Shown here in pieces: positions 1-64,000 of a stretch of 64,000 nucleotides of DNA. Below the pieces are notes generated by a model that made no database searches, had not been told where the DNA came from, and saw nothing but the letters and a program-made list of their open reading frames with translations. Numbering within the stretch: the first letter of the stretch is position 1; the number at the start of each line of letters is the position of its first letter. Position numbers and translations under genes: made by a program. This DNA comes from a virus: positions 1-64,000 of IMG/VR virus record IMGVR_UViG_3300013125_000003; one strand, 5' to 3'.

Positions 1-120
1 ATGGGTTCTGGAACTACTAACCTTGCTTGTTTAAAATTAAATCGCAAATCTATTGGAATTGAAAAGGAAAAACAATATTACGATGTTGCAGTTCGGAGGC
101 TTTCTTCGTATTGTGGCTAA
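1..120 (+). CDS. C-terminal end of a DNA methyltransferase (N4/N6 type), cut by window edge
   Basis: Frame 1 reads MGSGTTNLACLKLNRKSIGIEKEKQYYDVAVRRL..*, the (F)xGSGTT...IGIE SAM-binding end of beta-class MTases; TAA at 118-120. Confidence 0.8.
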   Translation: MGSGTTNLACLKLNRKSIGIEKEKQYYDVAVRRLSSYCG

Positions 121-133
121 CGGCTACGGCTAT

Positions 134-340
134 GTGTTAGAAGAAAAGCTGAAGTCGATTGCGACTAACGAACACGAAGAAAAGGTACGGAATCGTCGAA
201 ACGATCAGATCGGAGAAGGAGGAAGGGGTTTAAGGAAGAGAACGTACCGGGTCGTTGACGGAACCGTGATAGATCATACAACGAATAAACAATGCAGATG
301 GAAGGACGTACAAAAGGGTAAGATTGATCTGCTAAAATAA
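134..340 (+). pseudogene. C-terminal remnant of a class I peptide-chain release factor-like protein, GGQ region absent
   Basis: RNDQIGEGGRGLRKRTYRVVDGTVIDHTT...VQKGKIDLL resembles the RF1/RF2 tail (QIGxGxRSxxIRTY...VxDHR...GxLD); no GGQ upstream in frame. Confidence 0.6.
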
Positions 341-348
341 CGACTGAA

Positions 349-690
349 ATGAAAATACTATTCCTCGATGACGATCACAATCGGATCGATGTCATCAAAA
401 AAAGATGGGACGCAAATCATGAACTGAGCATTGCAGAAAATGCGGCTGAAGCTATTGATCTGTTAAAAAAGATCAAATTTGACTTGGCGAGCTTGGATCA
501 CGATCTTGGAGGAAAGGTTTTTCAACAGAGCGGTAAGAATACGGGTTACGAAGTAGCTCAGTTCATAGCAAAGATGAAAGACCCTCCGCCGATAGTAATA
601 GTTCACTCTTGGAATTACGATGGAGCTCAGAACATGCTAGCTGAACTTCGTGGAGTAACTGAAACTGATTATCAGCCATTTGTTGTATAA
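349..690 (+). CDS. Cyclic-phosphate-processing receiver-domain protein
   Basis: ILFLDDD...SLDHDLG...TGYEVA...VHSWN motif series. Confidence 0.75.
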   Translation: MKILFLDDDHNRIDVIKKRWDANHELSIAENAAEAIDLLKKIKFDLASLDHDLGGKVFQQSGKNTGYEVAQFIAKMKDPPPIVIVHSWNYDGAQNMLAELRGVTETDYQPFVV

Positions 691-703
691 ATTTAGAAAG
701 AAC

Positions 704-1117
704 ATGATAAAAGCAACTAGAAATCAAATCTACAACGTTCACAACCATTACCAGGGAAAGACCAAGAAGGTCCTGTGTGCGTGCTCCGCTGGTCTGTTAA
801 GGTCAGCCACTCTCCAGAATTTTCTGATCAGAGAGTACGGTTACAACGTCAGAAACTGCGGAACCGACGAATCTTACGCACTAATCCCTATATCCGAAGC
901 TTTGGTTGAATGGGCAGACGAGATAGTTTTCGTCAATTCTCAGAATTACAACATGGTGAAGGAAGAGATCGAAAGTCTTGGAGCAACCGAAAAGTGCTAC
1001 GTTCTCAATATTCCGGACATTTACGCGTTTAACGATCCTGCTCTAGTAGACATCTGTAAGGAACAGTACGAGAGAATCGTTCTAACGAAAGTGGCTGGTA
1101 CTGCTGACGATAAATAA
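704..1117 (+). CDS. Low-molecular-weight tyrosine-phosphatase-like protein
   Basis: CSAGLLRS (C-x5-R) P-loop; WADEIVF and LNIPDIY motifs; likely start ATG 704. Confidence 0.75.
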   Translation: MIKATRNQIYNVHNHYQGKTKKVLCACSAGLLRSATLQNFLIREYGYNVRNCGTDESYALIPISEALVEWADEIVFVNSQNYNMVKEEIESLGATEKCYVLNIPDIYAFNDPALVDICKEQYERIVLTKVAGTADDK

Positions 1118-1121
1118 AGGT

Positions 1122-1298
1122 ATGAAACAATTCGTACCTAATTTTTCGGAATTTTCCAGAGTTTACGAGCAAGTTGCTAAAGAGGACGAGATTCTCAAAG
1201 GTGGAAAAGCGGACGACCAAGAGTTTCGTTTCGTTCGATCGGCTGATGTATTGGAAAAACAACAAGTGAAACCTTTTTCGGTAACCTTGTATAAATAA
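1122..1298 (+). CDS. Small 58-aa late protein with capsid-targeting-like N-terminus (not in ORF track)
   Basis: ATAAATA at 1110-1116, then MKQFVPNFSEFSRVYEQVAKEDEILKGGKADD...LYK*. Confidence 0.55.
   Translation: MKQFVPNFSEFSRVYEQVAKEDEILKGGKADDQEFRFVRSADVLEKQQVKPFSVTLYK
1268..1297 (+). promoter_or_regulatory. Composite promoter GAAAC-N16-GTATAAATA
   Basis: GAAAC 1268-1272, GTATAAATA 1289-1297 (contains the T4 late consensus TATAAATA). Confidence 0.6.
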
Positions 1299-1322
1299 CC
1301 CAGAACGACGCTTAACAACGAT

Positions 1323-1441
1323 ATGAAATAGGTAACGAGACAAACACGCAAAACTGAAAGACCTCAGCGTTTCGCAGAGGCGACCCAAACGGGCGCTAGC
1401 GTGACGTTCTCGATCAAGTTTATTAAAGGCGCCCGTTTTTT
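1323..1441 (+). promoter_or_regulatory. Met-Lys-amber leader plus terminator-like stem (putative attenuator) upstream of tRNA-fMet
   Basis: ATG AAA TAG 1323-1331; stem AAACGGGCGCT 1387-1397 / GGCGCCCGTTT 1428-1438 followed by T run. Confidence 0.5.
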
Positions 1442-1445
1442 ACAT

Positions 1446-1518
1446 CGCGGGGTGGCAGCAGAGGTAGCTCGCAAGGCTCATAACCTTGAGGTCGAAGGTT
1501 CGAATCCTTCTCCCGCAA
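1446..1518 (+). tRNA. tRNA-fMet (CAT), initiator type
   Basis: CGCGGGG...CAAGG-CTCATAA-CCTTG...GAAGG-TTCGAAT-CCTTC-TCCCGCA-A; C1:A72 mismatch; no encoded CCA. Confidence 0.92.
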
Positions 1519-1570
1519 CACTTGTAGGTATCGCATCGGGCAAGTACTGGAATCTACCTACTATTTTTTT

Positions 1571-1599
1571 ACCTCATCCTGAAAAGGGTGAGGTTTTTT
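1571..1599 (+). terminator. Rho-independent terminator after tRNA-fMet
   Basis: ACCTCATCCT-GAAA-AGGGTGAGGT-TTTTT. Confidence 0.75.
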
Positions 1600-1616
1600 A
1601 TTGGTACAATACTCTC

Positions 1617-2672
1617 ATGGAAACACCAGCACTATACTCACGGGACGATTTTAGGTCGCTAGTTTTTGCTCGCGATAATTACTCGTGTGTGATGTGCGGC
1701 AACCCGGCTAAGGACGCACATCACATCATAGAGCGTAGGCTGTTTTCAGACGGAGGTTATTACCTAGAAAACGGAGCTTCTCTGTGCGAGTACCACCACC
1801 TTGCAGCAGAAAGAACTACTCTATCGTGCAACGAGATTCGCAACAGTGCTGGTATAACTCAGATCGTCATACCTGATCACATGTACGATGATCTCCAATA
1901 CGATAAGTGGGGAAACATAATTCTGCCCAACGGCTTTAGATTGAGAGGTGAACTCTTTTACGACGAATCCGTTCAGAAAGTCCTATCAGAAGGGAACATG
2001 CTACACTTGTTTCAAAAGTACGTTAAGTACCCGAGAACGATGCACCTTCCTTGGAGCAATTTACTAAAGGATGACAGAATCTTGGCGAACGACGATCATT
2101 TTGTCGGAAAAAGAGTCATCGTTACCTTGAAGATGGACGGTGAGAACACGACCATGTACAACGATAAGATCCACGCACGTTCGTTAGACTCAGGAAGTCA
2201 CGAGACCAGGAATTGGGTGAAAGGCCTGTGGTCCAGAATCGGTTGGATGATCGACGATAACATGCGAATATGCGGAGAGAACCTCTACACTGTTCACTCA
2301 ATGAAGTATGACAACTTACCTTCATACTTCATGGTGTTTTCAGTTTGGATCGATAACACTTGCTTGGCCTGGGAAGAAACGACTGAGTACGCTCAGATCC
2401 TTGGACTGGAAACAGTTCCTGTGATCTATGACGGCATTTACGACAGAGAAGCTATCGAAAAAGCGTTTGCTCAGTACTCAGAAACTAATGAGGGTTACGT
2501 TGTCCGAATAGCTGACAGCTTCAACTACGGCGATTTCAGAAAGAGCATAGCCAAGTACGTTCGGCCGCAATTTAGGCAGGCGATCAACAATTCGCACGGA
2601 CACTGGATCTCAAAAAAAGTAGAAACTAATAAGCTGAAAAGTGACAGTTCAACGGAAAAAGTGGTACGTTAA
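1617..2672 (+). CDS. HNH-domain / RNA ligase (Rnl2-like) fusion
   Basis: N-terminal CxxC..DAHH..N...LC..HH; ligase KYPRT.HLPWS, KMDGEN, GENL, EGYVVR; start ATG 1617 (track start 1401 runs through the tRNA). Confidence 0.85.
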   Translation: METPALYSRDDFRSLVFARDNYSCVMCGNPAKDAHHIIERRLFSDGGYYLENGASLCEYHHLAAERTTLSCNEIRNSAGITQIVIPDHMYDDLQYDKWGNIILPNGFRLRGELFYDESVQKVLSEGNMLHLFQKYVKYPRTMHLPWSNLLKDDRILANDDHFVGKRVIVTLKMDGENTTMYNDKIHARSLDSGSHETRNWVKGLWSRIGWMIDDNMRICGENLYTVHSMKYDNLPSYFMVFSVWIDNTCLAWEETTEYAQILGLETVPVIYDGIYDREAIEKAFAQYSETNEGYVVRIADSFNYGDFRKSIAKYVRPQFRQAINNSHGHWISKKVETNKLKSDSSTEKVVR

Positions 2673-2719
2673 ACTTCACTAAGCAATTTTGCACCACAAT
2701 AACAAAAAAATCAAACAAG

Positions 2720-2806
2720 ATGAAGTAGAGCATTAGAAGTCCTGTCGGAGTTTTTGAATCTCAAGCTGTTAATTCACAAAATTCACAACAAAAAAATTCA
2801 AAAACA
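2720..2806 (+). promoter_or_regulatory. Met-Lys-amber mini-leader in frame with the downstream gene
   Basis: ATG AAG TAG 2720-2728, then 26 sense codons with no stop to ATG 2807. Confidence 0.55.
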
Positions 2807-3106
2807 ATGACAACAAAAGACTTAAAATCGGAAATCAAAGCCCTCGCAGAAAAGCAGAGGCAGACCAAGGAACAGAGAAAAACTGTAAACTTCAAGGGAA
2901 CACGTTCTTTGAATCCTAAAGACGCGCAGCTTTTAGCGCTCGAACAGAAAAGCCAACTCAAGCACATGTACATCGCGTACGCTCTGCTCAGAGGCAAATC
3001 TATAGAGACGGCTATCAACCCGGAAACTGAGTATTCACAAAGAAAGGTTGACGAAATCATGGCGAAGTATGCAGAAGCTGTTTGTGTTAGTGAGAACGGA
3101 TCTTAA
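2807..3106 (+). CDS. Hypothetical basic protein paired with the PTH2-like gene
   Basis: 99-aa ORF with HMYIAYALLRGK motif; overlaps next gene. Confidence 0.7.
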   Translation: MTTKDLKSEIKALAEKQRQTKEQRKTVNFKGTRSLNPKDAQLLALEQKSQLKHMYIAYALLRGKSIETAINPETEYSQRKVDEIMAKYAEAVCVSENGS

Positions 3107-3362
3107 GGGATCCAGCCCAGCCGTACAGGCTGGCCACGCCGTCGCGCAGTGGATGATTGATCATCCGAACACCTGGGAAAACGAAACCCTGGTCTACCTA
3201 AACGTCGGTTCAAAGTTCGACCTGCACAAGTGGATCTCAAAAATTTACTACAAAGACTTGGATTTCTCAATTTTCAAAGAACCTGACCTTGATCACGAAG
3301 CAACAGCGATCGCTTGTTTAACCGATAAACGCAACATCTTCAGCAACCTTCCGCTCCTGTGA
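3069..3362 (+). CDS. Peptidyl-tRNA hydrolase, PTH2-like
   Basis: KLFVLVRTDL..AVQAGHAVAQW...FKEPD....TAIA...LPLL. Confidence 0.8.
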   Translation: MQKLFVLVRTDLKGSSPAVQAGHAVAQWMIDHPNTWENETLVYLNVGSKFDLHKWISKIYYKDLDFSIFKEPDLDHEATAIACLTDKRNIFSNLPLL

Positions 3363-3379
3363 GCGGAAGGTTTCCTTTT
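3345..3379 (+). terminator. 12-bp hairpin overlapping the PTH2 stop codon
   Basis: AACCTTCCGCTC-CTGT-GAGCGGAAGGTT then TCCTTTT. Confidence 0.55.
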
Positions 3380-3391
3380 AACAAGAAAAAC

Positions 3392-3814
3392 ATGGACACT
3401 TACTTAGATCATAAAAACGTAGTCAAGAGACTAGTTGACGAGTACCGATTTCACGAAGGTTTGGTCGTAGCGTACGATTTTGACAACACTGTGTACGATT
3501 ATCGCAAAAAGGGAGACACTTACGACATGGTAGTTGACCTACTAAGAACGTTGGAAAAAGTTCCTGGAATAAGCTTTGTTGTTTGGACCGGAACTGCTAA
3601 CGAACGCCACGATTTTGTTAGAGCCTATCTTCAAGCGAACGACATTCCGTACCATACGATAAACGAGAACCCATCTTTCTTCAAATCTTCGAGTAGAAAG
3701 ATCTTTTACAGCATCCTTCTCGATGATAGAGCTGGTTTAGTCTCAGCGTACAATGCCCTGGTTGACTTTTTGAACGAAATTGGGGTACAGTATTTTTACA
3801 AAGAAAGATCATGA
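3392..3814 (+). CDS. HAD-superfamily phosphatase-like protein
   Basis: VAYDFDNT motif I, VWT motif II, K..ILLDDRAG motif IV. Confidence 0.75.
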   Translation: MDTYLDHKNVVKRLVDEYRFHEGLVVAYDFDNTVYDYRKKGDTYDMVVDLLRTLEKVPGISFVVWTGTANERHDFVRAYLQANDIPYHTINENPSFFKSSSRKIFYSILLDDRAGLVSAYNALVDFLNEIGVQYFYKERS

Positions 3815-3861
3815 AAAAGTCCGTAAAAGTTTTAGTAGTTGGCGAAACTTTCGATTAAATT

Positions 3862-3932
3862 GGGTTTGTAGTTCAGCGGTAGAACGGCGGTCTCTAAAAC
3901 CGTTAGTCGGGGGTTCGACTCCCCCATTCCCT
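3862..3932 (+). tRNA. Amber suppressor tRNA (anticodon CTA), Trp-like body, imperfect acceptor stem
   Basis: D arm GTTC/GAAC; anticodon arm GCGGT-CT[CTA]AA-ACCGT (CTA 3894-3896); T arm GGGGG-TTCGACT-CCCCC; acceptor GGGTTTG/CATTCCC with two U-U mismatches and one C shared with the T stem. Confidence 0.75.
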
Positions 3933-3935
3933 CAG

Positions 3936-3960
3936 AAGCCTGAACCACTCAGGCTTTTTT
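3936..3960 (+). terminator. Terminator after the suppressor tRNA
   Basis: AAGCCTGA-ACCAC-TCAGGCTT-TTTT. Confidence 0.75.
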
Positions 3961-3986
3961 AGTATAAGAGCGAAAAGTTACATTAG

Positions 3987-5855
3987 ATGTCTAAGAACAG
4001 GATAGCTCTAATCCAAGTATGGTTCGGTAAGCTTCCCAGCTATTTCGAGTACCACCACTCAACCTGCCTAAACCAGAGAATCGATTTTTACTTTTTCACC
4101 GACCAAGAAGTCGACAAAAAGTTCGAAGCTGAAAACGTAAAATTCTTCAAGATCACGCCGAGAGACGTTCAGCAGAGATTGTTCGACAGAACAAAAAGAC
4201 CTCTAGTAATCCCGTCAGCTTACAAGCTCAACGATATTAAGCCTACTTATCCGGACCTTTTTCGAGAGTATGTGAAGGATTACGAGTTCGTTGGTTGGTA
4301 CGATATTGACACTTTGCTTGGAGATGTTGCTTCCTGGATGGAACCTTATCTTGACGAGTTTGACGTGATCTCCTTCGGAGAGAACGGTCCAATTTACAAT
4401 CGCATCTCTGGACCTTTGGCGATAACTCGAAACACCGAAAAAGTTAGAACAGTTTACCTAAATGATCCAACCTTTTACGAGTGCATGTCAAAACCAGACT
4501 ACGACGAGTACGACGAGAGGAAGATAACCGAAACTTACGAAAAGCTAGGGATTCATGTGAAGGTCATGTTTGACTGTTCTAACATGGACCCGATCAGCTA
4601 CAAGATCAAGTTTGACGCACTTTGGACTGGCGGGAAAGTGTACGTTGGCGGAGTAGAAAAGATGATCTACCACTTCTTCAGAAAGAAGCACACTGAGTTC
4701 AAGAGAAGGGGCCAAGCGATCGTAGCTAGGAGAAAAGTGGAGTACTTGGACGATTTCTACTACATCACATACTTCACGCAGAGTTACGAGCCGACCGCTA
4801 GAACTCTGATCAGCACGATAGAAAAGTTCTCGAGAAGAAGGTGCATTTTGTACACGGTGAACTATTCGTCCACGTTAGTTCACGAGCTATCCGATCAATT
4901 CGTAGTTAGGCGGATAGACATCACAGGCAGGGATTTTCTTGACAAGCGCGGGCGCAGCTTCAACACGATCACTTCCAAGCCGGTCATTCAACTCGACTCA
5001 CTTACTGCTTTTCCAGGAAAGAAGTTCGTGTTCCTTGACACCGACATTTACATCACGGTAGGCATGGATTCGATAGCTAAGTACTTCAACCAGCTGGAAA
5101 ATTACCCCTTGACGAATTCCCACGTGCACGACGTCATCTACAGCATAGAAGATAACGGCGACCGCGTTAGTTCGTTGCACGCTCTTGGCGACGAGATAGG
5201 TGTTCCTGTTAGAATATTTCCTAGACGAAAGACCAACGTGATGCTATACGACGAAAGGTCAGCGTGGTTCTTCAAAGAGCAGATGGACATCTACAACGAG
5301 CACAAGGATTCGACCAGGAGGTCCATCTTTAAGTTTCACGATGAGGACACATTCAACATCATACTGTCAAAGTACGACCTCCCTAAAGCCCTCCCAGTAG
5401 TGGACATTGAGGAATCGTTCGACATAAACCTAAACATTTACGATAATTACACTTACAACTGCTGTCCAATATCTGACAAAGCAATCGTTCCGAAAACTGA
5501 TCGTGACGTTTACGTGTTTCATGGTTACAAGAGTCCGGAAGTTTTTCAGCAAGTCGAAGACACCTACGGCTCTACTGTTCTTGATAAAACCGACATGATC
5601 GTCGAGTACGACGGGAAGGACGTTGTTCTGATAAAAACATCGTTTCTCAAGGAGAAAAGGATCGAACCGAAAGTAAACGTCATTCTGAAGGACGATGATG
5701 CCGAAATATTTAGGTGTGGTTGGGAAATATTCAACTCTCAGCTGTTCTTCATCTGGGGAATTCACTTACAGAATCGCAAGACCTACTTGGTAGAACTGAC
5801 CGAACAGGGAACTGACCGTTTAATTTTCAGGACCGAGCTGATCACAAACTACTGA
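3987..5855 (+). CDS. Two-domain glycosyltransferase-like protein
   Basis: N-domain WFGKLPSYF...YKLNDIKP...GWYDID; second domain FLDTD (DxD) and HDED. Confidence 0.65.
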   Translation: MSKNRIALIQVWFGKLPSYFEYHHSTCLNQRIDFYFFTDQEVDKKFEAENVKFFKITPRDVQQRLFDRTKRPLVIPSAYKLNDIKPTYPDLFREYVKDYEFVGWYDIDTLLGDVASWMEPYLDEFDVISFGENGPIYNRISGPLAITRNTEKVRTVYLNDPTFYECMSKPDYDEYDERKITETYEKLGIHVKVMFDCSNMDPISYKIKFDALWTGGKVYVGGVEKMIYHFFRKKHTEFKRRGQAIVARRKVEYLDDFYYITYFTQSYEPTARTLISTIEKFSRRRCILYTVNYSSTLVHELSDQFVVRRIDITGRDFLDKRGRSFNTITSKPVIQLDSLTAFPGKKFVFLDTDIYITVGMDSIAKYFNQLENYPLTNSHVHDVIYSIEDNGDRVSSLHALGDEIGVPVRIFPRRKTNVMLYDERSAWFFKEQMDIYNEHKDSTRRSIFKFHDEDTFNIILSKYDLPKALPVVDIEESFDINLNIYDNYTYNCCPISDKAIVPKTDRDVYVFHGYKSPEVFQQVEDTYGSTVLDKTDMIVEYDGKDVVLIKTSFLKEKRIEPKVNVILKDDDAEIFRCGWEIFNSQLFFIWGIHLQNRKTYLVELTEQGTDRLIFRTELITNY

Positions 5856-5879
5856 TAAATAAGAATAAAGTAGCGGATC

Positions 5880-6851
5880 ATGTCAACTTACCAAGCCAGA
5901 CCTTTTGCAATCGGAGACATCGGTGCAGGCGGGATAGCCTATTACAACATGTCGATAGGCGAACCGAACCTTAATTACGATGAACTTCCTGGTGGGTTGA
6001 CGTGGTACATGGAACCAAACGAGATACCCGGGTTCATCATAGCTTTGTAGAACGGAGCTGAACCGACATTCTTTAGGTCCACTAATAAGACTGATGCTAG
6101 CTACCTTTCGCTACTACAATCTCTATACAAGAGCAGCACAGGATTGGAACCTGGCACAACGATACCCTGGTTCGACACGTTCCTTTCTACCAACAGCCTG
6201 TACACTTCTTACGAGGTCAGCGGGTCGATGAGCTTCACTGGAACTGGAACGTGTTACGGAGAAGTAGCCAGCGCTACCGACCTTCTCCCAGGAACGAATG
6301 ATTTTACAGTTGAATGGTTCCAGAAACAGAGCTTAGGTTCGGATTTTCCTAGAGTATTTCAGTTCGGTGCATGGCCTTCAGGATTCGGCACAAGCTCGAA
6401 AAGCGGAGCAATCTATTTTTGGTACAACGGGCAGTACATATTCAGAGGCTTGCCTACCTGGCAGGATGAGTGGATCCACATAGCGATATGCCGTTACAAG
6501 AATTACGTGAGGATATTTCACAACGACACTCAGCTTGGAGCAGCGGCTTACATACCGGACAACATCACTGATACTGAAACTGTTATGCATTTGGGAATCG
6601 ACCCTGGATACGCTTCTACCACTTACTTCACCGAGTTGATAAGCAACTTTCACGTAAATCCAACTGTTGCAAAATACTGGGAAAACTTTTCTGCGCCGAC
6701 ATCAGGATTGAACATATCTTACGATTCTCACCTTCTTTTGAGAGCATCAACCAACGGTTCTCTTCTAACCGATTCCAGTCCAATCGGAATGACTGTAACT
6801 ACTGCTGGATCAACACCTATAGCTTGGAGCTCAGATAAACCTTTCGTCTAA
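5880..6851 (+). CDS. Late LamG/concanavalin-like (putative virion) protein interrupted by in-frame TAG at codon 57
   Basis: ATAAATA 5855-5861; ATG 5880; TAG 6048-6050 in frame with track ORF 6144..6851; DFTVEWF, WIHIAICR, ISNFHV LamG motifs. Confidence 0.7.
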
Positions 6852-6915
6852 TTGGAGTATAAATAACTAGACCGATCACCGCATTTTTTAGTAGGTTAGC
6901 CCAAACTATCGACTA

Positions 6916-7269
6916 ATGTGCGAAGACGAAACTATTAACAGAACCATAATGAAGTTGTTTCGCCAATTCAAACTGGGGAACACTCTTCACACTTGCAAGT
7001 ACAGAATAGATAAGGAACTTGTAAAGCGGGCTAACCTTGGAGAACGCGCTCTCGACGAGCTCGTTCGCACAGAGATCTCTCGCGTTTTAGCTGAGCAGAT
7101 CGTAAATCAGCACAGATCGGAAATTAGTTCCGTCGAAGACGAAGAATTCGTCGAGTACGGAGGCCGGCTCATGGTCATAGGTCTAAAAGACTTCAAGACC
7201 GTGGTCGAAGCGGCCATCCAAATGCTGCCGGAAGAACAAATAACAAAAATAAGAAATGGACAATCCTAA
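6916..7269 (+). CDS. Hypothetical protein
   Basis: ORF after AAAC-N16-GTATAAATA (6837-6865); coupled to next gene. Confidence 0.6.
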   Translation: MCEDETINRTIMKLFRQFKLGNTLHTCKYRIDKELVKRANLGERALDELVRTEISRVLAEQIVNQHRSEISSVEDEEFVEYGGRLMVIGLKDFKTVVEAAIQMLPEEQITKIRNGQS

Positions 7270-7588
7270 AGTAATTTTTCAAAATGCTGAAGAGTGGGTA
7301 AAGAAACTATTCAAAGGTCTAGGAAATGCCCTAGTAATAGCAATCGTTCTAGTAGTTGGTTTTTTCATCGGTTACTACTATTATGTTTTCACCAACAAAC
7401 CTGTTCAAGAATCACCTCTCGGAAACGTTAAGACTCTGAGAGAAACCTCAGTTGCGGTGAACGAACAAAGCGAACTCATGATCATAGATCGCTCTACTGG
7501 AAACTACACTGTGTACTGCGATTCGGTTGGTACAGCAATCTTCAACGTTTACGCTAACCAAAAATACCAGGAAGCAGTAAAACCATGA
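7256..7588 (+). CDS. Single-TM membrane protein next to SLT
   Basis: ALVIAIVLVVGFFIGYYY hydrophobic span; ATGA overlap with SLT. Confidence 0.65.
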   Translation: MDNPKVIFQNAEEWVKKLFKGLGNALVIAIVLVVGFFIGYYYYVFTNKPVQESPLGNVKTLRETSVAVNEQSELMIIDRSTGNYTVYCDSVGTAIFNVYANQKYQEAVKP

Positions 7589-8091
7589 TACGCGCGAAAT
7601 TAATCATATTTCTAGCGTCGCTAATGCTATTAGGCGCAGTCTGGTCTTATGAAACGACCAAAGTAACCCAAAAAAAGATACAGACGGTTGGAACGCCTAT
7701 TAGCAAGGGACCTCTAAGCATCAGAATGTACGATTACTTGGTTGAATACTCGGAAAAGTACGAGGTACCTCTTCAAATAGCACTCGGAATAGCTGAAGCA
7801 GAAACCGGGTACGAGGGACCGTTTCACTGGGACTACAATCCAGCTAGAGTTTCCAGCGCTGGGGCGTGCGGAGCAATGCAGATACTTCCATCAACCGCAA
7901 CCTACATTTACGGTGAACGAGTAACGAAAGATCAACTCCTTACTGACCTTGAGCTTAACGTTGAAATCTCAATGAAGTACATGGCGTACCTTTACAAGAT
8001 GTCAAAGCGTTGGGACATCGCTCTTGGGTACTATAACACAGGCACACCAGTAGTCAACAGCTACGCGATGCGCATCATGAAAAACACCTAG
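7585..8091 (+). CDS. Lytic transglycosylase (SLT) with N-terminal signal/anchor
   Basis: AEAETG catalytic Glu, SSAGACGAMQI, ALGYYNTG; ends in TAG. Confidence 0.85.
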   Translation: MIRAKLIIFLASLMLLGAVWSYETTKVTQKKIQTVGTPISKGPLSIRMYDYLVEYSEKYEVPLQIALGIAEAETGYEGPFHWDYNPARVSSAGACGAMQILPSTATYIYGERVTKDQLLTDLELNVEISMKYMAYLYKMSKRWDIALGYYNTGTPVVNSYAMRIMKNT

Positions 8092-8096
8092 AACAA

Positions 8097-8429
8097 ATGG
8101 CTGATTTTTGCACGCAGTGTTCAGCTGCAACGTTTGGAGATAAAACACAGCCTGACATAAACATCAGGGAAACCGCTGCTTCTTTGAAAAACGGAACTTA
8201 CGTTCCTGTCCTGTGCGAAGGCTGCGGAATGAACGCAATCGGAAAGGATGAAAACGGGCAAGTACTCGTTAACATTCCCGAAAATATCAGAGACGACAGT
8301 TGTGAAACATACGTGTGGGTTCCTCTAGAAGATTTCGAAAAGGACCACCTAACTAAGTACTGGTACCATGCGTCTGAACACCAACAATTGTTAACAGAAA
8401 GTGAAACAATTTCACCCCAAGTAGTATAA
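8097..8429 (+). CDS. Hypothetical Cys-rich protein
   Basis: MADFCTQC...LCEGCG. Confidence 0.65.
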   Translation: MADFCTQCSAATFGDKTQPDINIRETAASLKNGTYVPVLCEGCGMNAIGKDENGQVLVNIPENIRDDSCETYVWVPLEDFEKDHLTKYWYHASEHQQLLTESETISPQVV

Positions 8430-8459
8430 TACTGCGACGGTTTCGACGAGTTCGAACCG

Positions 8460-10010
8460 ATGTTCGACAAGAAGATCTCAACCGGTCTCACCGGTGGCAA
8501 GAAAGTTGTCGTCGACGTTGAGTCGGACCTTTACGATTTCGCTTTCTCAGTCACTCCGTCCGGTGGTGTTGTCCTGTACAACATTGACAACGGAAAGATC
8601 ATGGTGAGCGAAGACGTTGACCAGGTTTACTACTTCTCATCCAAACCTCTCGGTACCTCCGTCCTTCCGGACAATTCTGCCCTCTATGCAGCGGTTTACG
8701 TCCTGTCAGACAAACTTCTCAACGATGATGCCGAACGGATGTTCAACATGCTGAGCGACCCGTACCACTACCGCATGCTCGCAAACGCTTTCGGAAAGCA
8801 GAAGCTCAATGCCTTCAAAGCTGCTGTGGCTGAATGCGTCGTTGACGTTACGAAGAGGTTCCCTGAAGGAGTCTTCCCAATCACCAGAGTTGACGACCAT
8901 GCGTACTGCGTCATGGATCTGATCAACGACCTTGGCGAGATGGACAACAAATTCTTCCCTGGCCACTCGGAATTCAATTACAACCGCATTGGCCGCAAGC
9001 GCGTTACCGCGGTTAACGAAGCCGGCGAACCTGAACAGATCGAAGCAAAGTTCGTTCAGACCGACCCGAACCCTGGTTACGCTCTCACCAGCCTTGTCTG
9101 GAATGAGAGTCGCGCAAACCTTTCGGTTCTGTGTCGCATTGAAGGAACTGTTGAACTGCCAGCTAATGAGCACAACATCACTTCGGTCCCATCGTTCAAG
9201 TACAGAGCTTACACTCTCATCAAGGACGGTATTCTCAACATCACCAAACTTCCGGTGAATTACACGAAGGAACTGTACGACCTGCTGCTCAGCCGCGGAA
9301 TCACAGCTGAGATTCAGGAAGATTACATCATCCTTGACCTTGGCAGCCTTCCTCTCGTGAACAGAGCGATGGTCCAGAACTGTTCAGCTAACGATCTGGC
9401 TCGCCAGGAATGGGAACTGATCAAGCTTCAGGGTCGCAAAAAAGTTTACGATTACTACAGGAAGAATCTCTTCCCGAAGGAAAGCAAATCGTACGCTGAC
9501 ACCTACGGTCAGGAAGCAGCAGAATGGTTAAAGCAGAACGGCATCACCGACTACAACGGTTTTGCTCCGAAAATGACAGCCGCTGAATCCACCGACTTCT
9601 ACATGTCAGTCAACCTGTTCACTAAGGTGAAAGGTCTGTCGTCCTTACCGAAAGTTGAGGACGTGATTGCCAACATAGCAAAAGGACCTATCTCCAAACC
9701 ATCTGAATGGGTAATGGCTGTCGCTATCGAAGAGTACAACCAGCAGATCAACTCTCCGCTCTTCATGAGCATGAAACCGGAAGATCAGCAGAAAGCTCTT
9801 CAGAATTACATCATCACGAAGTCTGACGAACTTAACAAAGCTCGTCGGGCAGCTCTACGCGAAATCGCGAAGACCAAGTTCTCCCTCATCCTTTCGAAGA
9901 AATGGTTCAAGGAGTTCAAGACCTTCGACGAGAACAAACTCACTCTCTTCCTGGACGGTCACCAGTTGGACTTCACTTTCGAAATGACCGAAAAGGCTGA
10001 GCAGATTTAA
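8460..10010 (+). CDS. Large hypothetical protein, possibly N-terminally truncated
   Basis: 516-aa ORF; frame open back to TAA 8427-8429 (YCDGFDEFEP-M); codon style differs from neighbours. Confidence 0.65.
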   Translation: MFDKKISTGLTGGKKVVVDVESDLYDFAFSVTPSGGVVLYNIDNGKIMVSEDVDQVYYFSSKPLGTSVLPDNSALYAAVYVLSDKLLNDDAERMFNMLSDPYHYRMLANAFGKQKLNAFKAAVAECVVDVTKRFPEGVFPITRVDDHAYCVMDLINDLGEMDNKFFPGHSEFNYNRIGRKRVTAVNEAGEPEQIEAKFVQTDPNPGYALTSLVWNESRANLSVLCRIEGTVELPANEHNITSVPSFKYRAYTLIKDGILNITKLPVNYTKELYDLLLSRGITAEIQEDYIILDLGSLPLVNRAMVQNCSANDLARQEWELIKLQGRKKVYDYYRKNLFPKESKSYADTYGQEAAEWLKQNGITDYNGFAPKMTAAESTDFYMSVNLFTKVKGLSSLPKVEDVIANIAKGPISKPSEWVMAVAIEEYNQQINSPLFMSMKPEDQQKALQNYIITKSDELNKARRAALREIAKTKFSLILSKKWFKEFKTFDENKLTLFLDGHQLDFTFEMTEKAEQI

Positions 10011-10030
10011 TCATACATCTCCTTTCTTTG

Positions 10031-10065
10031 GACCGGGACGGCCCTAAACGTCCCGGTCTTTTTTT
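10031..10065 (+). terminator. Rho-independent terminator
   Basis: GACCGGGACG-N8-CGTCCCGGTC-TTTTTTT. Confidence 0.85.
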
Positions 10066-10099
10066 GAACCAAGGAACGGTTGTGGCCGTACCATAAAAG

Positions 10100-10336
10100 A
10101 TGAATAAAACTATGAGTCAACGATCACATGCATACCAGCTCACACGAGATGTGACCCAGGAAGAATGCCCATGGTTGGGTAGAGACTTCAAAAAAGGCGA
10201 GACCGTTTTTGAGTACTTGCAGTACACTTACGGCTGTATAAGCCCTAGCGGAAAAGCTTTTACCGAGATTTTCGACAAAACTCCATTCTTCGAACTTCCA
10301 ATAGATTCTGTCGACCAGGAAGATCAATGCGGCTAA
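10100..10336 (+). CDS. Hypothetical protein
   Basis: RDVT.EECPWL...TYGCIS..G.A...PFFELP. Confidence 0.65.
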   Translation: MNKTMSQRSHAYQLTRDVTQEECPWLGRDFKKGETVFEYLQYTYGCISPSGKAFTEIFDKTPFFELPIDSVDQEDQCG

Positions 10337-10388
10337 TCCTTTCGAAACTCAATCGAATTGGTTAGTAAAAATTAGCAAAGAATTCCAA

Positions 10389-12116
10389 ATGACGGATCTG
10401 AAAAAAGAGTTCGAACAGTTCGTTCAAACAAAGCACCCAACACTACAGTTCAGGCCTCAGCAAAAAGAGGTCATAATCGACATACTCGAAGCCTACTTTG
10501 AGGATCCGGACGGCATTTACCTGTTGGACGCTCCGACTGGGTCAGGAAAGTCAATCATCGCTATGGTAGCCGCTGACTTTCTCATTCACAAGGGAAAACG
10601 TGGCTACATACTCGCTTCGGATCTCGTCCTTCACCAGCAGTACGTCAACGATTTCAGAAGAATGCAACTTTGGAACTGGGGAAACGTGAAGGGCGTTGAT
10701 AATTACGCGTGTGCAGTAAACGGAGAAAGATTTTCGATCGGAGATTGCAAGAGCAAGGGAATGTCGTACCAAGCGGCAGAATCCCTACCGTGTTTCAAGC
10801 ACTGCGGCTATCTGATGGCAAGAAGAAAATCGATACGCTCGCCGTTAGCTCTTCTCACCTACCCTTACGCGCTCATCCAAAGAAATTACGTCGAAGAAAA
10901 GCAGACTACTCCACCGTTTCCGAAGAGAGATTTTGTAGTCTGTGATGAAGCTCACAAGATACTGGACATCGTTCAAGGTCACTTCAGCCCGTTAGTCTCG
11001 CATGACATCTACAAGAAAGTCGAAAGATTATCAGACGGCTTGTTCGACATAGGTTTGAAGAGACCGAAGATCGACATAAATCGTCTAGAGCGGTTGGTCA
11101 AGGACATCTATGCCGAAGAAGATCACGACGTTCTTCTGACTTTGATGAAAGAAGTAGAAAAGATACTCGAAAGTTTGGTTTCTTCAGTCGGTGATATTCG
11201 AGAGATTGCAGGTAAAGAGTTCGGCGAAGAAGATGTGCCACGAGAGTGGATAAAAGTGTTCAACCTTTACGACTGGTGCAAGGACTGTCACTGCAAGATA
11301 GAAGATTATTGCGACATAATAGACCAAGTTGGAGTCAGCAAGATGGTAAAAAATCCAGGCGAGAAAAGCATAGCTTTCAACTGCATCGACGAATACTACT
11401 TGCTAGGAAAGCACTTCTTCAACCAGTTTGGGTTCAAACTGCTAATGACAGCAACAGTAGGCAACCCAACCGATTTCATGAAGAATCACGGAATAAAGAA
11501 CGCAAGGTACTTCAAGATGGATTCTCACTTCAAGTGGGATAACTCACCTATCATTTACTACCCAGGAAAGAAGATGTCAGCTCGGCACTTAGAAGATAAC
11601 TTCGAATGGGGTGTTAAGACTCTATCCCAAATCCTAGCTACACACCCAGACGATTCAGGCATCATACACACTGGTTCTTATGAACTTGGGCAAAAATTGT
11701 GGCAGGCCCTTCCTAAAGAGGTCAGGAAGAGGGTCCTTCTTTACAAAGGTTCTGAGGAAAAGGACGTCATGTTGAAGAAGATGAAGAAGAAGAGGGGAAC
11801 TGTTCTCATGGGGCCTTCACTGCTTGAAGGTTTGAACCTAATCGACGACCTTTCTCGGTTTCAGGTGTTCATGAAGGTACCTTACCCTCACCTTGGTGAT
11901 AAGTACGTTGCAGCAAAGCTCAAATTCTCGCAAAAATGGTACAACTGGAAGACTTCCATATCAGTCTTACAAGGAACTGGCCGATCTATACGAACTCCGG
12001 ACGATTGGGCAGTCACTTATTTGGTAGATGGGTGTTTTTCTGATCTTTTTCAAGTAGCCGGTGATCAATTTCCGGTAGAATTCAGATCTCGAGTAAAGGT
12101 GGAATTCAAAAGGTAA
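10389..12116 (+). CDS. DinG/Rad3-like SF2 helicase
   Basis: APTGSGKS, CDEAH, MTAT, EGLN, KVPYP, QGTGRSIR; Cys cluster. Confidence 0.9.
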   Translation: MTDLKKEFEQFVQTKHPTLQFRPQQKEVIIDILEAYFEDPDGIYLLDAPTGSGKSIIAMVAADFLIHKGKRGYILASDLVLHQQYVNDFRRMQLWNWGNVKGVDNYACAVNGERFSIGDCKSKGMSYQAAESLPCFKHCGYLMARRKSIRSPLALLTYPYALIQRNYVEEKQTTPPFPKRDFVVCDEAHKILDIVQGHFSPLVSHDIYKKVERLSDGLFDIGLKRPKIDINRLERLVKDIYAEEDHDVLLTLMKEVEKILESLVSSVGDIREIAGKEFGEEDVPREWIKVFNLYDWCKDCHCKIEDYCDIIDQVGVSKMVKNPGEKSIAFNCIDEYYLLGKHFFNQFGFKLLMTATVGNPTDFMKNHGIKNARYFKMDSHFKWDNSPIIYYPGKKMSARHLEDNFEWGVKTLSQILATHPDDSGIIHTGSYELGQKLWQALPKEVRKRVLLYKGSEEKDVMLKKMKKKRGTVLMGPSLLEGLNLIDDLSRFQVFMKVPYPHLGDKYVAAKLKFSQKWYNWKTSISVLQGTGRSIRTPDDWAVTYLVDGCFSDLFQVAGDQFPVEFRSRVKVEFKR

Positions 12117-12141
12117 TAAATAACAAAAAGTTACCTTAGTT

Positions 12142-12705
12142 ATGCCAAGAAAACACGTAAAGGTCTTCGAAGAATTCAGCGCAGACCGCTTTCTAGAAAA
12201 CCCAGAAGCTGAACTAGCCAGCAGTTCCGATCCTAACGAAATAGGTGAAAGGGATTACGTAGATTCTTACAGAGGTAAAGGTCAAGTGCTTGAAATCGTT
12301 GGCGACTTTGCAAGAGTTCAGCTAGAAGGAGCTGAACAGAAGATCGTGAAGATTCCTGTGTTCTCGCTGAAGAAAAGCAGTGCGCCGACTTCCAAAGTCG
12401 ACTACAAGATGATACGTAACGAGATAGCTGACCTTGCAGATAACATCACAAGCTACGTTTCTTACCTAGAGCAAGATCCAACTGCAATAGATCTGCACAG
12501 CGCAGAAGATCTGCTGAGCAACACGCTGGTCGACATCATCTCTCTGCAGAAACAGGATCCTAGCATCATAAGTTCCAACGAATTTGACTCGATCTATCAC
12601 AATTCGGTCAATTTGGGAGACATGATAACAAACATTTCTCCCGGTAGAAAAGAAGCTATCGACACGATCCTTGCCAAGTACGAAGAGCTTGGAAACATGC
12701 AGTAA
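12142..12705 (+). CDS. Late protein with capsid-targeting-like N-terminus
   Basis: ATAAATA 12116-12122; MPRKHVKVFEEF. Confidence 0.7.
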   Translation: MPRKHVKVFEEFSADRFLENPEAELASSSDPNEIGERDYVDSYRGKGQVLEIVGDFARVQLEGAEQKIVKIPVFSLKKSSAPTSKVDYKMIRNEIADLADNITSYVSYLEQDPTAIDLHSAEDLLSNTLVDIISLQKQDPSIISSNEFDSIYHNSVNLGDMITNISPGRKEAIDTILAKYEELGNMQ

Positions 12706-12776
12706 CCATTCCATTTTTTCCTTTTTGTAGTATAATTTAGGTGAGCTTAAGGTTCATCTAAAAAAATTGTGTCAAC

Positions 12777-12938
12777 ATGGTAGTAGAAGTGATCAAAGAA
12801 CACGATGGAATTCCGGAAGGTTCGCGAATGAAGGTCGATAAGGAACTCAAACACTCTTACAAAGGCGTGTGGTCAAGCATGATGGGGTCCTACACAGTGA
12901 AATTCAAAAAGAAATACTGCAAAATCGTAGAAAAATGA
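12777..12938 (+). CDS. Small hypothetical protein (53 aa, not in track)
   Basis: MVVEVIKEHDGIPEGSRMKV...KKKYCKIVEK*; ATGA overlap with next gene. Confidence 0.6.
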   Translation: MVVEVIKEHDGIPEGSRMKVDKELKHSYKGVWSSMMGSYTVKFKKKYCKIVEK

Positions 12939-13162
12939 GCGCTCTAGGTTATCTGATGGGAACCACTTACATGTTTGTGGACATGATGCACGACATGGAA
13001 GAAAAAAACAAGCAGAGGTGTGACGATCTTATTGATCAGTACAAAAACCTTCAGAATTTTCCTCGTAAAAAGAAGAAGAAAGAGAAGAAACGCATCCTTC
13101 TTGAGTACGCAATCTTTAGCTACAATCCGTTGACCGGAAAGACTTACGATTGGGCAAAATGA
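12935..13162 (+). CDS. Hypothetical protein
   Basis: Start MSALGYL at the ATGA overlap. Confidence 0.6.
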   Translation: MSALGYLMGTTYMFVDMMHDMEEKNKQRCDDLIDQYKNLQNFPRKKKKKEKKRILLEYAIFSYNPLTGKTYDWAK

Positions 13163-13171
13163 TCAAATCCT

Positions 13172-13651
13172 ATGGCGGTAGTCCTTCAAGCACCGAACTA
13201 TTCTGAAAAATCCCTAGCTTCCAGAAGCATCTTTCTTGCTGGCGGAATCACTAACTGCCCAAACTGGCAGAACGAAGTGATAGAAAAATTGTTTGACATT
13301 CCGGACCTAGTCATCTTCAACCCACGAAGAGACAATTTTGATACTGGCGACGAGAAAGAGTCAGACGTTCAAATAGAGTGGGAATTTAAGCACCTCGAAA
13401 AAGCTGACATGATTCTCTTTTGGTTCTCGGAAGGTTCGTTAAATCCGATCACTCTGTTCGAGTACGGCTTGTGGGGTAGGCTAAGACTTCCTACCCAAGG
13501 GAACGTACGCAGAATATTCGTGGGGACGCATCCTAATTATCCCAGATCGTTTGATGTCAGAAAGCAAACCTCACTTGCTTGCGGGCCGACCGTGTACAGT
13601 TCCATCGACGAATTGGTACAATCTGTAAGAAATCACATAACGAATCACTAA
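13172..13651 (+). CDS. Nucleoside 2-deoxyribosyltransferase-like protein
   Basis: IFLAGGI..CPNWQ..FNPRR..QIEWE..PITLFEYG. Confidence 0.8.
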   Translation: MAVVLQAPNYSEKSLASRSIFLAGGITNCPNWQNEVIEKLFDIPDLVIFNPRRDNFDTGDEKESDVQIEWEFKHLEKADMILFWFSEGSLNPITLFEYGLWGRLRLPTQGNVRRIFVGTHPNYPRSFDVRKQTSLACGPTVYSSIDELVQSVRNHITNH

Positions 13652-13652
13652 A

Positions 13653-14267
13653 ATGTTCAAATCGTTAAAAATTTGGTGGGTCAAGCGCACAAACCGCTTG
13701 GCTAAAGCAGGTAACAAGCAGAATGCTGAACAAAGAGCTATAGTTCAGAAAGAGTTGGAAGAGCTCAGAGGAATGGCCAAAGTAAAGGAAGCCGAAGAAG
13801 ACGAATCTAATCGGTCTTACGTAAACCTGCACAACAGCACCTGTCCAAAGTGCGGAGCTGACGGAAATCTTGACGTGGTCGACAAGATTCAGAGAGTTCA
13901 AGGTGATGGTCACGTTGGCGGCGATTTTTTCTTGGGGTGCGGAAGTATCTACGGTGAGATGGAAATTGACACAAACGAGGTCAATCACTGCAACAAGTGC
14001 GGAAATCAGTGGAAGAAGGAAAAAAGAAGGTTCACAACTCATAACAAAGTCATGGCTGACTGGCTTAACGAGATAGAGACCCACCTGGAAGGAAAGTACA
14101 TGTACGCTAAGCGAACAGTCGACAAACTCCAAAAATTTCATGCTGAGTCAATATTTGCAATGTTCGGCGAAGCAGACGATGACAAACTTTATTACAGCGC
14201 AAAGAGCACAGTGACCTTATCTGCATTACGAACCCTGTTCAAATCTGTGTTCGATGAAAATAGCTAG
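13653..14267 (+). CDS. Hypothetical Zn-ribbon protein
   Basis: CPKCG and CNKCGNQW. Confidence 0.65.
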   Translation: MFKSLKIWWVKRTNRLAKAGNKQNAEQRAIVQKELEELRGMAKVKEAEEDESNRSYVNLHNSTCPKCGADGNLDVVDKIQRVQGDGHVGGDFFLGCGSIYGEMEIDTNEVNHCNKCGNQWKKEKRRFTTHNKVMADWLNEIETHLEGKYMYAKRTVDKLQKFHAESIFAMFGEADDDKLYYSAKSTVTLSALRTLFKSVFDENS

Positions 14268-14583
14268 CCGAAAGTATCTTTGGGAAATTCTTGTCCCGTA
14301 CCATGACAATGCTGGTAATAAGTTCGACCTTGCTTATCACCACCAGTGGGACGATAAAGTTCGGTCGATTGCTGGAGGACTGACCATATTCAAAACTTCA
14401 AAGGGGCAGTGGGTCAGCGAAGATAACGAACAGTTCAACGACCGTATGATCCCTGTGAGAATTTACTGCAGCGAATCGCAGATCGACGAGATCATAGAAT
14501 TCACACTGGAACACTACGATCAGAAAGCTGTACTGTGTTACACTATTAGCGATTTCGTTAAGCTAGTTTCTCGGCAAAACTAA
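14254..14583 (+). CDS. Hypothetical protein
   Basis: LWEILVP...GGLTI...GQW...MIPVRI. Confidence 0.65.
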   Translation: MKIASRKYLWEILVPYHDNAGNKFDLAYHHQWDDKVRSIAGGLTIFKTSKGQWVSEDNEQFNDRMIPVRIYCSESQIDEIIEFTLEHYDQKAVLCYTISDFVKLVSRQN

Positions 14584-14618
14584 TTTTCCAACCATCGTAT
14601 AAATACTATTGGAACATA

Positions 14619-15607
14619 GAGCCTCGCTCTGTGAGTCTCGGGTCCAAGGGCCCTTGAGCGATCGATCGAACGGTCGCGATGAGATTTGCAAAAATAACAC
14701 AGCTAACTATGTACCTAAATCAATCAAGCTCGTACTATTCGAGCGGAGTATACTATTACTCAACATCAAATCCAACTCCAACCGCTCACGTCACCGTGAG
14801 TAGAAATCGTCTAAAGCTTTACGGAGAAAACGTTTACATGAAGGACGGAACCTCCTTTGAGATTGAGCTTTGGAATCCAAGGTCAAACAGAGTTCTCGCA
14901 AAAATTTCCATCAACGGAGTTTCCGTGTCAGGTGGAGGTATCGTCGTGAATCCTGGCCAAAGAGGTTACCTCGAACGGTTCTTGGAAGAGGATCGTAAGT
15001 TCAAATTCACGACCTACGAAGCAGAAAATTCAGCTGAAGGAAGAGCTGCAATCGCAAAGAACGGACTGGTAACAGTCGAGTTCTACGATGAGATCGTCCA
15101 ACCGAAAAATTGGTTCTGCGGAAACGGTTCCATCACTATTAATGGACCGACAATTTGCGGCGGAACTACCGGAAATCCGACCGTCAATCCGACCTTCACG
15201 TCTGACCACTGTTATTTCAACAGCACGCCAAGCGCAGGTCTCGGAGACAACATCGGAATGTCAGCTAATTACTCAGCTAACATGAACCTGGCTTGTGAGG
15301 ACAGTTTTTCTGATAAAATACCGATTGGCCTAAAGTTGACAAAATCCTCTCTAAACATAGAGACAGGTAGAATCGAAAAGGGTGAACGCTCAAACCAGAA
15401 GCTGGTCGATACTTACGGAGATTTCAGCTTCTACGCTTGCGCTTACTACACAGTGAAGATCCTTCCAGAAAGCCAAAAACCCGCAGAGATTGGCGAGATT
15501 CGCTCGTACTGCACAGGTTGCGGCCGTAGGTGGAGATCCGGTGAAGCCTTCTGCCCAACGTGCGGAACCGCTAGAAACAATTAACAATTTGTGCAAGAGC
15601 GAGGCTC
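14619..15607. repeat. 12-bp perfect inverted repeat enclosing one gene
   Basis: GAGCCTCGCTCT 14619-14630 / AGAGCGAGGCTC 15596-15607. Confidence 0.75.
14709..15584 (+). CDS. Hypothetical protein with C-terminal zinc ribbon
   Basis: FEIELWNP..VLAKISING..YLERFL; IETGRIEKG; CTGCG..FCPTCG; likely start 14709. Confidence 0.75.
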   Translation: MYLNQSSSYYSSGVYYYSTSNPTPTAHVTVSRNRLKLYGENVYMKDGTSFEIELWNPRSNRVLAKISINGVSVSGGGIVVNPGQRGYLERFLEEDRKFKFTTYEAENSAEGRAAIAKNGLVTVEFYDEIVQPKNWFCGNGSITINGPTICGGTTGNPTVNPTFTSDHCYFNSTPSAGLGDNIGMSANYSANMNLACEDSFSDKIPIGLKLTKSSLNIETGRIEKGERSNQKLVDTYGDFSFYACAYYTVKILPESQKPAEIGEIRSYCTGCGRRWRSGEAFCPTCGTARNN

Positions 15608-15654
15608 AAATTGTTCCTCTTTCCGTATAAATAACTCAAAATTGCATAACCAAC

Positions 15655-15933
15655 ATGGCAGAAATGAGTTTAACTAGCAGCGGAGCTAAGAAGGTCTTAA
15701 GTTTTGAAGAATTCACAGCCGCTCAGGACGGTGGAATGTCAGTTCCTACGATTGGGGAACAGCCAGAACTTCCAACCAAACCTATCGTTGCTGAACCGGA
15801 AACACCGGAAATGACTGACGAAATTCCAGCTACTGAACCTGGACAAGACGAAGTTACCTTGCTAGACGGTCCGGAAGACGGATCCGAAGAGCCTGCTCCA
15901 TCGGGAGAAGAAACCGAAGAGCCAACCGCTTAA
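15655..15933 (+). CDS. Acidic late protein with capsid-targeting-like motif
   Basis: TATAAATA 15626-15633; KKVLSFEEF. Confidence 0.65.
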   Translation: MAEMSLTSSGAKKVLSFEEFTAAQDGGMSVPTIGEQPELPTKPIVAEPETPEMTDEIPATEPGQDEVTLLDGPEDGSEEPAPSGEETEEPTA

Positions 15934-15970
15934 TCAACTACTTTTTACTAAAAATAACTTCGTACACGAA

Positions 15971-16366
15971 ATGACAGGTTCTCGTGGCACTAACGATTCA
16001 GTGGATAACATGATGAATGACATTCTAACAGCATTAGAAGTCATTAAGAAGCAACTACCGAACGGCGAATTAAAAGCAATTCAAGAGAGAATAGAGCGGA
16101 TCGATCAGTCTCAAGAAGGAATGAAGGAAGATCTTCGTGCGATAAAGAGACAGTTACTGGATCCGGAAGACGGAATTATCGTTAGGGTCAACAAGAACAC
16201 AGAATTCAGAAAGAAGCAAGAATCCGAGGAAAAGGACTTCGACAAGTTTATAGAAGAACACAAAGACATGATGTCGTTTAAGGACACTGTTACTAAGATC
16301 ATTTGGATAGTCTTCACTGCAATCGCTGGAATAATACTGGCGATGATATTCGGAGTGACAAAGTAA
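15971..16366 (+). CDS. Coiled-coil protein with C-terminal TM helix (holin-like topology)
   Basis: IIWIVFTAIAGIILAMIFG at the C-terminus. Confidence 0.55.
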   Translation: MTGSRGTNDSVDNMMNDILTALEVIKKQLPNGELKAIQERIERIDQSQEGMKEDLRAIKRQLLDPEDGIIVRVNKNTEFRKKQESEEKDFDKFIEEHKDMMSFKDTVTKIIWIVFTAIAGIILAMIFGVTK

Positions 16367-16371
16367 ACAAC

Positions 16372-16527
16372 ATGAAGAGGCTCGTCGAAAATTTTGACCA
16401 ATTCTTGCAGCAAGCAAGTTTATCCCAGACCGGCGATCCTAACATTTTTGGGTTGAACCCAAAGAAAAAGGGCTTGAAAGTTAAGAAAAGTAAGCCCAAA
16501 CTAAAATCCAAACAACAGCCTGAGTAG
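16372..16527 (+). CDS. Small basic protein with capsid-targeting-like N-terminus
   Basis: MKRLVENFDQFLQQ...Lys-rich; ends in TAG. Confidence 0.55.
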   Translation: MKRLVENFDQFLQQASLSQTGDPNIFGLNPKKKGLKVKKSKPKLKSKQQPE

Positions 16528-16563
16528 TATAATATCGTTAGTAAAAAAGACTAGCGAAATTAT

Positions 16564-16752
16564 ATGCAAACAACCTTCGCCGAACCAGGCATAATCATCA
16601 CCATCCAAGAAGAAAAGGGATCCAACTACTACGATGAAGAGCTAGCAGAAGCTCTTGTCGAAATGTGGAGAGCCCGTCACAGTTGGACTCCTGAGCAGAG
16701 GGAGAGAATTATCGCCATCACAAAAGAATCGTACATTGACCATGGCAAATAA
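16564..16752 (+). CDS. Hypothetical protein
   Basis: ORF after GTATAAT 16527-16533; coupled to next gene. Confidence 0.5.
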   Translation: MQTTFAEPGIIITIQEEKGSNYYDEELAEALVEMWRARHSWTPEQRERIIAITKESYIDHGK

Positions 16753-16957
16753 CGAGATGTTTTACCGGGAAGAAGACGTGTACAAGGAGTGCTTAACTAA
16801 GCATGCTTTTCAGTGGATGAAAGAGTACAGTCACCTCAACAGTGTTTGGTACTTGGAAAACAATGCCGGGCCGGTTCTCAGCTACTTTATCAACAAGTAC
16901 GGAATTAGCAGGGTTCTGGAAGAGCTTGACAGAAAAATACAAGAACTCATAAAGTGA
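16742..16957 (+). CDS. Hypothetical protein
   Basis: MANNEMFY...; overlap coupling on both sides. Confidence 0.5.
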   Translation: MANNEMFYREEDVYKECLTKHAFQWMKEYSHLNSVWYLENNAGPVLSYFINKYGISRVLEELDRKIQELIK

Positions 16958-17361
16958 TGATAGCTCTGTTTCAATCAAAGAAGATACAAGTAAGGGAGAG
17001 CCCAGTCCACGGTTGGGGAGTGTTTGCGACGGAAGACATAGCGAACAACGAACTAATCGAAGAGTGCGCTTTTGTCGAACTTCCTATAGCTTACGGAGAA
17101 TCGTCTTCTCTTCTTATAGATTACCGGTTCAACTATCCGGCCGGACCAATGACGGCTGAAACCAAACAGGTCGCAGTTTTAGGTTACGGAATGCTATACA
17201 ATCACCGATCTCCGAGCAATGCGTACTGGGTGACTGATACTACATCTCGCAGTTTTAAGTTTTACTCGTGTGCCCCTATTAAAGCTGGGGAGGAAATTTT
17301 TCTGTACTACGGCGGCGACGATTACTGGAAGGACGGCAGAACAAACACAAAAATAAAGTAA
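16954..17361 (+). CDS. SET-domain protein
   Basis: SPVHGWGVFATEDI, YGMLYNH..PSNA, IKAGEEIFLYYG. Confidence 0.88.
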   Translation: MMIALFQSKKIQVRESPVHGWGVFATEDIANNELIEECAFVELPIAYGESSSLLIDYRFNYPAGPMTAETKQVAVLGYGMLYNHRSPSNAYWVTDTTSRSFKFYSCAPIKAGEEIFLYYGGDDYWKDGRTNTKIK

Positions 17362-17362
17362 G

Positions 17363-17575
17363 ATGGCAGCAACTAGCAATCATTACGGTGACGTAGCTAA
17401 GTGGATCGAAAAAGTTATCGATTCGTGCACGACTACGAACCAATTGACTGGGGCGTTTGCTCTGATCAATAATTTTGGAACAATGTTTCCTGCTCACTAT
17501 TCGTCCTTATTTGTAAACCTTTGGAGAAGAGCGGACGATAGGTGGGCAGAAATAATAGAAGAGCGAAACAAATGA
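17363..17575 (+). CDS. Hypothetical protein
   Basis: KWIEKVIDSCTT..QL; operon-packed. Confidence 0.6.
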   Translation: MAATSNHYGDVAKWIEKVIDSCTTTNQLTGAFALINNFGTMFPAHYSSLFVNLWRRADDRWAEIIEERNK

Positions 17576-18096
17576 AAGTGATATTCGTGGACATCGACGG
17601 GCCGCTATCTTATGGAACCTGGGACGATGGGTCGGTGAAAATCTCCGAAGACCTCACGATACCGTACGGTTGGGAAAAGGACCAGTGCGAAGTTTTAGCA
17701 GAGATAATCACAGAAACCGATGCTAAGGTCATTGTCAGCTCTGACTGGAAGAAACACTTCACAGTGGATCAACTAAATTCGGTATTCGAGCACTACGGCA
17801 TTCCTCCGGTCGTGATAGGGGTAACAGATACTCAAAAAGCCAAGATTAGTTCCTGGCTTGACATGGACAGAGCTTACCAGATAGCACGGTGGCTACAGCA
17901 GAACCACGAATCTGTCGAAGAATGGATCGCGATAGATGATCTTAACTTGGGACGGTGGTTCGAAGAGATGACTGAAGAGTACCCGTACATAACGAAAAAT
18001 CACCACGTGTGGGTATTCGGCGATTGGGCAGAGGTAAACACCAGGTTGTCTGACTGCGCCGACAAAATAATCAATCACCTAAATGGAAGACACTAA
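17572..18096 (+). CDS. HAD-domain protein (RNA-repair-associated type)
   Basis: IFVDIDGPL, IVSSDWK, WIAIDDL. Confidence 0.75.
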   Translation: MKVIFVDIDGPLSYGTWDDGSVKISEDLTIPYGWEKDQCEVLAEIITETDAKVIVSSDWKKHFTVDQLNSVFEHYGIPPVVIGVTDTQKAKISSWLDMDRAYQIARWLQQNHESVEEWIAIDDLNLGRWFEEMTEEYPYITKNHHVWVFGDWAEVNTRLSDCADKIINHLNGRH

Positions 18097-18289
18097 GAAA
18101 GAATTGAACATACCGCAGCTTAGCCAGGAATACGCTAGCGCGATAGTGCAGTCCCTAGCGATAGCACAGAAGAACAAAGCGATATCCGGCCCTGGCGACC
18201 TGGAACTTCTCATTGCCGCTGGTTTGGAAACTGCTCTTGAGGATTTTAAGGAAAAATTATTGGCTAAACCTAAAATTGATTTGGGATGA
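18083..18289 (+). CDS. Hypothetical protein
   Basis: Overlap-coupled ORF. Confidence 0.55.
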   Translation: MEDTKKELNIPQLSQEYASAIVQSLAIAQKNKAISGPGDLELLIAAGLETALEDFKEKLLAKPKIDLG

Positions 18290-18663
18290 AACTTGAAGTA
18301 TTCAAAGCGATAATACGAGCTATAGAAGTTCAGGGAGAACGCGGAGTAGAGGCAGCAAAGTTGGGCATAGACCTGATAGAGTACGAGGAAGGATGGATGA
18401 TTGCTCTGAACTTAGCTCTAAACGCGTACTACGGAAAGACTGGCGGAGATTGGATAGGCTGGTACCTCTACGAGAGAACTGCTAGCGAGACTCCGCTGCA
18501 AGCGTTTGACGAGAAGAACAACCCTATATGTTACGACGTTCCTAGCCTTTGGAAGCACGTTGAAGAACTCCGAGTAAGCGAGAACTTCGAAGAGTTTGAC
18601 CTTCCTCAAAAGCTAACAATAACGGATGCAGACATATTTCGGTTACTGTCCGGAAAACGATAA
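18286..18663 (+). CDS. Hypothetical protein
   Basis: DWIGWYLYE...PICYDVPSLW. Confidence 0.65.
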   Translation: MKLEVFKAIIRAIEVQGERGVEAAKLGIDLIEYEEGWMIALNLALNAYYGKTGGDWIGWYLYERTASETPLQAFDEKNNPICYDVPSLWKHVEELRVSENFEEFDLPQKLTITDADIFRLLSGKR

Positions 18664-18693
18664 GTTTGGTATAGTATCTTAGAACTAAAAGCA

Positions 18694-19146
18694 ATGAAAA
18701 ATCCGGTAACACGATATTTCAGCTATCAGATAAAGCGAATGAACGTAAGGACTCGTCAGAAACGTAAAGAATCTGAAAGAAACCATGCGCTTAAGCTTCT
18801 TAATTCTGAACAAAAGGACGTTTTCGATCTTGTTGTCATGACAGTAAAGAAACACCCAGAGAAGATTCTTTACGATAAGATAACTGGCGAAGTTTTGATA
18901 GTCGAAGAACGCATGCTGTTCACCTTGTACCACGATACTAAGGATCACATGGTGTCGATCCACAATCACAGTGGGTTTCACTCTCAGTGGTTCATGGAAT
19001 CTTCTTACAATTACCTGATGGAGATCGTTAACACCGAAGCTCACAGGTACCGTAGAAGGTTAAAGTACGAAGTTCGAACGAACATCCGAAACTTTCTCAA
19101 GGGCATAATCGAAGAAAAGCAAATCGAAGATGCTGAAGGTAAATAA
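18694..19146 (+). CDS. Hypothetical protein
   Basis: 150-aa ORF in the operon. Confidence 0.6.
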   Translation: MKNPVTRYFSYQIKRMNVRTRQKRKESERNHALKLLNSEQKDVFDLVVMTVKKHPEKILYDKITGEVLIVEERMLFTLYHDTKDHMVSIHNHSGFHSQWFMESSYNYLMEIVNTEAHRYRRRLKYEVRTNIRNFLKGIIEEKQIEDAEGK

Positions 19147-19163
19147 AATAAAGGAAACATCAC

Positions 19164-19799
19164 ATGGACGTTGTACTAACCGGCACTTTCGCAAAGAGCC
19201 TAAAGCGCTTACGCAATCGTCAGAGGTGGTTTTGGAAGGCTTGGGATTGCCTGAGGTACGACGTGCCTCGCTTTCTTAAGAACCTGAGAACTTACAGAAA
19301 GGACCTTTGGCACACTTATCCGTGGGACACTCACGGAGCTCTCAGACTCCTTCGCACGAACATCACAACAACTGCAGACTATATCGAAAAGTACGGTCAC
19401 GAAGTTGACGAATCTCGCCTAAAGAAGATCGAAAAGATGCGTCGTGCTGTAGAGATCCTAAACTATCACATTGAGGATGATTTTGTCAGCGTAGCTGAAG
19501 AACAGCTCGGTAAAAAAGTGTCCGATTGGATTTCTTTCGAAAGCGATGAAAAGAATCCAAACTGGACGAAAGTTGTGTCAAAAGCTACCGAACAGGAAGA
19601 GAAAGATAATGCTGAGATCTATGCACTGTCCAGAAAGTTGGAAAAAGACACCTGGAAAGAGCTCTTCGAGATACTTCACGGGCAGAACTACGAAGACTAC
19701 AAAAAAGTCGAAGAAAATTTGACTGAGGAAGAGAAAAAAGATGAGAACCGTTGGTATAAATGGTTCGACGGCTCTGGTATGAAGGGCTGGTGGGATTAA
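19164..19799 (+). CDS. Hypothetical protein
   Basis: Ends FDGSGMKGWWD. Confidence 0.7.
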   Translation: MDVVLTGTFAKSLKRLRNRQRWFWKAWDCLRYDVPRFLKNLRTYRKDLWHTYPWDTHGALRLLRTNITTTADYIEKYGHEVDESRLKKIEKMRRAVEILNYHIEDDFVSVAEEQLGKKVSDWISFESDEKNPNWTKVVSKATEQEEKDNAEIYALSRKLEKDTWKELFEILHGQNYEDYKKVEENLTEEEKKDENRWYKWFDGSGMKGWWD

Positions 19800-19804
19800 A
19801 CAAA

Positions 19805-21805
19805 ATGAAACAGATGTCGCAAACAAAACAACCATCTCCAGCAACTAAAACTCCACTGGTTGACTCGTTCGGTAAGGACCTAACCCAGCTAGCAGCTGAA
19901 GGAAAATTGGACCCGGTAGTCGGAAGAGCAGAAGAGATAAAGCGGTGCAGCCAAATCCTTTCCCGAAGAAAAAAGAACAACCCTTTGCTGATCGGAGAAC
20001 CAGGAGTTGGAAAAACTGCGATAGTTGAAGGTTTGGCTATGAGAATAGTCAACCGAACCTGTTCCAGAGCACTGTTCGGAAAACGAATAGTTGCTCTTGA
20101 GCTTGCAAATTTGGTCGCCGGTACGAAGTACCGCGGTCAGTTTGAGGAACGCATGGAGCAGATCATCCAGGAAGTTCAGTCATCAGGAAACATCATACTG
20201 TTCATCGACGAAGTTCACGCTATCGTCGGAGCAGGCGCAGCTAGCGGATCGCTTGATGCAGCTAACATATTAAAACCCGCTTTGGCCAGAGGAGAGATCC
20301 AGTGCATCGGTTCAACAACGACTGAAGAGTACAGACTTTCTATCGAAAAGGACGGGGCCCTGAACCGTAGGTTTCAGCAGATAATGGTCAACCCAACGAC
20401 AGCCGAAGAGACTCGAATAATCCTCGAAAACATAAAGAGCAAGTACGAGGATCACCACGCAGTTAAGTACGATGCTGAAGCTTTGGACGCGTGCGTTACT
20501 CTGAGCGAAAGGTACATAGCTGACCGGTTCTTACCGGATAAATCAATTGACCTAATGGACGAAGCTGGCGCAACGGTTCACGTGAACGGCGTTGTCGTTC
20601 CGGACAAGATGAAAAAGCTTGAGGACAAGCTGACTGCCATTCTGAAGAAGAAAAAGAATGCTGTTGACTCCCAGGATTACGAAGCGGCTGCCAAGCTACG
20701 GGACGAAGCTCTCGAAGCAGCAGATCAGATAACAAAAGCAAAGAGCGATTGGGAAAAATCGCTTGCTAAGACCGAAAATCGCTTATCTGTGACTGATGGT
20801 GACATCGCTGACCTTGTCTCAACGATCACAGGCATACCTGTCAACCGGATGACTGGAACCGAGATAGAGAAACTTTCCTCAATGGAACCTTCTCTCAGAA
20901 AAGTAATAGTCGGACAGGACGATGCCATTCACAAATTAACTAGAGCTATAAAAAGATCGAGGGCCGGCTTAAAGTCAAAGAAAAAACCCATCGGAACTTT
21001 CCTGTTCATCGGACCGAGCGGAGTCGGGAAAAGCGAACTAGCAAAGCAGCTTGCTAAATACCTATTCTCATCGGAAGATGCTCTGATTCGCATAGACATG
21101 TCCGAGTACAGTGAAAAGTTCACGACCAGTCGGTTGAACGGAGCTCCTCCAGGATACGTAGGTTACGAAAGTGGCGGTCAGTTAACAGAAAAGGTTCGCC
21201 GGCGTCCTTACTCTGTCATTCTGCTAGATGAGATCGAGAAAGCTGATCCAGCTATCTTCAACACTCTTCTGCAAGTTCTGGACGACGGCCGAATGACTGA
21301 CGGCCAGGGAAAAACGGTTGACTTTAAGAACACAGTCATCATCATGACGTCGAACATAGGGGTTAGAGTCCTTCAGGACTTTGGAACGGGCATAGGTTTT
21401 GCTACCAAGTCGGTAGAACAACAGAGAGAAGCAGCTAACGATGTTCTCAGGAAAGAAGTCAGCAGAAAATTCCCCCCGGAATTCATCAACCGTATTGACG
21501 ACATCATAACTTTCAACTTGTTGGCTAAGGAACACATACGGTCAATCGTGGAAATCGAACTGGTCGACCTACAGAACAGAGTTTCCGAAAATGGGTACTC
21601 GTTCGAGCTAACCGAAGAAGCAAAGGAATTCTTGATCGACAAGGGTTACGATTCAAAATTCGGAGCGCGTCCTCTAAAGAGAGCTATTCAGACACACCTA
21701 GAGGATGTCATTGCCGAAGCCTATATTGACAGTAATGTTCGGCCTGGTGATCACCTAGTCATCACGAAAAGTGAGTTTGGTGACACCCTAATCATACAGA
21801 AATGA
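19805..21805 (+). CDS. clpC: ClpC-like AAA+ ATPase lacking the N-terminal Clp domain
   Basis: LDPVVGR, GEPGVGKT, FIDEVH, UVR-like QDYEAAAKLRD, GPSGVGKS, GAPPGYVGY, GIGF loop, GARPLKR. Confidence 0.9.
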   Translation: MKQMSQTKQPSPATKTPLVDSFGKDLTQLAAEGKLDPVVGRAEEIKRCSQILSRRKKNNPLLIGEPGVGKTAIVEGLAMRIVNRTCSRALFGKRIVALELANLVAGTKYRGQFEERMEQIIQEVQSSGNIILFIDEVHAIVGAGAASGSLDAANILKPALARGEIQCIGSTTTEEYRLSIEKDGALNRRFQQIMVNPTTAEETRIILENIKSKYEDHHAVKYDAEALDACVTLSERYIADRFLPDKSIDLMDEAGATVHVNGVVVPDKMKKLEDKLTAILKKKKNAVDSQDYEAAAKLRDEALEAADQITKAKSDWEKSLAKTENRLSVTDGDIADLVSTITGIPVNRMTGTEIEKLSSMEPSLRKVIVGQDDAIHKLTRAIKRSRAGLKSKKKPIGTFLFIGPSGVGKSELAKQLAKYLFSSEDALIRIDMSEYSEKFTTSRLNGAPPGYVGYESGGQLTEKVRRRPYSVILLDEIEKADPAIFNTLLQVLDDGRMTDGQGKTVDFKNTVIIMTSNIGVRVLQDFGTGIGFATKSVEQQREAANDVLRKEVSRKFPPEFINRIDDIITFNLLAKEHIRSIVEIELVDLQNRVSENGYSFELTEEAKEFLIDKGYDSKFGARPLKRAIQTHLEDVIAEAYIDSNVRPGDHLVITKSEFGDTLIIQK

Positions 21806-22014
21806 AACATGCTAACTTAAATAGGTTGCCTTGGGAAAGAAAACCATCCTTGTGGAAAAGATTTGTTCGCAAATTTTACTCGGTGTCAGGAAATAATGGC
21901 ATCATTGGTCCAGGGTACAGAGTGTACTACCGGTTCGATTATGGGAAAGTTGCAATTTTTTTGAGTATAGTATTCTTCCTGATTATAGTTGGACTAATAC
22001 TATTTTTGTTATGA
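21802..22014 (+). CDS. Small membrane protein
   Basis: C-terminal hydrophobic helix. Confidence 0.6.
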   Translation: MKHANLNRLPWERKPSLWKRFVRKFYSVSGNNGIIGPGYRVYYRFDYGKVAIFLSIVFFLIIVGLILFLL

Positions 22015-22643
22015 AACTTCGAATTTTTGCACTTATAGCTTTTTTATTCTTTGCGTCAATTTCCTTTGGTCAAACCGAACAAGGATCTCATACTCTATTT
22101 CGCAGCGATCCTTCTGGGCAAAGAGTCAATGCATACGTTTCCTTCGACGGATCGCTCTATTACGTGAACGAACACCTCGCTGGAGGTCTCGGCGGAACAA
22201 TAGGCATGACGGTGAATCGATCATTTTCAGCTGGTCTGACTGGAGCTTTTCTGTTAAAATCCGACGGAGAAGAAATTTCCCAGTTCACTCCACCTCCTGG
22301 AATAAACAATTACCAGATGAGAAGGTATTGTTGGTATGCTGGGGTGCTAATCGAGCCAACTTTACTGCCAACGTTTCCGCTTCACTTGACCTTTCCGATC
22401 ACAATTGGCGGTGGGTTACTAACCTACAAGTGGCAGGAGGACAACGGCTGGTGGAGTTACTACAGCACTTCTCTTCCTGGGTACCCAGAGTATTTTTTTA
22501 TAGCGATAGTCGGTGCTAGAGCCGAGATAAACGTAGTCGATGGGTTCAGAATTTCGGTTGGGCCGTCGTATCGGTACACAACTAACGTTAATTTTCTAAA
22601 CGGTTTCGCGTTAGACTTATCTTTGAAACTCGGAAGGTACTAA
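22011..22643 (+). CDS. Outer-membrane beta-barrel-like protein with signal peptide
   Basis: Signal MKLRIFALIAFLFFASISFG-Q; amphipathic Gly/aromatic strands; ends LSLKLGRY. Confidence 0.65.
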   Translation: MKLRIFALIAFLFFASISFGQTEQGSHTLFRSDPSGQRVNAYVSFDGSLYYVNEHLAGGLGGTIGMTVNRSFSAGLTGAFLLKSDGEEISQFTPPPGINNYQMRRYCWYAGVLIEPTLLPTFPLHLTFPITIGGGLLTYKWQEDNGWWSYYSTSLPGYPEYFFIAIVGARAEINVVDGFRISVGPSYRYTTNVNFLNGFALDLSLKLGRY

Positions 22644-22698
22644 TTTTCACCTTGGCACACTTTTTGCTGTTAAATAACTAAGCAAAAAGAACGCCAAC

Positions 22699-23436
22699 AT
22701 GAGAACACTCGCCTTTTTAGTAATATTGTCAATTATTCTATCATTCGGCTGCTCGCCGAAGGTAGTCCAGGTATCAAAAACTCCTACTGAAACGTACGTC
22801 GTTCAAGAAGAACCTCAGCCGGTTGAGTATGTAACTCCGACGTACCAGTTTTACTTCTACCAGGAGCCAATTCGCTACACTTACTATGGTTATTACTGGT
22901 ATCAGCCGTACTACTACAACTTTTACAACCCTTATTACGATCCATTTTACTACGATTTTTACAGGTACAGTTACGGCTGGTACCCTTACTATCGCTGGAG
23001 TGCATGGGATCACCACCAGCACCACGATTGGTACAACGGTGATTGGAACAACAACGGTTGGTACTATGGACCTAGAAAATCAACAGGCTCACCAACTGGA
23101 CGAACGATTAAACCTCAGCCACGCGTTCAGGAGCAGCCTAAGCAACCGCAGAGAGTTCAGGAAAAACCAAAACCTCAACCTACTTACACAAAACCTACTA
23201 GAACTGAGCCAACTAGGTATTATCCACCAACATACCAGCAACCCAGAAACAAGAACGAATACACGAGTCCAGCGTACCGGACTCCGCCAACCTATTCCAA
23301 ACCAGCGGAAAGAAGTCCTATTCGTACGAACCCGGTTTACGAAGCGCCAAAATCACAACCTCGAAATGCTCAGCCTTCTCGCACACCGACTCAAAATTAT
23401 TCTCAGCCAACTAAAACTTCCAGAGGACCCAGGTAA
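22699..23436 (+). CDS. Lipoprotein with Tyr-rich then Pro/Gln/Arg-rich low-complexity regions
   Basis: Lipobox LSFG-C; YYGYYWYQPYYY...; Bacteroidota-like architecture. Confidence 0.7.
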   Translation: MRTLAFLVILSIILSFGCSPKVVQVSKTPTETYVVQEEPQPVEYVTPTYQFYFYQEPIRYTYYGYYWYQPYYYNFYNPYYDPFYYDFYRYSYGWYPYYRWSAWDHHQHHDWYNGDWNNNGWYYGPRKSTGSPTGRTIKPQPRVQEQPKQPQRVQEKPKPQPTYTKPTRTEPTRYYPPTYQQPRNKNEYTSPAYRTPPTYSKPAERSPIRTNPVYEAPKSQPRNAQPSRTPTQNYSQPTKTSRGPR

Positions 23437-23477
23437 ACCGGCCGGTCCGTATAAATAATCATAAATAGCTGAGTTTA

Positions 23478-23990
23478 ATGGGAAAGTTCGGAAAGTACTC
23501 ACTTCCTAAATTTCTTATGCGTAGATTAGGACCAGTTGAAGAAATCACCGGTCCTAACCAGGTTTTAGAAGAACCTAGCTCAAAGAAATCTGAAGTTAAC
23601 TTAACTGATCCAGATGATCAGGGCAAAATAATTGAACGAGAAATGCCAACCAAACGCAATCCTAATAGCGATAAAGAAAAAGGTTACGTCTTTGAAAGTT
23701 TTTCAGATTTCGAGCAGCAGGCCGAAACGGAAGAAGTAAACGAAGATGATATGCTAAAAGAACCTGAAGAAATGGTTCAACCTTGCGAGGGATGCAGCGA
23801 TTACCCCGATGCTCTGTCAGAAAAAGCAAAGATTGCGATCAAGAGAATGTGCGACGAAGTTCTGATTCAGGAAGCGACAGTTTTTGAAACGTCAGAGGAT
23901 CCCAACCAAACATACGAATCGTTCCTTCGCGAGTGCACCCATTACATGGCAGAGTGCTTGATAAGAGCAGCTCAGAACTTAAAGGTGTAA
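23478..23990 (+). CDS. Acidic late protein
   Basis: ATAAATA 23451 and 23461; internal YVFESFSDF, VNE. Confidence 0.65.
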   Translation: MGKFGKYSLPKFLMRRLGPVEEITGPNQVLEEPSSKKSEVNLTDPDDQGKIIEREMPTKRNPNSDKEKGYVFESFSDFEQQAETEEVNEDDMLKEPEEMVQPCEGCSDYPDALSEKAKIAIKRMCDEVLIQEATVFETSEDPNQTYESFLRECTHYMAECLIRAAQNLKV

Positions 23991-23992
23991 CT

Positions 23993-24763
23993 ATGGAACA
24001 GAAACAGCCCAAACAGATAGGAATACTTGCAGGAAAGTTCAAACCGCCGCACCTAGGTCACTTTGGCGTGATTCAGGGAATAGCTGACATGAACTACGAA
24101 ACTCACGTGTTCGTATCGCCGGTTGAGATGGACGGAGTTACCGGAGATATGGCTGTAAACATTCTGTACGAGTACTTCAAACCAGGTAAAAGGGATCGTC
24201 AAGACGTGTTCGTTCACTTAGCTGACGGTTCGCCGGTCAAAGAAGCGTTCAAGTTCGTTTCTGAACTTGGAGCTAGAGAAGATGCTTCGGATTTTGAGGT
24301 AAACGTTTATGCTCTACCTGAGGATATGAATCGGTTCAAAACTATAGACAAGTTCGCAGGTAACTTAGCTGGGGCAAACAGGTACCAGACAGAAAGAACT
24401 CAAGAGATTTCTGGAACGAAAATGCGAGAAGCTATAAAGAACAGAGACAAGGAAACTTTTAAGAGAGGAATTCCTGAAGGAATAGATCCGGAAAAGATAT
24501 GGAAGATAGTTACAGAAGAGGCAGGAGGAACGTACGCTATCCCGGCGGACTCTTTCGAAACACCGAATCAGTACGATTTTAACGTTCAGCCATCTCAGAT
24601 AAGCTTGAACTTTGGAGGAATACCTAACCAATGGACAAACTCTCAACCGATTTCACGGTGGGATTTTATGACCAATCCAATAGTTCAAGTTCGCGAAGAA
24701 CAATCGCCTACCAAGCACGTGAAAACCTTCACTGAGTACATAGAAGAACAAAGGGATAAATAA
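23993..24763 (+). CDS. HxGH nucleotidyltransferase-like protein with C-terminal targeting-like tag
   Basis: AGKFKPPHLGH, ISGTKMRE; C-terminal KHVKTFTEYIEE. Confidence 0.75.
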   Translation: MEQKQPKQIGILAGKFKPPHLGHFGVIQGIADMNYETHVFVSPVEMDGVTGDMAVNILYEYFKPGKRDRQDVFVHLADGSPVKEAFKFVSELGAREDASDFEVNVYALPEDMNRFKTIDKFAGNLAGANRYQTERTQEISGTKMREAIKNRDKETFKRGIPEGIDPEKIWKIVTEEAGGTYAIPADSFETPNQYDFNVQPSQISLNFGGIPNQWTNSQPISRWDFMTNPIVQVREEQSPTKHVKTFTEYIEEQRDK

Positions 24764-24782
24764 GAAAAAGTACCGATACGAG

Positions 24783-25244
24783 ATGACAGATAAAATCATG
24801 TCCTTCGACCAATTTAGCAAAGCTGACGTTCTGGAGGATCCAAAAACTGCCCTAAAGGGCAATAACGTTGATCCCGGAAAGAAAGAAAAATTCGTTGACC
24901 AGGTAAAGAAAGCTGACCTAACACAGTTAGAAACTAACGAACCTGATTACTCGAAAGTTAACGAAGCTGATTCCAATGAGATAGCAAACTTGCAGAGCGT
25001 TGTGACCGCAGCGGAACGTGAACTTAACGATTTTAAGGAAAAGTTCTACACAGACTTAGCTGCTAAGGAAAAAGACTTGCAGACCAAGCGAGAAGCTCTT
25101 AACCAGGTGATTGCAGCGGCTGCCGCTACTACTCAGACGACAACGGTTGCTCCTACTGTTCAGGCAGCAACAGCACCAACCGCTCAGCAATCGATAGGAG
25201 GAGTTACTCCAGGTCAAGCACCAGCTGCACCAGCGACAGCGTAA
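24783..25244 (+). CDS. Late protein with targeting-like N-terminus and Ala/Thr tail
   Basis: ATAAATA 24756-24762; MTDKIMSFDQF. Confidence 0.65.
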   Translation: MTDKIMSFDQFSKADVLEDPKTALKGNNVDPGKKEKFVDQVKKADLTQLETNEPDYSKVNEADSNEIANLQSVVTAAERELNDFKEKFYTDLAAKEKDLQTKREALNQVIAAAAATTQTTTVAPTVQAATAPTAQQSIGGVTPGQAPAAPATA

Positions 25245-25258
25245 AAACACTAACGTAA

Positions 25259-25990
25259 ATGACTAGAGTCGAACTAGCACTTGACATAAAGCAGGAACTA
25301 ACATTAGCACAAGCTCTTCCTTACTCGATACCGGATAAGGAAATAGAACGTGTCATCATAAACGCGGAACGGTTCTTTTACGATAACTGGAGACACGCGG
25401 TTGAGCCTCGGTACATTCTCATTCCTAACGAACTTTTGTCAAGCGATCAGTACAAGAGAACTAGAACCATACGAATGCCGGATTGCGTCCAATTCGTTCA
25501 CCAAGTTAAAGAACCTAAGGGTTCTTCGATGTTTGGAACGATAGACCAGGACTTTTCCGATCAGAAATTTATCGGGTCCGAATTATTTCTTACACCATTT
25601 ATCGGAGAATCTCTCGTGTACAGAACAGTTATCTTTTCGTTCCTAGACATCACCAAAAACTTTGTTCTTGACACAGTAGCTTACGATTACAACAAGAACA
25701 CAAAGAGCATAACCGTAAAGGGCAGAACTCCAAGCAAGATGGTAGTTGAGGTAAGCAAGAAGATAGAGGAACAGTACCTTTACGAGGACGAAATGTTCCA
25801 AAGGTACGTAAGGGCAAAAGCAAAGGTTAGGTTGGGAGAACTCTTGACCAGTTTTGACTTCAATTTACCTGGTGGAGTTAGACCGAATTACAATACCTTC
25901 GTTACGAAAGCTGACGCAGAATTTCAAGCTGTGTTAGACATGATGAAGGGCGAAAATACACCGGACTGGGTTTACCTAGTTCACTTCTAA
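25259..25990 (+). CDS. gp13: Neck protein, T4 gp13-like
   Basis: C-terminal FQRYVRAKAK...FNLPGGV.PNY; structural context. Confidence 0.65.
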   Translation: MTRVELALDIKQELTLAQALPYSIPDKEIERVIINAERFFYDNWRHAVEPRYILIPNELLSSDQYKRTRTIRMPDCVQFVHQVKEPKGSSMFGTIDQDFSDQKFIGSELFLTPFIGESLVYRTVIFSFLDITKNFVLDTVAYDYNKNTKSITVKGRTPSKMVVEVSKKIEEQYLYEDEMFQRYVRAKAKVRLGELLTSFDFNLPGGVRPNYNTFVTKADAEFQAVLDMMKGENTPDWVYLVHF

Positions 25991-25991
25991 G

Positions 25992-26366
25992 ATGAGAGAT
26001 TTTTATTTCAGAGGTACTGACGATCCTAATTACAAATCGGACATTTTTGAGTCGACAAACGACATCGAAAATACGGTCTCTCAGGTAAGAATGACAATTC
26101 TGACGAGAAAGGGAGAAGTCTTGGGAGAGCCAAACTTTGGGTTAGACGTCACCAAGTACCTGTTCGAATTCGAAGGTTACCCTATTGACATCTTAGAAAA
26201 AGAAGCAGCTGAACAGATACAGAATTACGTGATGCTTGCAAAGATCAACGAAGTGGTGCCAACCGCTTTCGCGCTTGACGACGCTGGCGATATGTTCAAG
26301 GTAGGATTAGGACTGGACGTTTCTATCAACGGTAAGAGAACGTTCGCGGTTCTTTACGAAGACTAA
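25992..26366 (+). CDS. gp25: Baseplate gp25-like protein
   Basis: ILTRKGEVLGEPNFG....YLFE. Confidence 0.8.
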   Translation: MRDFYFRGTDDPNYKSDIFESTNDIENTVSQVRMTILTRKGEVLGEPNFGLDVTKYLFEFEGYPIDILEKEAAEQIQNYVMLAKINEVVPTAFALDDAGDMFKVGLGLDVSINGKRTFAVLYED

Positions 26367-26431
26367 CGGTTCGTTCTTGATAACGTGGTTAGGTTGCTTA
26401 AGTTTCCACAACTTATTTAAGTAGTACTCAT

Positions 26432-26468
26432 AAAAATGGCAGAACGTGTATTTCGTCCTGCCTTTTTT
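26432..26468. terminator. Likely bidirectional terminator between convergent genes
   Basis: AAAAAT-GGCAGAACG...CGTCCTGCC-TTTTTT. Confidence 0.55.
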
Positions 26469-26490
26469 GCCTTGTTTCTTTGCTCCCACT

Positions 26491-28182
26491 TTACAATCCT
26501 CCGCCAGGAGGTGCAAGTTCGCTAGCTGTTTCTTTTTCTGGACCGGCCTGTGCTGCTGGTTCTTCAGGCTGAGCTCCTGGGCCTGCTGGTGCAGGCAAAG
26601 TAACCTCAGCGTCCTGACCTTCTGAAGTTTTTCCGCCGGATTTTGCAAGGTAATCCTTGTTCTTTTGGATGACTTGGTCGCTGAGCTTGAGGTATTCCTT
26701 GACGAGAAAGTCTGAGGAGAAGTACGGCCTGTTCTGATCGTCCGTGATAGCTTTGAGGGCGTTGATGGCTGCGATTCTCTTGTTGAGAAGATCCTGATTC
26801 TTGATTTCCTCGAACACGTTATCATCGTACCAAATAACTCCGACCGAGTTTTTGAATTTCTGGTCGTTTCTTAGTTCCTTAACGTCCATGCAGACTTGCA
26901 GGTACAGAGGTTTGGTTATGAGTTCCTGGTAAGCAGACCTTAACCGCTTGATGAACTTGTTGTAACGGATTTCTTCTCTGGAAATACCTTCGGACGTAAG
27001 CGTGAATATTCCGCCACCTTCGCTAAACCTAGACGCCGGGATCTTTGAATCCTGCTTTAGTTTTTCGGTAAAGTACTTCAATAATTCCGAACCTGACAGG
27101 TTAGGACCTTGGTACTCTAGCGGTTCGATCTTTACTTGCTGTTGCTGATCGTTGGCCGGAACGACGTAGTTCTTGTAGAACAAGATGTTAGGTTTTCCGT
27201 CAACTCTCAATTCTCCGGATTCACCGTCAAAGTAAATGTCTTCTTTTAGAGTGTTAACGAACTCTCGTACGTCTTCCTTGGCTTTCTGCATTGACTTGGT
27301 TCCGATCGGAACGGTTGTTACCAAACGAATAGGTGCATGCATTGTGTGCCAGATGACCTTGGAGTGCTCGATTATCCTCAGCATGTTGAACGATCTTACT
27401 AGACGTTCGGCGAAGCTTACGCGCTTCGTTCTCATGTGATTTGAGTAAGACAAGTAGATGATCTGCGAATCGTTCAGCTGACGATCTTTTTTCGTGATAG
27501 GGTCTCTTTGAGTCCACTGAAGAACGATTTTTCCCTCGTTATCTTTTTTAAGTATAGGATATAGAGAAGCTGGATCGAGTTCTTTGAACCCGATGATCTC
27601 AGTAGGTTTATCGATGTTATCATAGATGATTTCGAAAGCCAGGTGACCTTCGATGAGCCACTGGTAAAAGTATTGCCAAGCTGAAATTCCCTGGTCAAAT
27701 CCCCAACGACTGTAAATCTTTGAAAATGCAGCTTGGTAAGAGTTTATGATGCGCTCTTGGTAATCCAAACGATTTTTCTTGTTGTCTCCCAAGTACTGCA
27801 TCTCACCGACCAAATCGTTTGCGTAACAGAATCGATTGTCCTCGTCAAAAACGATAGCATCGTCAGTTATGGTTTCCAGGATGAATTCTATCTCACCGTT
27901 GGAAGCAATGTCGCGAAGACGCTCTCTTTTTGAAATGTAATCGAGTTGGAAAAAAGCGATCGCTTTCGTTTTTATCGAAGAAGTAGTGTCCGACAGAGCT
28001 AACGTAGCTCTCATGAGATCGTCCGACGCAAAGCCGGCAGCTCCGCTGAGCTGACTTTCGATAAAACCTATCGCTTGAGAGTTCTTTATCAGGAGATCGT
28101 CGTACTTTAGACCGAACCTGCTAAGCTCAGTCAACCTAGACTTGAGCGATCGCATAGGGTTACCTTCTAAAAATCCTGCCAT
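26491..28182 (-). CDS. gp20: Portal protein, T4 gp20-like
   Basis: WLIEGHLAFE, FNMLRIIEHS.VIW, LKYF..KL...SKIPASRF, ISREEIRYNKFIKRLR. Confidence 0.88.
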   Translation of the reverse strand: MAGFLEGNPMRSLKSRLTELSRFGLKYDDLLIKNSQAIGFIESQLSGAAGFASDDLMRATLALSDTTSSIKTKAIAFFQLDYISKRERLRDIASNGEIEFILETITDDAIVFDEDNRFCYANDLVGEMQYLGDNKKNRLDYQERIINSYQAAFSKIYSRWGFDQGISAWQYFYQWLIEGHLAFEIIYDNIDKPTEIIGFKELDPASLYPILKKDNEGKIVLQWTQRDPITKKDRQLNDSQIIYLSYSNHMRTKRVSFAERLVRSFNMLRIIEHSKVIWHTMHAPIRLVTTVPIGTKSMQKAKEDVREFVNTLKEDIYFDGESGELRVDGKPNILFYKNYVVPANDQQQQVKIEPLEYQGPNLSGSELLKYFTEKLKQDSKIPASRFSEGGGIFTLTSEGISREEIRYNKFIKRLRSAYQELITKPLYLQVCMDVKELRNDQKFKNSVGVIWYDDNVFEEIKNQDLLNKRIAAINALKAITDDQNRPYFSSDFLVKEYLKLSDQVIQKNKDYLAKSGGKTSEGQDAEVTLPAPAGPGAQPEEPAAQAGPEKETASELAPPGGGL

Positions 28183-28185
28183 GTA

Positions 28186-28839
28186 TTATGAAGTAAATTT
28201 TGTCAAGAAGTACGAGATCGGAGTTTTTGTTAATACTGAACCATCTGTTACGTAACTCAATTTCGGAAGCTTTACTGCTTGCTCCCAATCGATGATTGCT
28301 AGTTTGTTACTCATCTCACCTCTGGTATATTTATCAACCAGGAACTTAAAATTGATGTTATTCTGCTCACCTATCTGAGTGATGAAGTTTCGGTTGATGT
28401 TTTTTAGCATCGAATTTTCCGGAAGTTTCATTCTATCTCTAAAATTGATGAATTTTCCGTCCTCATCCTCTGACTTTTCTATCAGAGTGCTGAGAATCTT
28501 GTAGTACTTGGACAGGAACCAGTGACGAACGCTAAGCGGCAGCAGTTTCAAGTTAAGGCCGACTTCCATTGGACCCTCTTGGCCCAACGATAAGATGATC
28601 GGTCGTCTGTCAAAGTACGGTTTTACTGATTTGGTAGAGCTTGTTTGGTACTCGTCAAGCGAAGGTAATTCATCTTCTTCCATGGTCTTGGACGATACGA
28701 ACGTGTAAATGTACCCTGGAACTAAACGGTAGTAAGCATAGGGAATGCAGTCATCGTCAAAGTAGTAAGGTTTGCCCTCTTCGGTAAACGATGGTACTGA
28801 GCCTATCCTTATGAAATCATTGACTATCTTATTCTTCAT
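28186..28839 (-). CDS. gp2: DNA end protector, T4 gp2-like
   Basis: PYFDRRPII...GLNLKLLP..R; adjacent to gp4. Confidence 0.6.
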   Translation of the reverse strand: MKNKIVNDFIRIGSVPSFTEEGKPYYFDDDCIPYAYYRLVPGYIYTFVSSKTMEEDELPSLDEYQTSSTKSVKPYFDRRPIILSLGQEGPMEVGLNLKLLPLSVRHWFLSKYYKILSTLIEKSEDEDGKFINFRDRMKLPENSMLKNINRNFITQIGEQNNINFKFLVDKYTRGEMSNKLAIIDWEQAVKLPKLSYVTDGSVLTKTPISYFLTKFTS

Positions 28840-28847
28840 GAAGTATT

Positions 28848-29360
28848 TTATATCGATTTGAACAGAAAGTTTTCGGTAATGATGCCGAACTTGATTCCTT
28901 TCTGAGAAGCAAAGTTCTTAGCTGCTTCGAACTTAGCCTGGTTAACAATGTACTGCTTTGCTGCGTACACGTAGTTAGCGGTAGCTTTGTCAGTCATTCG
29001 ATCAGGTTTCTTCGGTGGGTTTATGTATTTGTTTGGCTTTACTTCCACCAAGTACTTGTACTCGTTGCCGTTAGGGTCCTTCACTATTATGTAAAAGTCA
29101 ACGTAATACCGGTGGGGTCTTTTGTCCAACGGATTGTGGTAAATGATTCCGATGGGTTCACTGGAATACTTAACAATAGTTGGACTAAGATCGCACCACT
29201 TCAAAAATTTGAATTCCCAAGAGCTACGAAAGATTATCTTATTGATGTCGCCCATGTACTTTTCTGGGTTAGCTGGACGAAAGTAGCCTTGCCGTGGCCG
29301 GTTTTCTCCGTTTCGAGGTTTTAGGAAGGATTTTATGCCCTTATCTTCGCGTGGTTTCAC
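28848..29360 (-). CDS. gp4: Head completion nuclease, T4 gp4-like (TnsA-like)
   Basis: QGYFRP.NPEKY, RSSWE.KF..WCD, SSE, YYVDF, EVKP, NQAKF.AA; TATAAATA on the minus strand at 29366-29373. Confidence 0.88.
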   Translation of the reverse strand: MKPREDKGIKSFLKPRNGENRPRQGYFRPANPEKYMGDINKIIFRSSWEFKFLKWCDLSPTIVKYSSEPIGIIYHNPLDKRPHRYYVDFYIIVKDPNGNEYKYLVEVKPNKYINPPKKPDRMTDKATANYVYAAKQYIVNQAKFEAAKNFASQKGIKFGIITENFLFKSI

Positions 29361-29368
29361 GAAGATAT

Positions 29369-30490
29369 TTATAGGAAAGCTATGTCGTACACGCTATCAC
29401 TAAAGTAACCGTCCAAAAAATCGTTGAATTCATTGACTGTCAACGCTGGTTGCCTGACCTTTAGGAAATTAAACAGGTCGTTTATGTCCTTTATCTTCGT
29501 GAGTTTTATGAGATCAGAGCGGTCTGACACTTTCTTCTTTAGATCATCGATGATTTTGTTCCACAGAAGAACTGAATAACCCTGTTTTATGAGATTCATC
29601 ATCTCGTCCTGACCACCTTTGTCCTTGTCGAAAAGGATTCGAATCTTACCTTTTGCTCCCAACGATGGAAGTATGCTTCGCGCTTTAGTAACTCCGGTGG
29701 TTGCTATGCAGTTTCGGATGAACAGTGCATCGAACTGACCCTCGGTCAGGCACAACGGCTTGGAAAAATCGACGTTCAAGATGTTGAAATAGTTGTTCAA
29801 GTAATTCGCATCGTCAACGAGTTCCTTGTCGATCTCGCGCTGCAAGAATATGAGAGCAATGTCGGTGTAGGACTTTATGATGTACTTTCTTTCAGCGTTT
29901 GGGTCTAAACTCCTTATGGATAGCCCTAGGAGCTTCCCAGAACGACGATCAAAATTGAAGATAAGTACTTTATTGTCTGAAGAATCAGCATACAGGAAGT
30001 CCCCGAAATCCTCGATAAGGTCAAGGTTTCTGCTTTTGATGTATTCTATCGCTCTTGGATTGTTCTCGGCTTGGTCTAACCTCACTAAGTTGAACCGGTT
30101 GATGATCTCGGAGATCGTTACGAGCTCAGTCGTGTCAGACGTTAGAAAGCGCAAGAGCTGGTTCTCGGTTCGTTTTACTCTAACCGGCTTGTACTCAAAG
30201 TCCGCTGCGAAGCTCGGAAGCATTATTCCGTGCTCTCGGCTCATCTTCGAAACGAACTCTCCCAACGACATGTAAGCCATGCAGCCGTCGTTAAAACACT
30301 TGTACGCTTCGGTATCGAAATAGAGGTTACCTCTTTTCTTCGAAGATTTTTTGTGAGAGTCCCCGCATATCGGACAGGCAAAGTTCAGCTTTCGATCGTT
30401 GCTGTCGTCTATCTGCTGCTTTTCGAAATTGTCGTGAAACCTCTTTCTGAGTATTATCTTGACAAAATCTACTACTTCGTCGCGGTTCAT
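29369..30490 (-). CDS. gp61: DNA primase, T4 gp61-like
   Basis: FACPICGDS..KKRG...CFNDGC; TEGQFDALF, FDKDKGG, KDINDL (TOPRIM). Confidence 0.88.
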   Translation of the reverse strand: MNRDEVVDFVKIILRKRFHDNFEKQQIDDSNDRKLNFACPICGDSHKKSSKKRGNLYFDTEAYKCFNDGCMAYMSLGEFVSKMSREHGIMLPSFAADFEYKPVRVKRTENQLLRFLTSDTTELVTISEIINRFNLVRLDQAENNPRAIEYIKSRNLDLIEDFGDFLYADSSDNKVLIFNFDRRSGKLLGLSIRSLDPNAERKYIIKSYTDIALIFLQREIDKELVDDANYLNNYFNILNVDFSKPLCLTEGQFDALFIRNCIATTGVTKARSILPSLGAKGKIRILFDKDKGGQDEMMNLIKQGYSVLLWNKIIDDLKKKVSDRSDLIKLTKIKDINDLFNFLKVRQPALTVNEFNDFLDGYFSDSVYDIAFL

Positions 30491-30500
30491 TTAGAAATAA

Positions 30501-32123
30501 TTAATTGATTTCGCCAGCTTCTTTCATTTCCTCAAGTTCAGCTTCGCTAAAAACGGTTACTTTCTTAGCTAAGATTTTCATTACTCGTGAATACGCTGAC
30601 TTGGTTGAGATGCCGGTGTTAGCTTCCTTGTTCTTGGCTTTAGATTTTACCCAATTATCATCGCTCCAAGAAGTTTCCCAGCCATTTTCTCTGAGAACTT
30701 TAGCCATCTCGTCGTAATGGATAGCAAACGGATCTTCTACTTCTATGCCTTTCTTCTTTGCTATTCGCTCGCGGTACTTCTGAAGTTCTGGCTTTGGCAC
30801 GATAACCGTGGAAAGTCCGTAGAGACTTATGACCGATATGAAAGTCGGAAATAGATCGTCAGGTATCTGAGCTTCCGGGTTTCCGACGAAATCCTGAACG
30901 GTTTCCGGAATCTCTTCGAATTCAAGAGTTTCCGAATTCACGACGTAAAGTGGGTAGAGGTCTTCTCGTTTTGGGTTCTTTGCTCTGCTGCGAGACCTTA
31001 CCATCTCAACGTGACGCGTCAGTTTTGAGTTGATTTCAGAAAAACCCATGGCTAAGAGAAGCTTGTTGATCGGTTCTACGATCAGCCTGAAAAATTGCTG
31101 TTCACGATCGGTCGGTACGGCAAAATCCGGAAACACTCCCGGAACGTACGCAAACACGTCAAAATCGTAATCGTTATTGTTGGGATCGCAGTAGTAAAAT
31201 TTAATCTTTGATCCGCCGCGAATCATCGCGTACTTTTGGTTCTCAGTCTTGGTGATTACGTGATTGTGGTAGGCTGCTGCTCTGCCGTAAATCGGCATGC
31301 CAGTTCCAATGATGAGAGGGTTCAAACTCTTCACGTGTTCTTCATAAACTCGAACGTTGAAGTTGAAAGCTATGCTGTCGATAGGCATGGTGTCCATCTC
31401 ATTTTTCATTTCCTGCATGACAGGAATGAGATCCTTTTCGAGATCAAGGTCGTAACCCTTATCTAGAAGGATCCAGTAGATCTTTTTAAGATTTTCTCTT
31501 GCCCATATAGGGTAAGACGATTGGATAGCTTCCAAGCCCTTGATCATTAGGACCGGTTTGTCTAGAATTTTCGAGCCCTTGGTAGCTACCTCAAAAACGT
31601 ACTTTTTCTTTGCAACTAGGATGCCTGCCCTGGAAACGTTTTCTAATTCGAAGACCAAACGGTTTTTCGTGTGAAAGTGATTGGCGTACTTTTCGAAAGC
31701 TGCTTTGAAGTAATCGTCTAGCCTGTACTTGTTGATAGCCAAGCAGATTTCCAAAGCTTTCGTGTCGTCCATCTCGATACCTTGCACTGATTTGATGGCA
31801 TACTCGATGCACGAGTAAACCGAGTCGGTGTCAGTGTAAATAGCTGAATCACTTTCTATCGGTTGCACTACGTGACCTACAAGTCCGAGTTTCTCGTGAA
31901 GCTCCGTGTCGAGGTGCCATCGATTTCGAAAGTAGTGATTTATCGCTTTGATTGTGAATTTGATAAGATCCTGACCCTGAAGGGTGATGGACTGTGCGAT
32001 GTCGTTGTTGTGGAAGTAAAAATACCTGTTTCCGAAGGCTCCGTAAAAGGAGTTGATGAGGATCTTGATAGCGTTCTGCTTCAAGTCCAACGACTTGATC
32101 TGTTGTTCTAAAGTTAAGCTCAT
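30501..32123 (-). CDS. Family B DNA polymerase, C-terminal half of a split gp43
   Basis: Starts at motif B (KILINSFYG), YTDTDS, KKKY, KGLE; no exonuclease domain or motif A. Confidence 0.85.
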   Translation of the reverse strand: MSLTLEQQIKSLDLKQNAIKILINSFYGAFGNRYFYFHNNDIAQSITLQGQDLIKFTIKAINHYFRNRWHLDTELHEKLGLVGHVVQPIESDSAIYTDTDSVYSCIEYAIKSVQGIEMDDTKALEICLAINKYRLDDYFKAAFEKYANHFHTKNRLVFELENVSRAGILVAKKKYVFEVATKGSKILDKPVLMIKGLEAIQSSYPIWARENLKKIYWILLDKGYDLDLEKDLIPVMQEMKNEMDTMPIDSIAFNFNVRVYEEHVKSLNPLIIGTGMPIYGRAAAYHNHVITKTENQKYAMIRGGSKIKFYYCDPNNNDYDFDVFAYVPGVFPDFAVPTDREQQFFRLIVEPINKLLLAMGFSEINSKLTRHVEMVRSRSRAKNPKREDLYPLYVVNSETLEFEEIPETVQDFVGNPEAQIPDDLFPTFISVISLYGLSTVIVPKPELQKYRERIAKKKGIEVEDPFAIHYDEMAKVLRENGWETSWSDDNWVKSKAKNKEANTGISTKSAYSRVMKILAKKVTVFSEAELEEMKEAGEIN

Positions 32124-32203
32124 GTTCCTATTCTACGTACGAACCCATTTTAGGTTTTATAGTACTAAATAAATAGAAGAAAAGTTCACCTGTGGTAAGT
32201 TCA

Positions 32204-32791
32204 ATGAGCCAAAAAACCTATGTGGTCAAGAAGAAATACCCTTTCTTGGAAAACTTTCCATTTGAGGAGTTCACTCTCGAACCTGGAGAAGCTCACAGAA
32301 TCGTAGCTGACGATGACGGAGGGGTTGCCATAGAAGACATTGAACCTACGTTAATGAAATTCGTTTACGAAAAGGACAACAGTTCCATGACGGTCTTCAT
32401 ATTCGACCGTGAACTTCGTTGGATGAACGAAATATCAGAAAAGGTACAGGACTTAAACTCAGCAGTCAAAGCGATAGACAAAGCTATAGATTCGCCAGAT
32501 TTGCTAACTAAGCGAAACGGCGCAAATTACGCTGAAGCTTGGTGCGCCCAGCTCCAAGACAATAGGTCAAAACTCAGCTATTCAACGTCCGGCGATATTC
32601 TAACGAGCTTGGTGGACGGTCCAGACCAATTGGTCACCGTGATCAACAAGATCATAAAGTTAAACGCTGGAATAGGAATGGTAGGCCTGTCAACCAAAGA
32701 GTACCAGATAGTCCTAACTTACTACCAATTTCAACTCATTTACGCAAAATTACTGTTGGGCATCATAATCGCCTCAAAAATATCCCTTTAA
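32204..32791 (+). CDS. Hypothetical late protein
   Basis: ATAAATA 32169-32175; long ORF. Confidence 0.65.
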   Translation: MSQKTYVVKKKYPFLENFPFEEFTLEPGEAHRIVADDDGGVAIEDIEPTLMKFVYEKDNSSMTVFIFDRELRWMNEISEKVQDLNSAVKAIDKAIDSPDLLTKRNGANYAEAWCAQLQDNRSKLSYSTSGDILTSLVDGPDQLVTVINKIIKLNAGIGMVGLSTKEYQIVLTYYQFQLIYAKLLLGIIIASKISL

Positions 32792-33160
32792 ATGGAAGAT
32801 TCACAGATCGATTCCTTCTTAGCTTACGTCGCGTTAGTTGAGGAAAGCTCAGAACAGTTCTCGCAGGACCAAGTAAAAAAATTGGAACTGATAAGAACTA
32901 AAGTCGGAGAGATCCTAAAGAAAACTCAACCGCCGCTGCAGCCGGCTAACCTTCAAGCCCCGGCCTCTGTTTCCCAAGTGTCTTCTATGAAAATTGTGGA
33001 AAGCTTCGAACAGTTCGTTGAAGTTAACGAGATGATTCGAAAGCGCGGAAATAAGTGGGTTGTTCTTGACAAAAAAGGAAAAAAGGTTTTAGGCACTCAC
33101 CCAACTAAGGAAAAGGCTCTCAGCCAACTTAGAGCTATCGAAATCAGCAAGCACAGCTAA
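32792..33160 (+). CDS. Late protein with internal targeting-like motif and basic C-domain
   Basis: MKIVESFEQFVEVNE-MIRKRGNKW...LGTHPTKEKALSQLRAIEISK. Confidence 0.7.
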   Translation: MEDSQIDSFLAYVALVEESSEQFSQDQVKKLELIRTKVGEILKKTQPPLQPANLQAPASVSQVSSMKIVESFEQFVEVNEMIRKRGNKWVVLDKKGKKVLGTHPTKEKALSQLRAIEISKHS

Positions 33161-33951
33161 TGGACAAATACGTTCTATCCTTTTCTAATTTCGTCAACGA
33201 GAATCGTCGATACACCGGAGAACAGCCTTACTTATTTCAGGAATACAAGGATAGGTTCGATGATTTTTCATTCGAAGAAGACATTGTGTTTCTAATCAAG
33301 CGAATAGAGGAAAAATGGATAGAATTGAAGGAAAAGTATCACTGGAACCGAGAGAGCCCAGGAGTTAGAGGCGATCACTTTGCTCTCAACGTTAAGGTTT
33401 ACATCTTTCCGGACGAGGAAGAGATCAAAAAGAGAGTAAAAGTCCCAGAATTATCTGACGAAGAAGCTAACAGAATTTGGTGGAAGTACCTGCAAGACCA
33501 AGCGGAAGTGCTAGCTGACGGAATAGATCACAGTTGGATAAAAACTGTCGATTGGGGTGGAAAAAGCGGAGGTTGGCTTCTGCTTTATCCGGAAGTAGGT
33601 CCAGACTCAGTGATGGAAGGAATATCAGAAGAGTGCAACAGCTACTTAGCCGAAAAAGAGGCGATCGAAGAAGAAGTGATGGCAGAGGTAAAAAATAAGT
33701 ATCAGGATCCGGATTTCAGCGAACTTGTAGAAGTCGGTGCACTGAACGATCTTCCTGAAATATCGCAGCTTAGAGATAGAGCAAAGGCTCTCGTTAATTA
33801 CTTAGAAGAAACTCTCGGAGAAGCAACTTCAATGGAAACAGATATGTTAGCTATCCTGCAGCAAGTTGATAGATTTAGGCAGGAAGGCCTCGAATGGTTT
33901 TACGAGTATTTGGAGATGGAAACTGACGATGCTCTAGAAACTGTCTACTGA
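33160..33951 (+). CDS. Late protein with targeting-like N-terminus
   Basis: MDKYVLSFSNFVNE; GKSGGWL motif. Confidence 0.7.
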   Translation: MDKYVLSFSNFVNENRRYTGEQPYLFQEYKDRFDDFSFEEDIVFLIKRIEEKWIELKEKYHWNRESPGVRGDHFALNVKVYIFPDEEEIKKRVKVPELSDEEANRIWWKYLQDQAEVLADGIDHSWIKTVDWGGKSGGWLLLYPEVGPDSVMEGISEECNSYLAEKEAIEEEVMAEVKNKYQDPDFSELVEVGALNDLPEISQLRDRAKALVNYLEETLGEATSMETDMLAILQQVDRFRQEGLEWFYEYLEMETDDALETVY

Positions 33952-35558
33952 TCAACGAACTTAGTCAGATCAAACTCGTGCTTGGAAACTTCAAATTCTT
34001 GCTCAAGGTAGATCTGTTCCCTCTTCTTTCCGTGCTTCACGATGTACCCATCGAGGTCGTCTACTAGGTCAAGTATCGTGATCTTGTGCTTGCCTAGCAA
34101 TTTTCTCATTCCCCTACCTATCGATTGTCTTACCGTGATTTCTGATTTGTAACTCTCAGCGAAGATGATGTAGTTGATGTTCTTCAAGTTTATGCCGGTG
34201 GAAAAAGTACCGAACGAAGCGACCAAAACAACGCCAGCGTTAGATTCCATGATGGATCGATACTCTGACCTATCGTCGTCCTTCACTCCACCGTCAATGT
34301 AGTAAACGTGGTCGTTAGTCTCTTTTATCTTGTCGTAAATTCTCTTGCCGTACTGATCTTTAACGTTAGTAAAGAGGACCATCTTGTTTCCCTGCAGCTT
34401 ACCGCACAGCTTGGCAATGAAGTTTATTCTAGGCTCGTACGAAACGATGAAAGCTTTCTCTATCTCGTACTTTTCCTTACCAGTAGCTCCTCCTGTTTCC
34501 TTAAGCTGAGCGTACCCCTTGACGAACGGATCGTCTTCTGGGTACTTTAGCCTGACCATGTTCACCATGACGTCTACAGAGTAATCATTTTCCATGAGAA
34601 ACTTCGCTTTGACTATCATGCTTAACGGCCCCAAGTACTCCTGAATCTTGAAAAAGTCAGAGTACTGTTCCTCAATCTTAATCGTTCCAGATAGACCCAA
34701 TTTGTACTCTGCGTTGGTGCTTGCTCTGAGAATGTCGCGTATTGAAGCTCCGCGACTGGTGTGAGCTTCATCAATGCAAATGACGCTAAAGTTCTTGAAA
34801 AAATCCGGTTTGGTCTGCCTAACGATGGGATTTCTGATCTTGCCGTTCTTGTCCTTCTTCGGTTTTTTAGGCTTGCCGTCGTCCATTATCAAGCTCTGGT
34901 ACGTGGAAATGACAAGTTCACAGTCGTCGAACTTTTTTTGGGAAAATGAATTGGTCCCGCCTATCCTGTGAATTGTCCACGGAACCAAACCTGTCTGGTA
35001 TTCCTTCTCAAAAGCATCAGCTGTCTGGTTGACCAGGGACGTTTTTGGGACCACCAGAAGTGCCTTATTATCTTTGTTGATGATTCCTTTTCTCTTTAGA
35101 AACGACAAGTACATAAAGAAGATAAGGGTCTTTCCAGCGGAAGTTGCCAGTTCCTGTGAACAGAACTTGTACTTAAGTCCACGGTGAACCGCTTCTAACT
35201 GGTAAGCGTACGGTTCTATGTGAGGGCTGGTTCCGTCTAGAAGGACGGATGCAAATTTATCGGACTTGTCCTTGGTGAAATCTAAGTTCAGAAGGTCGTC
35301 CAACCCTCTGATGTCTATCTCGTAATCGTAACGTTCGCCGAAATTGACGATCTCTCGCCAAAGACCGACGCCTATTCGGTTTTCATTATCGATGAACTTA
35401 TCGTACCCGTCCCAAATCTTTCTCTTGTAAAGCGGGTCGTGAAAGTAGCCGGCTCTTCTTTTTTTAAAGTAGAGTTGAAGGTCCTTCAGTTCTCCTTTTC
35501 CCGCGTAATCCACGAGCTGAAGGTGCTGTTTATCGTCAGTCAATTCAAATGATAGCAA
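33945..35558 (-). CDS. uvsW: UvsW-like DNA helicase
   Basis: ATSAGKT, IDEAH, GLSGT, GTFSTGIN, QSIGRGMR; probable TTG start 35558. Confidence 0.88.
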   Translation of the reverse strand: MLSFELTDDKQHLQLVDYAGKGELKDLQLYFKKRRAGYFHDPLYKRKIWDGYDKFIDNENRIGVGLWREIVNFGERYDYEIDIRGLDDLLNLDFTKDKSDKFASVLLDGTSPHIEPYAYQLEAVHRGLKYKFCSQELATSAGKTLIFFMYLSFLKRKGIINKDNKALLVVPKTSLVNQTADAFEKEYQTGLVPWTIHRIGGTNSFSQKKFDDCELVISTYQSLIMDDGKPKKPKKDKNGKIRNPIVRQTKPDFFKNFSVICIDEAHTSRGASIRDILRASTNAEYKLGLSGTIKIEEQYSDFFKIQEYLGPLSMIVKAKFLMENDYSVDVMVNMVRLKYPEDDPFVKGYAQLKETGGATGKEKYEIEKAFIVSYEPRINFIAKLCGKLQGNKMVLFTNVKDQYGKRIYDKIKETNDHVYYIDGGVKDDDRSEYRSIMESNAGVVLVASFGTFSTGINLKNINYIIFAESYKSEITVRQSIGRGMRKLLGKHKITILDLVDDLDGYIVKHGKKREQIYLEQEFEVSKHEFDLTKFVDQ

Positions 35559-35574
35559 AGTTTTGATAGAAATT

Positions 35575-36012
35575 TTAGTTGCCGTCCAGCAACTTTTGAG
35601 CAGCGATCCTGTCCTTGATTCCAAAGATGACCGAATCTACTGTCTTTATGCACTCGGAGTAAAATTCAATCTGGTACTCTAACTGCTCGAGCCGTTCCTT
35701 TAACGCAGCGGTCTTAGCGTCAACTATCGTTACTTTTTCGCTTGGTTGGTAGCGAGTTTGCCCGATCTTAGAAGCATCTACCCATTCCTCGCCCTTCTTT
35801 TCTCGGTACTGTTTCTTGTACCGAGTAAAGTGTTCGAGAAGAGTGTGATTTTCTTCCAGGATTCTCTGCCTGAGGCTCAAAAAGGTTACTTGGACCTGAG
35901 GAATGTTCTCGATCTTAATGAGGAGTTGAATTCCGTCCTTTATTTCCTTTGAAAAAAGCTCCCGTTTGTTACGAAAGTGCTCTTCCAGCGTTAGTTTGTT
36001 TCCGTCTTCCAT
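35575..36012 (-). CDS. uvsY: UvsY-like recombination mediator
   Basis: Helical 145 aa ending FYSECIKTVDSVIFGIK..I; directly upstream of uvsW. Confidence 0.6.
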   Translation of the reverse strand: MEDGNKLTLEEHFRNKRELFSKEIKDGIQLLIKIENIPQVQVTFLSLRQRILEENHTLLEHFTRYKKQYREKKGEEWVDASKIGQTRYQPSEKVTIVDAKTAALKERLEQLEYQIEFYSECIKTVDSVIFGIKDRIAAQKLLDGN

Positions 36013-36044
36013 CTGTTTATTTTACGGAAAAAGAGCGATAAGTT

Positions 36045-36515
36045 TTACACCAAGAACGTGTAATAGGTGCTTTCTACCTGGTAGTAATCGCTCTGGAACT
36101 CGTTGATCTGCTGGCTCCCGTATATGTTGTTTCCAATTGGGTGGTGTTCTCCGTTCCTGTAAAATACCGAAACGTTTCCGTCGTACAGGCAGATTATTGA
36201 GTCTAACTTGTAGTGAGATAGCGAACCTTTTACGATCTCCTTGAACTCATCTAAGGAAACGTCAGTCGACTCGTTAGTCACGAAGATGCTGGGAAACACG
36301 AACCTAACCTTACGTTCGGCAAGAGACATTGACGTGATCGTCTGCACCACGTAATTCAAGCGTCCGAAAGAGTCCAAGTCGTTTAGAAACTCGTTGTACT
36401 GGTCGGACGAGGTAAAGTTATAGATCGCGAACGGCTTTTGGGCTTGCACGCAATCACGAATCAGGTGATACCTGTTCCCTGAATACTCTCTTGTGCGTCT
36501 TAATGTCCTATCCAT
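36045..36515 (-). CDS. Hypothetical protein
   Basis: ATAAATA on the minus strand 36551-36557 upstream. Confidence 0.6.
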   Translation of the reverse strand: MDRTLRRTREYSGNRYHLIRDCVQAQKPFAIYNFTSSDQYNEFLNDLDSFGRLNYVVQTITSMSLAERKVRFVFPSIFVTNESTDVSLDEFKEIVKGSLSHYKLDSIICLYDGNVSVFYRNGEHHPIGNNIYGSQQINEFQSDYYQVESTYYTFLV

Positions 36516-36576
36516 TGATAATTTGGTATTGTATTACAGAACTATGCAGTTATTTATTAGTAAAAGATCTGCAAGT

Positions 36577-36936
36577 ATGAAAATTGAAAAATCTTACACC
36601 GTTCAGATATGGGTCGGCTTGAGGGCAGGGTACGGGCACTACTACTTTAACCTCAATGACGTTAGGCAGATCTGCGATGATTTTGTTAACGAACTCGACG
36701 AAAATGGGTTGGGCGATTGCGTGACAATCACTCCTACCGAGTACCGATACGTTAAGGGCTGGGAGCCTGGAGTGATAGTCGGTTTCGTAAATTACCCAAG
36801 GTTTCCGAGAAAGCCGGACAAGATTCTATGGAAAGCTCTCGACCTGGCAGAAAGGTTAAGAAAAGGACTAAAACAGATTAGAGTAACCGTCGTTACTCCG
36901 GATAACACATACATGTTGGAAGATGAACAAGCCTAA
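36577..36936 (+). CDS. Hypothetical protein
   Basis: CVTITPTEY.Y..G.EPG.IVG..NYPRFP. Confidence 0.65.
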   Translation: MKIEKSYTVQIWVGLRAGYGHYYFNLNDVRQICDDFVNELDENGLGDCVTITPTEYRYVKGWEPGVIVGFVNYPRFPRKPDKILWKALDLAERLRKGLKQIRVTVVTPDNTYMLEDEQA

Positions 36937-37468
36937 GGAACACATCAACGTATTCGATTTTGATGAGACCCTCTACAGAGTTCCTGGATTTACTTGCACC
37001 GAAGCGGTAGGGAAAAAACCTTACGAGTGGTTCGACGATCCAAAGTCTCTCGAAAATCACGAAACAGTATTTCCGATTCTCAACACAATAGAAAAGACTT
37101 GGGGAGAGAATTCGAAGTACGAGAACTACCTCATCACTCACAGAGTTCTTGCGTGCAAGGATGCTATCACAAAACTCTTGGAAAAGAGCGCGTGCATCTT
37201 TCACCGAGTGTACTTTTTAGGAAGGGAAGAATCCAAAGCCATGAAGCTTCTGGAGATTCTCGACGCTAACCCACAGGCAAAATCTTTGACCATTTACGAG
37301 GATTCCATGTGGGAGATCATACAATACGCGCAAATTTTAGCCGACGAAGCACCGGAATTGGAGATCAATTTCGTTTTCGTTGATAAAAGTAAAGTAATAA
37401 AACTGAGCTTATCCTCAGTCGTCCCACTTTGCGATTACCAGGACGTTGAAAGAATCAGATTGCTATGA
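36923..37468 (+). CDS. HAD-family phosphatase
   Basis: VFDFDETL, LITHR, IYEDS. Confidence 0.7.
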   Translation: MNKPKEHINVFDFDETLYRVPGFTCTEAVGKKPYEWFDDPKSLENHETVFPILNTIEKTWGENSKYENYLITHRVLACKDAITKLLEKSACIFHRVYFLGREESKAMKLLEILDANPQAKSLTIYEDSMWEIIQYAQILADEAPELEINFVFVDKSKVIKLSLSSVVPLCDYQDVERIRLL

Positions 37469-38109
37469 TACTATTTGTAGAAGGCCCGCGAGCATGCGGC
37501 AAGACTTACTTGATAAACGACTTGCTAGAGTCAGTAAACTTGGAATTGCTCAAGACTCCAGAAAAGTTCGATACTGATCCGGACATCGAGTACTACAAGT
37601 TCTACTTTGCAAATCACATCAGAACCTTAGGCTTGCAAGACATTGACAACACGCCAGCTTTGCATTATTTCAGCTTGGGTAACATCATGACCATCCTTGA
37701 AATGAATCAACAACCCCAGTACAGAGACAAGATCTGGGTCTTCGACCGAGCTATCATCTCTGCTTACGTTTGGGCAGTGTTGCGAGGTCGACTGTTACTG
37801 GTCAGAGCATGTCAAGAGTACGAAGCTCTGCTGTCATCCGACCTCTACCGAAACTGCAAGACCATAATGATCACGGTAAACCAAGATCGTAGAGAACAAG
37901 ATGTGTCAAGAAACAAGGACGTTTTTGATGGGGCTCACTCAACTGATGAGGAACTTCACCTGTTCGGACACTTCTTGGAGTTCGGAAAAGATCAGTTAGC
38001 TGACCCAGCTAGAAAAAACGGCATCTCATTCATCACCAACCACTTTGACCAAGAATCCGTTGATAGTTTTGTTGCAGAAGGTAAAAAGCTTTTAGGCATC
38101 TCGGCTTAA
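37465..38109 (+). CDS. P-loop nucleotide kinase (dNMP/thymidylate kinase-like)
   Basis: VEGPRACGKT, FDRAIISAYV. Confidence 0.7.
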   Translation: MILFVEGPRACGKTYLINDLLESVNLELLKTPEKFDTDPDIEYYKFYFANHIRTLGLQDIDNTPALHYFSLGNIMTILEMNQQPQYRDKIWVFDRAIISAYVWAVLRGRLLLVRACQEYEALLSSDLYRNCKTIMITVNQDRREQDVSRNKDVFDGAHSTDEELHLFGHFLEFGKDQLADPARKNGISFITNHFDQESVDSFVAEGKKLLGISA

Positions 38110-38135
38110 TAAATAACAAAAATAGTCAAAATGCG

Positions 38136-38693
38136 ATGCTTAAAAAGTTCACGAAAGATTTCAAAGAGTTCGTAAACGAGTCAGCCGAATCTAAAGTCAG
38201 AGGAATTTCTCTCGAAGAGTTCCTTCCTCTTTTTTCAGAATTGGTGATGATGTGTCCTAATTTAGAAGAATTCAATTACCCGAGTGATATACACGGTCAC
38301 GCAAGTCGAGTAATCGAACTCAGCAGAAACGGAAAATCTGGAGAACCATGGATGTTCACTAAAGAATCTGGGTTATCTGAGATGGAAAAGAAGCTGAACG
38401 AGATTGAAGAATTTTACAGGAAACATTATGACGGAAAGGACAAACCTGTATTCTACGTGTGGAACGTGTCCACCAAAGGGTTAAAGTACAGAGAATTGGA
38501 AAAACGTCTCGAAGAAGTAGGTGGATTACCAAAATCTGAACAGGACTTTAAACTTCCGCAACTTATCGATTTACTCAAAAATGATGAAACTCTTAGAAAC
38601 GCGGTCACTAGAGTAAGCGCATCTCTGGATTCCATCTCTTCGACTGAATTTGGAAAAGCAATGAGTCGCGGTGATTTCGGACCACTGGACTAA
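38136..38693 (+). CDS. Late protein with targeting-like N-terminus
   Basis: ATAAATA 38109-38115; MLKKFTKDFKEFVNES. Confidence 0.7.
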   Translation: MLKKFTKDFKEFVNESAESKVRGISLEEFLPLFSELVMMCPNLEEFNYPSDIHGHASRVIELSRNGKSGEPWMFTKESGLSEMEKKLNEIEEFYRKHYDGKDKPVFYVWNVSTKGLKYRELEKRLEEVGGLPKSEQDFKLPQLIDLLKNDETLRNAVTRVSASLDSISSTEFGKAMSRGDFGPLD

Positions 38694-38706
38694 CAAAATC
38701 AAAAGC

Positions 38707-40842
38707 ATGGCAGGTTTAGCACATTTAAAGGACGTCTTAGACAAATACGGACAGGATTTCGTCGAAAACTTACTCAACAAGACGGTCATCGTCAACGAGA
38801 AGATGGACGGAGCGTTTTTCGGTTTGATGAAAGACGATCATGGAAAGATAGAGTACTTCAAGAGAAACGGCCCAATATCGTACGTGGACAGAGTCCTTAG
38901 CAAGTACTTTGAGCCTGCTATTTCATACTTGGAAAGCAAGAAGAGCGAGATCACGCCAAACATTCCGCCGAATTACTACTTCGGAATGGAATACTTTTCC
39001 GACAAAAAACCCCAGACCATATCGTACGATAATCTTCCCAAGAATCACCTGATCTTGAGCTACATACACCTTCTCAAGAAAAACGGAGAAGTAAAGGAAA
39101 CCATACAGAGCAGGGAAGAACTCAACAAATGGGCAGACGTTCTAGGAATAGAAAGACCTCCGATCATCTTCCGGGGCAAATTAAGCCCAGAACAAAAGAA
39201 ACAGATACACGAATTCATATACACATCATTCGACAAATTGGTAGAAAAGTTCAAGACCACATCTTTTACTAGGTACATCGTTTCGATCCTAAACCCATCT
39301 CTTGAAAAATCGTTCCTCCAGGATTCTCTGGACAAGGACATTGAGGGAATAGTTTTCAGGTTTTACGATGAGTCAGCTAGAGGAGAAGAACCGGTGTTCC
39401 TAGCAAAACTGATAGATCCTACTTTTCAGGAAGGAGCAAAGAAGCGGTCTGCTGAGGATAGGAAGAAGAGTGATGACTACATCTGGATCATCGTGATCGA
39501 CCTCATGAACTTCATCGAACAATACCCGGTTAGCGAGTTAAGAGAAATTCCAATGAATGGTGAGACTTACGAGGAACGTTACGTTTCTCTAGTCAATCAC
39601 ATATACTTGGAATTCGTGAAGGAATTCGGAGAAAAGTACAGGGACCTAGACATTCAGATACCTGATTTTCTGCAAAGAGACGATTTCAACGTGAATTTCG
39701 GTCTCATCAACAACCCTAGAGTAACATCGATGATCGAATCGAACCCTAATTTCAAGGAAATTTACCGAGTCTTCATCAACATGTTCAGAAAGAAAAAGAT
39801 CAAGGTGAACTCATCGTTCTTTACCAAAGAGATGAAAGAGAACCTTAACGATCAGATCGACAAAATTAGCAGAGTAATCATGGGAGATTCAATCTACGAA
39901 AATTACTTCCCAACGTTCAAGGAGTTCGTCGGTGAAGAAAAGGATCCGGGCTACTTTGAGACATTCAAGCAGGTGGAAGATAGGAAAACTAAACCTGTAA
40001 ATTTGATCATCTCTGACTTTCAACCAATACACCCAGGACACATAAAATCTGCACAGAGCTTGTTCAACGAGAACGGGTTGCCGTGCTTGATGGTGTGCGT
40101 CCACCCAGGAAACACCAGCAAAGCTCGGCCGTTCAAGAAGGAAACCGTGATAAACGGGTTGCAGAGACTAGCAAACGTTCACCACAGTTTTATCGAAGGC
40201 TACGTTATCGTTTCGGACGGAGAAGTAGAAAGCTTGTTAAAGATAATAAAGCCGAACTACGAACCTAACATCATCGCTGCTAACAGAAGCAGGATAAGAG
40301 ATCTAGCTCTGCAGATCGAATTAGCTAAGAAACGTTCACGAAACTTAAACCTGAAGAAGGACATTAGACTGATGGAACTTCCATCTGCTGGCATAAAGGA
40401 CGTCATAATGAACACCGTCAAGAACGGTGATTACGCAGGTTTTAAGTCAGCAGCTCCTCAGGAGATACACTCTGACTTTTACAGCATGAACCAAGACCTG
40501 ATGGAAAAATTGAACGAATCCACCTTACCTCAGTTCAAATCGCCAGGCATTCCAGTAGTAGAGATCGATAGCTCAGCGGTAAACGAATCGATCGATCCGT
40601 TATTGAACGTTGAATCTGCTGAGGAGGATGATGTACAAACGGTCGTAGTTATATCGGAAAAGGAAGAAAAGATACTGAGGGAAGCTAAAAAGTCGGAAGA
40701 AGAGCGTGATCGACGTATCGCAGAAGCTGTGAAATTTGCTAATGAACACCCAGAAGATCCAGGGCTTTACCCAGGTTACACACAATCAATGATGATGGGA
40801 GCGGGAACCTCAGGTACTTCTGGTCTCGCAAAGACCGAATAA
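38707..40842 (+). CDS. RNA-ligase-like domain fused to an HxGH nucleotidyltransferase
   Basis: EKMDG, GMEYF, EGIVFR, AKLID; then FQPIHPGH; linker YFPTFKEFVGE. Confidence 0.7.
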   Translation: MAGLAHLKDVLDKYGQDFVENLLNKTVIVNEKMDGAFFGLMKDDHGKIEYFKRNGPISYVDRVLSKYFEPAISYLESKKSEITPNIPPNYYFGMEYFSDKKPQTISYDNLPKNHLILSYIHLLKKNGEVKETIQSREELNKWADVLGIERPPIIFRGKLSPEQKKQIHEFIYTSFDKLVEKFKTTSFTRYIVSILNPSLEKSFLQDSLDKDIEGIVFRFYDESARGEEPVFLAKLIDPTFQEGAKKRSAEDRKKSDDYIWIIVIDLMNFIEQYPVSELREIPMNGETYEERYVSLVNHIYLEFVKEFGEKYRDLDIQIPDFLQRDDFNVNFGLINNPRVTSMIESNPNFKEIYRVFINMFRKKKIKVNSSFFTKEMKENLNDQIDKISRVIMGDSIYENYFPTFKEFVGEEKDPGYFETFKQVEDRKTKPVNLIISDFQPIHPGHIKSAQSLFNENGLPCLMVCVHPGNTSKARPFKKETVINGLQRLANVHHSFIEGYVIVSDGEVESLLKIIKPNYEPNIIAANRSRIRDLALQIELAKKRSRNLNLKKDIRLMELPSAGIKDVIMNTVKNGDYAGFKSAAPQEIHSDFYSMNQDLMEKLNESTLPQFKSPGIPVVEIDSSAVNESIDPLLNVESAEEDDVQTVVVISEKEEKILREAKKSEEERDRRIAEAVKFANEHPEDPGLYPGYTQSMMMGAGTSGTSGLAKTE

Positions 40843-40845
40843 TAC

Positions 40846-40874
40846 AAAAAAAAGCTCCTTTCGGAGCTTTTTTT
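40846..40874. terminator. Bidirectional terminator
   Basis: A8-GCTCC-TTTC-GGAGC-T7 between convergent genes. Confidence 0.85.
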
Positions 40875-40893
40875 ATGCATTCTTTAACGAACC

Positions 40894-42471
40894 TTAAAAT
40901 AAAGTAGTGAACTCGCCGTTGGTGAAGTTCAAGTGCTGTGCCTTTCCATCCTCGTGAACGATCACATGAGACTGAAGCCAGCTGCTAGGACCAATGTTAT
41001 AGTTGACTCTAAGTTTCGTCGAAGTTCCGACCGCTAAAGCTCCGTCCTTTCTTCCTGGTGAGTGATAGTGTCCGACTATGATCTTCGTGTTGAGGTTTCT
41101 GTACTGGGACAGAGAACCGTAAGTGCCGTTGGTTCCGATATCACCGTGCTGAGCAAGTTCCCAATCCTTTATGATGAAACTCTCGTTTCTGCTGAGAGTT
41201 ACGAAGTTTGGAAATCTCTGCTTGATGATGTACGGAATGACTCCGTTCTTGGCTTTTCTGCTAAGGATTAGAGCTGCGTACTCCATGTACTCTAACGAGT
41301 TCTTCAGAGTTCCTGCTTTTCTCCAGTCAGACGTTTGCAACCAACGATCGAGAAAATCATCGTGATTTCCTCTGACAATTACGGTCGTAAATTCGTTGCT
41401 GTCAAAATCTTCCAATCCTTCGAGAAGAGCCTCAACCTCATCCTTCAGAGAGTTTGTACCGTTCATCTCCCGTTCGTACTGAACGAAAGGATTCTTCATG
41501 TCATGGTGATTTATGGATAGACCGTCGAACACATCGTGAAGGACAACGTGCCTAGGTTTCATCACTCTAAAGAAATCGATAGTCTTATCGATGATTTCCT
41601 GGTCGTGTTGGCCGAAGTGTATGTCACCGAATATGATAGCTGCGATCGTGTCCACCTTTTTAATTGAACTGATCTTAAACTCTTCATCATACTCTACTTT
41701 ACTGTTCAAGTCGGTGAAATTACCGTTATCCGTGGCGGTGATCTGCCTTACGAAGAATGTATCATCGTCCTTTATCTCAATGATAACGAACCCTAACGTA
41801 TGGTGGAACTCGCCTTTCTTGCCGGATTTTGAATCAGTGTAATTCTTTACCGTACAGGCGCCGGTCGTTACCATTATCTTAGGAAGGTTACCTTCTAGGA
41901 CTGGAACAGTTTCCATCTGAACTTTTGGCGATCCAAACACGCAGGAGTGAACTCCAGTTAAACCACGAAGACCCGTCATCGGGTCAGTTGCAGTAGGTTG
42001 GATCTTGATGTCTGACATTATCCACATGTTCTTGTGGACGTTGTGCCGGTTAGCGTCGAGGTATTCCTCGATCCTTTCGTCCCACGTATCGTAATTCTTA
42101 TCTGTGAATACTGACGTTGGGTTCTTGTACCGTCCTGCGATCACGTGAATGTCCGCGTTTATTTGTTCAGCGTACTTTTCAAGGTTAGAAACGAACGCTT
42201 CGTGAATCGGGGTGTCGTTCTGAGCCCAGGTGATGAGGAATCGCTTCTTGGTGCTCAATTGGCGTTCTTTTGCCTTTATGAGCTGAGGAGATTCTACCAT
42301 AGCTTTTTCGGTTAAACCTAACCGAGCCAACCACTTGGACACGGTTCGTTCCGATTTGTTAAGGTAGCTGCTTAATCTGTTCATTCGTTCATCCCAGCTG
42401 AGAGTAGGGTGCCAGTATATGGCTTTGATGTCTGAGATGTTCTCTTGGGTTAGATCTTCAAATTTCATCAA
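40894..42471 (-). CDS. Calcineurin-like metallophosphoesterase with N-terminal HTH
   Basis: GDIH, HDVFDG, GNHD, HGD, GHYHS. Confidence 0.8.
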   Translation of the reverse strand: MMKFEDLTQENISDIKAIYWHPTLSWDERMNRLSSYLNKSERTVSKWLARLGLTEKAMVESPQLIKAKERQLSTKKRFLITWAQNDTPIHEAFVSNLEKYAEQINADIHVIAGRYKNPTSVFTDKNYDTWDERIEEYLDANRHNVHKNMWIMSDIKIQPTATDPMTGLRGLTGVHSCVFGSPKVQMETVPVLEGNLPKIMVTTGACTVKNYTDSKSGKKGEFHHTLGFVIIEIKDDDTFFVRQITATDNGNFTDLNSKVEYDEEFKISSIKKVDTIAAIIFGDIHFGQHDQEIIDKTIDFFRVMKPRHVVLHDVFDGLSINHHDMKNPFVQYEREMNGTNSLKDEVEALLEGLEDFDSNEFTTVIVRGNHDDFLDRWLQTSDWRKAGTLKNSLEYMEYAALILSRKAKNGVIPYIIKQRFPNFVTLSRNESFIIKDWELAQHGDIGTNGTYGSLSQYRNLNTKIIVGHYHSPGRKDGALAVGTSTKLRVNYNIGPSSWLQSHVIVHEDGKAQHLNFTNGEFTTLF

Positions 42472-42571
42472 ATCTAGGTTATTACAGTTTAATGTATCTA
42501 TATTTTACACGTATGCTATATAAAGTTTTGGGCACACTTTCTTCCAAGAAGATCAGAATAAATAACCAAGT

Positions 42572-42757
42572 ATGGAAAAGACCCACCAGAACTACAGGAA
42601 CTACCGAGCTGGCAAAGAACCTCTTAAGAATGCGGTTCTGCAGCACCCAGAAGGTAACAGTGTTTACGATTACCTAAAGAGTAAAGTGAACAGAGACCTT
42701 TGGGTGATCCCGTTTGGTCGGTGGGAACAGAAACAAAAAAAGCTCAGGTCAAGATGA
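42572..42757 (+). CDS. Small late protein
   Basis: ATAAATA 42558-42564; ATGA overlap with next gene. Confidence 0.6.
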   Translation: MEKTHQNYRNYRAGKEPLKNAVLQHPEGNSVYDYLKSKVNRDLWVIPFGRWEQKQKKLRSR

Positions 42758-43239
42758 TCGAAATCGAACAAATGCCGACTTTTCCGATAGAGCCGGAAGA
42801 AACACAAGAAGTCGTAGCTGACGTTACAACTCCACCAGCTGAGCAGGTAACTGAGGAAACTACCGTAGCGGAATTCATGCTATCGTTGTTTCAAATAGCT
42901 GACCAAGCTAAGATAATTCACCTGCAAACTGATTCAGACACTGAACACCGTCATTTTGGCTTGTTCTATGACACTTTCACTGGTCAGATAGACGCTCTCA
43001 TAGAAGGGATTGCCGGTAAGTACGGTGCACAGACTCTTAAGTTTGGACAAGCACAGATCGTTCTGTACGACAGAGAAGAAGCAATTCAAATCTTCTTCGA
43101 AGTCGTTGACCAGACTCTGCGACTGAAATTTGCTTCCCTGTTCGACAAGGAAACCGATTCGGAACTGTACAACATGGTCGACGAGATGATCACTCTCAAG
43201 AACAAGGTTCAGTACCTTCTGCAGATGAAAAGAAACTAA
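42754..43239 (+). CDS. Ferritin/Dps-like four-helix protein
   Basis: AKIIHLQT...EHRHFG..YD....IDALIE..GKYG...NKVQYLL. Confidence 0.7.
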   Translation: MIEIEQMPTFPIEPEETQEVVADVTTPPAEQVTEETTVAEFMLSLFQIADQAKIIHLQTDSDTEHRHFGLFYDTFTGQIDALIEGIAGKYGAQTLKFGQAQIVLYDREEAIQIFFEVVDQTLRLKFASLFDKETDSELYNMVDEMITLKNKVQYLLQMKRN

Positions 43240-43245
43240 TCGCGA

Positions 43246-44865
43246 ATGTTCAAAGTAAAAAAGTTTCAACAGTTCGAGAACTTGCTGCTAGAAGCGGACA
43301 TCATCCGGTTCGAAGATCAATTTTCTGGAATAAACCAGGATTTTCGTCACAACGCTGGAAGCGAGAGTCAGGAAGAAGAAAGCGATCCGAACGCGGAAGC
43401 TTGGAAGAGGTTAGACTACCTCATAGACATGCTTTTGGACAGAGGGATAGTTGACCTAGAACAAGCCCTAAAGGATCCGATCTACCAAAAAGAGTTCGGT
43501 TCTGTTAGGGGAATGGAAATATCTACAGCTTACTTGGAATACTGCCGAAAGAAGATACGCCGACTCAGCATAAGGCTGGACGAGGAGTTCAAAAAAGAGG
43601 ACCGCGATGTCGAAGCGATTCAGAGAATCGCAGCAGAACGGATCCAAGTAGCAGCAAGAGTCCAAGCTCTGGAAAGAATCTACGAAGCGTTTAAGCTCTT
43701 GAAACAAGAGGAATTGGACAGAATAGCTGACGAGATACTCAAGAAAGTTGCCAGCATAAAGGACGAAGTTTCGTCCCAGAACGATAACACCATCGTTGAA
43801 ATAGGAAAACTCATCCAGCCGGAAATGGCACAGGTTATGGACTCTGACACCCAGCAGGAAGGAAAGGAACACAGCGCAACGAAGGTGATAACAACTCTCA
43901 TCGCGTTGGAAAAAGTTCTTCCGTTTTACGGAGAGGAAACCAAAGCTGCAGCAGAACAAGCAAAAGGAACTGTAGAGAAAACGATAAAGGATGCGATCGG
44001 AGAGGAACGGTATCAGACGATATACCGAACGATACTTTCCAACGATCATGAAGTGCAGATTCTAAAGAGAATACTGAACTTACGTCACCAGAACTTTACG
44101 AGCGAACAGGAAATTTTCAAGGAAATTGATGCTATCAAGATCTCGATAAACGGCTTGGAAGGAGTTCGTAACGGCCGCCCTCTGTCAAAACCAGAAGTCA
44201 TAGAATTCCTAAAAAAGACGTTGGCAGAAGAATCTGAATACGTTCTCGGAAGAGCTAGAGAAAAGACGATAACTTTAAAGGACGCTAAGGGCATTCACTT
44301 CGATTTTAGAACGAAGTTGAAACTGCACGAAGCGGTTGATCTACCTGTGACAGGAAAGCAGATAGCTGACGCTACTTGGCTCATGAAATTTAGGAAGAGA
44401 TTCACTTACATAATGAACTTGCTTCCGGTCGGCCAGACGCCGGTAACCCCAGCTGGACAAGCTTGGGCAAGCCTCGGAAAGCAGACTCACAAGCTCTACG
44501 CTGTCGCTCTAAACAGTGCTGGAAAATTCATAGGAAAGATGTTAAAAGGAAGAGAAGGACAGATGAAAGGTGACGCTGTTACCAGGCTGTTCATCCCGGA
44601 CACCGGAGTTCTTGACGAACCAGGTCCGTTAGCACCAAACGCTGTTTCGGAAGAAGTAGCACCTGGCGTTTCCATGCAGGTTCCTGGTTCCATAGGTTCC
44701 ATGGGTCCGATCGTTCCTCCTACCGAAAATTCAATAGGTTCAGGCGATAATTTTAGCCCAAAGAAGAAAAAGAAGAAAAGAAGAAGCGTTTACGAGGAAA
44801 GAATGCAGATCATGAACTTCGACGCGTTCGTATCAAAAAATAACAGAATCGGAAATGGCATTTGA
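43246..44865 (+). CDS. Large helical late protein with targeting-like motifs at both ends
   Basis: MFKVKKFQQFENLLLE; C-terminal GSGD..KKKKKK..IMNFDAFV. Confidence 0.7.
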   Translation: MFKVKKFQQFENLLLEADIIRFEDQFSGINQDFRHNAGSESQEEESDPNAEAWKRLDYLIDMLLDRGIVDLEQALKDPIYQKEFGSVRGMEISTAYLEYCRKKIRRLSIRLDEEFKKEDRDVEAIQRIAAERIQVAARVQALERIYEAFKLLKQEELDRIADEILKKVASIKDEVSSQNDNTIVEIGKLIQPEMAQVMDSDTQQEGKEHSATKVITTLIALEKVLPFYGEETKAAAEQAKGTVEKTIKDAIGEERYQTIYRTILSNDHEVQILKRILNLRHQNFTSEQEIFKEIDAIKISINGLEGVRNGRPLSKPEVIEFLKKTLAEESEYVLGRAREKTITLKDAKGIHFDFRTKLKLHEAVDLPVTGKQIADATWLMKFRKRFTYIMNLLPVGQTPVTPAGQAWASLGKQTHKLYAVALNSAGKFIGKMLKGREGQMKGDAVTRLFIPDTGVLDEPGPLAPNAVSEEVAPGVSMQVPGSIGSMGPIVPPTENSIGSGDNFSPKKKKKKRRSVYEERMQIMNFDAFVSKNNRIGNGI

Positions 44866-45568
44866 ACTCGGAGATAAAGTGATGGTCAGAGCAAACTCAG
44901 ACGAACTTGAAAGCGAACTCTTTCAAGCTATTGACAGGGTTCGTGCTGAGATAACCGAAATCTACTCAACCGATTACGAGCCGGACATTAAACGGTACGA
45001 AGTCACTCTTGAAAATCCGATCGAAGTGAAAGGGGAACGACTAGCTGTCGTTCCAGGACTCTACGAGGATAACTTAGAAAAAGCAGGAGGGAAGGAAAAA
45101 CCTGTCGCTGAAAACAGAGCTGTCACCAAGTTTGCACTCTTCGAAAACAAGATGGAAGAATCTTCCTGGTACTACGGTTTAGCAGATTGCCACGGGATAG
45201 AATCGTTCATAAAGGAACCGGAAGAAGCAAAGGATTGGACGGATTTTGAGGAACTATTTACGGTCGGGGTTCTTTCGATAGACCCAACCGAACTTCCAGG
45301 GAAAAGAGCGTACAATATGCAAATAGGAATGATCATCAGGAGGGCAAAAGCGAACATTCAAAGGTTTCCGGTTGTGTACAGAGCAAAGTTAAAAGGACGC
45401 GATGCTACAGTAATAGATCGAATGCTGAACAAAGGTCTCTACGAGGAAGCCTTGACCTACCTTAAGGAAAAGTCCGAACACACTCAGTTGGCTAAGAGAC
45501 TGGGCGGAATGAACGCTGAAAGCAATTGGGAAAAAATCCCCAACCCAGAACTCGATTCAATGTATTAG
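44855..45568 (+). CDS. Hypothetical late protein
   Basis: FELGDKV N-domain; internal AVTKFALFE; ends in TAG. Confidence 0.65.
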   Translation: MAFELGDKVMVRANSDELESELFQAIDRVRAEITEIYSTDYEPDIKRYEVTLENPIEVKGERLAVVPGLYEDNLEKAGGKEKPVAENRAVTKFALFENKMEESSWYYGLADCHGIESFIKEPEEAKDWTDFEELFTVGVLSIDPTELPGKRAYNMQIGMIIRRAKANIQRFPVVYRAKLKGRDATVIDRMLNKGLYEEALTYLKEKSEHTQLAKRLGGMNAESNWEKIPNPELDSMY

Positions 45569-45670
45569 GATCACCCAGAAATGATAAGCTTTTAAGTTGA
45601 TAAGAACATAAGAACCTATTTTTAGGTTTACCTGAGTTCATCCTACCATTTGAAGGAAGGAAATTCAAAG

Positions 45671-45697
45671 ACGCCAGCCTAGAAGCTAGGCGTTTTT
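45671..45697 (+). terminator. Rho-independent terminator
   Basis: ACGCC-AGC-CTAGAA-GCT-AGGCGT-TTTT. Confidence 0.55.
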
Positions 45698-45749
45698 CGT
45701 TTGATCAGTTTTCCGGCGATAATAAATAACAAAAATAGAGCCAATAAAG

Positions 45750-47873
45750 ATGGGCTATGGTCTTCTAGGTTTTTTCACCAAACAAACAGCAAACACAGTA
45801 GCTAACGGCACCAACGTGTGGCCAAGTAGCCAAAATTCGTCGACTGTCGAACTGCTAAAAGTCGAGCAAGCATTTAGCGGAGTAAACTACCTAGAGGCAC
45901 TAGCTCAAACGACTAAGGGTTCGTTGGGCCAGTACTTATCGGGCGAAGCGGACAAGCAGTCTGGCGGGTCAATCATATCGGCTGACACCGATTCAATATT
46001 CAACAAGTTCTCCATCTTTAAGTACTCAAAGTTCATAAACGGAGCAGCTTACCAACCAGATGCGCACTTTATAGGTTACTCTTCAAAACCTAGCGGTGAT
46101 CCGTACACTGATACTGTGAACCAAAACGTGGCTGACGGATTTCAGGTGTTGATCGATAAGGATCAAACTAGCAAGGCGGCAGCGGTCGATGCTAACCTGC
46201 AGGACATGTACCAGAAATCCATCGACGATAATCTCAAGAGAATGCAGGCCATAAAAAATTCGGCAAACAATTACGCCGTTAAGAATTACTCAACCATCGC
46301 TAACCCTACCGCTAAGAATCTGATACAGTGGGCAGGCACCCAATCGATGGAAAGCGTGACAGGTTTTCAACCTTACGCGATGACTGATTTTATGTTCTGC
46401 AAGAACTACGGAAAGATTCCTAACAATAGGCTAGTAACTCTTCGGAGGTACCCGTTTCCTATCGACGATCTAATCAGAGCTCCAGGAAACCTAAACCCTA
46501 TTCCAATTGCGCAAGCCGTAACTTGGTTCGGGGACGGAACGGACAACGCCCTGTCGAACATCGGTTTCATGAATTGGGGATTACGCTGGGAAATGGTTGG
46601 GCCGATCGACGATCCTCAGATACTCGAAGGAAACGAAGTGACCGTTACTGACTTGATGAAAGTGTTCAAGGACATTCCTAAATTACAGAAACTCGGAGAA
46701 CGGTTGGAAGCAGTTTACGTTGGTCTGAACGGCCAGGATGCTCAGCTTACCCAGCTCACCAGAGTTGAAGAAAAACTTCAGAAATACTCCAGAGAACTCT
46801 ATACTCAGGGTCCTTACTGGAACAGAATATACGGTCCGGTTAACGTGGTGAACGCTTCAACTAGAAGAGCTAGAGGAGTGCAGGACGGCTGGAACACACC
46901 GTTTACCTTGAATTTTCACTATTCTTTCAGGTCGTTCAGCGGGTTGAGCCCAAAGATAGTTGCCCTGGATCTCATAGCGAGCTTCTTGAACCTAACGTAC
47001 AATGACGCACCGTTCTTGGGTCAGCTAGCTAGGTATTTTCCTAGGTTAGGAGTAAAATTTGACGAAACCACAACTCAGATGCTGGGCAGACTTTTAACTG
47101 AATGGGGAACAAAATTTAACGGAGACCTTAACACTATGTTAGCTAAAATGGAACCTGTGCTAAACGCAATACAGGCATCAGTTGGTGAAACTGTTAGTAA
47201 CATGGAACAAGCTATAAAAGCTGGAAAAGCTGGAGAAAAAATAGAAGAAAAATTCGTAAACCTCACTCAAGCTGGAACAGCTCTTGCGTTAGCCGATGCT
47301 ATTCCTTATTTGATCTCTATCAAATCCGCTCTGTCAGACCGGCCGATCGGAGAATGGCACCTAGTTGTAGGAAACCCGATGAATCCAATCATGACAATGG
47401 GAGACCTCGTCGTGTCGAACTGCATCTTAAAGTTCGACGAAGAAATGGGACCTGACGATTTTCCGACCGGCTGTACATTTACAGTAAAACTCCAGCAAGG
47501 AAAGCCTAGGGACAAAGCTGCTATTGAACGAATGTTCAACTTGGGTGAAGCTAAGTTGATGTTCACCAAGCTAAGAAATCCATCGTCAGCCGATGATACC
47601 TTTAGCGAAACTAACGATACCAGATTCAAACAGTTCTTCTCTACAAGCACAGGAGAAAAAGGTGCAAACGAACTGACAGACGACGATAAACAAGCTATCC
47701 AGCAGCAATTGGGAACCGGCTCGTTCGATCGTTACAGAAACAGAATACGAAAATCGTACGGGTACGCACCGCAGATGAACGGTAAAAATCCTGTTTCTGG
47801 AGATTCGACCGTTGATCGAATGGACGATTCTCTGTTGTGGTTGTACTTCGATAAGGATTTGACAAAAACTTAA
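45750..47873 (+). CDS. Putative baseplate/tail structural protein
   Basis: ATAAATA 45722-45728; first gene of the baseplate operon; GEWHLVVGNPMNPI..GDL...FD..G.DDFP tube/hub-like tail. Confidence 0.6.
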   Translation: MGYGLLGFFTKQTANTVANGTNVWPSSQNSSTVELLKVEQAFSGVNYLEALAQTTKGSLGQYLSGEADKQSGGSIISADTDSIFNKFSIFKYSKFINGAAYQPDAHFIGYSSKPSGDPYTDTVNQNVADGFQVLIDKDQTSKAAAVDANLQDMYQKSIDDNLKRMQAIKNSANNYAVKNYSTIANPTAKNLIQWAGTQSMESVTGFQPYAMTDFMFCKNYGKIPNNRLVTLRRYPFPIDDLIRAPGNLNPIPIAQAVTWFGDGTDNALSNIGFMNWGLRWEMVGPIDDPQILEGNEVTVTDLMKVFKDIPKLQKLGERLEAVYVGLNGQDAQLTQLTRVEEKLQKYSRELYTQGPYWNRIYGPVNVVNASTRRARGVQDGWNTPFTLNFHYSFRSFSGLSPKIVALDLIASFLNLTYNDAPFLGQLARYFPRLGVKFDETTTQMLGRLLTEWGTKFNGDLNTMLAKMEPVLNAIQASVGETVSNMEQAIKAGKAGEKIEEKFVNLTQAGTALALADAIPYLISIKSALSDRPIGEWHLVVGNPMNPIMTMGDLVVSNCILKFDEEMGPDDFPTGCTFTVKLQQGKPRDKAAIERMFNLGEAKLMFTKLRNPSSADDTFSETNDTRFKQFFSTSTGEKGANELTDDDKQAIQQQLGTGSFDRYRNRIRKSYGYAPQMNGKNPVSGDSTVDRMDDSLLWLYFDKDLTKT

Positions 47874-47883
47874 CAGATGACGC

Positions 47884-48627
47884 ATGCTTAACTTAAGAAC
47901 ATTGATGAGTAAGACGAGCTTCACTAAGCTCAACGGTGACACGGTAGTCAACCTTGCGATGAGCACTGTGTCCTTTTTGGGCATCAGAGCTAACTCTGGA
48001 AAAGCATACGTCGTTACTGAAGAAACGGCAATGAGACCTGATCTGATCGCTAGCTATTTTTACCAGGATCCTGGGTACTTGGACCTTCTTTTGAAATACA
48101 ACGGTTACCCTAACCCTTTTGCTCTGGACGTCGGAGACATCATCAGAATACCGTCAATGGCAATTCTTTCGAAATTCGGAAGCACTGGAAAGATAAACGA
48201 TCCTAAACTCATGGCAATTAGGAAGAAGTACACTAACTTGGTAATGGCACCTAGGTCAAGAAAAGATCAAGTTCGAATGAATTACCTATTGCAGAAAGGA
48301 ACTGCTGTTAACTCCAACTTAGCTAAACTGAATGCACTGCTCCAGAGTGGAAACTTGTCGAGCTTGAGCTTATCAGCTCTAAGTTCTCAAATATCAAACA
48401 TCATGCAGGGTGGAAACTTCTCAGGAACCGGCCCGCTGACTTCAGCTTACCAAGCTGGAACTACTGTGCCGGTGCCGCCGAACGTTGCTCTTGACAGCGG
48501 AGTGAAGATACAGAACGGAAAGATCCTGTTCGGATCTGACGTTACTTCGGTAAAGAAGGAAGATTGCACGGAACCGATCTCTAGAACAAAGCTGAAAGAA
48601 ACTCTTCTAAAAAATAGGTTGGCATAA
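47884..48627 (+). CDS. Baseplate wedge gp53-like (LysM-like) protein
   Basis: MRPDLIA..FY......LLKYNG..NPF.L..GDIIRIP. Confidence 0.7.
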   Translation: MLNLRTLMSKTSFTKLNGDTVVNLAMSTVSFLGIRANSGKAYVVTEETAMRPDLIASYFYQDPGYLDLLLKYNGYPNPFALDVGDIIRIPSMAILSKFGSTGKINDPKLMAIRKKYTNLVMAPRSRKDQVRMNYLLQKGTAVNSNLAKLNALLQSGNLSSLSLSALSSQISNIMQGGNFSGTGPLTSAYQAGTTVPVPPNVALDSGVKIQNGKILFGSDVTSVKKEDCTEPISRTKLKETLLKNRLA

Positions 48628-50234
48628 TGGCACAGGAGAACAGAGTAACGGTACGGTTCACGTCAAAGATCAACCCAACTCGACTCGAATTAGCTGATTT
48701 TGAAAGCAGCCTGAGCGAAGAGGATCGCAAAAAATTGTTTGACGGAACGTACAGCAAGTTCAAGCAGAGAAGAGGTTTCTCTACCCCGCTAGTGATGATA
48801 GGAAAGGTAAAGATCCCACCTGAAAAGATACGAGCATTGCACGTTCGCCAGGAAGATTTTACTCCTACAATATCTGTCACCTTCGTGGACGATGGTCACA
48901 TTTTCAGCGCTAGAGGTTTTCCGTTATCCAACATAATAGTCAGCGTGTTCGTTAAGTCGACCGTTAAGAAACTAAAATCGCTATCTGCTGATTTCCTAAT
49001 AAACGCAGTTTCATCAATGCCAATTCCTGGAACAGAAGCGGTGGTGTACACTTTTTCAGGCGAAATGCTGATTCCGACTCTGTACGGAAACTATTCAAAG
49101 TCATACCGAAACATGACGTCCTTAGAAACTCTAGCGAAAGTAGCGGAAGAACTCCAGCTAGGATTCGCTGACAACCAAGCGGAAGGAACCTCTGACGCTA
49201 TGACATGGATCATGCCGAACTACACGTACAAGGAATTCATAACTCAAGTTTCAAAGTACGCGTACAAGGATGACGGAAACTTCTTCGATTGTTTCATCGA
49301 CCGCTACTACGTGCTCAACTTCATAAACGTGGAAAAGCAGTTCGCTAGGGACGAAGAAGTGGACACCGGTTACATAGCAATAGGTCAGACCGAAATAAAC
49401 AAGGATAGGTTCGATCCCGAGGAAGAGGAAAAGGAGGACGAGGTCGAAGTACCGATAATCCTAACCAACTACCCTGAAGCTAGAGTGTCTGAGTTCTACA
49501 TCACAGATTACTCTCTTATGAGCAACCACGGTGACATACTCAGAAACAATGCCATCCGCAGATACATTTATTGGTACGATCACGGATCAGGAAAGGGAGA
49601 GGATTCCGAACCCAGAAAAATAGAAGAGATCATCGATTCCGGAAAGCCTAGCACTTACCCGTTCGAACAGTACGAACAGTTTAGGCTTCACTTTTTAGAA
49701 CCGTTGGCATCGACCGTCACCAATGATGGAAAGAAACCGCAAACAGTCGAAATACCTGAGTACTTAAGCAATTCCGACAATGATGATGACGGTCCAGCTG
49801 TGGCAACCGGCGTTTGGTCAGGAATAGATTACGGGAACGCTCACCCGTCGTATAAGTTTGCAGAACTCTTGAACTATCATAACTGGTTGGAAACCGAGAA
49901 AAACTTGCTTCTAGTAACGCTGAACGGATTCAGTTCAAACGTTATCAGAGGAAGTCGCGTGAAAGTGGAAATTTACATGGACAAAGCGTCTGCTCTCATG
50001 GGTCGTAACATGGCAAACGACCAGGAAACGGAAATTGGTCTCGACGACATTGACACTGGAATACCACAGATCGATAATCTCCCGCAAGGAGCTATACGCG
50101 ACAAAGCGCTGAGCGATTTTTACTACGTGAAATCGATCTCCTACTCTTACATTGACGGCGAATTTTCGACCGAACTAACCCTAGCTAGAAGGCACTGGTT
50201 GTTGCCGTTAGCCAAAAAAGACGTAAAAGTGTAA
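48627..50234 (+). CDS. Putative baseplate hub protein
   Basis: Between gp53-like and gp5-like genes; LSDFYYVKSI.Y......TELTLARR C-terminus. Confidence 0.55.
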   Translation: MAQENRVTVRFTSKINPTRLELADFESSLSEEDRKKLFDGTYSKFKQRRGFSTPLVMIGKVKIPPEKIRALHVRQEDFTPTISVTFVDDGHIFSARGFPLSNIIVSVFVKSTVKKLKSLSADFLINAVSSMPIPGTEAVVYTFSGEMLIPTLYGNYSKSYRNMTSLETLAKVAEELQLGFADNQAEGTSDAMTWIMPNYTYKEFITQVSKYAYKDDGNFFDCFIDRYYVLNFINVEKQFARDEEVDTGYIAIGQTEINKDRFDPEEEEKEDEVEVPIILTNYPEARVSEFYITDYSLMSNHGDILRNNAIRRYIYWYDHGSGKGEDSEPRKIEEIIDSGKPSTYPFEQYEQFRLHFLEPLASTVTNDGKKPQTVEIPEYLSNSDNDDDGPAVATGVWSGIDYGNAHPSYKFAELLNYHNWLETEKNLLLVTLNGFSSNVIRGSRVKVEIYMDKASALMGRNMANDQETEIGLDDIDTGIPQIDNLPQGAIRDKALSDFYYVKSISYSYIDGEFSTELTLARRHWLLPLAKKDVKV

Positions 50235-52279
50235 TGGCACGATCGTTAGAAGAAATAAGAAGAAAAAACCTGTTCGTAAAATCGTCAACCGACGATTACC
50301 AGGACCCTGTGTTTCTAACGTTTAGAATAGACTTCTTCCCAGCTGAGGAAACCTACCCATTTGGGGATGGTCTTACCAACTCGTGCTTGCTGAAACCTAT
50401 CTCAAGCGACATTGATAAAACCGGAGTAACTGCAATCGGAGACAACAAGATAGTCGAGTACCCAACCATCCAGTGGTTAAACGATTACTACCCGATCGGA
50501 ACCACACCTAGAAACTTACAAAATTTAACGCCGGCTGCTGCTTTGGCACGCTTTAGCAACTTGCTAGCTGAAGTTCAGGATTCTCCTTGGTACTTTCAAT
50601 CGATTCAAGGAATCGGAGATCTTTGGAAAGCTCTGCACAGAGTAAAGGAAGGAAATCAAAAGACTACTCTGACCATAAATTGCATCGATTCAGTAAAGCA
50701 ACCTCTTACTGAACTAGCTGAAATGTACAGGTACGCTATGTACGATAACGAAAGGTTGTCTTACCGAGTTCCTGACAACCAAAGATGGTTCGACATGGTA
50801 ATAGATCTTATCGAAATTAGGGACATTGCTGACTATTCTGGACAGTTTTTTCAAGCCGATTCCGAAGGAAATTTAACGTCTGGCCTTAGAATGGTGCAGT
50901 TTCGCTGCAAGATGTGTGAGTTCGATTTCGGAAACTTTCTAGGAGGTTCACAATCGGACCACAAGATCTATACGGAAGAAAAACCATTCTCTCCATCGTT
51001 CGGAATAAACGTCGGCTGGGTAATTCAGGAACCGATATCTCTTAGGGATGCTTACGACTACCGGCAGCTTGGAATGTTTGCCGGAGTTTTAGGAACTCTA
51101 AACAACCGAATAAGCCGGTTCATACAGAACGCAACCAGACTTCCGGCTGCAATAGTTGGATCGGTTCTCAACGAGATACAGACGATGGCTGAAGTTACCG
51201 TCATGGGAAACGTTTACTCTGGAGCAAACGCTTTTCTAAACGACATGAACAACATAAGCGGCGAACTGACCGGGCGAACTCCGCCAGTAGGGCCTCCTCT
51301 TGTCTCAAACATCGGTGAGGACGTTTACCCGACCGTTCCAACTCAGCCAGTTCAAACGATGGGAAGAGCTTACGCGAACGAAGCGCCTATCCCGCCGGTT
51401 GCTAACATGGGAGACCTTTACCAGGACGTTCCTACCCCAGCCGTTTCAAACATTGGGGACATTTACGAACCGGTTCAGCCTACCGAAGTCAACAACATTG
51501 GGGACATTTACCCGACCGAACCACCGGCACCTACTGTCAACGAGATGGGAGACTTGTACGAGGACGTTCCGCCTACTCAAGTTAGTGAGATCGGAGACAT
51601 CTACCTTGATGAACCGCCAGCACCAGCAATCGGAGAAATGGGAGACGTTTATCAGGACGTTCCGCCTACTCAAGTTAGTGAGATCGGAGACATCTACCCT
51701 GACGAACCTGCTGCACCGGCGATTTCCGATATGGGCGACATCTACCAGGACGTTCCAGGAATTCAAGTAGAAGAGATCGGAGATGTTTACCCGGACGAAC
51801 CGACAGCACCGTCAGTTTCTGACATGGGAGACACTTACCCTGACGAACCTGCTTCACCTAGCGTAGCTGAGATGGGAGATGCTTACCCAATAGACGAAGC
51901 AACAGTAGGAGTGGGAGAGATCGGTAGTACTTACCCAGATGCTGAAAAGAACCCTGACGTTGGAGAGATAGGAGATGCTTACTTGATCGACGAGGAAACC
52001 AAACCGGTGGAAGATCTCGGAGACGTTTATCAAGACGGTAAGACCGAATCTGTCGATTCAATAGGCGACGTTTACCAACAGACTGAAACGACCGAACCGG
52101 CAGATGACCTAGGAACAGCTTACCCAGCAGCTGAACAAGCTCAACCAGTTGGAGAACTCGGAGACGTTTACCAGGACGTTCCACCAACTAGCGTTGATTT
52201 CATGGGAGATGCTTACCAGAACGACGAAGAAACTCAAAAAATAGACGATCTCGGCGAAATTTACAAAACGCAGAGCTAA
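50234..52279 (+). CDS. Tail/baseplate protein with long acidic C-terminal repeat tract
   Basis: N-domain PWYFQSIQG...; about 21 (I/M/L)G-D-x-Y repeats. Confidence 0.65.
   Translation: MARSLEEIRRKNLFVKSSTDDYQDPVFLTFRIDFFPAEETYPFGDGLTNSCLLKPISSDIDKTGVTAIGDNKIVEYPTIQWLNDYYPIGTTPRNLQNLTPAAALARFSNLLAEVQDSPWYFQSIQGIGDLWKALHRVKEGNQKTTLTINCIDSVKQPLTELAEMYRYAMYDNERLSYRVPDNQRWFDMVIDLIEIRDIADYSGQFFQADSEGNLTSGLRMVQFRCKMCEFDFGNFLGGSQSDHKIYTEEKPFSPSFGINVGWVIQEPISLRDAYDYRQLGMFAGVLGTLNNRISRFIQNATRLPAAIVGSVLNEIQTMAEVTVMGNVYSGANAFLNDMNNISGELTGRTPPVGPPLVSNIGEDVYPTVPTQPVQTMGRAYANEAPIPPVANMGDLYQDVPTPAVSNIGDIYEPVQPTEVNNIGDIYPTEPPAPTVNEMGDLYEDVPPTQVSEIGDIYLDEPPAPAIGEMGDVYQDVPPTQVSEIGDIYPDEPAAPAISDMGDIYQDVPGIQVEEIGDVYPDEPTAPSVSDMGDTYPDEPASPSVAEMGDAYPIDEATVGVGEIGSTYPDAEKNPDVGEIGDAYLIDEETKPVEDLGDVYQDGKTESVDSIGDVYQQTETTEPADDLGTAYPAAEQAQPVGELGDVYQDVPPTSVDFMGDAYQNDEETQKIDDLGEIYKTQS
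51310..52265 (+). repeat. Coding tandem repeat (15/16-aa units)
   Basis: e.g. IGDIYPDEPAAPAISD / MGDVYQDVPPTQVSE; exact 45-nt copies at 51561-51605 and 51654-51698. Confidence 0.9.
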
Positions 52280-52298
52280 AATTTAGTAGAAGAACAGC

Positions 52299-53105
52299 AT
52301 GAGACACAGCGAAGAAGGCATAGCTGGAATACCTGGCGAGGAAACTTTCGTATCGACTTACATGGGTGTGGTGGAGGACATCGACGACCCAAACTACGAG
52401 GGTAGGTGCAGGATCAGAGTGTTCTCCGTGTTCGATGACCTGCCTACAGAGGACATACCTTGGGCAGTTCCGGCAGCAAAACCTATGTTCTTCGGACAGG
52501 ACGCAAAGGCCGGATCGATTTCCATACCGAAGGTTGGAGCTATCGTAAAAGTTAGGTTCGCAACCGGAGACATTTACACGCCCGAGTACATTCAGATCCA
52601 AGAGCTGGGAGACGACATCAAGGAACAGCTTAGAAAGGGAGGTTCCAAGTACGAGGGAGCTCACTTCGTCCTGTTCGACGGTGACGAGGAAATAAAAGTC
52701 TGGTTCGACAAGCAGATCGGCTTGCAGATAGAGTTGAAAAAATCTTTCGTAAGGATAGACAACGAAACGTCAAACGTTCTCATTGAGCACAAGGACAACT
52801 TATCGTCCATATCAATGGAAGGTAACGTGATAAGAATAGTCTCTGATTCCGAAGTCAACGTGACTACCGGTTCTAAGGCTACCGTGTCAGCAAAGACCGT
52901 TCACCTTGACGGTGTCAACACGGTCGTAGGTCACAGCACCATACAACACAGCGCGGTTCTCGGAGAACCTCTGATGGCTCTGCTCAAGACAATAGCAGCT
53001 GCGGTAGACGCAAAGATGCCTTCGACCGCAGGAGCAGTGTCAGCTGCGGTAGAAGCAGCAAAGCCCATGGTCCTTTCACGGTCCGTTACTATCGGAGCTT
53101 ACTAA
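52299..53105 (+). CDS. gp5: Baseplate spike gp5-like (OB-fold, no lysozyme domain)
   Basis: YMGVVED..DP..EGRCRIRV...IPWA...IPKVG..V.V.F. Confidence 0.8.
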   Translation: MRHSEEGIAGIPGEETFVSTYMGVVEDIDDPNYEGRCRIRVFSVFDDLPTEDIPWAVPAAKPMFFGQDAKAGSISIPKVGAIVKVRFATGDIYTPEYIQIQELGDDIKEQLRKGGSKYEGAHFVLFDGDEEIKVWFDKQIGLQIELKKSFVRIDNETSNVLIEHKDNLSSISMEGNVIRIVSDSEVNVTTGSKATVSAKTVHLDGVNTVVGHSTIQHSAVLGEPLMALLKTIAAAVDAKMPSTAGAVSAAVEAAKPMVLSRSVTIGAY

Positions 53106-53932
53106 TAAATTATACTGAATTCGTTTTCGCACTGGAAGAGTTTCTGCTCTTCCCTAGGGTCGTTAGTATCACCCAAGTGAGCTTTTGTGAACTTTAAGGA
53201 ACCGGTTTCCACAGACTTTAAGACGTCCTTTTCCAGTTCTGGAAGAAGGTTTCTGTTCGGAAAAAACCTGCTAGAAGCAACGTACTTTCCCAAAAGGTCC
53301 TTTCTTACCATTTCCATGTGGTGCATCGTGATGAATTCCTTCTCAAAGACGAGAGTTTTCCTGTATGAATCGTCAATCATCCCACGAGTTGGGTCTATCC
53401 CAGAAAAGTGAGTCTGGAGAACGTGGTGCCTTGAATTTGCAGTGATGCGGTAGATGAATGGAACTTTCCACCTTGAGTAACCTCGGTGAAGTGTCGGAGT
53501 CACGTAATTGATGTAGTGCACGGCGGTAGCGTCCAACCCGTCAGCTTCTATCTTTTCCTTAGCCCTTGCGAACTCCTCTGCTCTGTAAAACTCGTCAGCG
53601 TCCATCGACAGGTAGTGCGTGCAACCCTCTAGCTTGGCAACTTCCAAGCAGCCTTGCCTCTTGTTAAGTTCGAACTTCTTAGCGTTCATCGCTTCCGCAG
53701 CAGACCTTAGGGAAGTTGGTCTGAACATCGTGAACTCGATGAGTTTGTCTATGAGTCCCGAATTTCTTAGTGATTCGAGTGTCGGTATGAGGTCTGGTGA
53801 AGCTTTGGTGCCACCCCAAGAGATTCTCTGGTAGGAAACGATCACTAGGTCGACGCTCGGTCGAATCGATCGTATCGAATGCTCCAGAGTCTCTAACCCA
53901 TCGAACACTATGTAGCCTGCTGCCAGTTTCAT
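53102..53932 (-). CDS. Glycosyltransferase (GT-A fold)
   Basis: LEHSIRSIR, MDADEFY, HHMEMVRKD. Confidence 0.7.
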   Translation of the reverse strand: MKLAAGYIVFDGLETLEHSIRSIRPSVDLVIVSYQRISWGGTKASPDLIPTLESLRNSGLIDKLIEFTMFRPTSLRSAAEAMNAKKFELNKRQGCLEVAKLEGCTHYLSMDADEFYRAEEFARAKEKIEADGLDATAVHYINYVTPTLHRGYSRWKVPFIYRITANSRHHVLQTHFSGIDPTRGMIDDSYRKTLVFEKEFITMHHMEMVRKDLLGKYVASSRFFPNRNLLPELEKDVLKSVETGSLKFTKAHLGDTNDPREEQKLFQCENEFSIIY

Positions 53933-54237
53933 TTCTTTAGCTTCTCTACCAGGTCGGCGATTTTTTGAACCGAATTGAAGTTGGCCGGAGTGACCTCCGA
54001 TTCCGGAACGGCAACGTTGAATTCCTTTTCTAGGAAGACCACGATGGACACCATCGAAAATGAATCAACGTAACCCCCGCTTACCAGAGGAGTGTCGATC
54101 GATATCGCTTCGCGATCCCGGCAAGAGCACGATTCCCAAGGGAACATGCACGAGGATTCGTGAGTTTTCCTGTTTCCGACTTCCACAAACTCGTCGGTCA
54201 CGTACTGGAGTATCTTGCTAACTGTTTCTGTGTTCAT
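53929..54237 (-). CDS. Acyl/aminoacyl carrier protein (DltC-like)
   Basis: LVSGGYVDSFSMV..VVFLEKEF.V....EVTPANFNSV..I. Confidence 0.8.
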   Translation of the reverse strand: MNTETVSKILQYVTDEFVEVGNRKTHESSCMFPWESCSCRDREAISIDTPLVSGGYVDSFSMVSIVVFLEKEFNVAVPESEVTPANFNSVQKIADLVEKLKK

Positions 54238-54970
54238 CTTCGTATCTTTTAATCAATTTTTTGTACTCAACATTAGCAGATGGATTAACCTTCCAAATAC
54301 TGGGAAGTACTTGCTTTTTCCACTCATAGTAAGGATTGTCTTCCACGTAAAGATCCCAAGTTAAGTGATACGCTAAGTGCTTTCGAGTCGCTACCCATTT
54401 CTTATTCTTAGCATAAACCAAACCGCTGACAGTTGTGTCCTGGTAATGAATTCCTTGGATAAGATCGAGGTTCTCTCTCTTAATCGTTACGAAATTGTTA
54501 GCAGTATTTGTAAAAACTGGACCAGGGATTACTAACGATTTTTTAGAAAGTTCATCGTACTGTTCAGTTCCAATTACTCGGTCTGCTCTCAGATAGTAAT
54601 TTCCACGGTAAAGAGAAGCAGAAGAAACTATTGCATCTGGTTGTTCCAAATTTTCGAGTATCTCGGAAAACATTGATTTCACATCGTAAACGTAAAGGTC
54701 GCCGTCCGTTATCGTGATGTATTTGTACTTCTCTAGCAACCACGAAAAATCGTGAATGAAGATGTCTATCGCTTGGTTGGAGATATTATCTTCGAATTGC
54801 ACATAGCCGGTTAGATCAGTCTGCAAAAAATACTCTGCAATTTGATCTGACTTTTCGCTTTTATTTTCAATGATAAAAAAATCGCAATCGGCATTTTTGA
54901 TGGAATCGAACGATTTTTTAATGATGTCTGGATGCAAGTACGTTAAAACTACACAGATATGATCTTTCAT
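54218..54970 (-). CDS. Glycosyltransferase family 2-like
   Basis: IIENKS, ITDGD, HLTWD. Confidence 0.6.
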   Translation of the reverse strand: MKDHICVVLTYLHPDIIKKSFDSIKNADCDFFIIENKSEKSDQIAEYFLQTDLTGYVQFEDNISNQAIDIFIHDFSWLLEKYKYITITDGDLYVYDVKSMFSEILENLEQPDAIVSSASLYRGNYYLRADRVIGTEQYDELSKKSLVIPGPVFTNTANNFVTIKRENLDLIQGIHYQDTTVSGLVYAKNKKWVATRKHLAYHLTWDLYVEDNPYYEWKKQVLPSIWKVNPSANVEYKKLIKRYEDEHRNS

Positions 54971-54971
54971 G

Positions 54972-55673
54972 TTACTTTACTATTTCAGGTCGGCGATACG
55001 TTGTTCCTCCGCCGTTTCTCTTGGCTGTGATAACGTTAACAAATATGCCGTATTCTCCTCGATCTTCCATGAACTTTTTGATTCGGTTCCACATATCAGC
55101 GTCAGCTGCGTAAGATTTTCCCGTTTCCTCTATCATGTTTCTGAAAAACATTCCAAAGTGCCTGTAATTTACGCAAGTTGAAACTTTGAACAGTCGATTG
55201 GTTTCAGGCCGATACTCGGTGTAAAGTTTGTCCGTTTCAATCGGTGGGTAAGCTCCGCACTTAGTCGAAACAAAATTAGTCCCCGTAGCTTCTATGCAAT
55301 CGGAAATTTCCTTAAGGTGATTTTCCAAAAACATATCATCGTGATCTAGGTGGCAAACGTAATCGTACCCTTCGTTTAGCGCTTTTCTGATCCCAACGTT
55401 AGACGCGTTTACTCCGCCGGTTCGCCAAAGGTCCATTCCTGAGTACTTGATACGTTCACCCGCGGCTGGGAGGTTTTCCACGTAAATTTTGCTGGTATCA
55501 ACTATCTCAGCTAACTCAAACAACTCGTCTGATTTGGAATAATCGTCTCCTATCAAAAAAAGTTTGTAGTCTTGGTGAGTTTGGTTCTTAACAGACTCCA
55601 GCGCTAATTTTAAGTGGGTAGCAGTTGACCCATCTAGTTTAAAGTACGTTGGCGTTACTATCGCTAGCTTCAT
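54972..55673 (-). CDS. Glycosyltransferase family 2
   Basis: IVTPTY, SVKNQTHQDY..FLIGD, HLDHDD, ADADMW. Confidence 0.85.
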   Translation of the reverse strand: MKLAIVTPTYFKLDGSTATHLKLALESVKNQTHQDYKLFLIGDDYSKSDELFELAEIVDTSKIYVENLPAAGERIKYSGMDLWRTGGVNASNVGIRKALNEGYDYVCHLDHDDMFLENHLKEISDCIEATGTNFVSTKCGAYPPIETDKLYTEYRPETNRLFKVSTCVNYRHFGMFFRNMIEETGKSYAADADMWNRIKKFMEDRGEYGIFVNVITAKRNGGGTTYRRPEIVK

Positions 55674-56871
55674 CGAGTTTTTTCTTATTTTTAATGACGC
55701 TGAACCTTTTCTTTATTCCTGGGAAAGTTTGATACGGAACTCCGAGTTTTTCTGACACAGCTTTGCACATAGCCAACTCGTCAGCTCGGTGAGTATCGTC
55801 AAAGATAATGGTCACGTCTGTGTTGAACAGGTCCAAATTTTCCGAAAAACCAGTTCGGTTTCCCTTTCCGATCCATGGGCCATCGACCAATATGACATCG
55901 TACGTTAAACTAAGCAAAGATTTTTCAAGGACTGCTCGATCGTACCATTGACCGTTTAATGGAGCGTATATGTACGTTGACTTATCTGTTAGATTCATCC
56001 ACTCTGGGTCATTCTCTATGCTTATCATCTTGTACCTTTTAGCCAGATCGATGGTTCCGTAACCACTTCCTAATTCTAAGATGGTAGCACCAGGTAAAAT
56101 GTTGCGAAATACCCATCCGTAAAGTTTAGAATCGATAGCAAAACCTGGCGTCTTTTTTATTCCGTACTCCAAAAGCTTTCGGTTGATCGAAATTTTTGGA
56201 ATAGCCACACCGCGCACCCGGTTAGAAATATTTTCGCCATGAATGATTTGTAGAACTTCTAAATTCGAAACTTTTGTTCCGATCATCTTTTCTTTTATCC
56301 GACCATGCCCAGAGTAAATGCCAATTCCTGGAGAATCGGTCAGAATGGACGTAAATGGAGAAGTTCTATCACCGTACTTGGCAGTAGTAAAAATGTTGCT
56401 AACTGGATCGTACATACTGTAATGATCCACGTCAAAGTAAAAATTAGAGAGTTCTTCAGCTTTACCCAAGTACTCATTTGCTTTTTTCTGAAGAGTGTCT
56501 ACAAAATCTCTAGAATAACAATCGTCTCGATCCAATCTAGAAAGAAGGTAAATTCTTTCCTCAACGTTTTCAGTTATGAATTTTTCGATAGCCGAACCCA
56601 ACTCAGAAACCTGGCTGATCCTAATGACATGCTCGTTTGGCAAAACTGGTCCAACCTCTGTCACACTTTCGTCGACAATGGTCAAAAGAATAAAGTTTTT
56701 ATTGCTCTGATTTTTCAGAGAAGGTCGACAGTACGTGTCGTACAGGCTTATGCTATTCTTTAACCATTTTTCCCACTCTAAACCCAACTTGGATTTGCAG
56801 ATGAGCTCTCCATTTTCGTCGTACCATTTCATGGCTACTCTAGAAATGATGATGTGCTTGTACTTTTTCAT
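55639..56871 (-). CDS. Glycosyltransferase-like domain fused to a SAM methyltransferase-like domain
   Basis: PSLKNQS.KNF, SRLDRDD; ILELGSGYGT, VILVDGP, IFDDT.R. Confidence 0.75.
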   Translation of the reverse strand: MKKYKHIIISRVAMKWYDENGELICKSKLGLEWEKWLKNSISLYDTYCRPSLKNQSNKNFILLTIVDESVTEVGPVLPNEHVIRISQVSELGSAIEKFITENVEERIYLLSRLDRDDCYSRDFVDTLQKKANEYLGKAEELSNFYFDVDHYSMYDPVSNIFTTAKYGDRTSPFTSILTDSPGIGIYSGHGRIKEKMIGTKVSNLEVLQIIHGENISNRVRGVAIPKISINRKLLEYGIKKTPGFAIDSKLYGWVFRNILPGATILELGSGYGTIDLAKRYKMISIENDPEWMNLTDKSTYIYAPLNGQWYDRAVLEKSLLSLTYDVILVDGPWIGKGNRTGFSENLDLFNTDVTIIFDDTHRADELAMCKAVSEKLGVPYQTFPGIKKRFSVIKNKKKLDEASDSNANVL

Positions 56872-58329
56872 TTAGTCTATTTTTTCGTATTTTCCAGTGA
56901 TCCTAGGAATAAAAACCTCCTCCGGTTGGTAGTGAGGTTTTATCATTTTTTTGTAGCTTTTACGAAGCTCTGATTCGAAATCAGTGTTCGGGTTTAGGGT
57001 TAAGCTCTGTTGGTGAAGTCTACGGTAGAAAACCGAATCTTTTAGCACAGAAACCGAAGCTAGCCAGCTGACTCTTTGGATGAACTCTGTGTCCGCTCCG
57101 CACTTCCATGCTTGGTACCCACCAGCGACCTCATCAAGTACTTGTTTCTTTATGCACATGATTCCGTGCGCAACATTTATCTTAGCTTCAACCGCACCGC
57201 CTGTCCTAAAGTTATTGTACGAAAGTCTAAGAACTTCACTGTTCAAATTATCTGCCACTTGCTTTACCAAAAATTCGCGCATGACATCGTCTGAATCGAA
57301 CCTAATTATGTATTCTTTAGTTGCTTGGGAGATTAGCGTGTTCGTCGTAATGTACGTTCCTGAATTCTCAAGCATCATGTACACTGATAAATTTCGGTAC
57401 TTTTTCTTTATCTCTAGTAGCTTACTTAAAGTTTCCTGGCACCCATCAACTCCGACGATAACTTCAAAATCATCGTACCCTTTGAAGTAAGATTGGCTCT
57501 CTATCGAATCTAAACACTCCTCAATGTAATCAGCAGTCTTGTATGCAGTTACCACTATGCTGAAAGTCTTTTTAATTGGATTTTCAGTCGTTGTAGTTGT
57601 AGTTTGAAACAGAGAATCTGAAAATTTCGGGTATTTCTTTTTCTTTAATGAGCTGAGAGTGATAAGAGTCTGCTTTCTGCTGTAATCGTTGATCATTGCG
57701 TGAGCTCTTTTTGATGTGTGTTCTTCCATGCTGGTCGTGTCAATAGCGATGACGCTATCTGTCTGAAGAGCAGAAAGGTTGGAATCGTTAAGGAGCTTTC
57801 CGCTGACTATCTGCTTAGAACTAACGATCTTTGGAATCAAAAAATTATTCTTTACCACGTACGAAAATTCAACCTCAGTTATCGAAGAAACGGATGATCG
57901 TCTGACCGACGAAAAAGCTAAGTTGAACTGATCTCCTGCTTTAACGTAACACAATTTAGTAGAAAGATTTCCTTGGTGTTGCCTAAAAAATAATCCGGAA
58001 TTTTCCGGTAAGACAAATGAGTTTATTAAGAACATTCTAGGATCAACGTAGAGTCGATCGTGCTCATGATAAGTTAACAAAAACTCAACGAAGTATGGAT
58101 TCTCTTCTACCACACTTGTTCCGGTTGGAGACCGGTGAATGTTAACTTCGATTAAGGAAACAATGGCAAAGAATTTATCGACCAGTTCTAACTCTCTACG
58201 CGGCATTCTTCCCCTAGTCATTATCACCAGCTCAAGGTTTTCCCCTCCAAGCACTGAAGCAATTGACCTGATTGATTTGGCAAAGAAATTTTTTGCCGAA
58301 TCATCGTAATAAGTGAAAACCTTTAGCAT
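56872..58329 (-). CDS. Glycosyltransferase family 2 (C-terminal domain)
   Basis: SIVVTAY, IVGVDGC, RFDSDD, GADTEF, YRRLH. Confidence 0.85.
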   Translation of the reverse strand: MLKVFTYYDDSAKNFFAKSIRSIASVLGGENLELVIMTRGRMPRRELELVDKFFAIVSLIEVNIHRSPTGTSVVEENPYFVEFLLTYHEHDRLYVDPRMFLINSFVLPENSGLFFRQHQGNLSTKLCYVKAGDQFNLAFSSVRRSSVSSITEVEFSYVVKNNFLIPKIVSSKQIVSGKLLNDSNLSALQTDSVIAIDTTSMEEHTSKRAHAMINDYSRKQTLITLSSLKKKKYPKFSDSLFQTTTTTTENPIKKTFSIVVTAYKTADYIEECLDSIESQSYFKGYDDFEVIVGVDGCQETLSKLLEIKKKYRNLSVYMMLENSGTYITTNTLISQATKEYIIRFDSDDVMREFLVKQVADNLNSEVLRLSYNNFRTGGAVEAKINVAHGIMCIKKQVLDEVAGGYQAWKCGADTEFIQRVSWLASVSVLKDSVFYRRLHQQSLTLNPNTDFESELRKSYKKMIKPHYQPEEVFIPRITGKYEKID

Positions 58330-58407
58330 TTACTGGCTTTTCTTTTATTTAATTCAAGTAAACTTGAAGCACATTTTTAGTAATATACTCGAAAAACGGA
58401 GATAGAT

Positions 58408-59319
58408 TTGGCCGAGGAAACTTATTATTCGGTACTTGGAGTAAAAAAGGACGCTAATCAGCACGATATAAAGAAAGCTTTCAGAAAGCTTTCAAAAGAG
58501 TATCACCCTGACAAGAATCCGAAGGGTGAGGAGCAGTTCAAAAAGATCAACGAAGCTTACTCGGTTCTCAGCGATCCGAAAAAACGTCAGCTTTACGACA
58601 CGACCGGTTCCGCAAAGGAACGCGTGCCTCCTGTCGGAGACCCGTACTCAGATTACTTCAGCCAGTTCAGGAACGTCGCGTTCTCGATGATGAACCTTGA
58701 GTACCTGAACATTCACGTTGACCGGCACTTCAAGCTCTCTGATCTCATGAACGGAATCGAGGACACAGTAACCTACTCAATCTCCAAAGCGAGCTTAGCC
58801 ACCTCCAAAGTTGAGGAAAAGAGCATTAAGTACTTTGTCAACATGTCTGAACGCGGTTACCCGTTAGCCATGATAGGCGATAATATAGGAATAGTCGTGC
58901 GCGTGCGCGGGGGAGGTTCCAGCCAGGAAATCGACGGGTTTGACGATGTTTTCAAGAGGCGTCAGCACGGAATAGCGACCGGCGACCTATTCATCAGGAT
59001 CATCATAGACATGGAAGGGCTCGAGATAACCGAGACTTCTGACCTAGTTCAGACGGTTGACGTTTCGGTGTACGACGTCCTGTTCACCGAGGAACTCGTC
59101 CTAGAGAACCCGTTCGGCAAAAAGTACAAGATAAAGACTATCAACTCTCCTGCTCTCTCTAACATTCAGGTTAGAATTCCGGAGCAGGGTCTCGTTTCCG
59201 CTATGGGAAAGCGAGGATCCTACATATTCAGGCTGAACGTCACCAGACCTGACATTTCCAAACTTAGTGAAGAAAAACTAGCCCTTCTTAAAGAATTACT
59301 TAGAGACCTTGATAAATAA
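58408..59319 (+). CDS. dnaJ: DnaJ-family co-chaperone (no Zn finger)
   Basis: [25 protein letters not shown]. Confidence 0.88.
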
Positions 59320-59385
59320 AGTTAGCTGAGGGCCCGTATTTTGATACGAGGCTCGCTAATAAATATCAAAAAAGTCTCAACGAAG

Positions 59386-61368
59386 TTGACTAGTACACAG
59401 ATCGGACTTAAAGACCCGGCACTTCTCCAGCAGGACGTAGTCCTCATTTTGGAGAGAGCGAACCAGCCTTTAGGTGTTTCTAAAAACGCCAACGGTGACA
59501 TCATACTGGAAGGGACCTGCGCGGTCTTCGGAAAGATGAATGACAATCACCGAGTGTACGAAAAGCAAGAGTACCTTCCTCACCTGAGTTACCTCATGGA
59601 AAAGATCAAGAAGGGACAGCTTTTCGGCGAGTTAGACCATCCTCAAAGCTTCGACGTTTCTCTAAAGAACGTCTCCCACACAATCGAATCCCTAACTTAC
59701 GACGAACCTTCTAACAGCGTTAAGATCCGACTAAGAGTTCTAGACACACCGAGCGGTAGGATAGCTAAGACCCTAGTGGAAGCAGGATGCACGATTTCCA
59801 GCTCCTCAAGAGCAGCTGGTCAAGTCCTGGAAAGTGGCAAAGTCAAGCTTCATAAGATATTCACGTACGACCTGGTGGCTGAACCTGGTTTCAACGAAGC
59901 TACCTTATCACAGGTAGCTGAGAACCTGCAAGGAAATTACACAATGCTTTTCGAATCACTGAGCACCCTGAAGGCGAATTCCATCACAAATTCGCTTGTG
60001 GACATCTCAGAAAGCTTCGATTTCGAGAATTCTGTGCGGGTTTACAAAATAAATAATCCAAACATTCAGACTCCACAAAATAACGAAAAGCAAATGGCTA
60101 ATGACTTTGTAACAAAAGAGGAAATGAATCAGTACTCACAGGTTGTTAAGAAAAGGTTTCAGACTCTTCAGGAAAAAATCAACCAGAACAACACTGATTT
60201 ACTAGCTCTTGGTGAAAAGGCCGATCAGGACCCAGTGACGGAGAAGCTCATTCAGTTCACCAACTACTTAGCTGGTGAAATGGAACAGATCGTCGAGTTT
60301 ACCAACTACCTGGCCACCATGCTTAACAAGGGAATAGGTTACACCGAGCACGTTGCCGAAAAGGTAAACAACGTGATCGATTACTCAGACTACTTGGCAG
60401 GCATGACGGAACAGAATATCGCCTTCTCAAACTACTTGAGCGAAAAGCTGAACCAGGGTCTCAACTACACCGAGTACGTTGGCGAGATGACGGAAAAGAG
60501 CATCAAGTTCGGAAACTACCTAGCTGAACAGCTGGATAAGGGAATTCAGTACACCGAGTACGTTGCTGAAAAAGCATCGCAAGGTCTGAACTTCTCGAAT
60601 TACTTGGCACAGAACATCAACGAAGCCATTAAGTACGCTGAGTACCTGGGCGGTAACATTAAGAAAGGTATCGCGTACACGGAATACATCGCTGAAACGA
60701 TGAACCAGAAGGTTGGAGCCGGAGCAATGGCTAAGACTCGCAAGCTTCTATCTGATGTAGCTGCTCTCAACGAGAGTGTCGATCACTCAGTTAACGAAGC
60801 TTCCCCAGTCGATGATCTAGTCTCAGCGGTAGATGGAATACTTTCAAACATCAAGTCAAACACGGCTAACGCAGTCCTTGAAAATAAGTACCCGTTCCTG
60901 AAACTCCTCACCGAGGAAAACAAAAAGAAATTTTACGCGCTTGACCCGGAAATCAAAACAGCAGTCGTTGAAACTCTACGTGGAGCGGTGTTCTTCAACG
61001 AAGGTGATGTCATTGGCATCATAGAAGCTGTCATGAACAAGCAGGAAGAAAATACACCTATCTACATCAGGTTCATGCCGGATAAGTACAAGGCTGTTTA
61101 CGAACAGATGAATGACAACGAGAAAAATTGGATCGCTGCTCAAGCTTCTACAGTTCACATCAACACGCCTTACCAAGCTAAAGCGTTCTGGGATTCTCGC
61201 GATCTCAGAGGAATTCACGAAAGAATTGCACAAAGTGCAAGTATAGATAACTCAGTTAACGAAAACCAAGGTAAAGAGGGTTTCATCTCGTTACAAGCAG
61301 TAAACGAAAGCGTACGAGGATATTCTAACTCGTACATTGAGTCTCTCAAACGCAGAGCAAACTCATAA
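59386..61368 (+). CDS. gp21: Prohead protease (gp21-like) fused to a scaffold/core domain
   Basis: N.N.RVY, GELDHP, VSH, DTPSG.IAK.L, SSRAAG, TYDLVAEPGF; ATAAATA 59312 and 59359; likely TTG start 59386. Confidence 0.85.
   Translation: MTSTQIGLKDPALLQQDVVLILERANQPLGVSKNANGDIILEGTCAVFGKMNDNHRVYEKQEYLPHLSYLMEKIKKGQLFGELDHPQSFDVSLKNVSHTIESLTYDEPSNSVKIRLRVLDTPSGRIAKTLVEAGCTISSSSRAAGQVLESGKVKLHKIFTYDLVAEPGFNEATLSQVAENLQGNYTMLFESLSTLKANSITNSLVDISESFDFENSVRVYKINNPNIQTPQNNEKQMANDFVTKEEMNQYSQVVKKRFQTLQEKINQNNTDLLALGEKADQDPVTEKLIQFTNYLAGEMEQIVEFTNYLATMLNKGIGYTEHVAEKVNNVIDYSDYLAGMTEQNIAFSNYLSEKLNQGLNYTEYVGEMTEKSIKFGNYLAEQLDKGIQYTEYVAEKASQGLNFSNYLAQNINEAIKYAEYLGGNIKKGIAYTEYIAETMNQKVGAGAMAKTRKLLSDVAALNESVDHSVNEASPVDDLVSAVDGILSNIKSNTANAVLENKYPFLKLLTEENKKKFYALDPEIKTAVVETLRGAVFFNEGDVIGIIEAVMNKQEENTPIYIRFMPDKYKAVYEQMNDNEKNWIAAQASTVHINTPYQAKAFWDSRDLRGIHERIAQSASIDNSVNENQGKEGFISLQAVNESVRGYSNSYIESLKRRANS
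60049..60096 (+). promoter_or_regulatory. Internal late promoter and in-frame ATG for a nested scaffold product
   Basis: ATAAATA 60049-60055, A-rich leader, ATG 60094 in frame. Confidence 0.55.
60247..60708 (+). repeat. 11 x 14-aa tandem repeat in the scaffold domain
   Basis: GIQYTEYVAEKASQ / SIKFGNYLAEQLDK / GIAYTEYIAETMNQ etc.; 462 nt = 11 x 42. Confidence 0.85.
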
Positions 61369-61386
61369 AAAAAGCCTCAAAAAACA

Positions 61387-63093
61387 ATGGCATCAGTAAA
61401 AATGTTCAAAAGACTGAACGATGCTTCCCTCAAGGAAACTTGGGTACCTGTTTTGGAAAGTTACGGCGCAGATGAGGCCACTCTAAAGTCTCGTCCTTGG
61501 TTAGTTGACGTTGCTCACTACCACGCAATTTTCGATAACGCTGGTTCTCCAGTTAACGAAGCAGTTGTTCCTGGTCTATTTTACCAGCAGCCGGGTTCTA
61601 TCAGTGCAATGGGTTCCATTCACGCCCCGACTAACGCAATGACTCCGTTCTCCGGTTTTGGAACTGGAACGGCAGCAAAAGGCAGCTACTCGAACTCAGG
61701 TTCAGGGGACAAGTTCCCGAGCTTACTTCCAGTTGCAATCCAGGTTGCAGCAAAGACGATCGGTTTCGACCTCGTCGGCGTTGTTCCTATGGACGCTCCT
61801 GTCGGATTCATTCCTTACCTCGACTACGTCTACCAGGGCGGTAATACCGACACCCAGTACGAACCTTTCGTCATCAAGATCGAAGGAGTCGTCGGATCGA
61901 CCGTTCTAACAGCCGGTGGTACCTTCTCACAGCTTATCAGCGGTGACAACCTAACCGTTTCTGACGGTACTGGTAACCTTACCATCCAGTTCGTTGGATT
62001 CTCCCGTGTTGACGGTGTTGCGATGTTCAAAGTTCTGTCAGACTACAGCGACGGAACCAAGAAGATCACGGACTTCATCAAGACCGACGGTGTTTTAACT
62101 ACCGTTACAATCGGTGGTGCAGGATCCGTAAAAACCTACAAGCTGCTCGCAGCTAACGTACCTGGTCTCGCATCAGCTCTAGAAAACCACATCTCTGGTT
62201 TTACCACGACTAGCGATGACGACTACGCTACTCAGCCGTGGAACGGACCATTCCTTGGAGCAAACGGAACTCAGTACGAAGGTATGAAGAGGGAAGTTGC
62301 GGAAGTTTCCAAGTTCCGCCAGATGGGTCTGAAGATGTTCACCAAGTTCGTCGAAGCAAAAGGCGACCAGGTGGCTATCTCAGCATCAGTTGAACAGATC
62401 CAGGACCTTAACAGGGTATGGAACTTCGACGTTATCTCCATGCTGGAGAACGTTGCTGTCAATGAAGTTGCACAGTCCATCAACAAAAAGCTCGTCGACA
62501 GAGTATTCTCTCTTGGAGCTCTCCACACGACCAACATCAACGCAATTGAAGGTGCTGGTATCACTACACTCGACCTAACCGTTGGTTCAGGTTTCGAAAA
62601 CATCTCAACGTTACAGCGTAGGGTCGTTACCAAGATCCTCGAAATGGCTAACCTGATTTATCACAGGGGCCGTTTTGGAGCTGCTACCCACATCGTTACC
62701 AACGGTCGTGTAGCATCCGCTCTCGCAGACGTTGCAGGTTACACCTTCGCACCGTTCAACAACGACCTGCCGTCAGGACCTGGTCAGCTTCACCCAGCAG
62801 GTAAAGTTCACGGTCTGACTGTGTACGTCGATCCTAACCTGAAATTCGGAGACAACCGTATCCACATCGGACGTAAGGGTGCTGACGAAGAACCTGGTGT
62901 AAAGTTCCTACCTTACATCATGGCAGAATCGCTGCAGACTATTTCCGAAGGTACCTTCTCACCGAAGATCGGTCTCAAATCGAGGTACGCTATCACGGAA
63001 GCAGGATGGCACCCGGAAACTCAGTACATCACCCTGACCGTCGCTGGTCTTGGCGTTCTGACCGGATCCGTCGCTCCGTCGGCTGGTTACTAA
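61387..63093 (+). CDS. gp23: Major capsid protein, T4 gp23-like
   Basis: LLPVAIQVAAKTIGFDLVGVVPMDAP.G; EVAQSINK; RGRFG; PYIMA; FSPKIGLKSRYA. Confidence 0.92.
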   Translation: MASVKMFKRLNDASLKETWVPVLESYGADEATLKSRPWLVDVAHYHAIFDNAGSPVNEAVVPGLFYQQPGSISAMGSIHAPTNAMTPFSGFGTGTAAKGSYSNSGSGDKFPSLLPVAIQVAAKTIGFDLVGVVPMDAPVGFIPYLDYVYQGGNTDTQYEPFVIKIEGVVGSTVLTAGGTFSQLISGDNLTVSDGTGNLTIQFVGFSRVDGVAMFKVLSDYSDGTKKITDFIKTDGVLTTVTIGGAGSVKTYKLLAANVPGLASALENHISGFTTTSDDDYATQPWNGPFLGANGTQYEGMKREVAEVSKFRQMGLKMFTKFVEAKGDQVAISASVEQIQDLNRVWNFDVISMLENVAVNEVAQSINKKLVDRVFSLGALHTTNINAIEGAGITTLDLTVGSGFENISTLQRRVVTKILEMANLIYHRGRFGAATHIVTNGRVASALADVAGYTFAPFNNDLPSGPGQLHPAGKVHGLTVYVDPNLKFGDNRIHIGRKGADEEPGVKFLPYIMAESLQTISEGTFSPKIGLKSRYAITEAGWHPETQYITLTVAGLGVLTGSVAPSAGY

Positions 63094-63122
63094 GAACTAA
63101 TAACACCTTAATTGGTGATACT

Positions 63123-63150
63123 AAAAGGGCTCCGTTTGGAGCCCTTTTTT
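63123..63150 (+). terminator. Terminator after the capsid gene
   Basis: AAAAGGGCTCC-GTTT-GGAGCCCTTTTTT. Confidence 0.85.
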
Positions 63151-63204
63151 AGTTTTGTAAGATTGACACTGATAAATAACTTAGCGAGCGATCGCGGTAA
63201 AAAA

Positions 63205-63633
63205 ATGAAAAACGACATGACTAAGTCTGTTCTGAGCTACGACGAGTTTATCCTAGAAAAGAAGATGAACCAGGAACTGTCAAAGGGAGCTCCGGCTAAA
63301 GGAAACAAAATTACCAAGCAGGTTGACGACGAAACGTCAGACCTTCCAGCAGGAAAGGGAAAAGCTACCCAGAAAACGGTAAAGCCTAACATGGCTGACA
63401 TGCCTAAGGGTAAGGGAAAAACGATCGCAAAGAGCGTTAAACCTGGAACCACAACTCTTCCGACGAAGAAAGGTTCTGCCCCTAAGAAGATGGTCGACAC
63501 CAAGGCCGAGACCAAGTTGGTCATCAAGGGAAAACCGATCAACAAAGAAGTTAAACCAGAAATGGCAAAGCTCCCGATCGGATCGGTAAAACCTAACCCG
63601 GCAGTTAAGAAGGTATCTCCTCTTAAAAAATAA
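63205..63633 (+). CDS. Lys-rich repetitive late protein with targeting-like N-terminus (putative internal DNA-binding protein)
   Basis: ATAAATA 63172-63178; KSVLSYDEFILE; about 20-aa LPxGKGKxxxKxVKP repeats. Confidence 0.7.
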   Translation: MKNDMTKSVLSYDEFILEKKMNQELSKGAPAKGNKITKQVDDETSDLPAGKGKATQKTVKPNMADMPKGKGKTIAKSVKPGTTTLPTKKGSAPKKMVDTKAETKLVIKGKPINKEVKPEMAKLPIGSVKPNPAVKKVSPLKK

Positions 63634-63644
63634 GCGAAGCTCTA

Positions 63645-64000
63645 ATGGGAAATAAGAACACGAAAGCTTACGCAACCTTCGAAGCGTTCGACAATGACGA
63701 AGCTAACGAACTTCGGCTGAACAACAACTTGGACGATCCGATCGAAGTTGTTTTTCGTGAAGGCCGGATGGGCTTGTCAAACGAGGACGACCCGGACACG
63801 GCGTACAGAAAAGGACTGGAAGACATGTACCATTACATGCTATCAAAGGTCGTTCCTGAAGTAGACGAGAACATCGTTACTGAGGAAAATTCTCTGAAGA
63901 CGCTCGTAGGAAAATCCGACGACGAAGAGCTCGACCTGGACGATGCTAGAACGATAGGAAAGAAGATCTCCAAGATGCACGGTGACGATCGCAAGAAATT
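63645..64000 (+). CDS. Acidic late protein, runs off the window
   Basis: MGNKNTKAYATFEAFDNDEANE...; frame open to the end. Confidence 0.6.
   Translation, partial: MGNKNTKAYATFEAFDNDEANELRLNNNLDDPIEVVFREGRMGLSNEDDPDTAYRKGLEDMYHYMLSKVVPEVDENIVTEENSLKTLVGKSDDEELDLDDARTIGKKISKMHGDDRKK

What the first reader, a model, noticed from the sequence alone, without database searches (positions are those of the whole stretch)
134..6851. Candidate amber-read-through regulatory circuit in a phage that otherwise keeps TAG as stop
Seen within 7 kb: a tRNA with CUA anticodon (3862-3932); two ATG-AAR-TAG mini-leaders, each with a long open frame after the TAG (1323, 2720); a PTH2-like hydrolase; an initiator tRNA; a GGQ-less release-factor remnant; and a late gene split by one in-frame TAG (6048). 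TAG still looks like a true stop at 8089, 16525, 33945(-), 45566, 53102(-) and 54218(-), so this is not blanket code-15 recoding. Known: some phages recode TAG to Gln and concentrate recoded codons in late genes. Inference: suppression works here as a conditional switch gating tRNA, Pth and virion-protein expression, with possible feedback because the suppressor sits at the end of an amber-led gene run.
Basis: partly seen in the sequence, partly recalled or inferred. Interest (0 to 1): 0.9.

Follow-up and report, generated by a model that had tools for sequence, protein, structure and literature searches.

The report
Phage amber-suppressor tRNA operon with UAG gates
A large lake phage that otherwise uses the normal genetic code carries its own UAG-reading tRNA beside a small tRNA-hydrolase-like gene, and a few nearby genes contain UAG codons that are probably read through only when that tRNA is active.

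Summary
The window starts a 131-kb fragment of a large phage that uses the standard code: 125 genes, 96% coding, stops TAA 100, TGA 16, TAG 9.

Confirmed: the tRNA(CUA), an initiator-like tRNA-Met, a PTH2-fold protein, genuine TAG stops elsewhere, and a LamG gene interrupted by one TAG. That site is CAG in the sister phage G001, and both flanks are under purifying selection.

Not confirmed: the release-factor remnant, and leader 1 (1323) as a coding or sensing element.

Leader 2 (ATG-AAG-TAG at 2720) looks real. A 2-5 codon mini-ORF ending in TAG, followed by a conserved peptide, is present in 5 of 5 related sequences. All 6 window-versus-G001 substitutions after the TAG are synonymous third positions.

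G001 has its own in-frame TAG inside the PTH2-like gene. Of 80 viral loci with this PTH2-like gene, 68 have a suppressor-type tRNA within 3 kb on the same strand (median gap 8 nt). In 14 the gene itself contains an in-frame TAG.

Best reading: a portable PTH2-like/tRNA(CUA) module forming a locally amber-gated operon. It is not blanket recoding. The feedback logic is inferred.

This scan found the same module earlier on other DNA (e1-5824620, e1-5824632).

The parts
349..690 (+). cREC-type receiver-domain protein, part of the RNA-repair/tRNA island
   Evidence: Pfam cREC_REC E 3e-17
1323..1331 (+). Leader 1, ATG AAA TAG. Present, but not supported as a translated or sensing element.
   Evidence: Downstream frame shows 8 substitutions against G001, 0 synonymous. 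It runs into the tRNA gene. It is absent in L015.
1387..1443 (+). 11-bp stem (1387-1397 with 1428-1438), a 30-nt loop and a T-run, directly before tRNA-Met
   Evidence: Read from the sequence. The stem is kept in G001, with T.G changed to T-A.
1446..1519 (+). Initiator-like tRNA-Met(CAT)
   Evidence: ARAGORN and Rfam at 49.6 bits. C1/A72 is unpaired. There are 2 G-C pairs above the anticodon loop.
1617..2672 (+). HNH-domain plus RNA ligase fusion protein
   Evidence: Pfam RNA_ligase E 1e-29. phrog_24030 RNA ligase E 1.6e-124, with HNH phrogs on residues 10-67.
2673..2719 (+). Highly conserved A-rich 5' region (likely promoter and 5'UTR) of the amber-led operon
   Evidence: 1 substitution in 47 nt against G001, compared with 18 substitutions plus gaps in 53 nt of the spacer after the tRNA. 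Its A-rich context resembles that of real starts.
2720..2728 (+). Leader 2 mini-ORF, ATG AAG TAG
   Evidence: A mini-ORF ending in TAG is conserved in 5 of 5 sequences: window, G001, L015, L016, L022.
2729..2806 (+). 26 codons after the TAG, in frame with gene 2807 and under protein-level constraint (S-I-R-S-P-V-G-V-F...)
   Evidence: 6 of 6 substitutions against G001 are synonymous third positions. The peptide motif recurs after the TAG in L016 and L022.
2807..3106 (+). Small helical protein of unknown function (gene 2807), which overlaps the PTH2-like start
   Evidence: 20 homologs of 95-123 aa. No Pfam or PHROG family. The ESM Atlas gave no usable hit.
3069..3362 (+). PTH2-fold protein (peptidyl-tRNA-hydrolase-like, 97 aa). 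It has no in-frame TAG in this phage.
   Evidence: G001's copy has TAG at codon 68.
3345..3372 (+). 12-bp hairpin spanning the PTH2-like stop codon
   Evidence: Terminator-like scan
3392..3814 (+). HAD-like phosphatase (DxDxT motif seen in the translation), inserted between the PTH2-like gene and the tRNA in this lineage
   Evidence: phrog_1238 E 5.4e-22. In 36 of 68 other loci the tRNA starts within 50 nt of the PTH2-like gene's stop.
3861..3933 (+). Amber-suppressor-type tRNA(CUA). The acceptor stem has two U.U mismatches and the T-arm is irregular.
   Evidence: Compensatory changes against G001 at 6:67 and 50:64. The same locus in L017 holds a tRNA(CUA).
3937..3960 (+). 7-bp hairpin plus T5, a terminator-like end of the gene run
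   Evidence: Read from the sequence. The scan did not list it.
3987..5855 (+). DUF6625 protein
   Evidence: Pfam E 3e-31
5880..6851 (+). LamG-domain protein gene with one in-frame TAG at 6048-6050 (codon 57)

Best explanation
The window holds a portable phage module, a small PTH2-fold protein gene plus an amber-suppressor tRNA(CUA). It is built into a short operon whose own mRNA carries UAG codons.

The order is: conserved A-rich 5' region, mini-ORF AUG-AAG-UAG, 26 constrained codons in frame with gene 2807, the PTH2-like gene, a HAD-like gene, tRNA(CUA), then a terminator-like hairpin.

The genome otherwise uses the standard code, with UAG as a rare genuine stop. Once the phage tRNA is made and charged by a host synthetase, UAG is partly read through. 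This yields the extended leader/gene-2807 product here. In sister phages it yields full-length PTH2-like protein. It also rescues the LamG gene, whose UAG is a lineage-specific change from CAG that the suppressor makes tolerable. Output of the operon is therefore tied to the activity of the tRNA that the operon encodes.

SHOWN: the anatomy, the conservation of the leader UAG, coding-type constraint after it, the PTH2 fold, the tight PTH2-like/tRNA linkage, and recurrent UAGs in PTH2-like genes.

INFERRED: that the tRNA is charged and decodes UAG, which amino acid it inserts, that read-through is partial and timed, and that the PTH2-like protein supports suppression, for example by recycling peptidyl-tRNA released when host UAG stops are overrun.
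For: Standard code. 125 genes, 96% coding, stops TAA 100 / TGA 16 / TAG 9. Extensions beyond 7 of the 9 TAG-ended ORFs are 0-50 codons with scores of -14.9 to +5.2. The exceptions are the LamG 5' piece and the ORF at 131088-131414, whose extension runs out of frame into the Gly-X-Y repeat gene.

tRNA. The CUA anticodon is confirmed. The tRNA is kept at the same locus in G001 and L017. There are two compensatory pair changes against G001 (read). It shows 7 substitutions in 73 nt, against 18 plus gaps in the 53 nt behind it.

Leader 2. TAG ends a 2-5 codon mini-ORF in 5 of 5 sequences. In 2729-2806, 6 of 6 substitutions against G001 are third-position and synonymous, while the gene body has 29 synonymous and 29 non-synonymous. 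The motif after the TAG, x-(I/R)-R-S-P-x-x-V-(F/I), recurs in L016 and L022. In L022 the read-through frame ends in a TGA that overlaps the gene's ATG. ATG 2720 has the same A-rich context as real starts, and only 4 of 93 genes have an SD-like word.

LamG. Homologs P0002 (323 aa) and P0003 (325 aa) are uninterrupted. G001 has CAG at the site. Synonymous/non-synonymous counts are 12/4 before the TAG and 12/3, 10/2 and 93/30 after it. The TAG is reproduced in another run.

G001. TAG at codon 68 of the PTH2-like gene, where the window has ATT, with the C-terminal 29 codons conserved.

Ortholog scan. 33,020 and 32,362 codons were compared. After dropping the rows listed under Tried and rejected, the only internal stops in well-supported genes are these two TAGs. 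Both lie within 2.2 kb of the tRNA.

Module. 68 of 80 PTH2-like loci have a suppressor-type tRNA within 3 kb (61 loci with CUA, 7 with UUA), all on the same strand. 36 of the 68 start 0-50 nt after the stop codon (median 8 nt). 15 of 80 PTH2-like genes have an in-frame stop (14 TAG, 1 TAA) at 9 or more positions. These sit at variable residues.
Against: There is no expression, charging or peptide evidence.

The window's tRNA is irregular. It has two U.U mismatches in the acceptor stem, and relative to G001 it has a 1-nt deletion that forces a 6-nt T-loop or a 4-bp T-stem. It could be weak or inactive.

In this phage the PTH2-like gene has no TAG, and gene 2807 has its own good ATG at 2807. Nothing essential visibly depends on read-through.

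In L016 the frame after the leader TAG closes (TAG, then TAA) before the gene, so the 'N-terminal extension' is not universal. The words AGAAGTCC are conserved at third positions too, which could instead mean an RNA or DNA motif.

G001's LamG copy has -5 and -1 indels, so this gene may be dispensable and the window's TAG a plain nonsense mutation.

The leader comparison rests on 5 sequences from about 3 lineages. Several of the 80 loci are near-duplicates (60 unique suppressor tRNAs among 69). 4 of the 14 PTH2-like genes with a TAG have no suppressor within 3 kb. Some module-bearing contigs may be recoded: 14 of 80 loci gain more than 0.10 crude coding density when TAG is read as sense, and Lak phages also carry the gene.
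Confidence: 0.55

Rival explanations
1. No functional read-through occurs in this phage. The LamG TAG is a recent nonsense mutation in a dispensable gene. The leader TAG is simply the stop of a regulatory upstream mini-ORF, or part of a conserved RNA/DNA motif. The tRNA(CUA) serves another purpose, such as disturbing host translation or acting as a decoy for tRNA-targeting defences, or it is decaying.
For: G001's LamG copy carries two frameshifting indels. The window's tRNA has an irregular T-arm and acceptor stem. AGAAGTCC is conserved even at third positions across window, L016 and L022. In L016 the frame closes after the TAG and a strong structure follows (z -3.1, 0 of 200 shuffles). The XacN1 authors found no targets for that phage's two tRNA(CUA) genes (PMC5852040, passages read).
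Against: Both deep internal stops found in about 33,000 aligned codons are TAG, and both lie within 2.2 kb of the tRNA. 14 of the 15 in-frame stops in PTH2-like genes are TAG, although TAG ends only 3 of 80 of those genes. 6 of 6 synonymous third-position changes follow the leader TAG. The mini-ORF stop is TAG in 5 of 5 sequences, where TAG is the rarest stop.
Confidence: 0.2
2. Nascent, unregulated recoding. The phage lineage has acquired a suppressor and depleted TAG stops. In-frame TAGs are beginning to drift in neutrally, as an early stage on the path to code 15, with no switch function.
For: TAG is the rarest stop (9 of 125 genes). The LamG site is CAG in G001 and TAG in the window, a single transition. 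In-frame TAGs in PTH2-like genes sit at variable positions with no preferred residue. The Borges et al. preprint proposes this order of events and notes one standard-code phage that has acquired a suppressor tRNA (10.1101/2021.08.26.457843, passages read).
Against: Drift should scatter TAGs over all genes expressed alongside the tRNA. Instead they concentrate in the module's own operon and neighbour and recur in the one gene family next to the tRNA (14 of 80). The leader TAG is conserved across relatives whose gene-2807 proteins are down to 59% identical.
Confidence: 0.15
3. Both Met-Lys-amber leaders are sensors, with leader 1 acting as a read-through attenuator for tRNA-fMet and leader 2 serving the Pth genes. 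Together with the LamG TAG they form a designed conditional switch over tRNA, Pth and virion-protein expression.
For: Leader 1 is followed by an 11-bp stem plus T-run that ends 2 nt before the tRNA, and the stem is kept in G001. Both leaders begin Met-Lys-amber. L016 shows a leader followed by a terminator-like structure whose base pairs with the conserved post-TAG words, so an attenuator version of this design may exist.
Against: Leader 1 has 0 synonymous among 8 substitutions. It is absent upstream of the tRNA-Met in L015. The motif count is no more than chance. The LamG TAG is private to this phage. No release-factor remnant was found. LamG is not shown to be a virion protein.
Confidence: 0.1

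Closest known systems
Stop-codon-recoded phages with phage-encoded suppressor tRNAs (TAG read as Gln, 'code 15': crAss-like, Lak and others)
   Same: Both have a phage-borne tRNA(CUA), in-frame TAG in phage genes, and a host assumed to use the standard code. A regulatory role for suppression has been proposed for these phages (Borges et al. preprint 10.1101/2021.08.26.457843, passages read). Lak phages also carry a PTH2-like relative.
   Different: Here TAG stays a genuine stop. Coding density is 96% under code 11, and only 1 gene plus 1 leader in 131 kb contain in-frame TAG. The TAGs sit in the tRNA's own operon and neighbour, not in blocks of late genes.
Standard-code jumbo phages with 'orphan' suppressor tRNAs (XacN1, CBB, phiM12)
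   Same: These are large phages with many tRNAs, among them a CUA (or UUA) suppressor of unknown purpose. The CBB tRNA(CUA) and phiM12 tRNA(UUA) are among the nearest GenBank matches to this tRNA. XacN1, CBB and GAP32 also encode a PTH2-like relative.
   Different: For XacN1 the authors report that they could not identify target genes (PMC5852040, passages read). Here candidate targets are identified. In CBB the PTH2-like gene lies about 3.7 kb from the tRNA rather than next to it.
Archaeal/eukaryotic peptidyl-tRNA hydrolase Pth2 (PDB 2zv3, 1xty, 3erj, 1q7s Bit1)
   Same: The fold matches (TM 0.75-0.81, E 1e-6 to 1e-4), and the Q-x-x-H-A and T-A-I/V-A sequence blocks align.
   Different: The phage protein is shorter (97 aa against 108-135 in the matched chains). 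It falls below Pfam's PTH2 cut-off. The D-A-G-x-T stretch of 2zv3 aligns with F-K-E-P-D here. Activity and substrate are unknown.
Leader-peptide attenuation and two-codon minigenes (trp-type attenuators; lambda bar minigenes and Pth), recalled from textbook knowledge and not from any call
   Same: A very short ORF sits ahead of the genes. In L016 a terminator-like structure follows it. A minigene lies next to a peptidyl-tRNA-hydrolase-like gene.
   Different: The sensed codon would be a stop codon read by the operon's own tRNA. No alternative antiterminator structure was found in the window (z -0.66). Sequence after the stop is under coding constraint, which minigene models do not need.
Programmed stop-codon read-through in viruses (Q-beta A1, retroviral gag-pol), recalled and not from any call
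   Same: There is a conserved stop codon followed by constrained coding sequence and a conserved 3' context.
   Different: In those cases the host's normal tRNAs misread the stop. Here the virus brings a cognate suppressor tRNA.

Membership tests
Code-15 (TAG->Gln) recoded phage | Many genes are interrupted by in-frame TAG, and coding density rises markedly when TAG is read as sense | tested here: not met
   96% coding under code 11. Only one ORF pair is joined by reading TAG.
Code-15 (TAG->Gln) recoded phage | TAG is not used as a terminator | tested here: not met
   8 genes end in TAG with short, non-coding extensions. One of them ends in another stop codon at the same position in G001.
Code-15 (TAG->Gln) recoded phage | Phage-encoded tRNA with CUA anticodon | tested here: met
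Code-15 (TAG->Gln) recoded phage | In-frame TAG aligns with Gln in homologs | tested here: inconclusive
   LamG: Q (CAG) in G001, but S, S and T in three further homologs. PTH2-like TAGs align with variable residues and gaps.
Pth2 peptidyl-tRNA hydrolase (Pfam PF01981) | PTH2 fold | tested here: met
   pLDDT 97. Ranks 1-10 and 13 in the PDB search are Pth2/Bit1-family chains, and rank 12 is a protein of unknown function.
Pth2 peptidyl-tRNA hydrolase (Pfam PF01981) | Score at or above Pfam's gathering cut-off | tested here: not met
   13.9 bits against 23 for the window protein. 35 of 71 relatives match at E<=0.01.
Pth2 peptidyl-tRNA hydrolase (Pfam PF01981) | Catalytic residues and hydrolase activity on peptidyl-tRNA | not testable with these tools
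   Only the alignment to 2zv3 was seen. Family invariants are Q20, H23, E71 and T79.
Bacterial initiator tRNA-fMet | Mismatch at position 1:72 | tested here: met
   C1 and A72 are unpaired in the ARAGORN drawing.
Bacterial initiator tRNA-fMet | Three consecutive G-C pairs at the bottom of the anticodon stem (feature named in the abstract of PMC6393288, search listing) | tested here: not met
   Only two G-C pairs, then A-T.
Class-I release factor (RF-1/PCRF domains) | Match to the PCRF or RF-1 domain profile | tested here: not met
   0 matches at E<=1 in G000 and G001. The controls matched in 11 (RF-1) and 12 (PCRF) of 14 genomes.
Leader-peptide transcription attenuator | Short leader ORF with the sensed codon | tested here: met
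   A mini-ORF ending in TAG in 5 of 5 sequences.
Leader-peptide transcription attenuator | Terminator hairpin with a competing structure between the leader and the genes | tested here: not met
   Window 2715-2812 folds no better than shuffles (z -0.66). Only L016 has a strong structure plus U-run (z -3.1).
PTH2-like/suppressor-tRNA module (this scan's working name) | PTH2-like gene and tRNA(CUA) on the same strand within a few hundred bases | tested here: met
   In the window the gap is 498 nt, holding a HAD-like gene. 68 of 80 loci have the pair within 3 kb.
PTH2-like/suppressor-tRNA module (this scan's working name) | In-frame TAG inside the PTH2-like gene | tested here: not met
   None in the window. 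Present in G001 and L022, and in 14 of 80 loci overall.

The most novel reading that the evidence does not exclude
The PTH2-like/tRNA(CUA) pair is a portable, self-sensing translational switch used by many unrelated large phages. UAG codons placed in the module's own mRNA (the leader mini-ORF and the PTH2-like gene) make its output depend on the suppressor it encodes. This would give a positive-feedback or homeostatic loop that moves an infected standard-code cell into a state of partial UAG read-through. The PTH2-like protein would be a dedicated accessory factor of suppression, recycling or deacylating tRNA. In some members (L016, perhaps leader 1 here) read-through of the leader UAG would work as a transcription attenuator that senses a stop codon.
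Probability: 0.3. Interest if true: 0.85.

Novelty: new variant of a known kind. Interest (0 to 1): 0.65.

Why it matters
Suppressor tRNAs are annotated in many large phages that use the standard code, and their purpose is open. The XacN1 authors state that they could not identify target genes (PMC5852040, passages read).

This case names concrete targets: a conserved UAG at codon 3 of a leader, UAGs inside the neighbouring PTH2-like gene in relatives, and a UAG in a LamG gene. It also names a conserved protein partner of the tRNA.

That makes the question testable with reporters and proteomics in cultured phages that carry both parts (XacN1, CBB, GAP32). It gives a possible view of the step between 'suppressor acquired' and 'genome recoded' proposed by Borges et al.. 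It would also add a natural example of gene control by a stop codon read by a cognate, virus-encoded tRNA.

My two searches for a paper that links Pth2 or peptidyl-tRNA hydrolase with phage suppressor tRNAs found none that makes the link. Supplementary tables were closed and may list such genes.

Tried and rejected
TOOLS THAT WERE CLOSED OR LIMITED
The DNA upstream of most of the 20 gene-2807 homologs, including the 288-kb contig of P0029, could therefore not be read. As that tool's message advised, I went on with the search for related loci and the DNA search on metagenome, viral and genome contigs.
- Sequencing runs: no RNA holder was listed.
- The table of differences for run X8 was cut (544 rows not shown). 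The base at 6048 and at 2726 in that relative was not seen. Only 'no gaps over 5666-6900' could be read.

DEAD ENDS
- Pattern search in genome contigs gave one hit, L020. It lies inside an unrelated bacterial membrane-protein gene, so I rejected it as chance.
- My first pattern had the wrong spacer and found nothing. It was corrected.
- ATYAGAAGTCC does not recur elsewhere in G000 or G001, so it is not a repeated promoter word.
- I compared the leader peptide with the recurrent N-terminal h-x-x-F-x-E-F motif (18 of 125 genes match a loose pattern). The leader lacks the second aromatic residue, so I dropped the idea.

tRNA ISOTYPE: UNRESOLVED
- G001's own 44 tRNAs are at most 56 of 74 identical to it.
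- The best E. coli match was tRNA-Asp at E 0.2.
- Phage matches span His, Asn, Trp, Met and Arg. Trp is best over the anticodon and T arms.
- The Trp-like, Su7-like reading remains a recalled lead.

OTHER CHECKS
- G001's TAG at 143979 is an ordinary boundary, with an ATG two codons later.
- The CBB and phiM12 3-kb loci hold no PTH2-like gene.
- The first coding-score scan for split genes missed the known LamG site. I replaced it with the ortholog scan.
- The crude code-11 against TAG-sense density over 6-kb loci is noisy and is used only as a caveat.
- The ESM Atlas gave no usable hit for gene 2807.

ROWS DROPPED FROM THE ORTHOLOG SCAN
- Stops at codons 3-28 of greedy-called genes, where the start had been called too far upstream. 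Two of these were checked.
- Three rows in or beside indels.
- A last-codon change.
- ORF 79384-79692, which had the lowest coding score.
- G001 ORF 65209-65463, shown to be antisense to a real gene (17 of 22 substitutions at its first codon position).

Full report
WHAT THE DNA IS. The window is the first 64 kb of a 131,445-bp virus record, G000. CheckV estimates it at 51% complete. Near-identical sequence occurs in several lake-water metagenome runs. A greedy ORF call under the standard code gives 125 genes covering 96% of the DNA, with stops TAA 100, TGA 16 and TAG 9. Only 4 of 93 ATG starts have an SD-like word upstream, and positions -11 to -18 are 53-63% A. From general knowledge, not from a call, this pattern is typical of Bacteroidota-type translation initiation. 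The one close relative in IMG/VR is G001, a 174-kb contig from another sample. It is collinear at 82-92% nucleotide identity and carries 44 tRNA genes, most of them in an array that lies beyond the start of G000. G001 also uses the standard code: 196 ORFs, TAA 127, TGA 45, TAG 24.

CHECKING THE OBSERVATIONS. The tRNA(CUA) is real. The tRNA-Met has the C1/A72 mismatch of bacterial initiators but only two G-C pairs next to the anticodon loop. The PTH2-like reading holds. The single protein is below Pfam's cut-off, but it belongs to a family with 773 representatives at E<=0.001. Of 71 members tested, 35 match Pfam PTH2. The family profile finds solved Pth2 chains. The AlphaFold model (pLDDT 97) superposes on Pth2/Bit1 structures at TM 0.75-0.81. 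No release-factor domain exists in G000 or G001, so that item of the finding is not confirmed. The rest of the island consists of a cREC receiver protein, a weak phosphatase-like ORF, an HNH-RNA-ligase fusion, a HAD-like protein and a DUF6625 protein. From recall, cREC, RNA ligase and phosphatases are parts of RNA-repair systems. The two tRNAs therefore sit in a tRNA-maintenance island.

TAG AS A STOP. Nine ORFs of my set end in TAG. For 7 of them the in-frame extension is 0-50 codons with a coding score of -14.9 to +5.2. An eighth small gene ends in TAG at 16525. Five of these TAG stops stand in the same sequence context in G001. The 8089 stop is another stop codon at the same position in G001. 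TAG is therefore an ordinary, if rare, terminator in this phage.

THE LamG GENE. Reading TAG 6048-6050 as sense joins 5880-6050 and 6051-6851 into one 323-codon frame. Two metagenomic homologs of 323 and 325 residues cover it end to end without interruption. In G001 the codon is CAG. More distant homologs have S, S and T at the site. Substitutions against G001 are overwhelmingly synonymous on both sides of the TAG: 12/4 before it, 12/3 in the 93 nt directly after it (a stretch with no start codon), then 10/2 and 93/30. Contigs from another run reproduce the TAG exactly. The gene is therefore a single gene with a real, lineage-specific in-frame TAG. On the other side, G001's copy has a 5-nt and a 1-nt deletion, so the gene may be dispensable. 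The copy from run X8 shows no gaps over 5666-6900.

THE TWO LEADERS. The nine-base motif is not over-represented. Leader 1 (1323) fails every test I could apply. Its 'open frame' crosses a hairpin and the tRNA-Met gene. Its 8 substitutions against G001 fall 5/2/1 on codon positions 1/2/3, and none is synonymous. In L015 the tRNA-Met is preceded by unrelated coding sequence.

Leader 2 (2720) behaves differently. The 134-nt spacer between the RNA ligase gene and gene 2807 is far more conserved than neutral DNA. There is 1 change in the 47 nt before the ATG and 6 in the 78 nt after the TAG, compared with 18 changes plus gaps in the 53 nt behind the tRNA. All 6 changes after the TAG are third-position and synonymous in the frame set by ATG-AAG-TAG, which is also the frame of gene 2807. 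The chance that 6 substitutions all fall on the 26 third positions of 78 is about 0.001 by my own arithmetic. No ATG, GTG or TTG lies between the TAG and ATG 2807. Both ATGs have the same A-rich context.

The arrangement recurs in every relative for which upstream DNA could be read:
- G001 and L015: ATG AAG TAG followed by the same peptide.
- L016 (gene 59% identical): ATG AAA ACA ATG ACG TAG, then V-I-R-S-P-S-I-V-F.
- L022 (PTH2-like 63% identical): ATG AAA CAT TAG, then V-R-S-R-S-P-D-V-I.

The continuation differs between them. It is fused in frame to the gene here. In L022 it ends in a TGA that overlaps the gene's ATG. In L016 it is closed by TAG and TAA and followed by a strongly structured element with a U-run, whose base pairs with the conserved words after the TAG (z -3.1). 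What is conserved is therefore a mini-ORF, a TAG, and a short peptide or RNA word, not the N-terminal extension as such. The TAG is kept in 5 of 5 sequences (about three lineages) in genomes where TAG is the rarest stop.

A SECOND PRIVATE TAG IN THE SISTER PHAGE. It has TAG at codon 68, where the window has ATT and L017 has Thr. The 29 codons after it, which hold the family's invariant E-P-D and T residues, are conserved. I ran an ortholog-by-ortholog scan over 33,020 codons (111 of 126 G000 genes) and 32,362 codons (109 of 196 G001 genes). After dropping the rows listed under Tried and rejected, it found no other internal stop in a well-supported gene. The only two are TAG, and both lie within 2.2 kb of the tRNA(CUA).

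THE MODULE IS WIDESPREAD. Using the family alignment I fetched 80 viral loci that encode a PTH2-like relative (of 110 confirmed). Of these, 73 hold some tRNA and 68 hold a suppressor-type tRNA within 3 kb: 61 loci with CUA and 7 with UUA. CUA is by far the commonest anticodon in these loci, 62 against 16 for the next. The nearest suppressor is always on the same strand. In 36 of 68 loci it starts 0-50 nt after the PTH2-like stop codon, with a median gap of 8 nt. In 15 of 80 loci the PTH2-like gene has an in-frame stop inside the homologous region: 14 TAG and 1 TAA, at nine or more codon positions. These fall at variable or loop residues with no preferred amino acid in homologs. By contrast only 3 of 80 of these genes end in TAG.

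Caveats apply. Several loci are near-duplicates (60 unique suppressor sequences among 69). 4 of the 14 genes with a TAG show no suppressor within 3 kb. Some contigs may be truly recoded. The tRNA bodies are diverse, but 43 of 60 share the anticodon loop CUCUAAA. In this window a HAD-like gene separates the pair. L017, a closer relative, has the same PTH2-like, HAD, tRNA(CUA) order, with a fully paired acceptor stem.

THE tRNA ITSELF. Against G001 it shows compensatory changes at 6:67 (U-A to C-G) and 50:64 (G-C to A-U), and it keeps two U.U mismatches at 4:69 and 5:68. CBB's tRNA(CUA) has mismatches at the same two positions (read). The window's copy lacks one base in the T-loop/acceptor junction and scores 53.3 bits, against 64.9 for G001's. 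Which amino acid it carries is unresolved. Gln is suggested only by the CAG/TAG pair and by precedent.

HOW IT MOST LIKELY WORKS. The best-supported reading is a locally amber-gated operon that encodes its own suppressor. Early in infection ribosomes starting at AUG 2720 stop at codon 3. Once the tRNA(CUA) accumulates and is charged by a host enzyme, they read through. The same applies to PTH2-like mRNAs in sister phages and to LamG here. The PTH2-like protein, always beside the tRNA, is probably an accessory of suppression. One plausible role is recycling peptidyl-tRNA when host UAG stops are overrun. All of this paragraph is inference from anatomy and conservation.

The rivals are as follows:
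- No read-through at all, with a nonsense mutation in LamG and a regulatory uORF or RNA word at the leader.
- Neutral early recoding without any switch function.

COMPARISON WITH WHAT IS KNOWN. The case is not a member of the code-15 phages, because two defining features were tested and not met. It resembles the intermediate stage that Borges et al. propose, and the 'orphan' suppressors of standard-code jumbo phages such as XacN1, whose targets were reported as not identifiable. I found no paper that links Pth2-like genes with phage suppressor tRNAs. Supplements were closed. The same module was reported earlier in this scan on other DNA. I re-tested its two main claims here and they held.

VERDICT. 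It is a new variant of a known kind, with interest 0.65.

Noticed in passing
G001 (L010), contig positions 123295-137555: The sister phage carries 44 tRNA genes, most of them in one array just beyond the point where G000 begins. G000 (51% complete) probably has a similar array off the contig.
   Followed up: partly
window 349-2672: A cREC receiver protein, a phosphatase-like ORF, an initiator-like tRNA and an HNH-RNA-ligase fusion lie side by side. This looks like a tRNA/RNA-repair island, possibly a counter to host anticodon nucleases.
   Followed up: partly
L016 300-410: A strongly structured multi-branch RNA element followed by a U-run (MFE -37 kcal/mol, z -3.1, 0 of 200 shuffles as stable) lies between the amber leader and the gene-2807 homolog. 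Its base pairs with the conserved AGAAGUCC word. It is a candidate stop-codon-sensing attenuator.
   Followed up: partly
L001 5270-5953: G001 has a 227-aa ORF inserted between the tRNA(CUA) and the DUF6625 gene. It has a GIY-YIG-like N-terminus, read by eye and not profile-tested. The window lacks it.
   Followed up: no
L001 8001-8966 (G001 LamG gene): The sister phage's LamG gene has a 5-nt and a 1-nt deletion that shift the frame between them. It is either a decaying gene or an assembly error.
   Followed up: partly
window and G000, N-termini of about a dozen genes (e.g. 1122, 12142, 15655, 24783, 33160, 43246): An N-terminal motif h-x-x-F-x-(E/Q/D)-F recurs in otherwise unrelated proteins. 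18 of 125 genes match a loose pattern.
   Followed up: partly
L042, L044, L045, L049, L061-L063: Seven PTH2-like loci, on contigs of 24-554 kb, have a tRNA(UUA) about 1 kb upstream instead of a tRNA(CUA) downstream. They show the largest gain in crude coding density when TAG is read as sense. These may be recoded, Lak-like phages.
   Followed up: no
L100 3097: One PTH2-like gene has an in-frame TAA at the loop position where several relatives have TAG, next to a tRNA(CUA) about 1.8 kb upstream.
   Followed up: no
window 3345-3372: A 12-bp hairpin spans the PTH2-like stop codon. It could divide the gene run into two transcription units or act as a processing site.
   Followed up: no
G000 125767-130971 (beyond the window): A 1,734-codon gene on the minus strand has an extreme coding score and open alternative frames. 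Another note of this scan describes it as a Gly-X-Y repeat.
   Followed up: no
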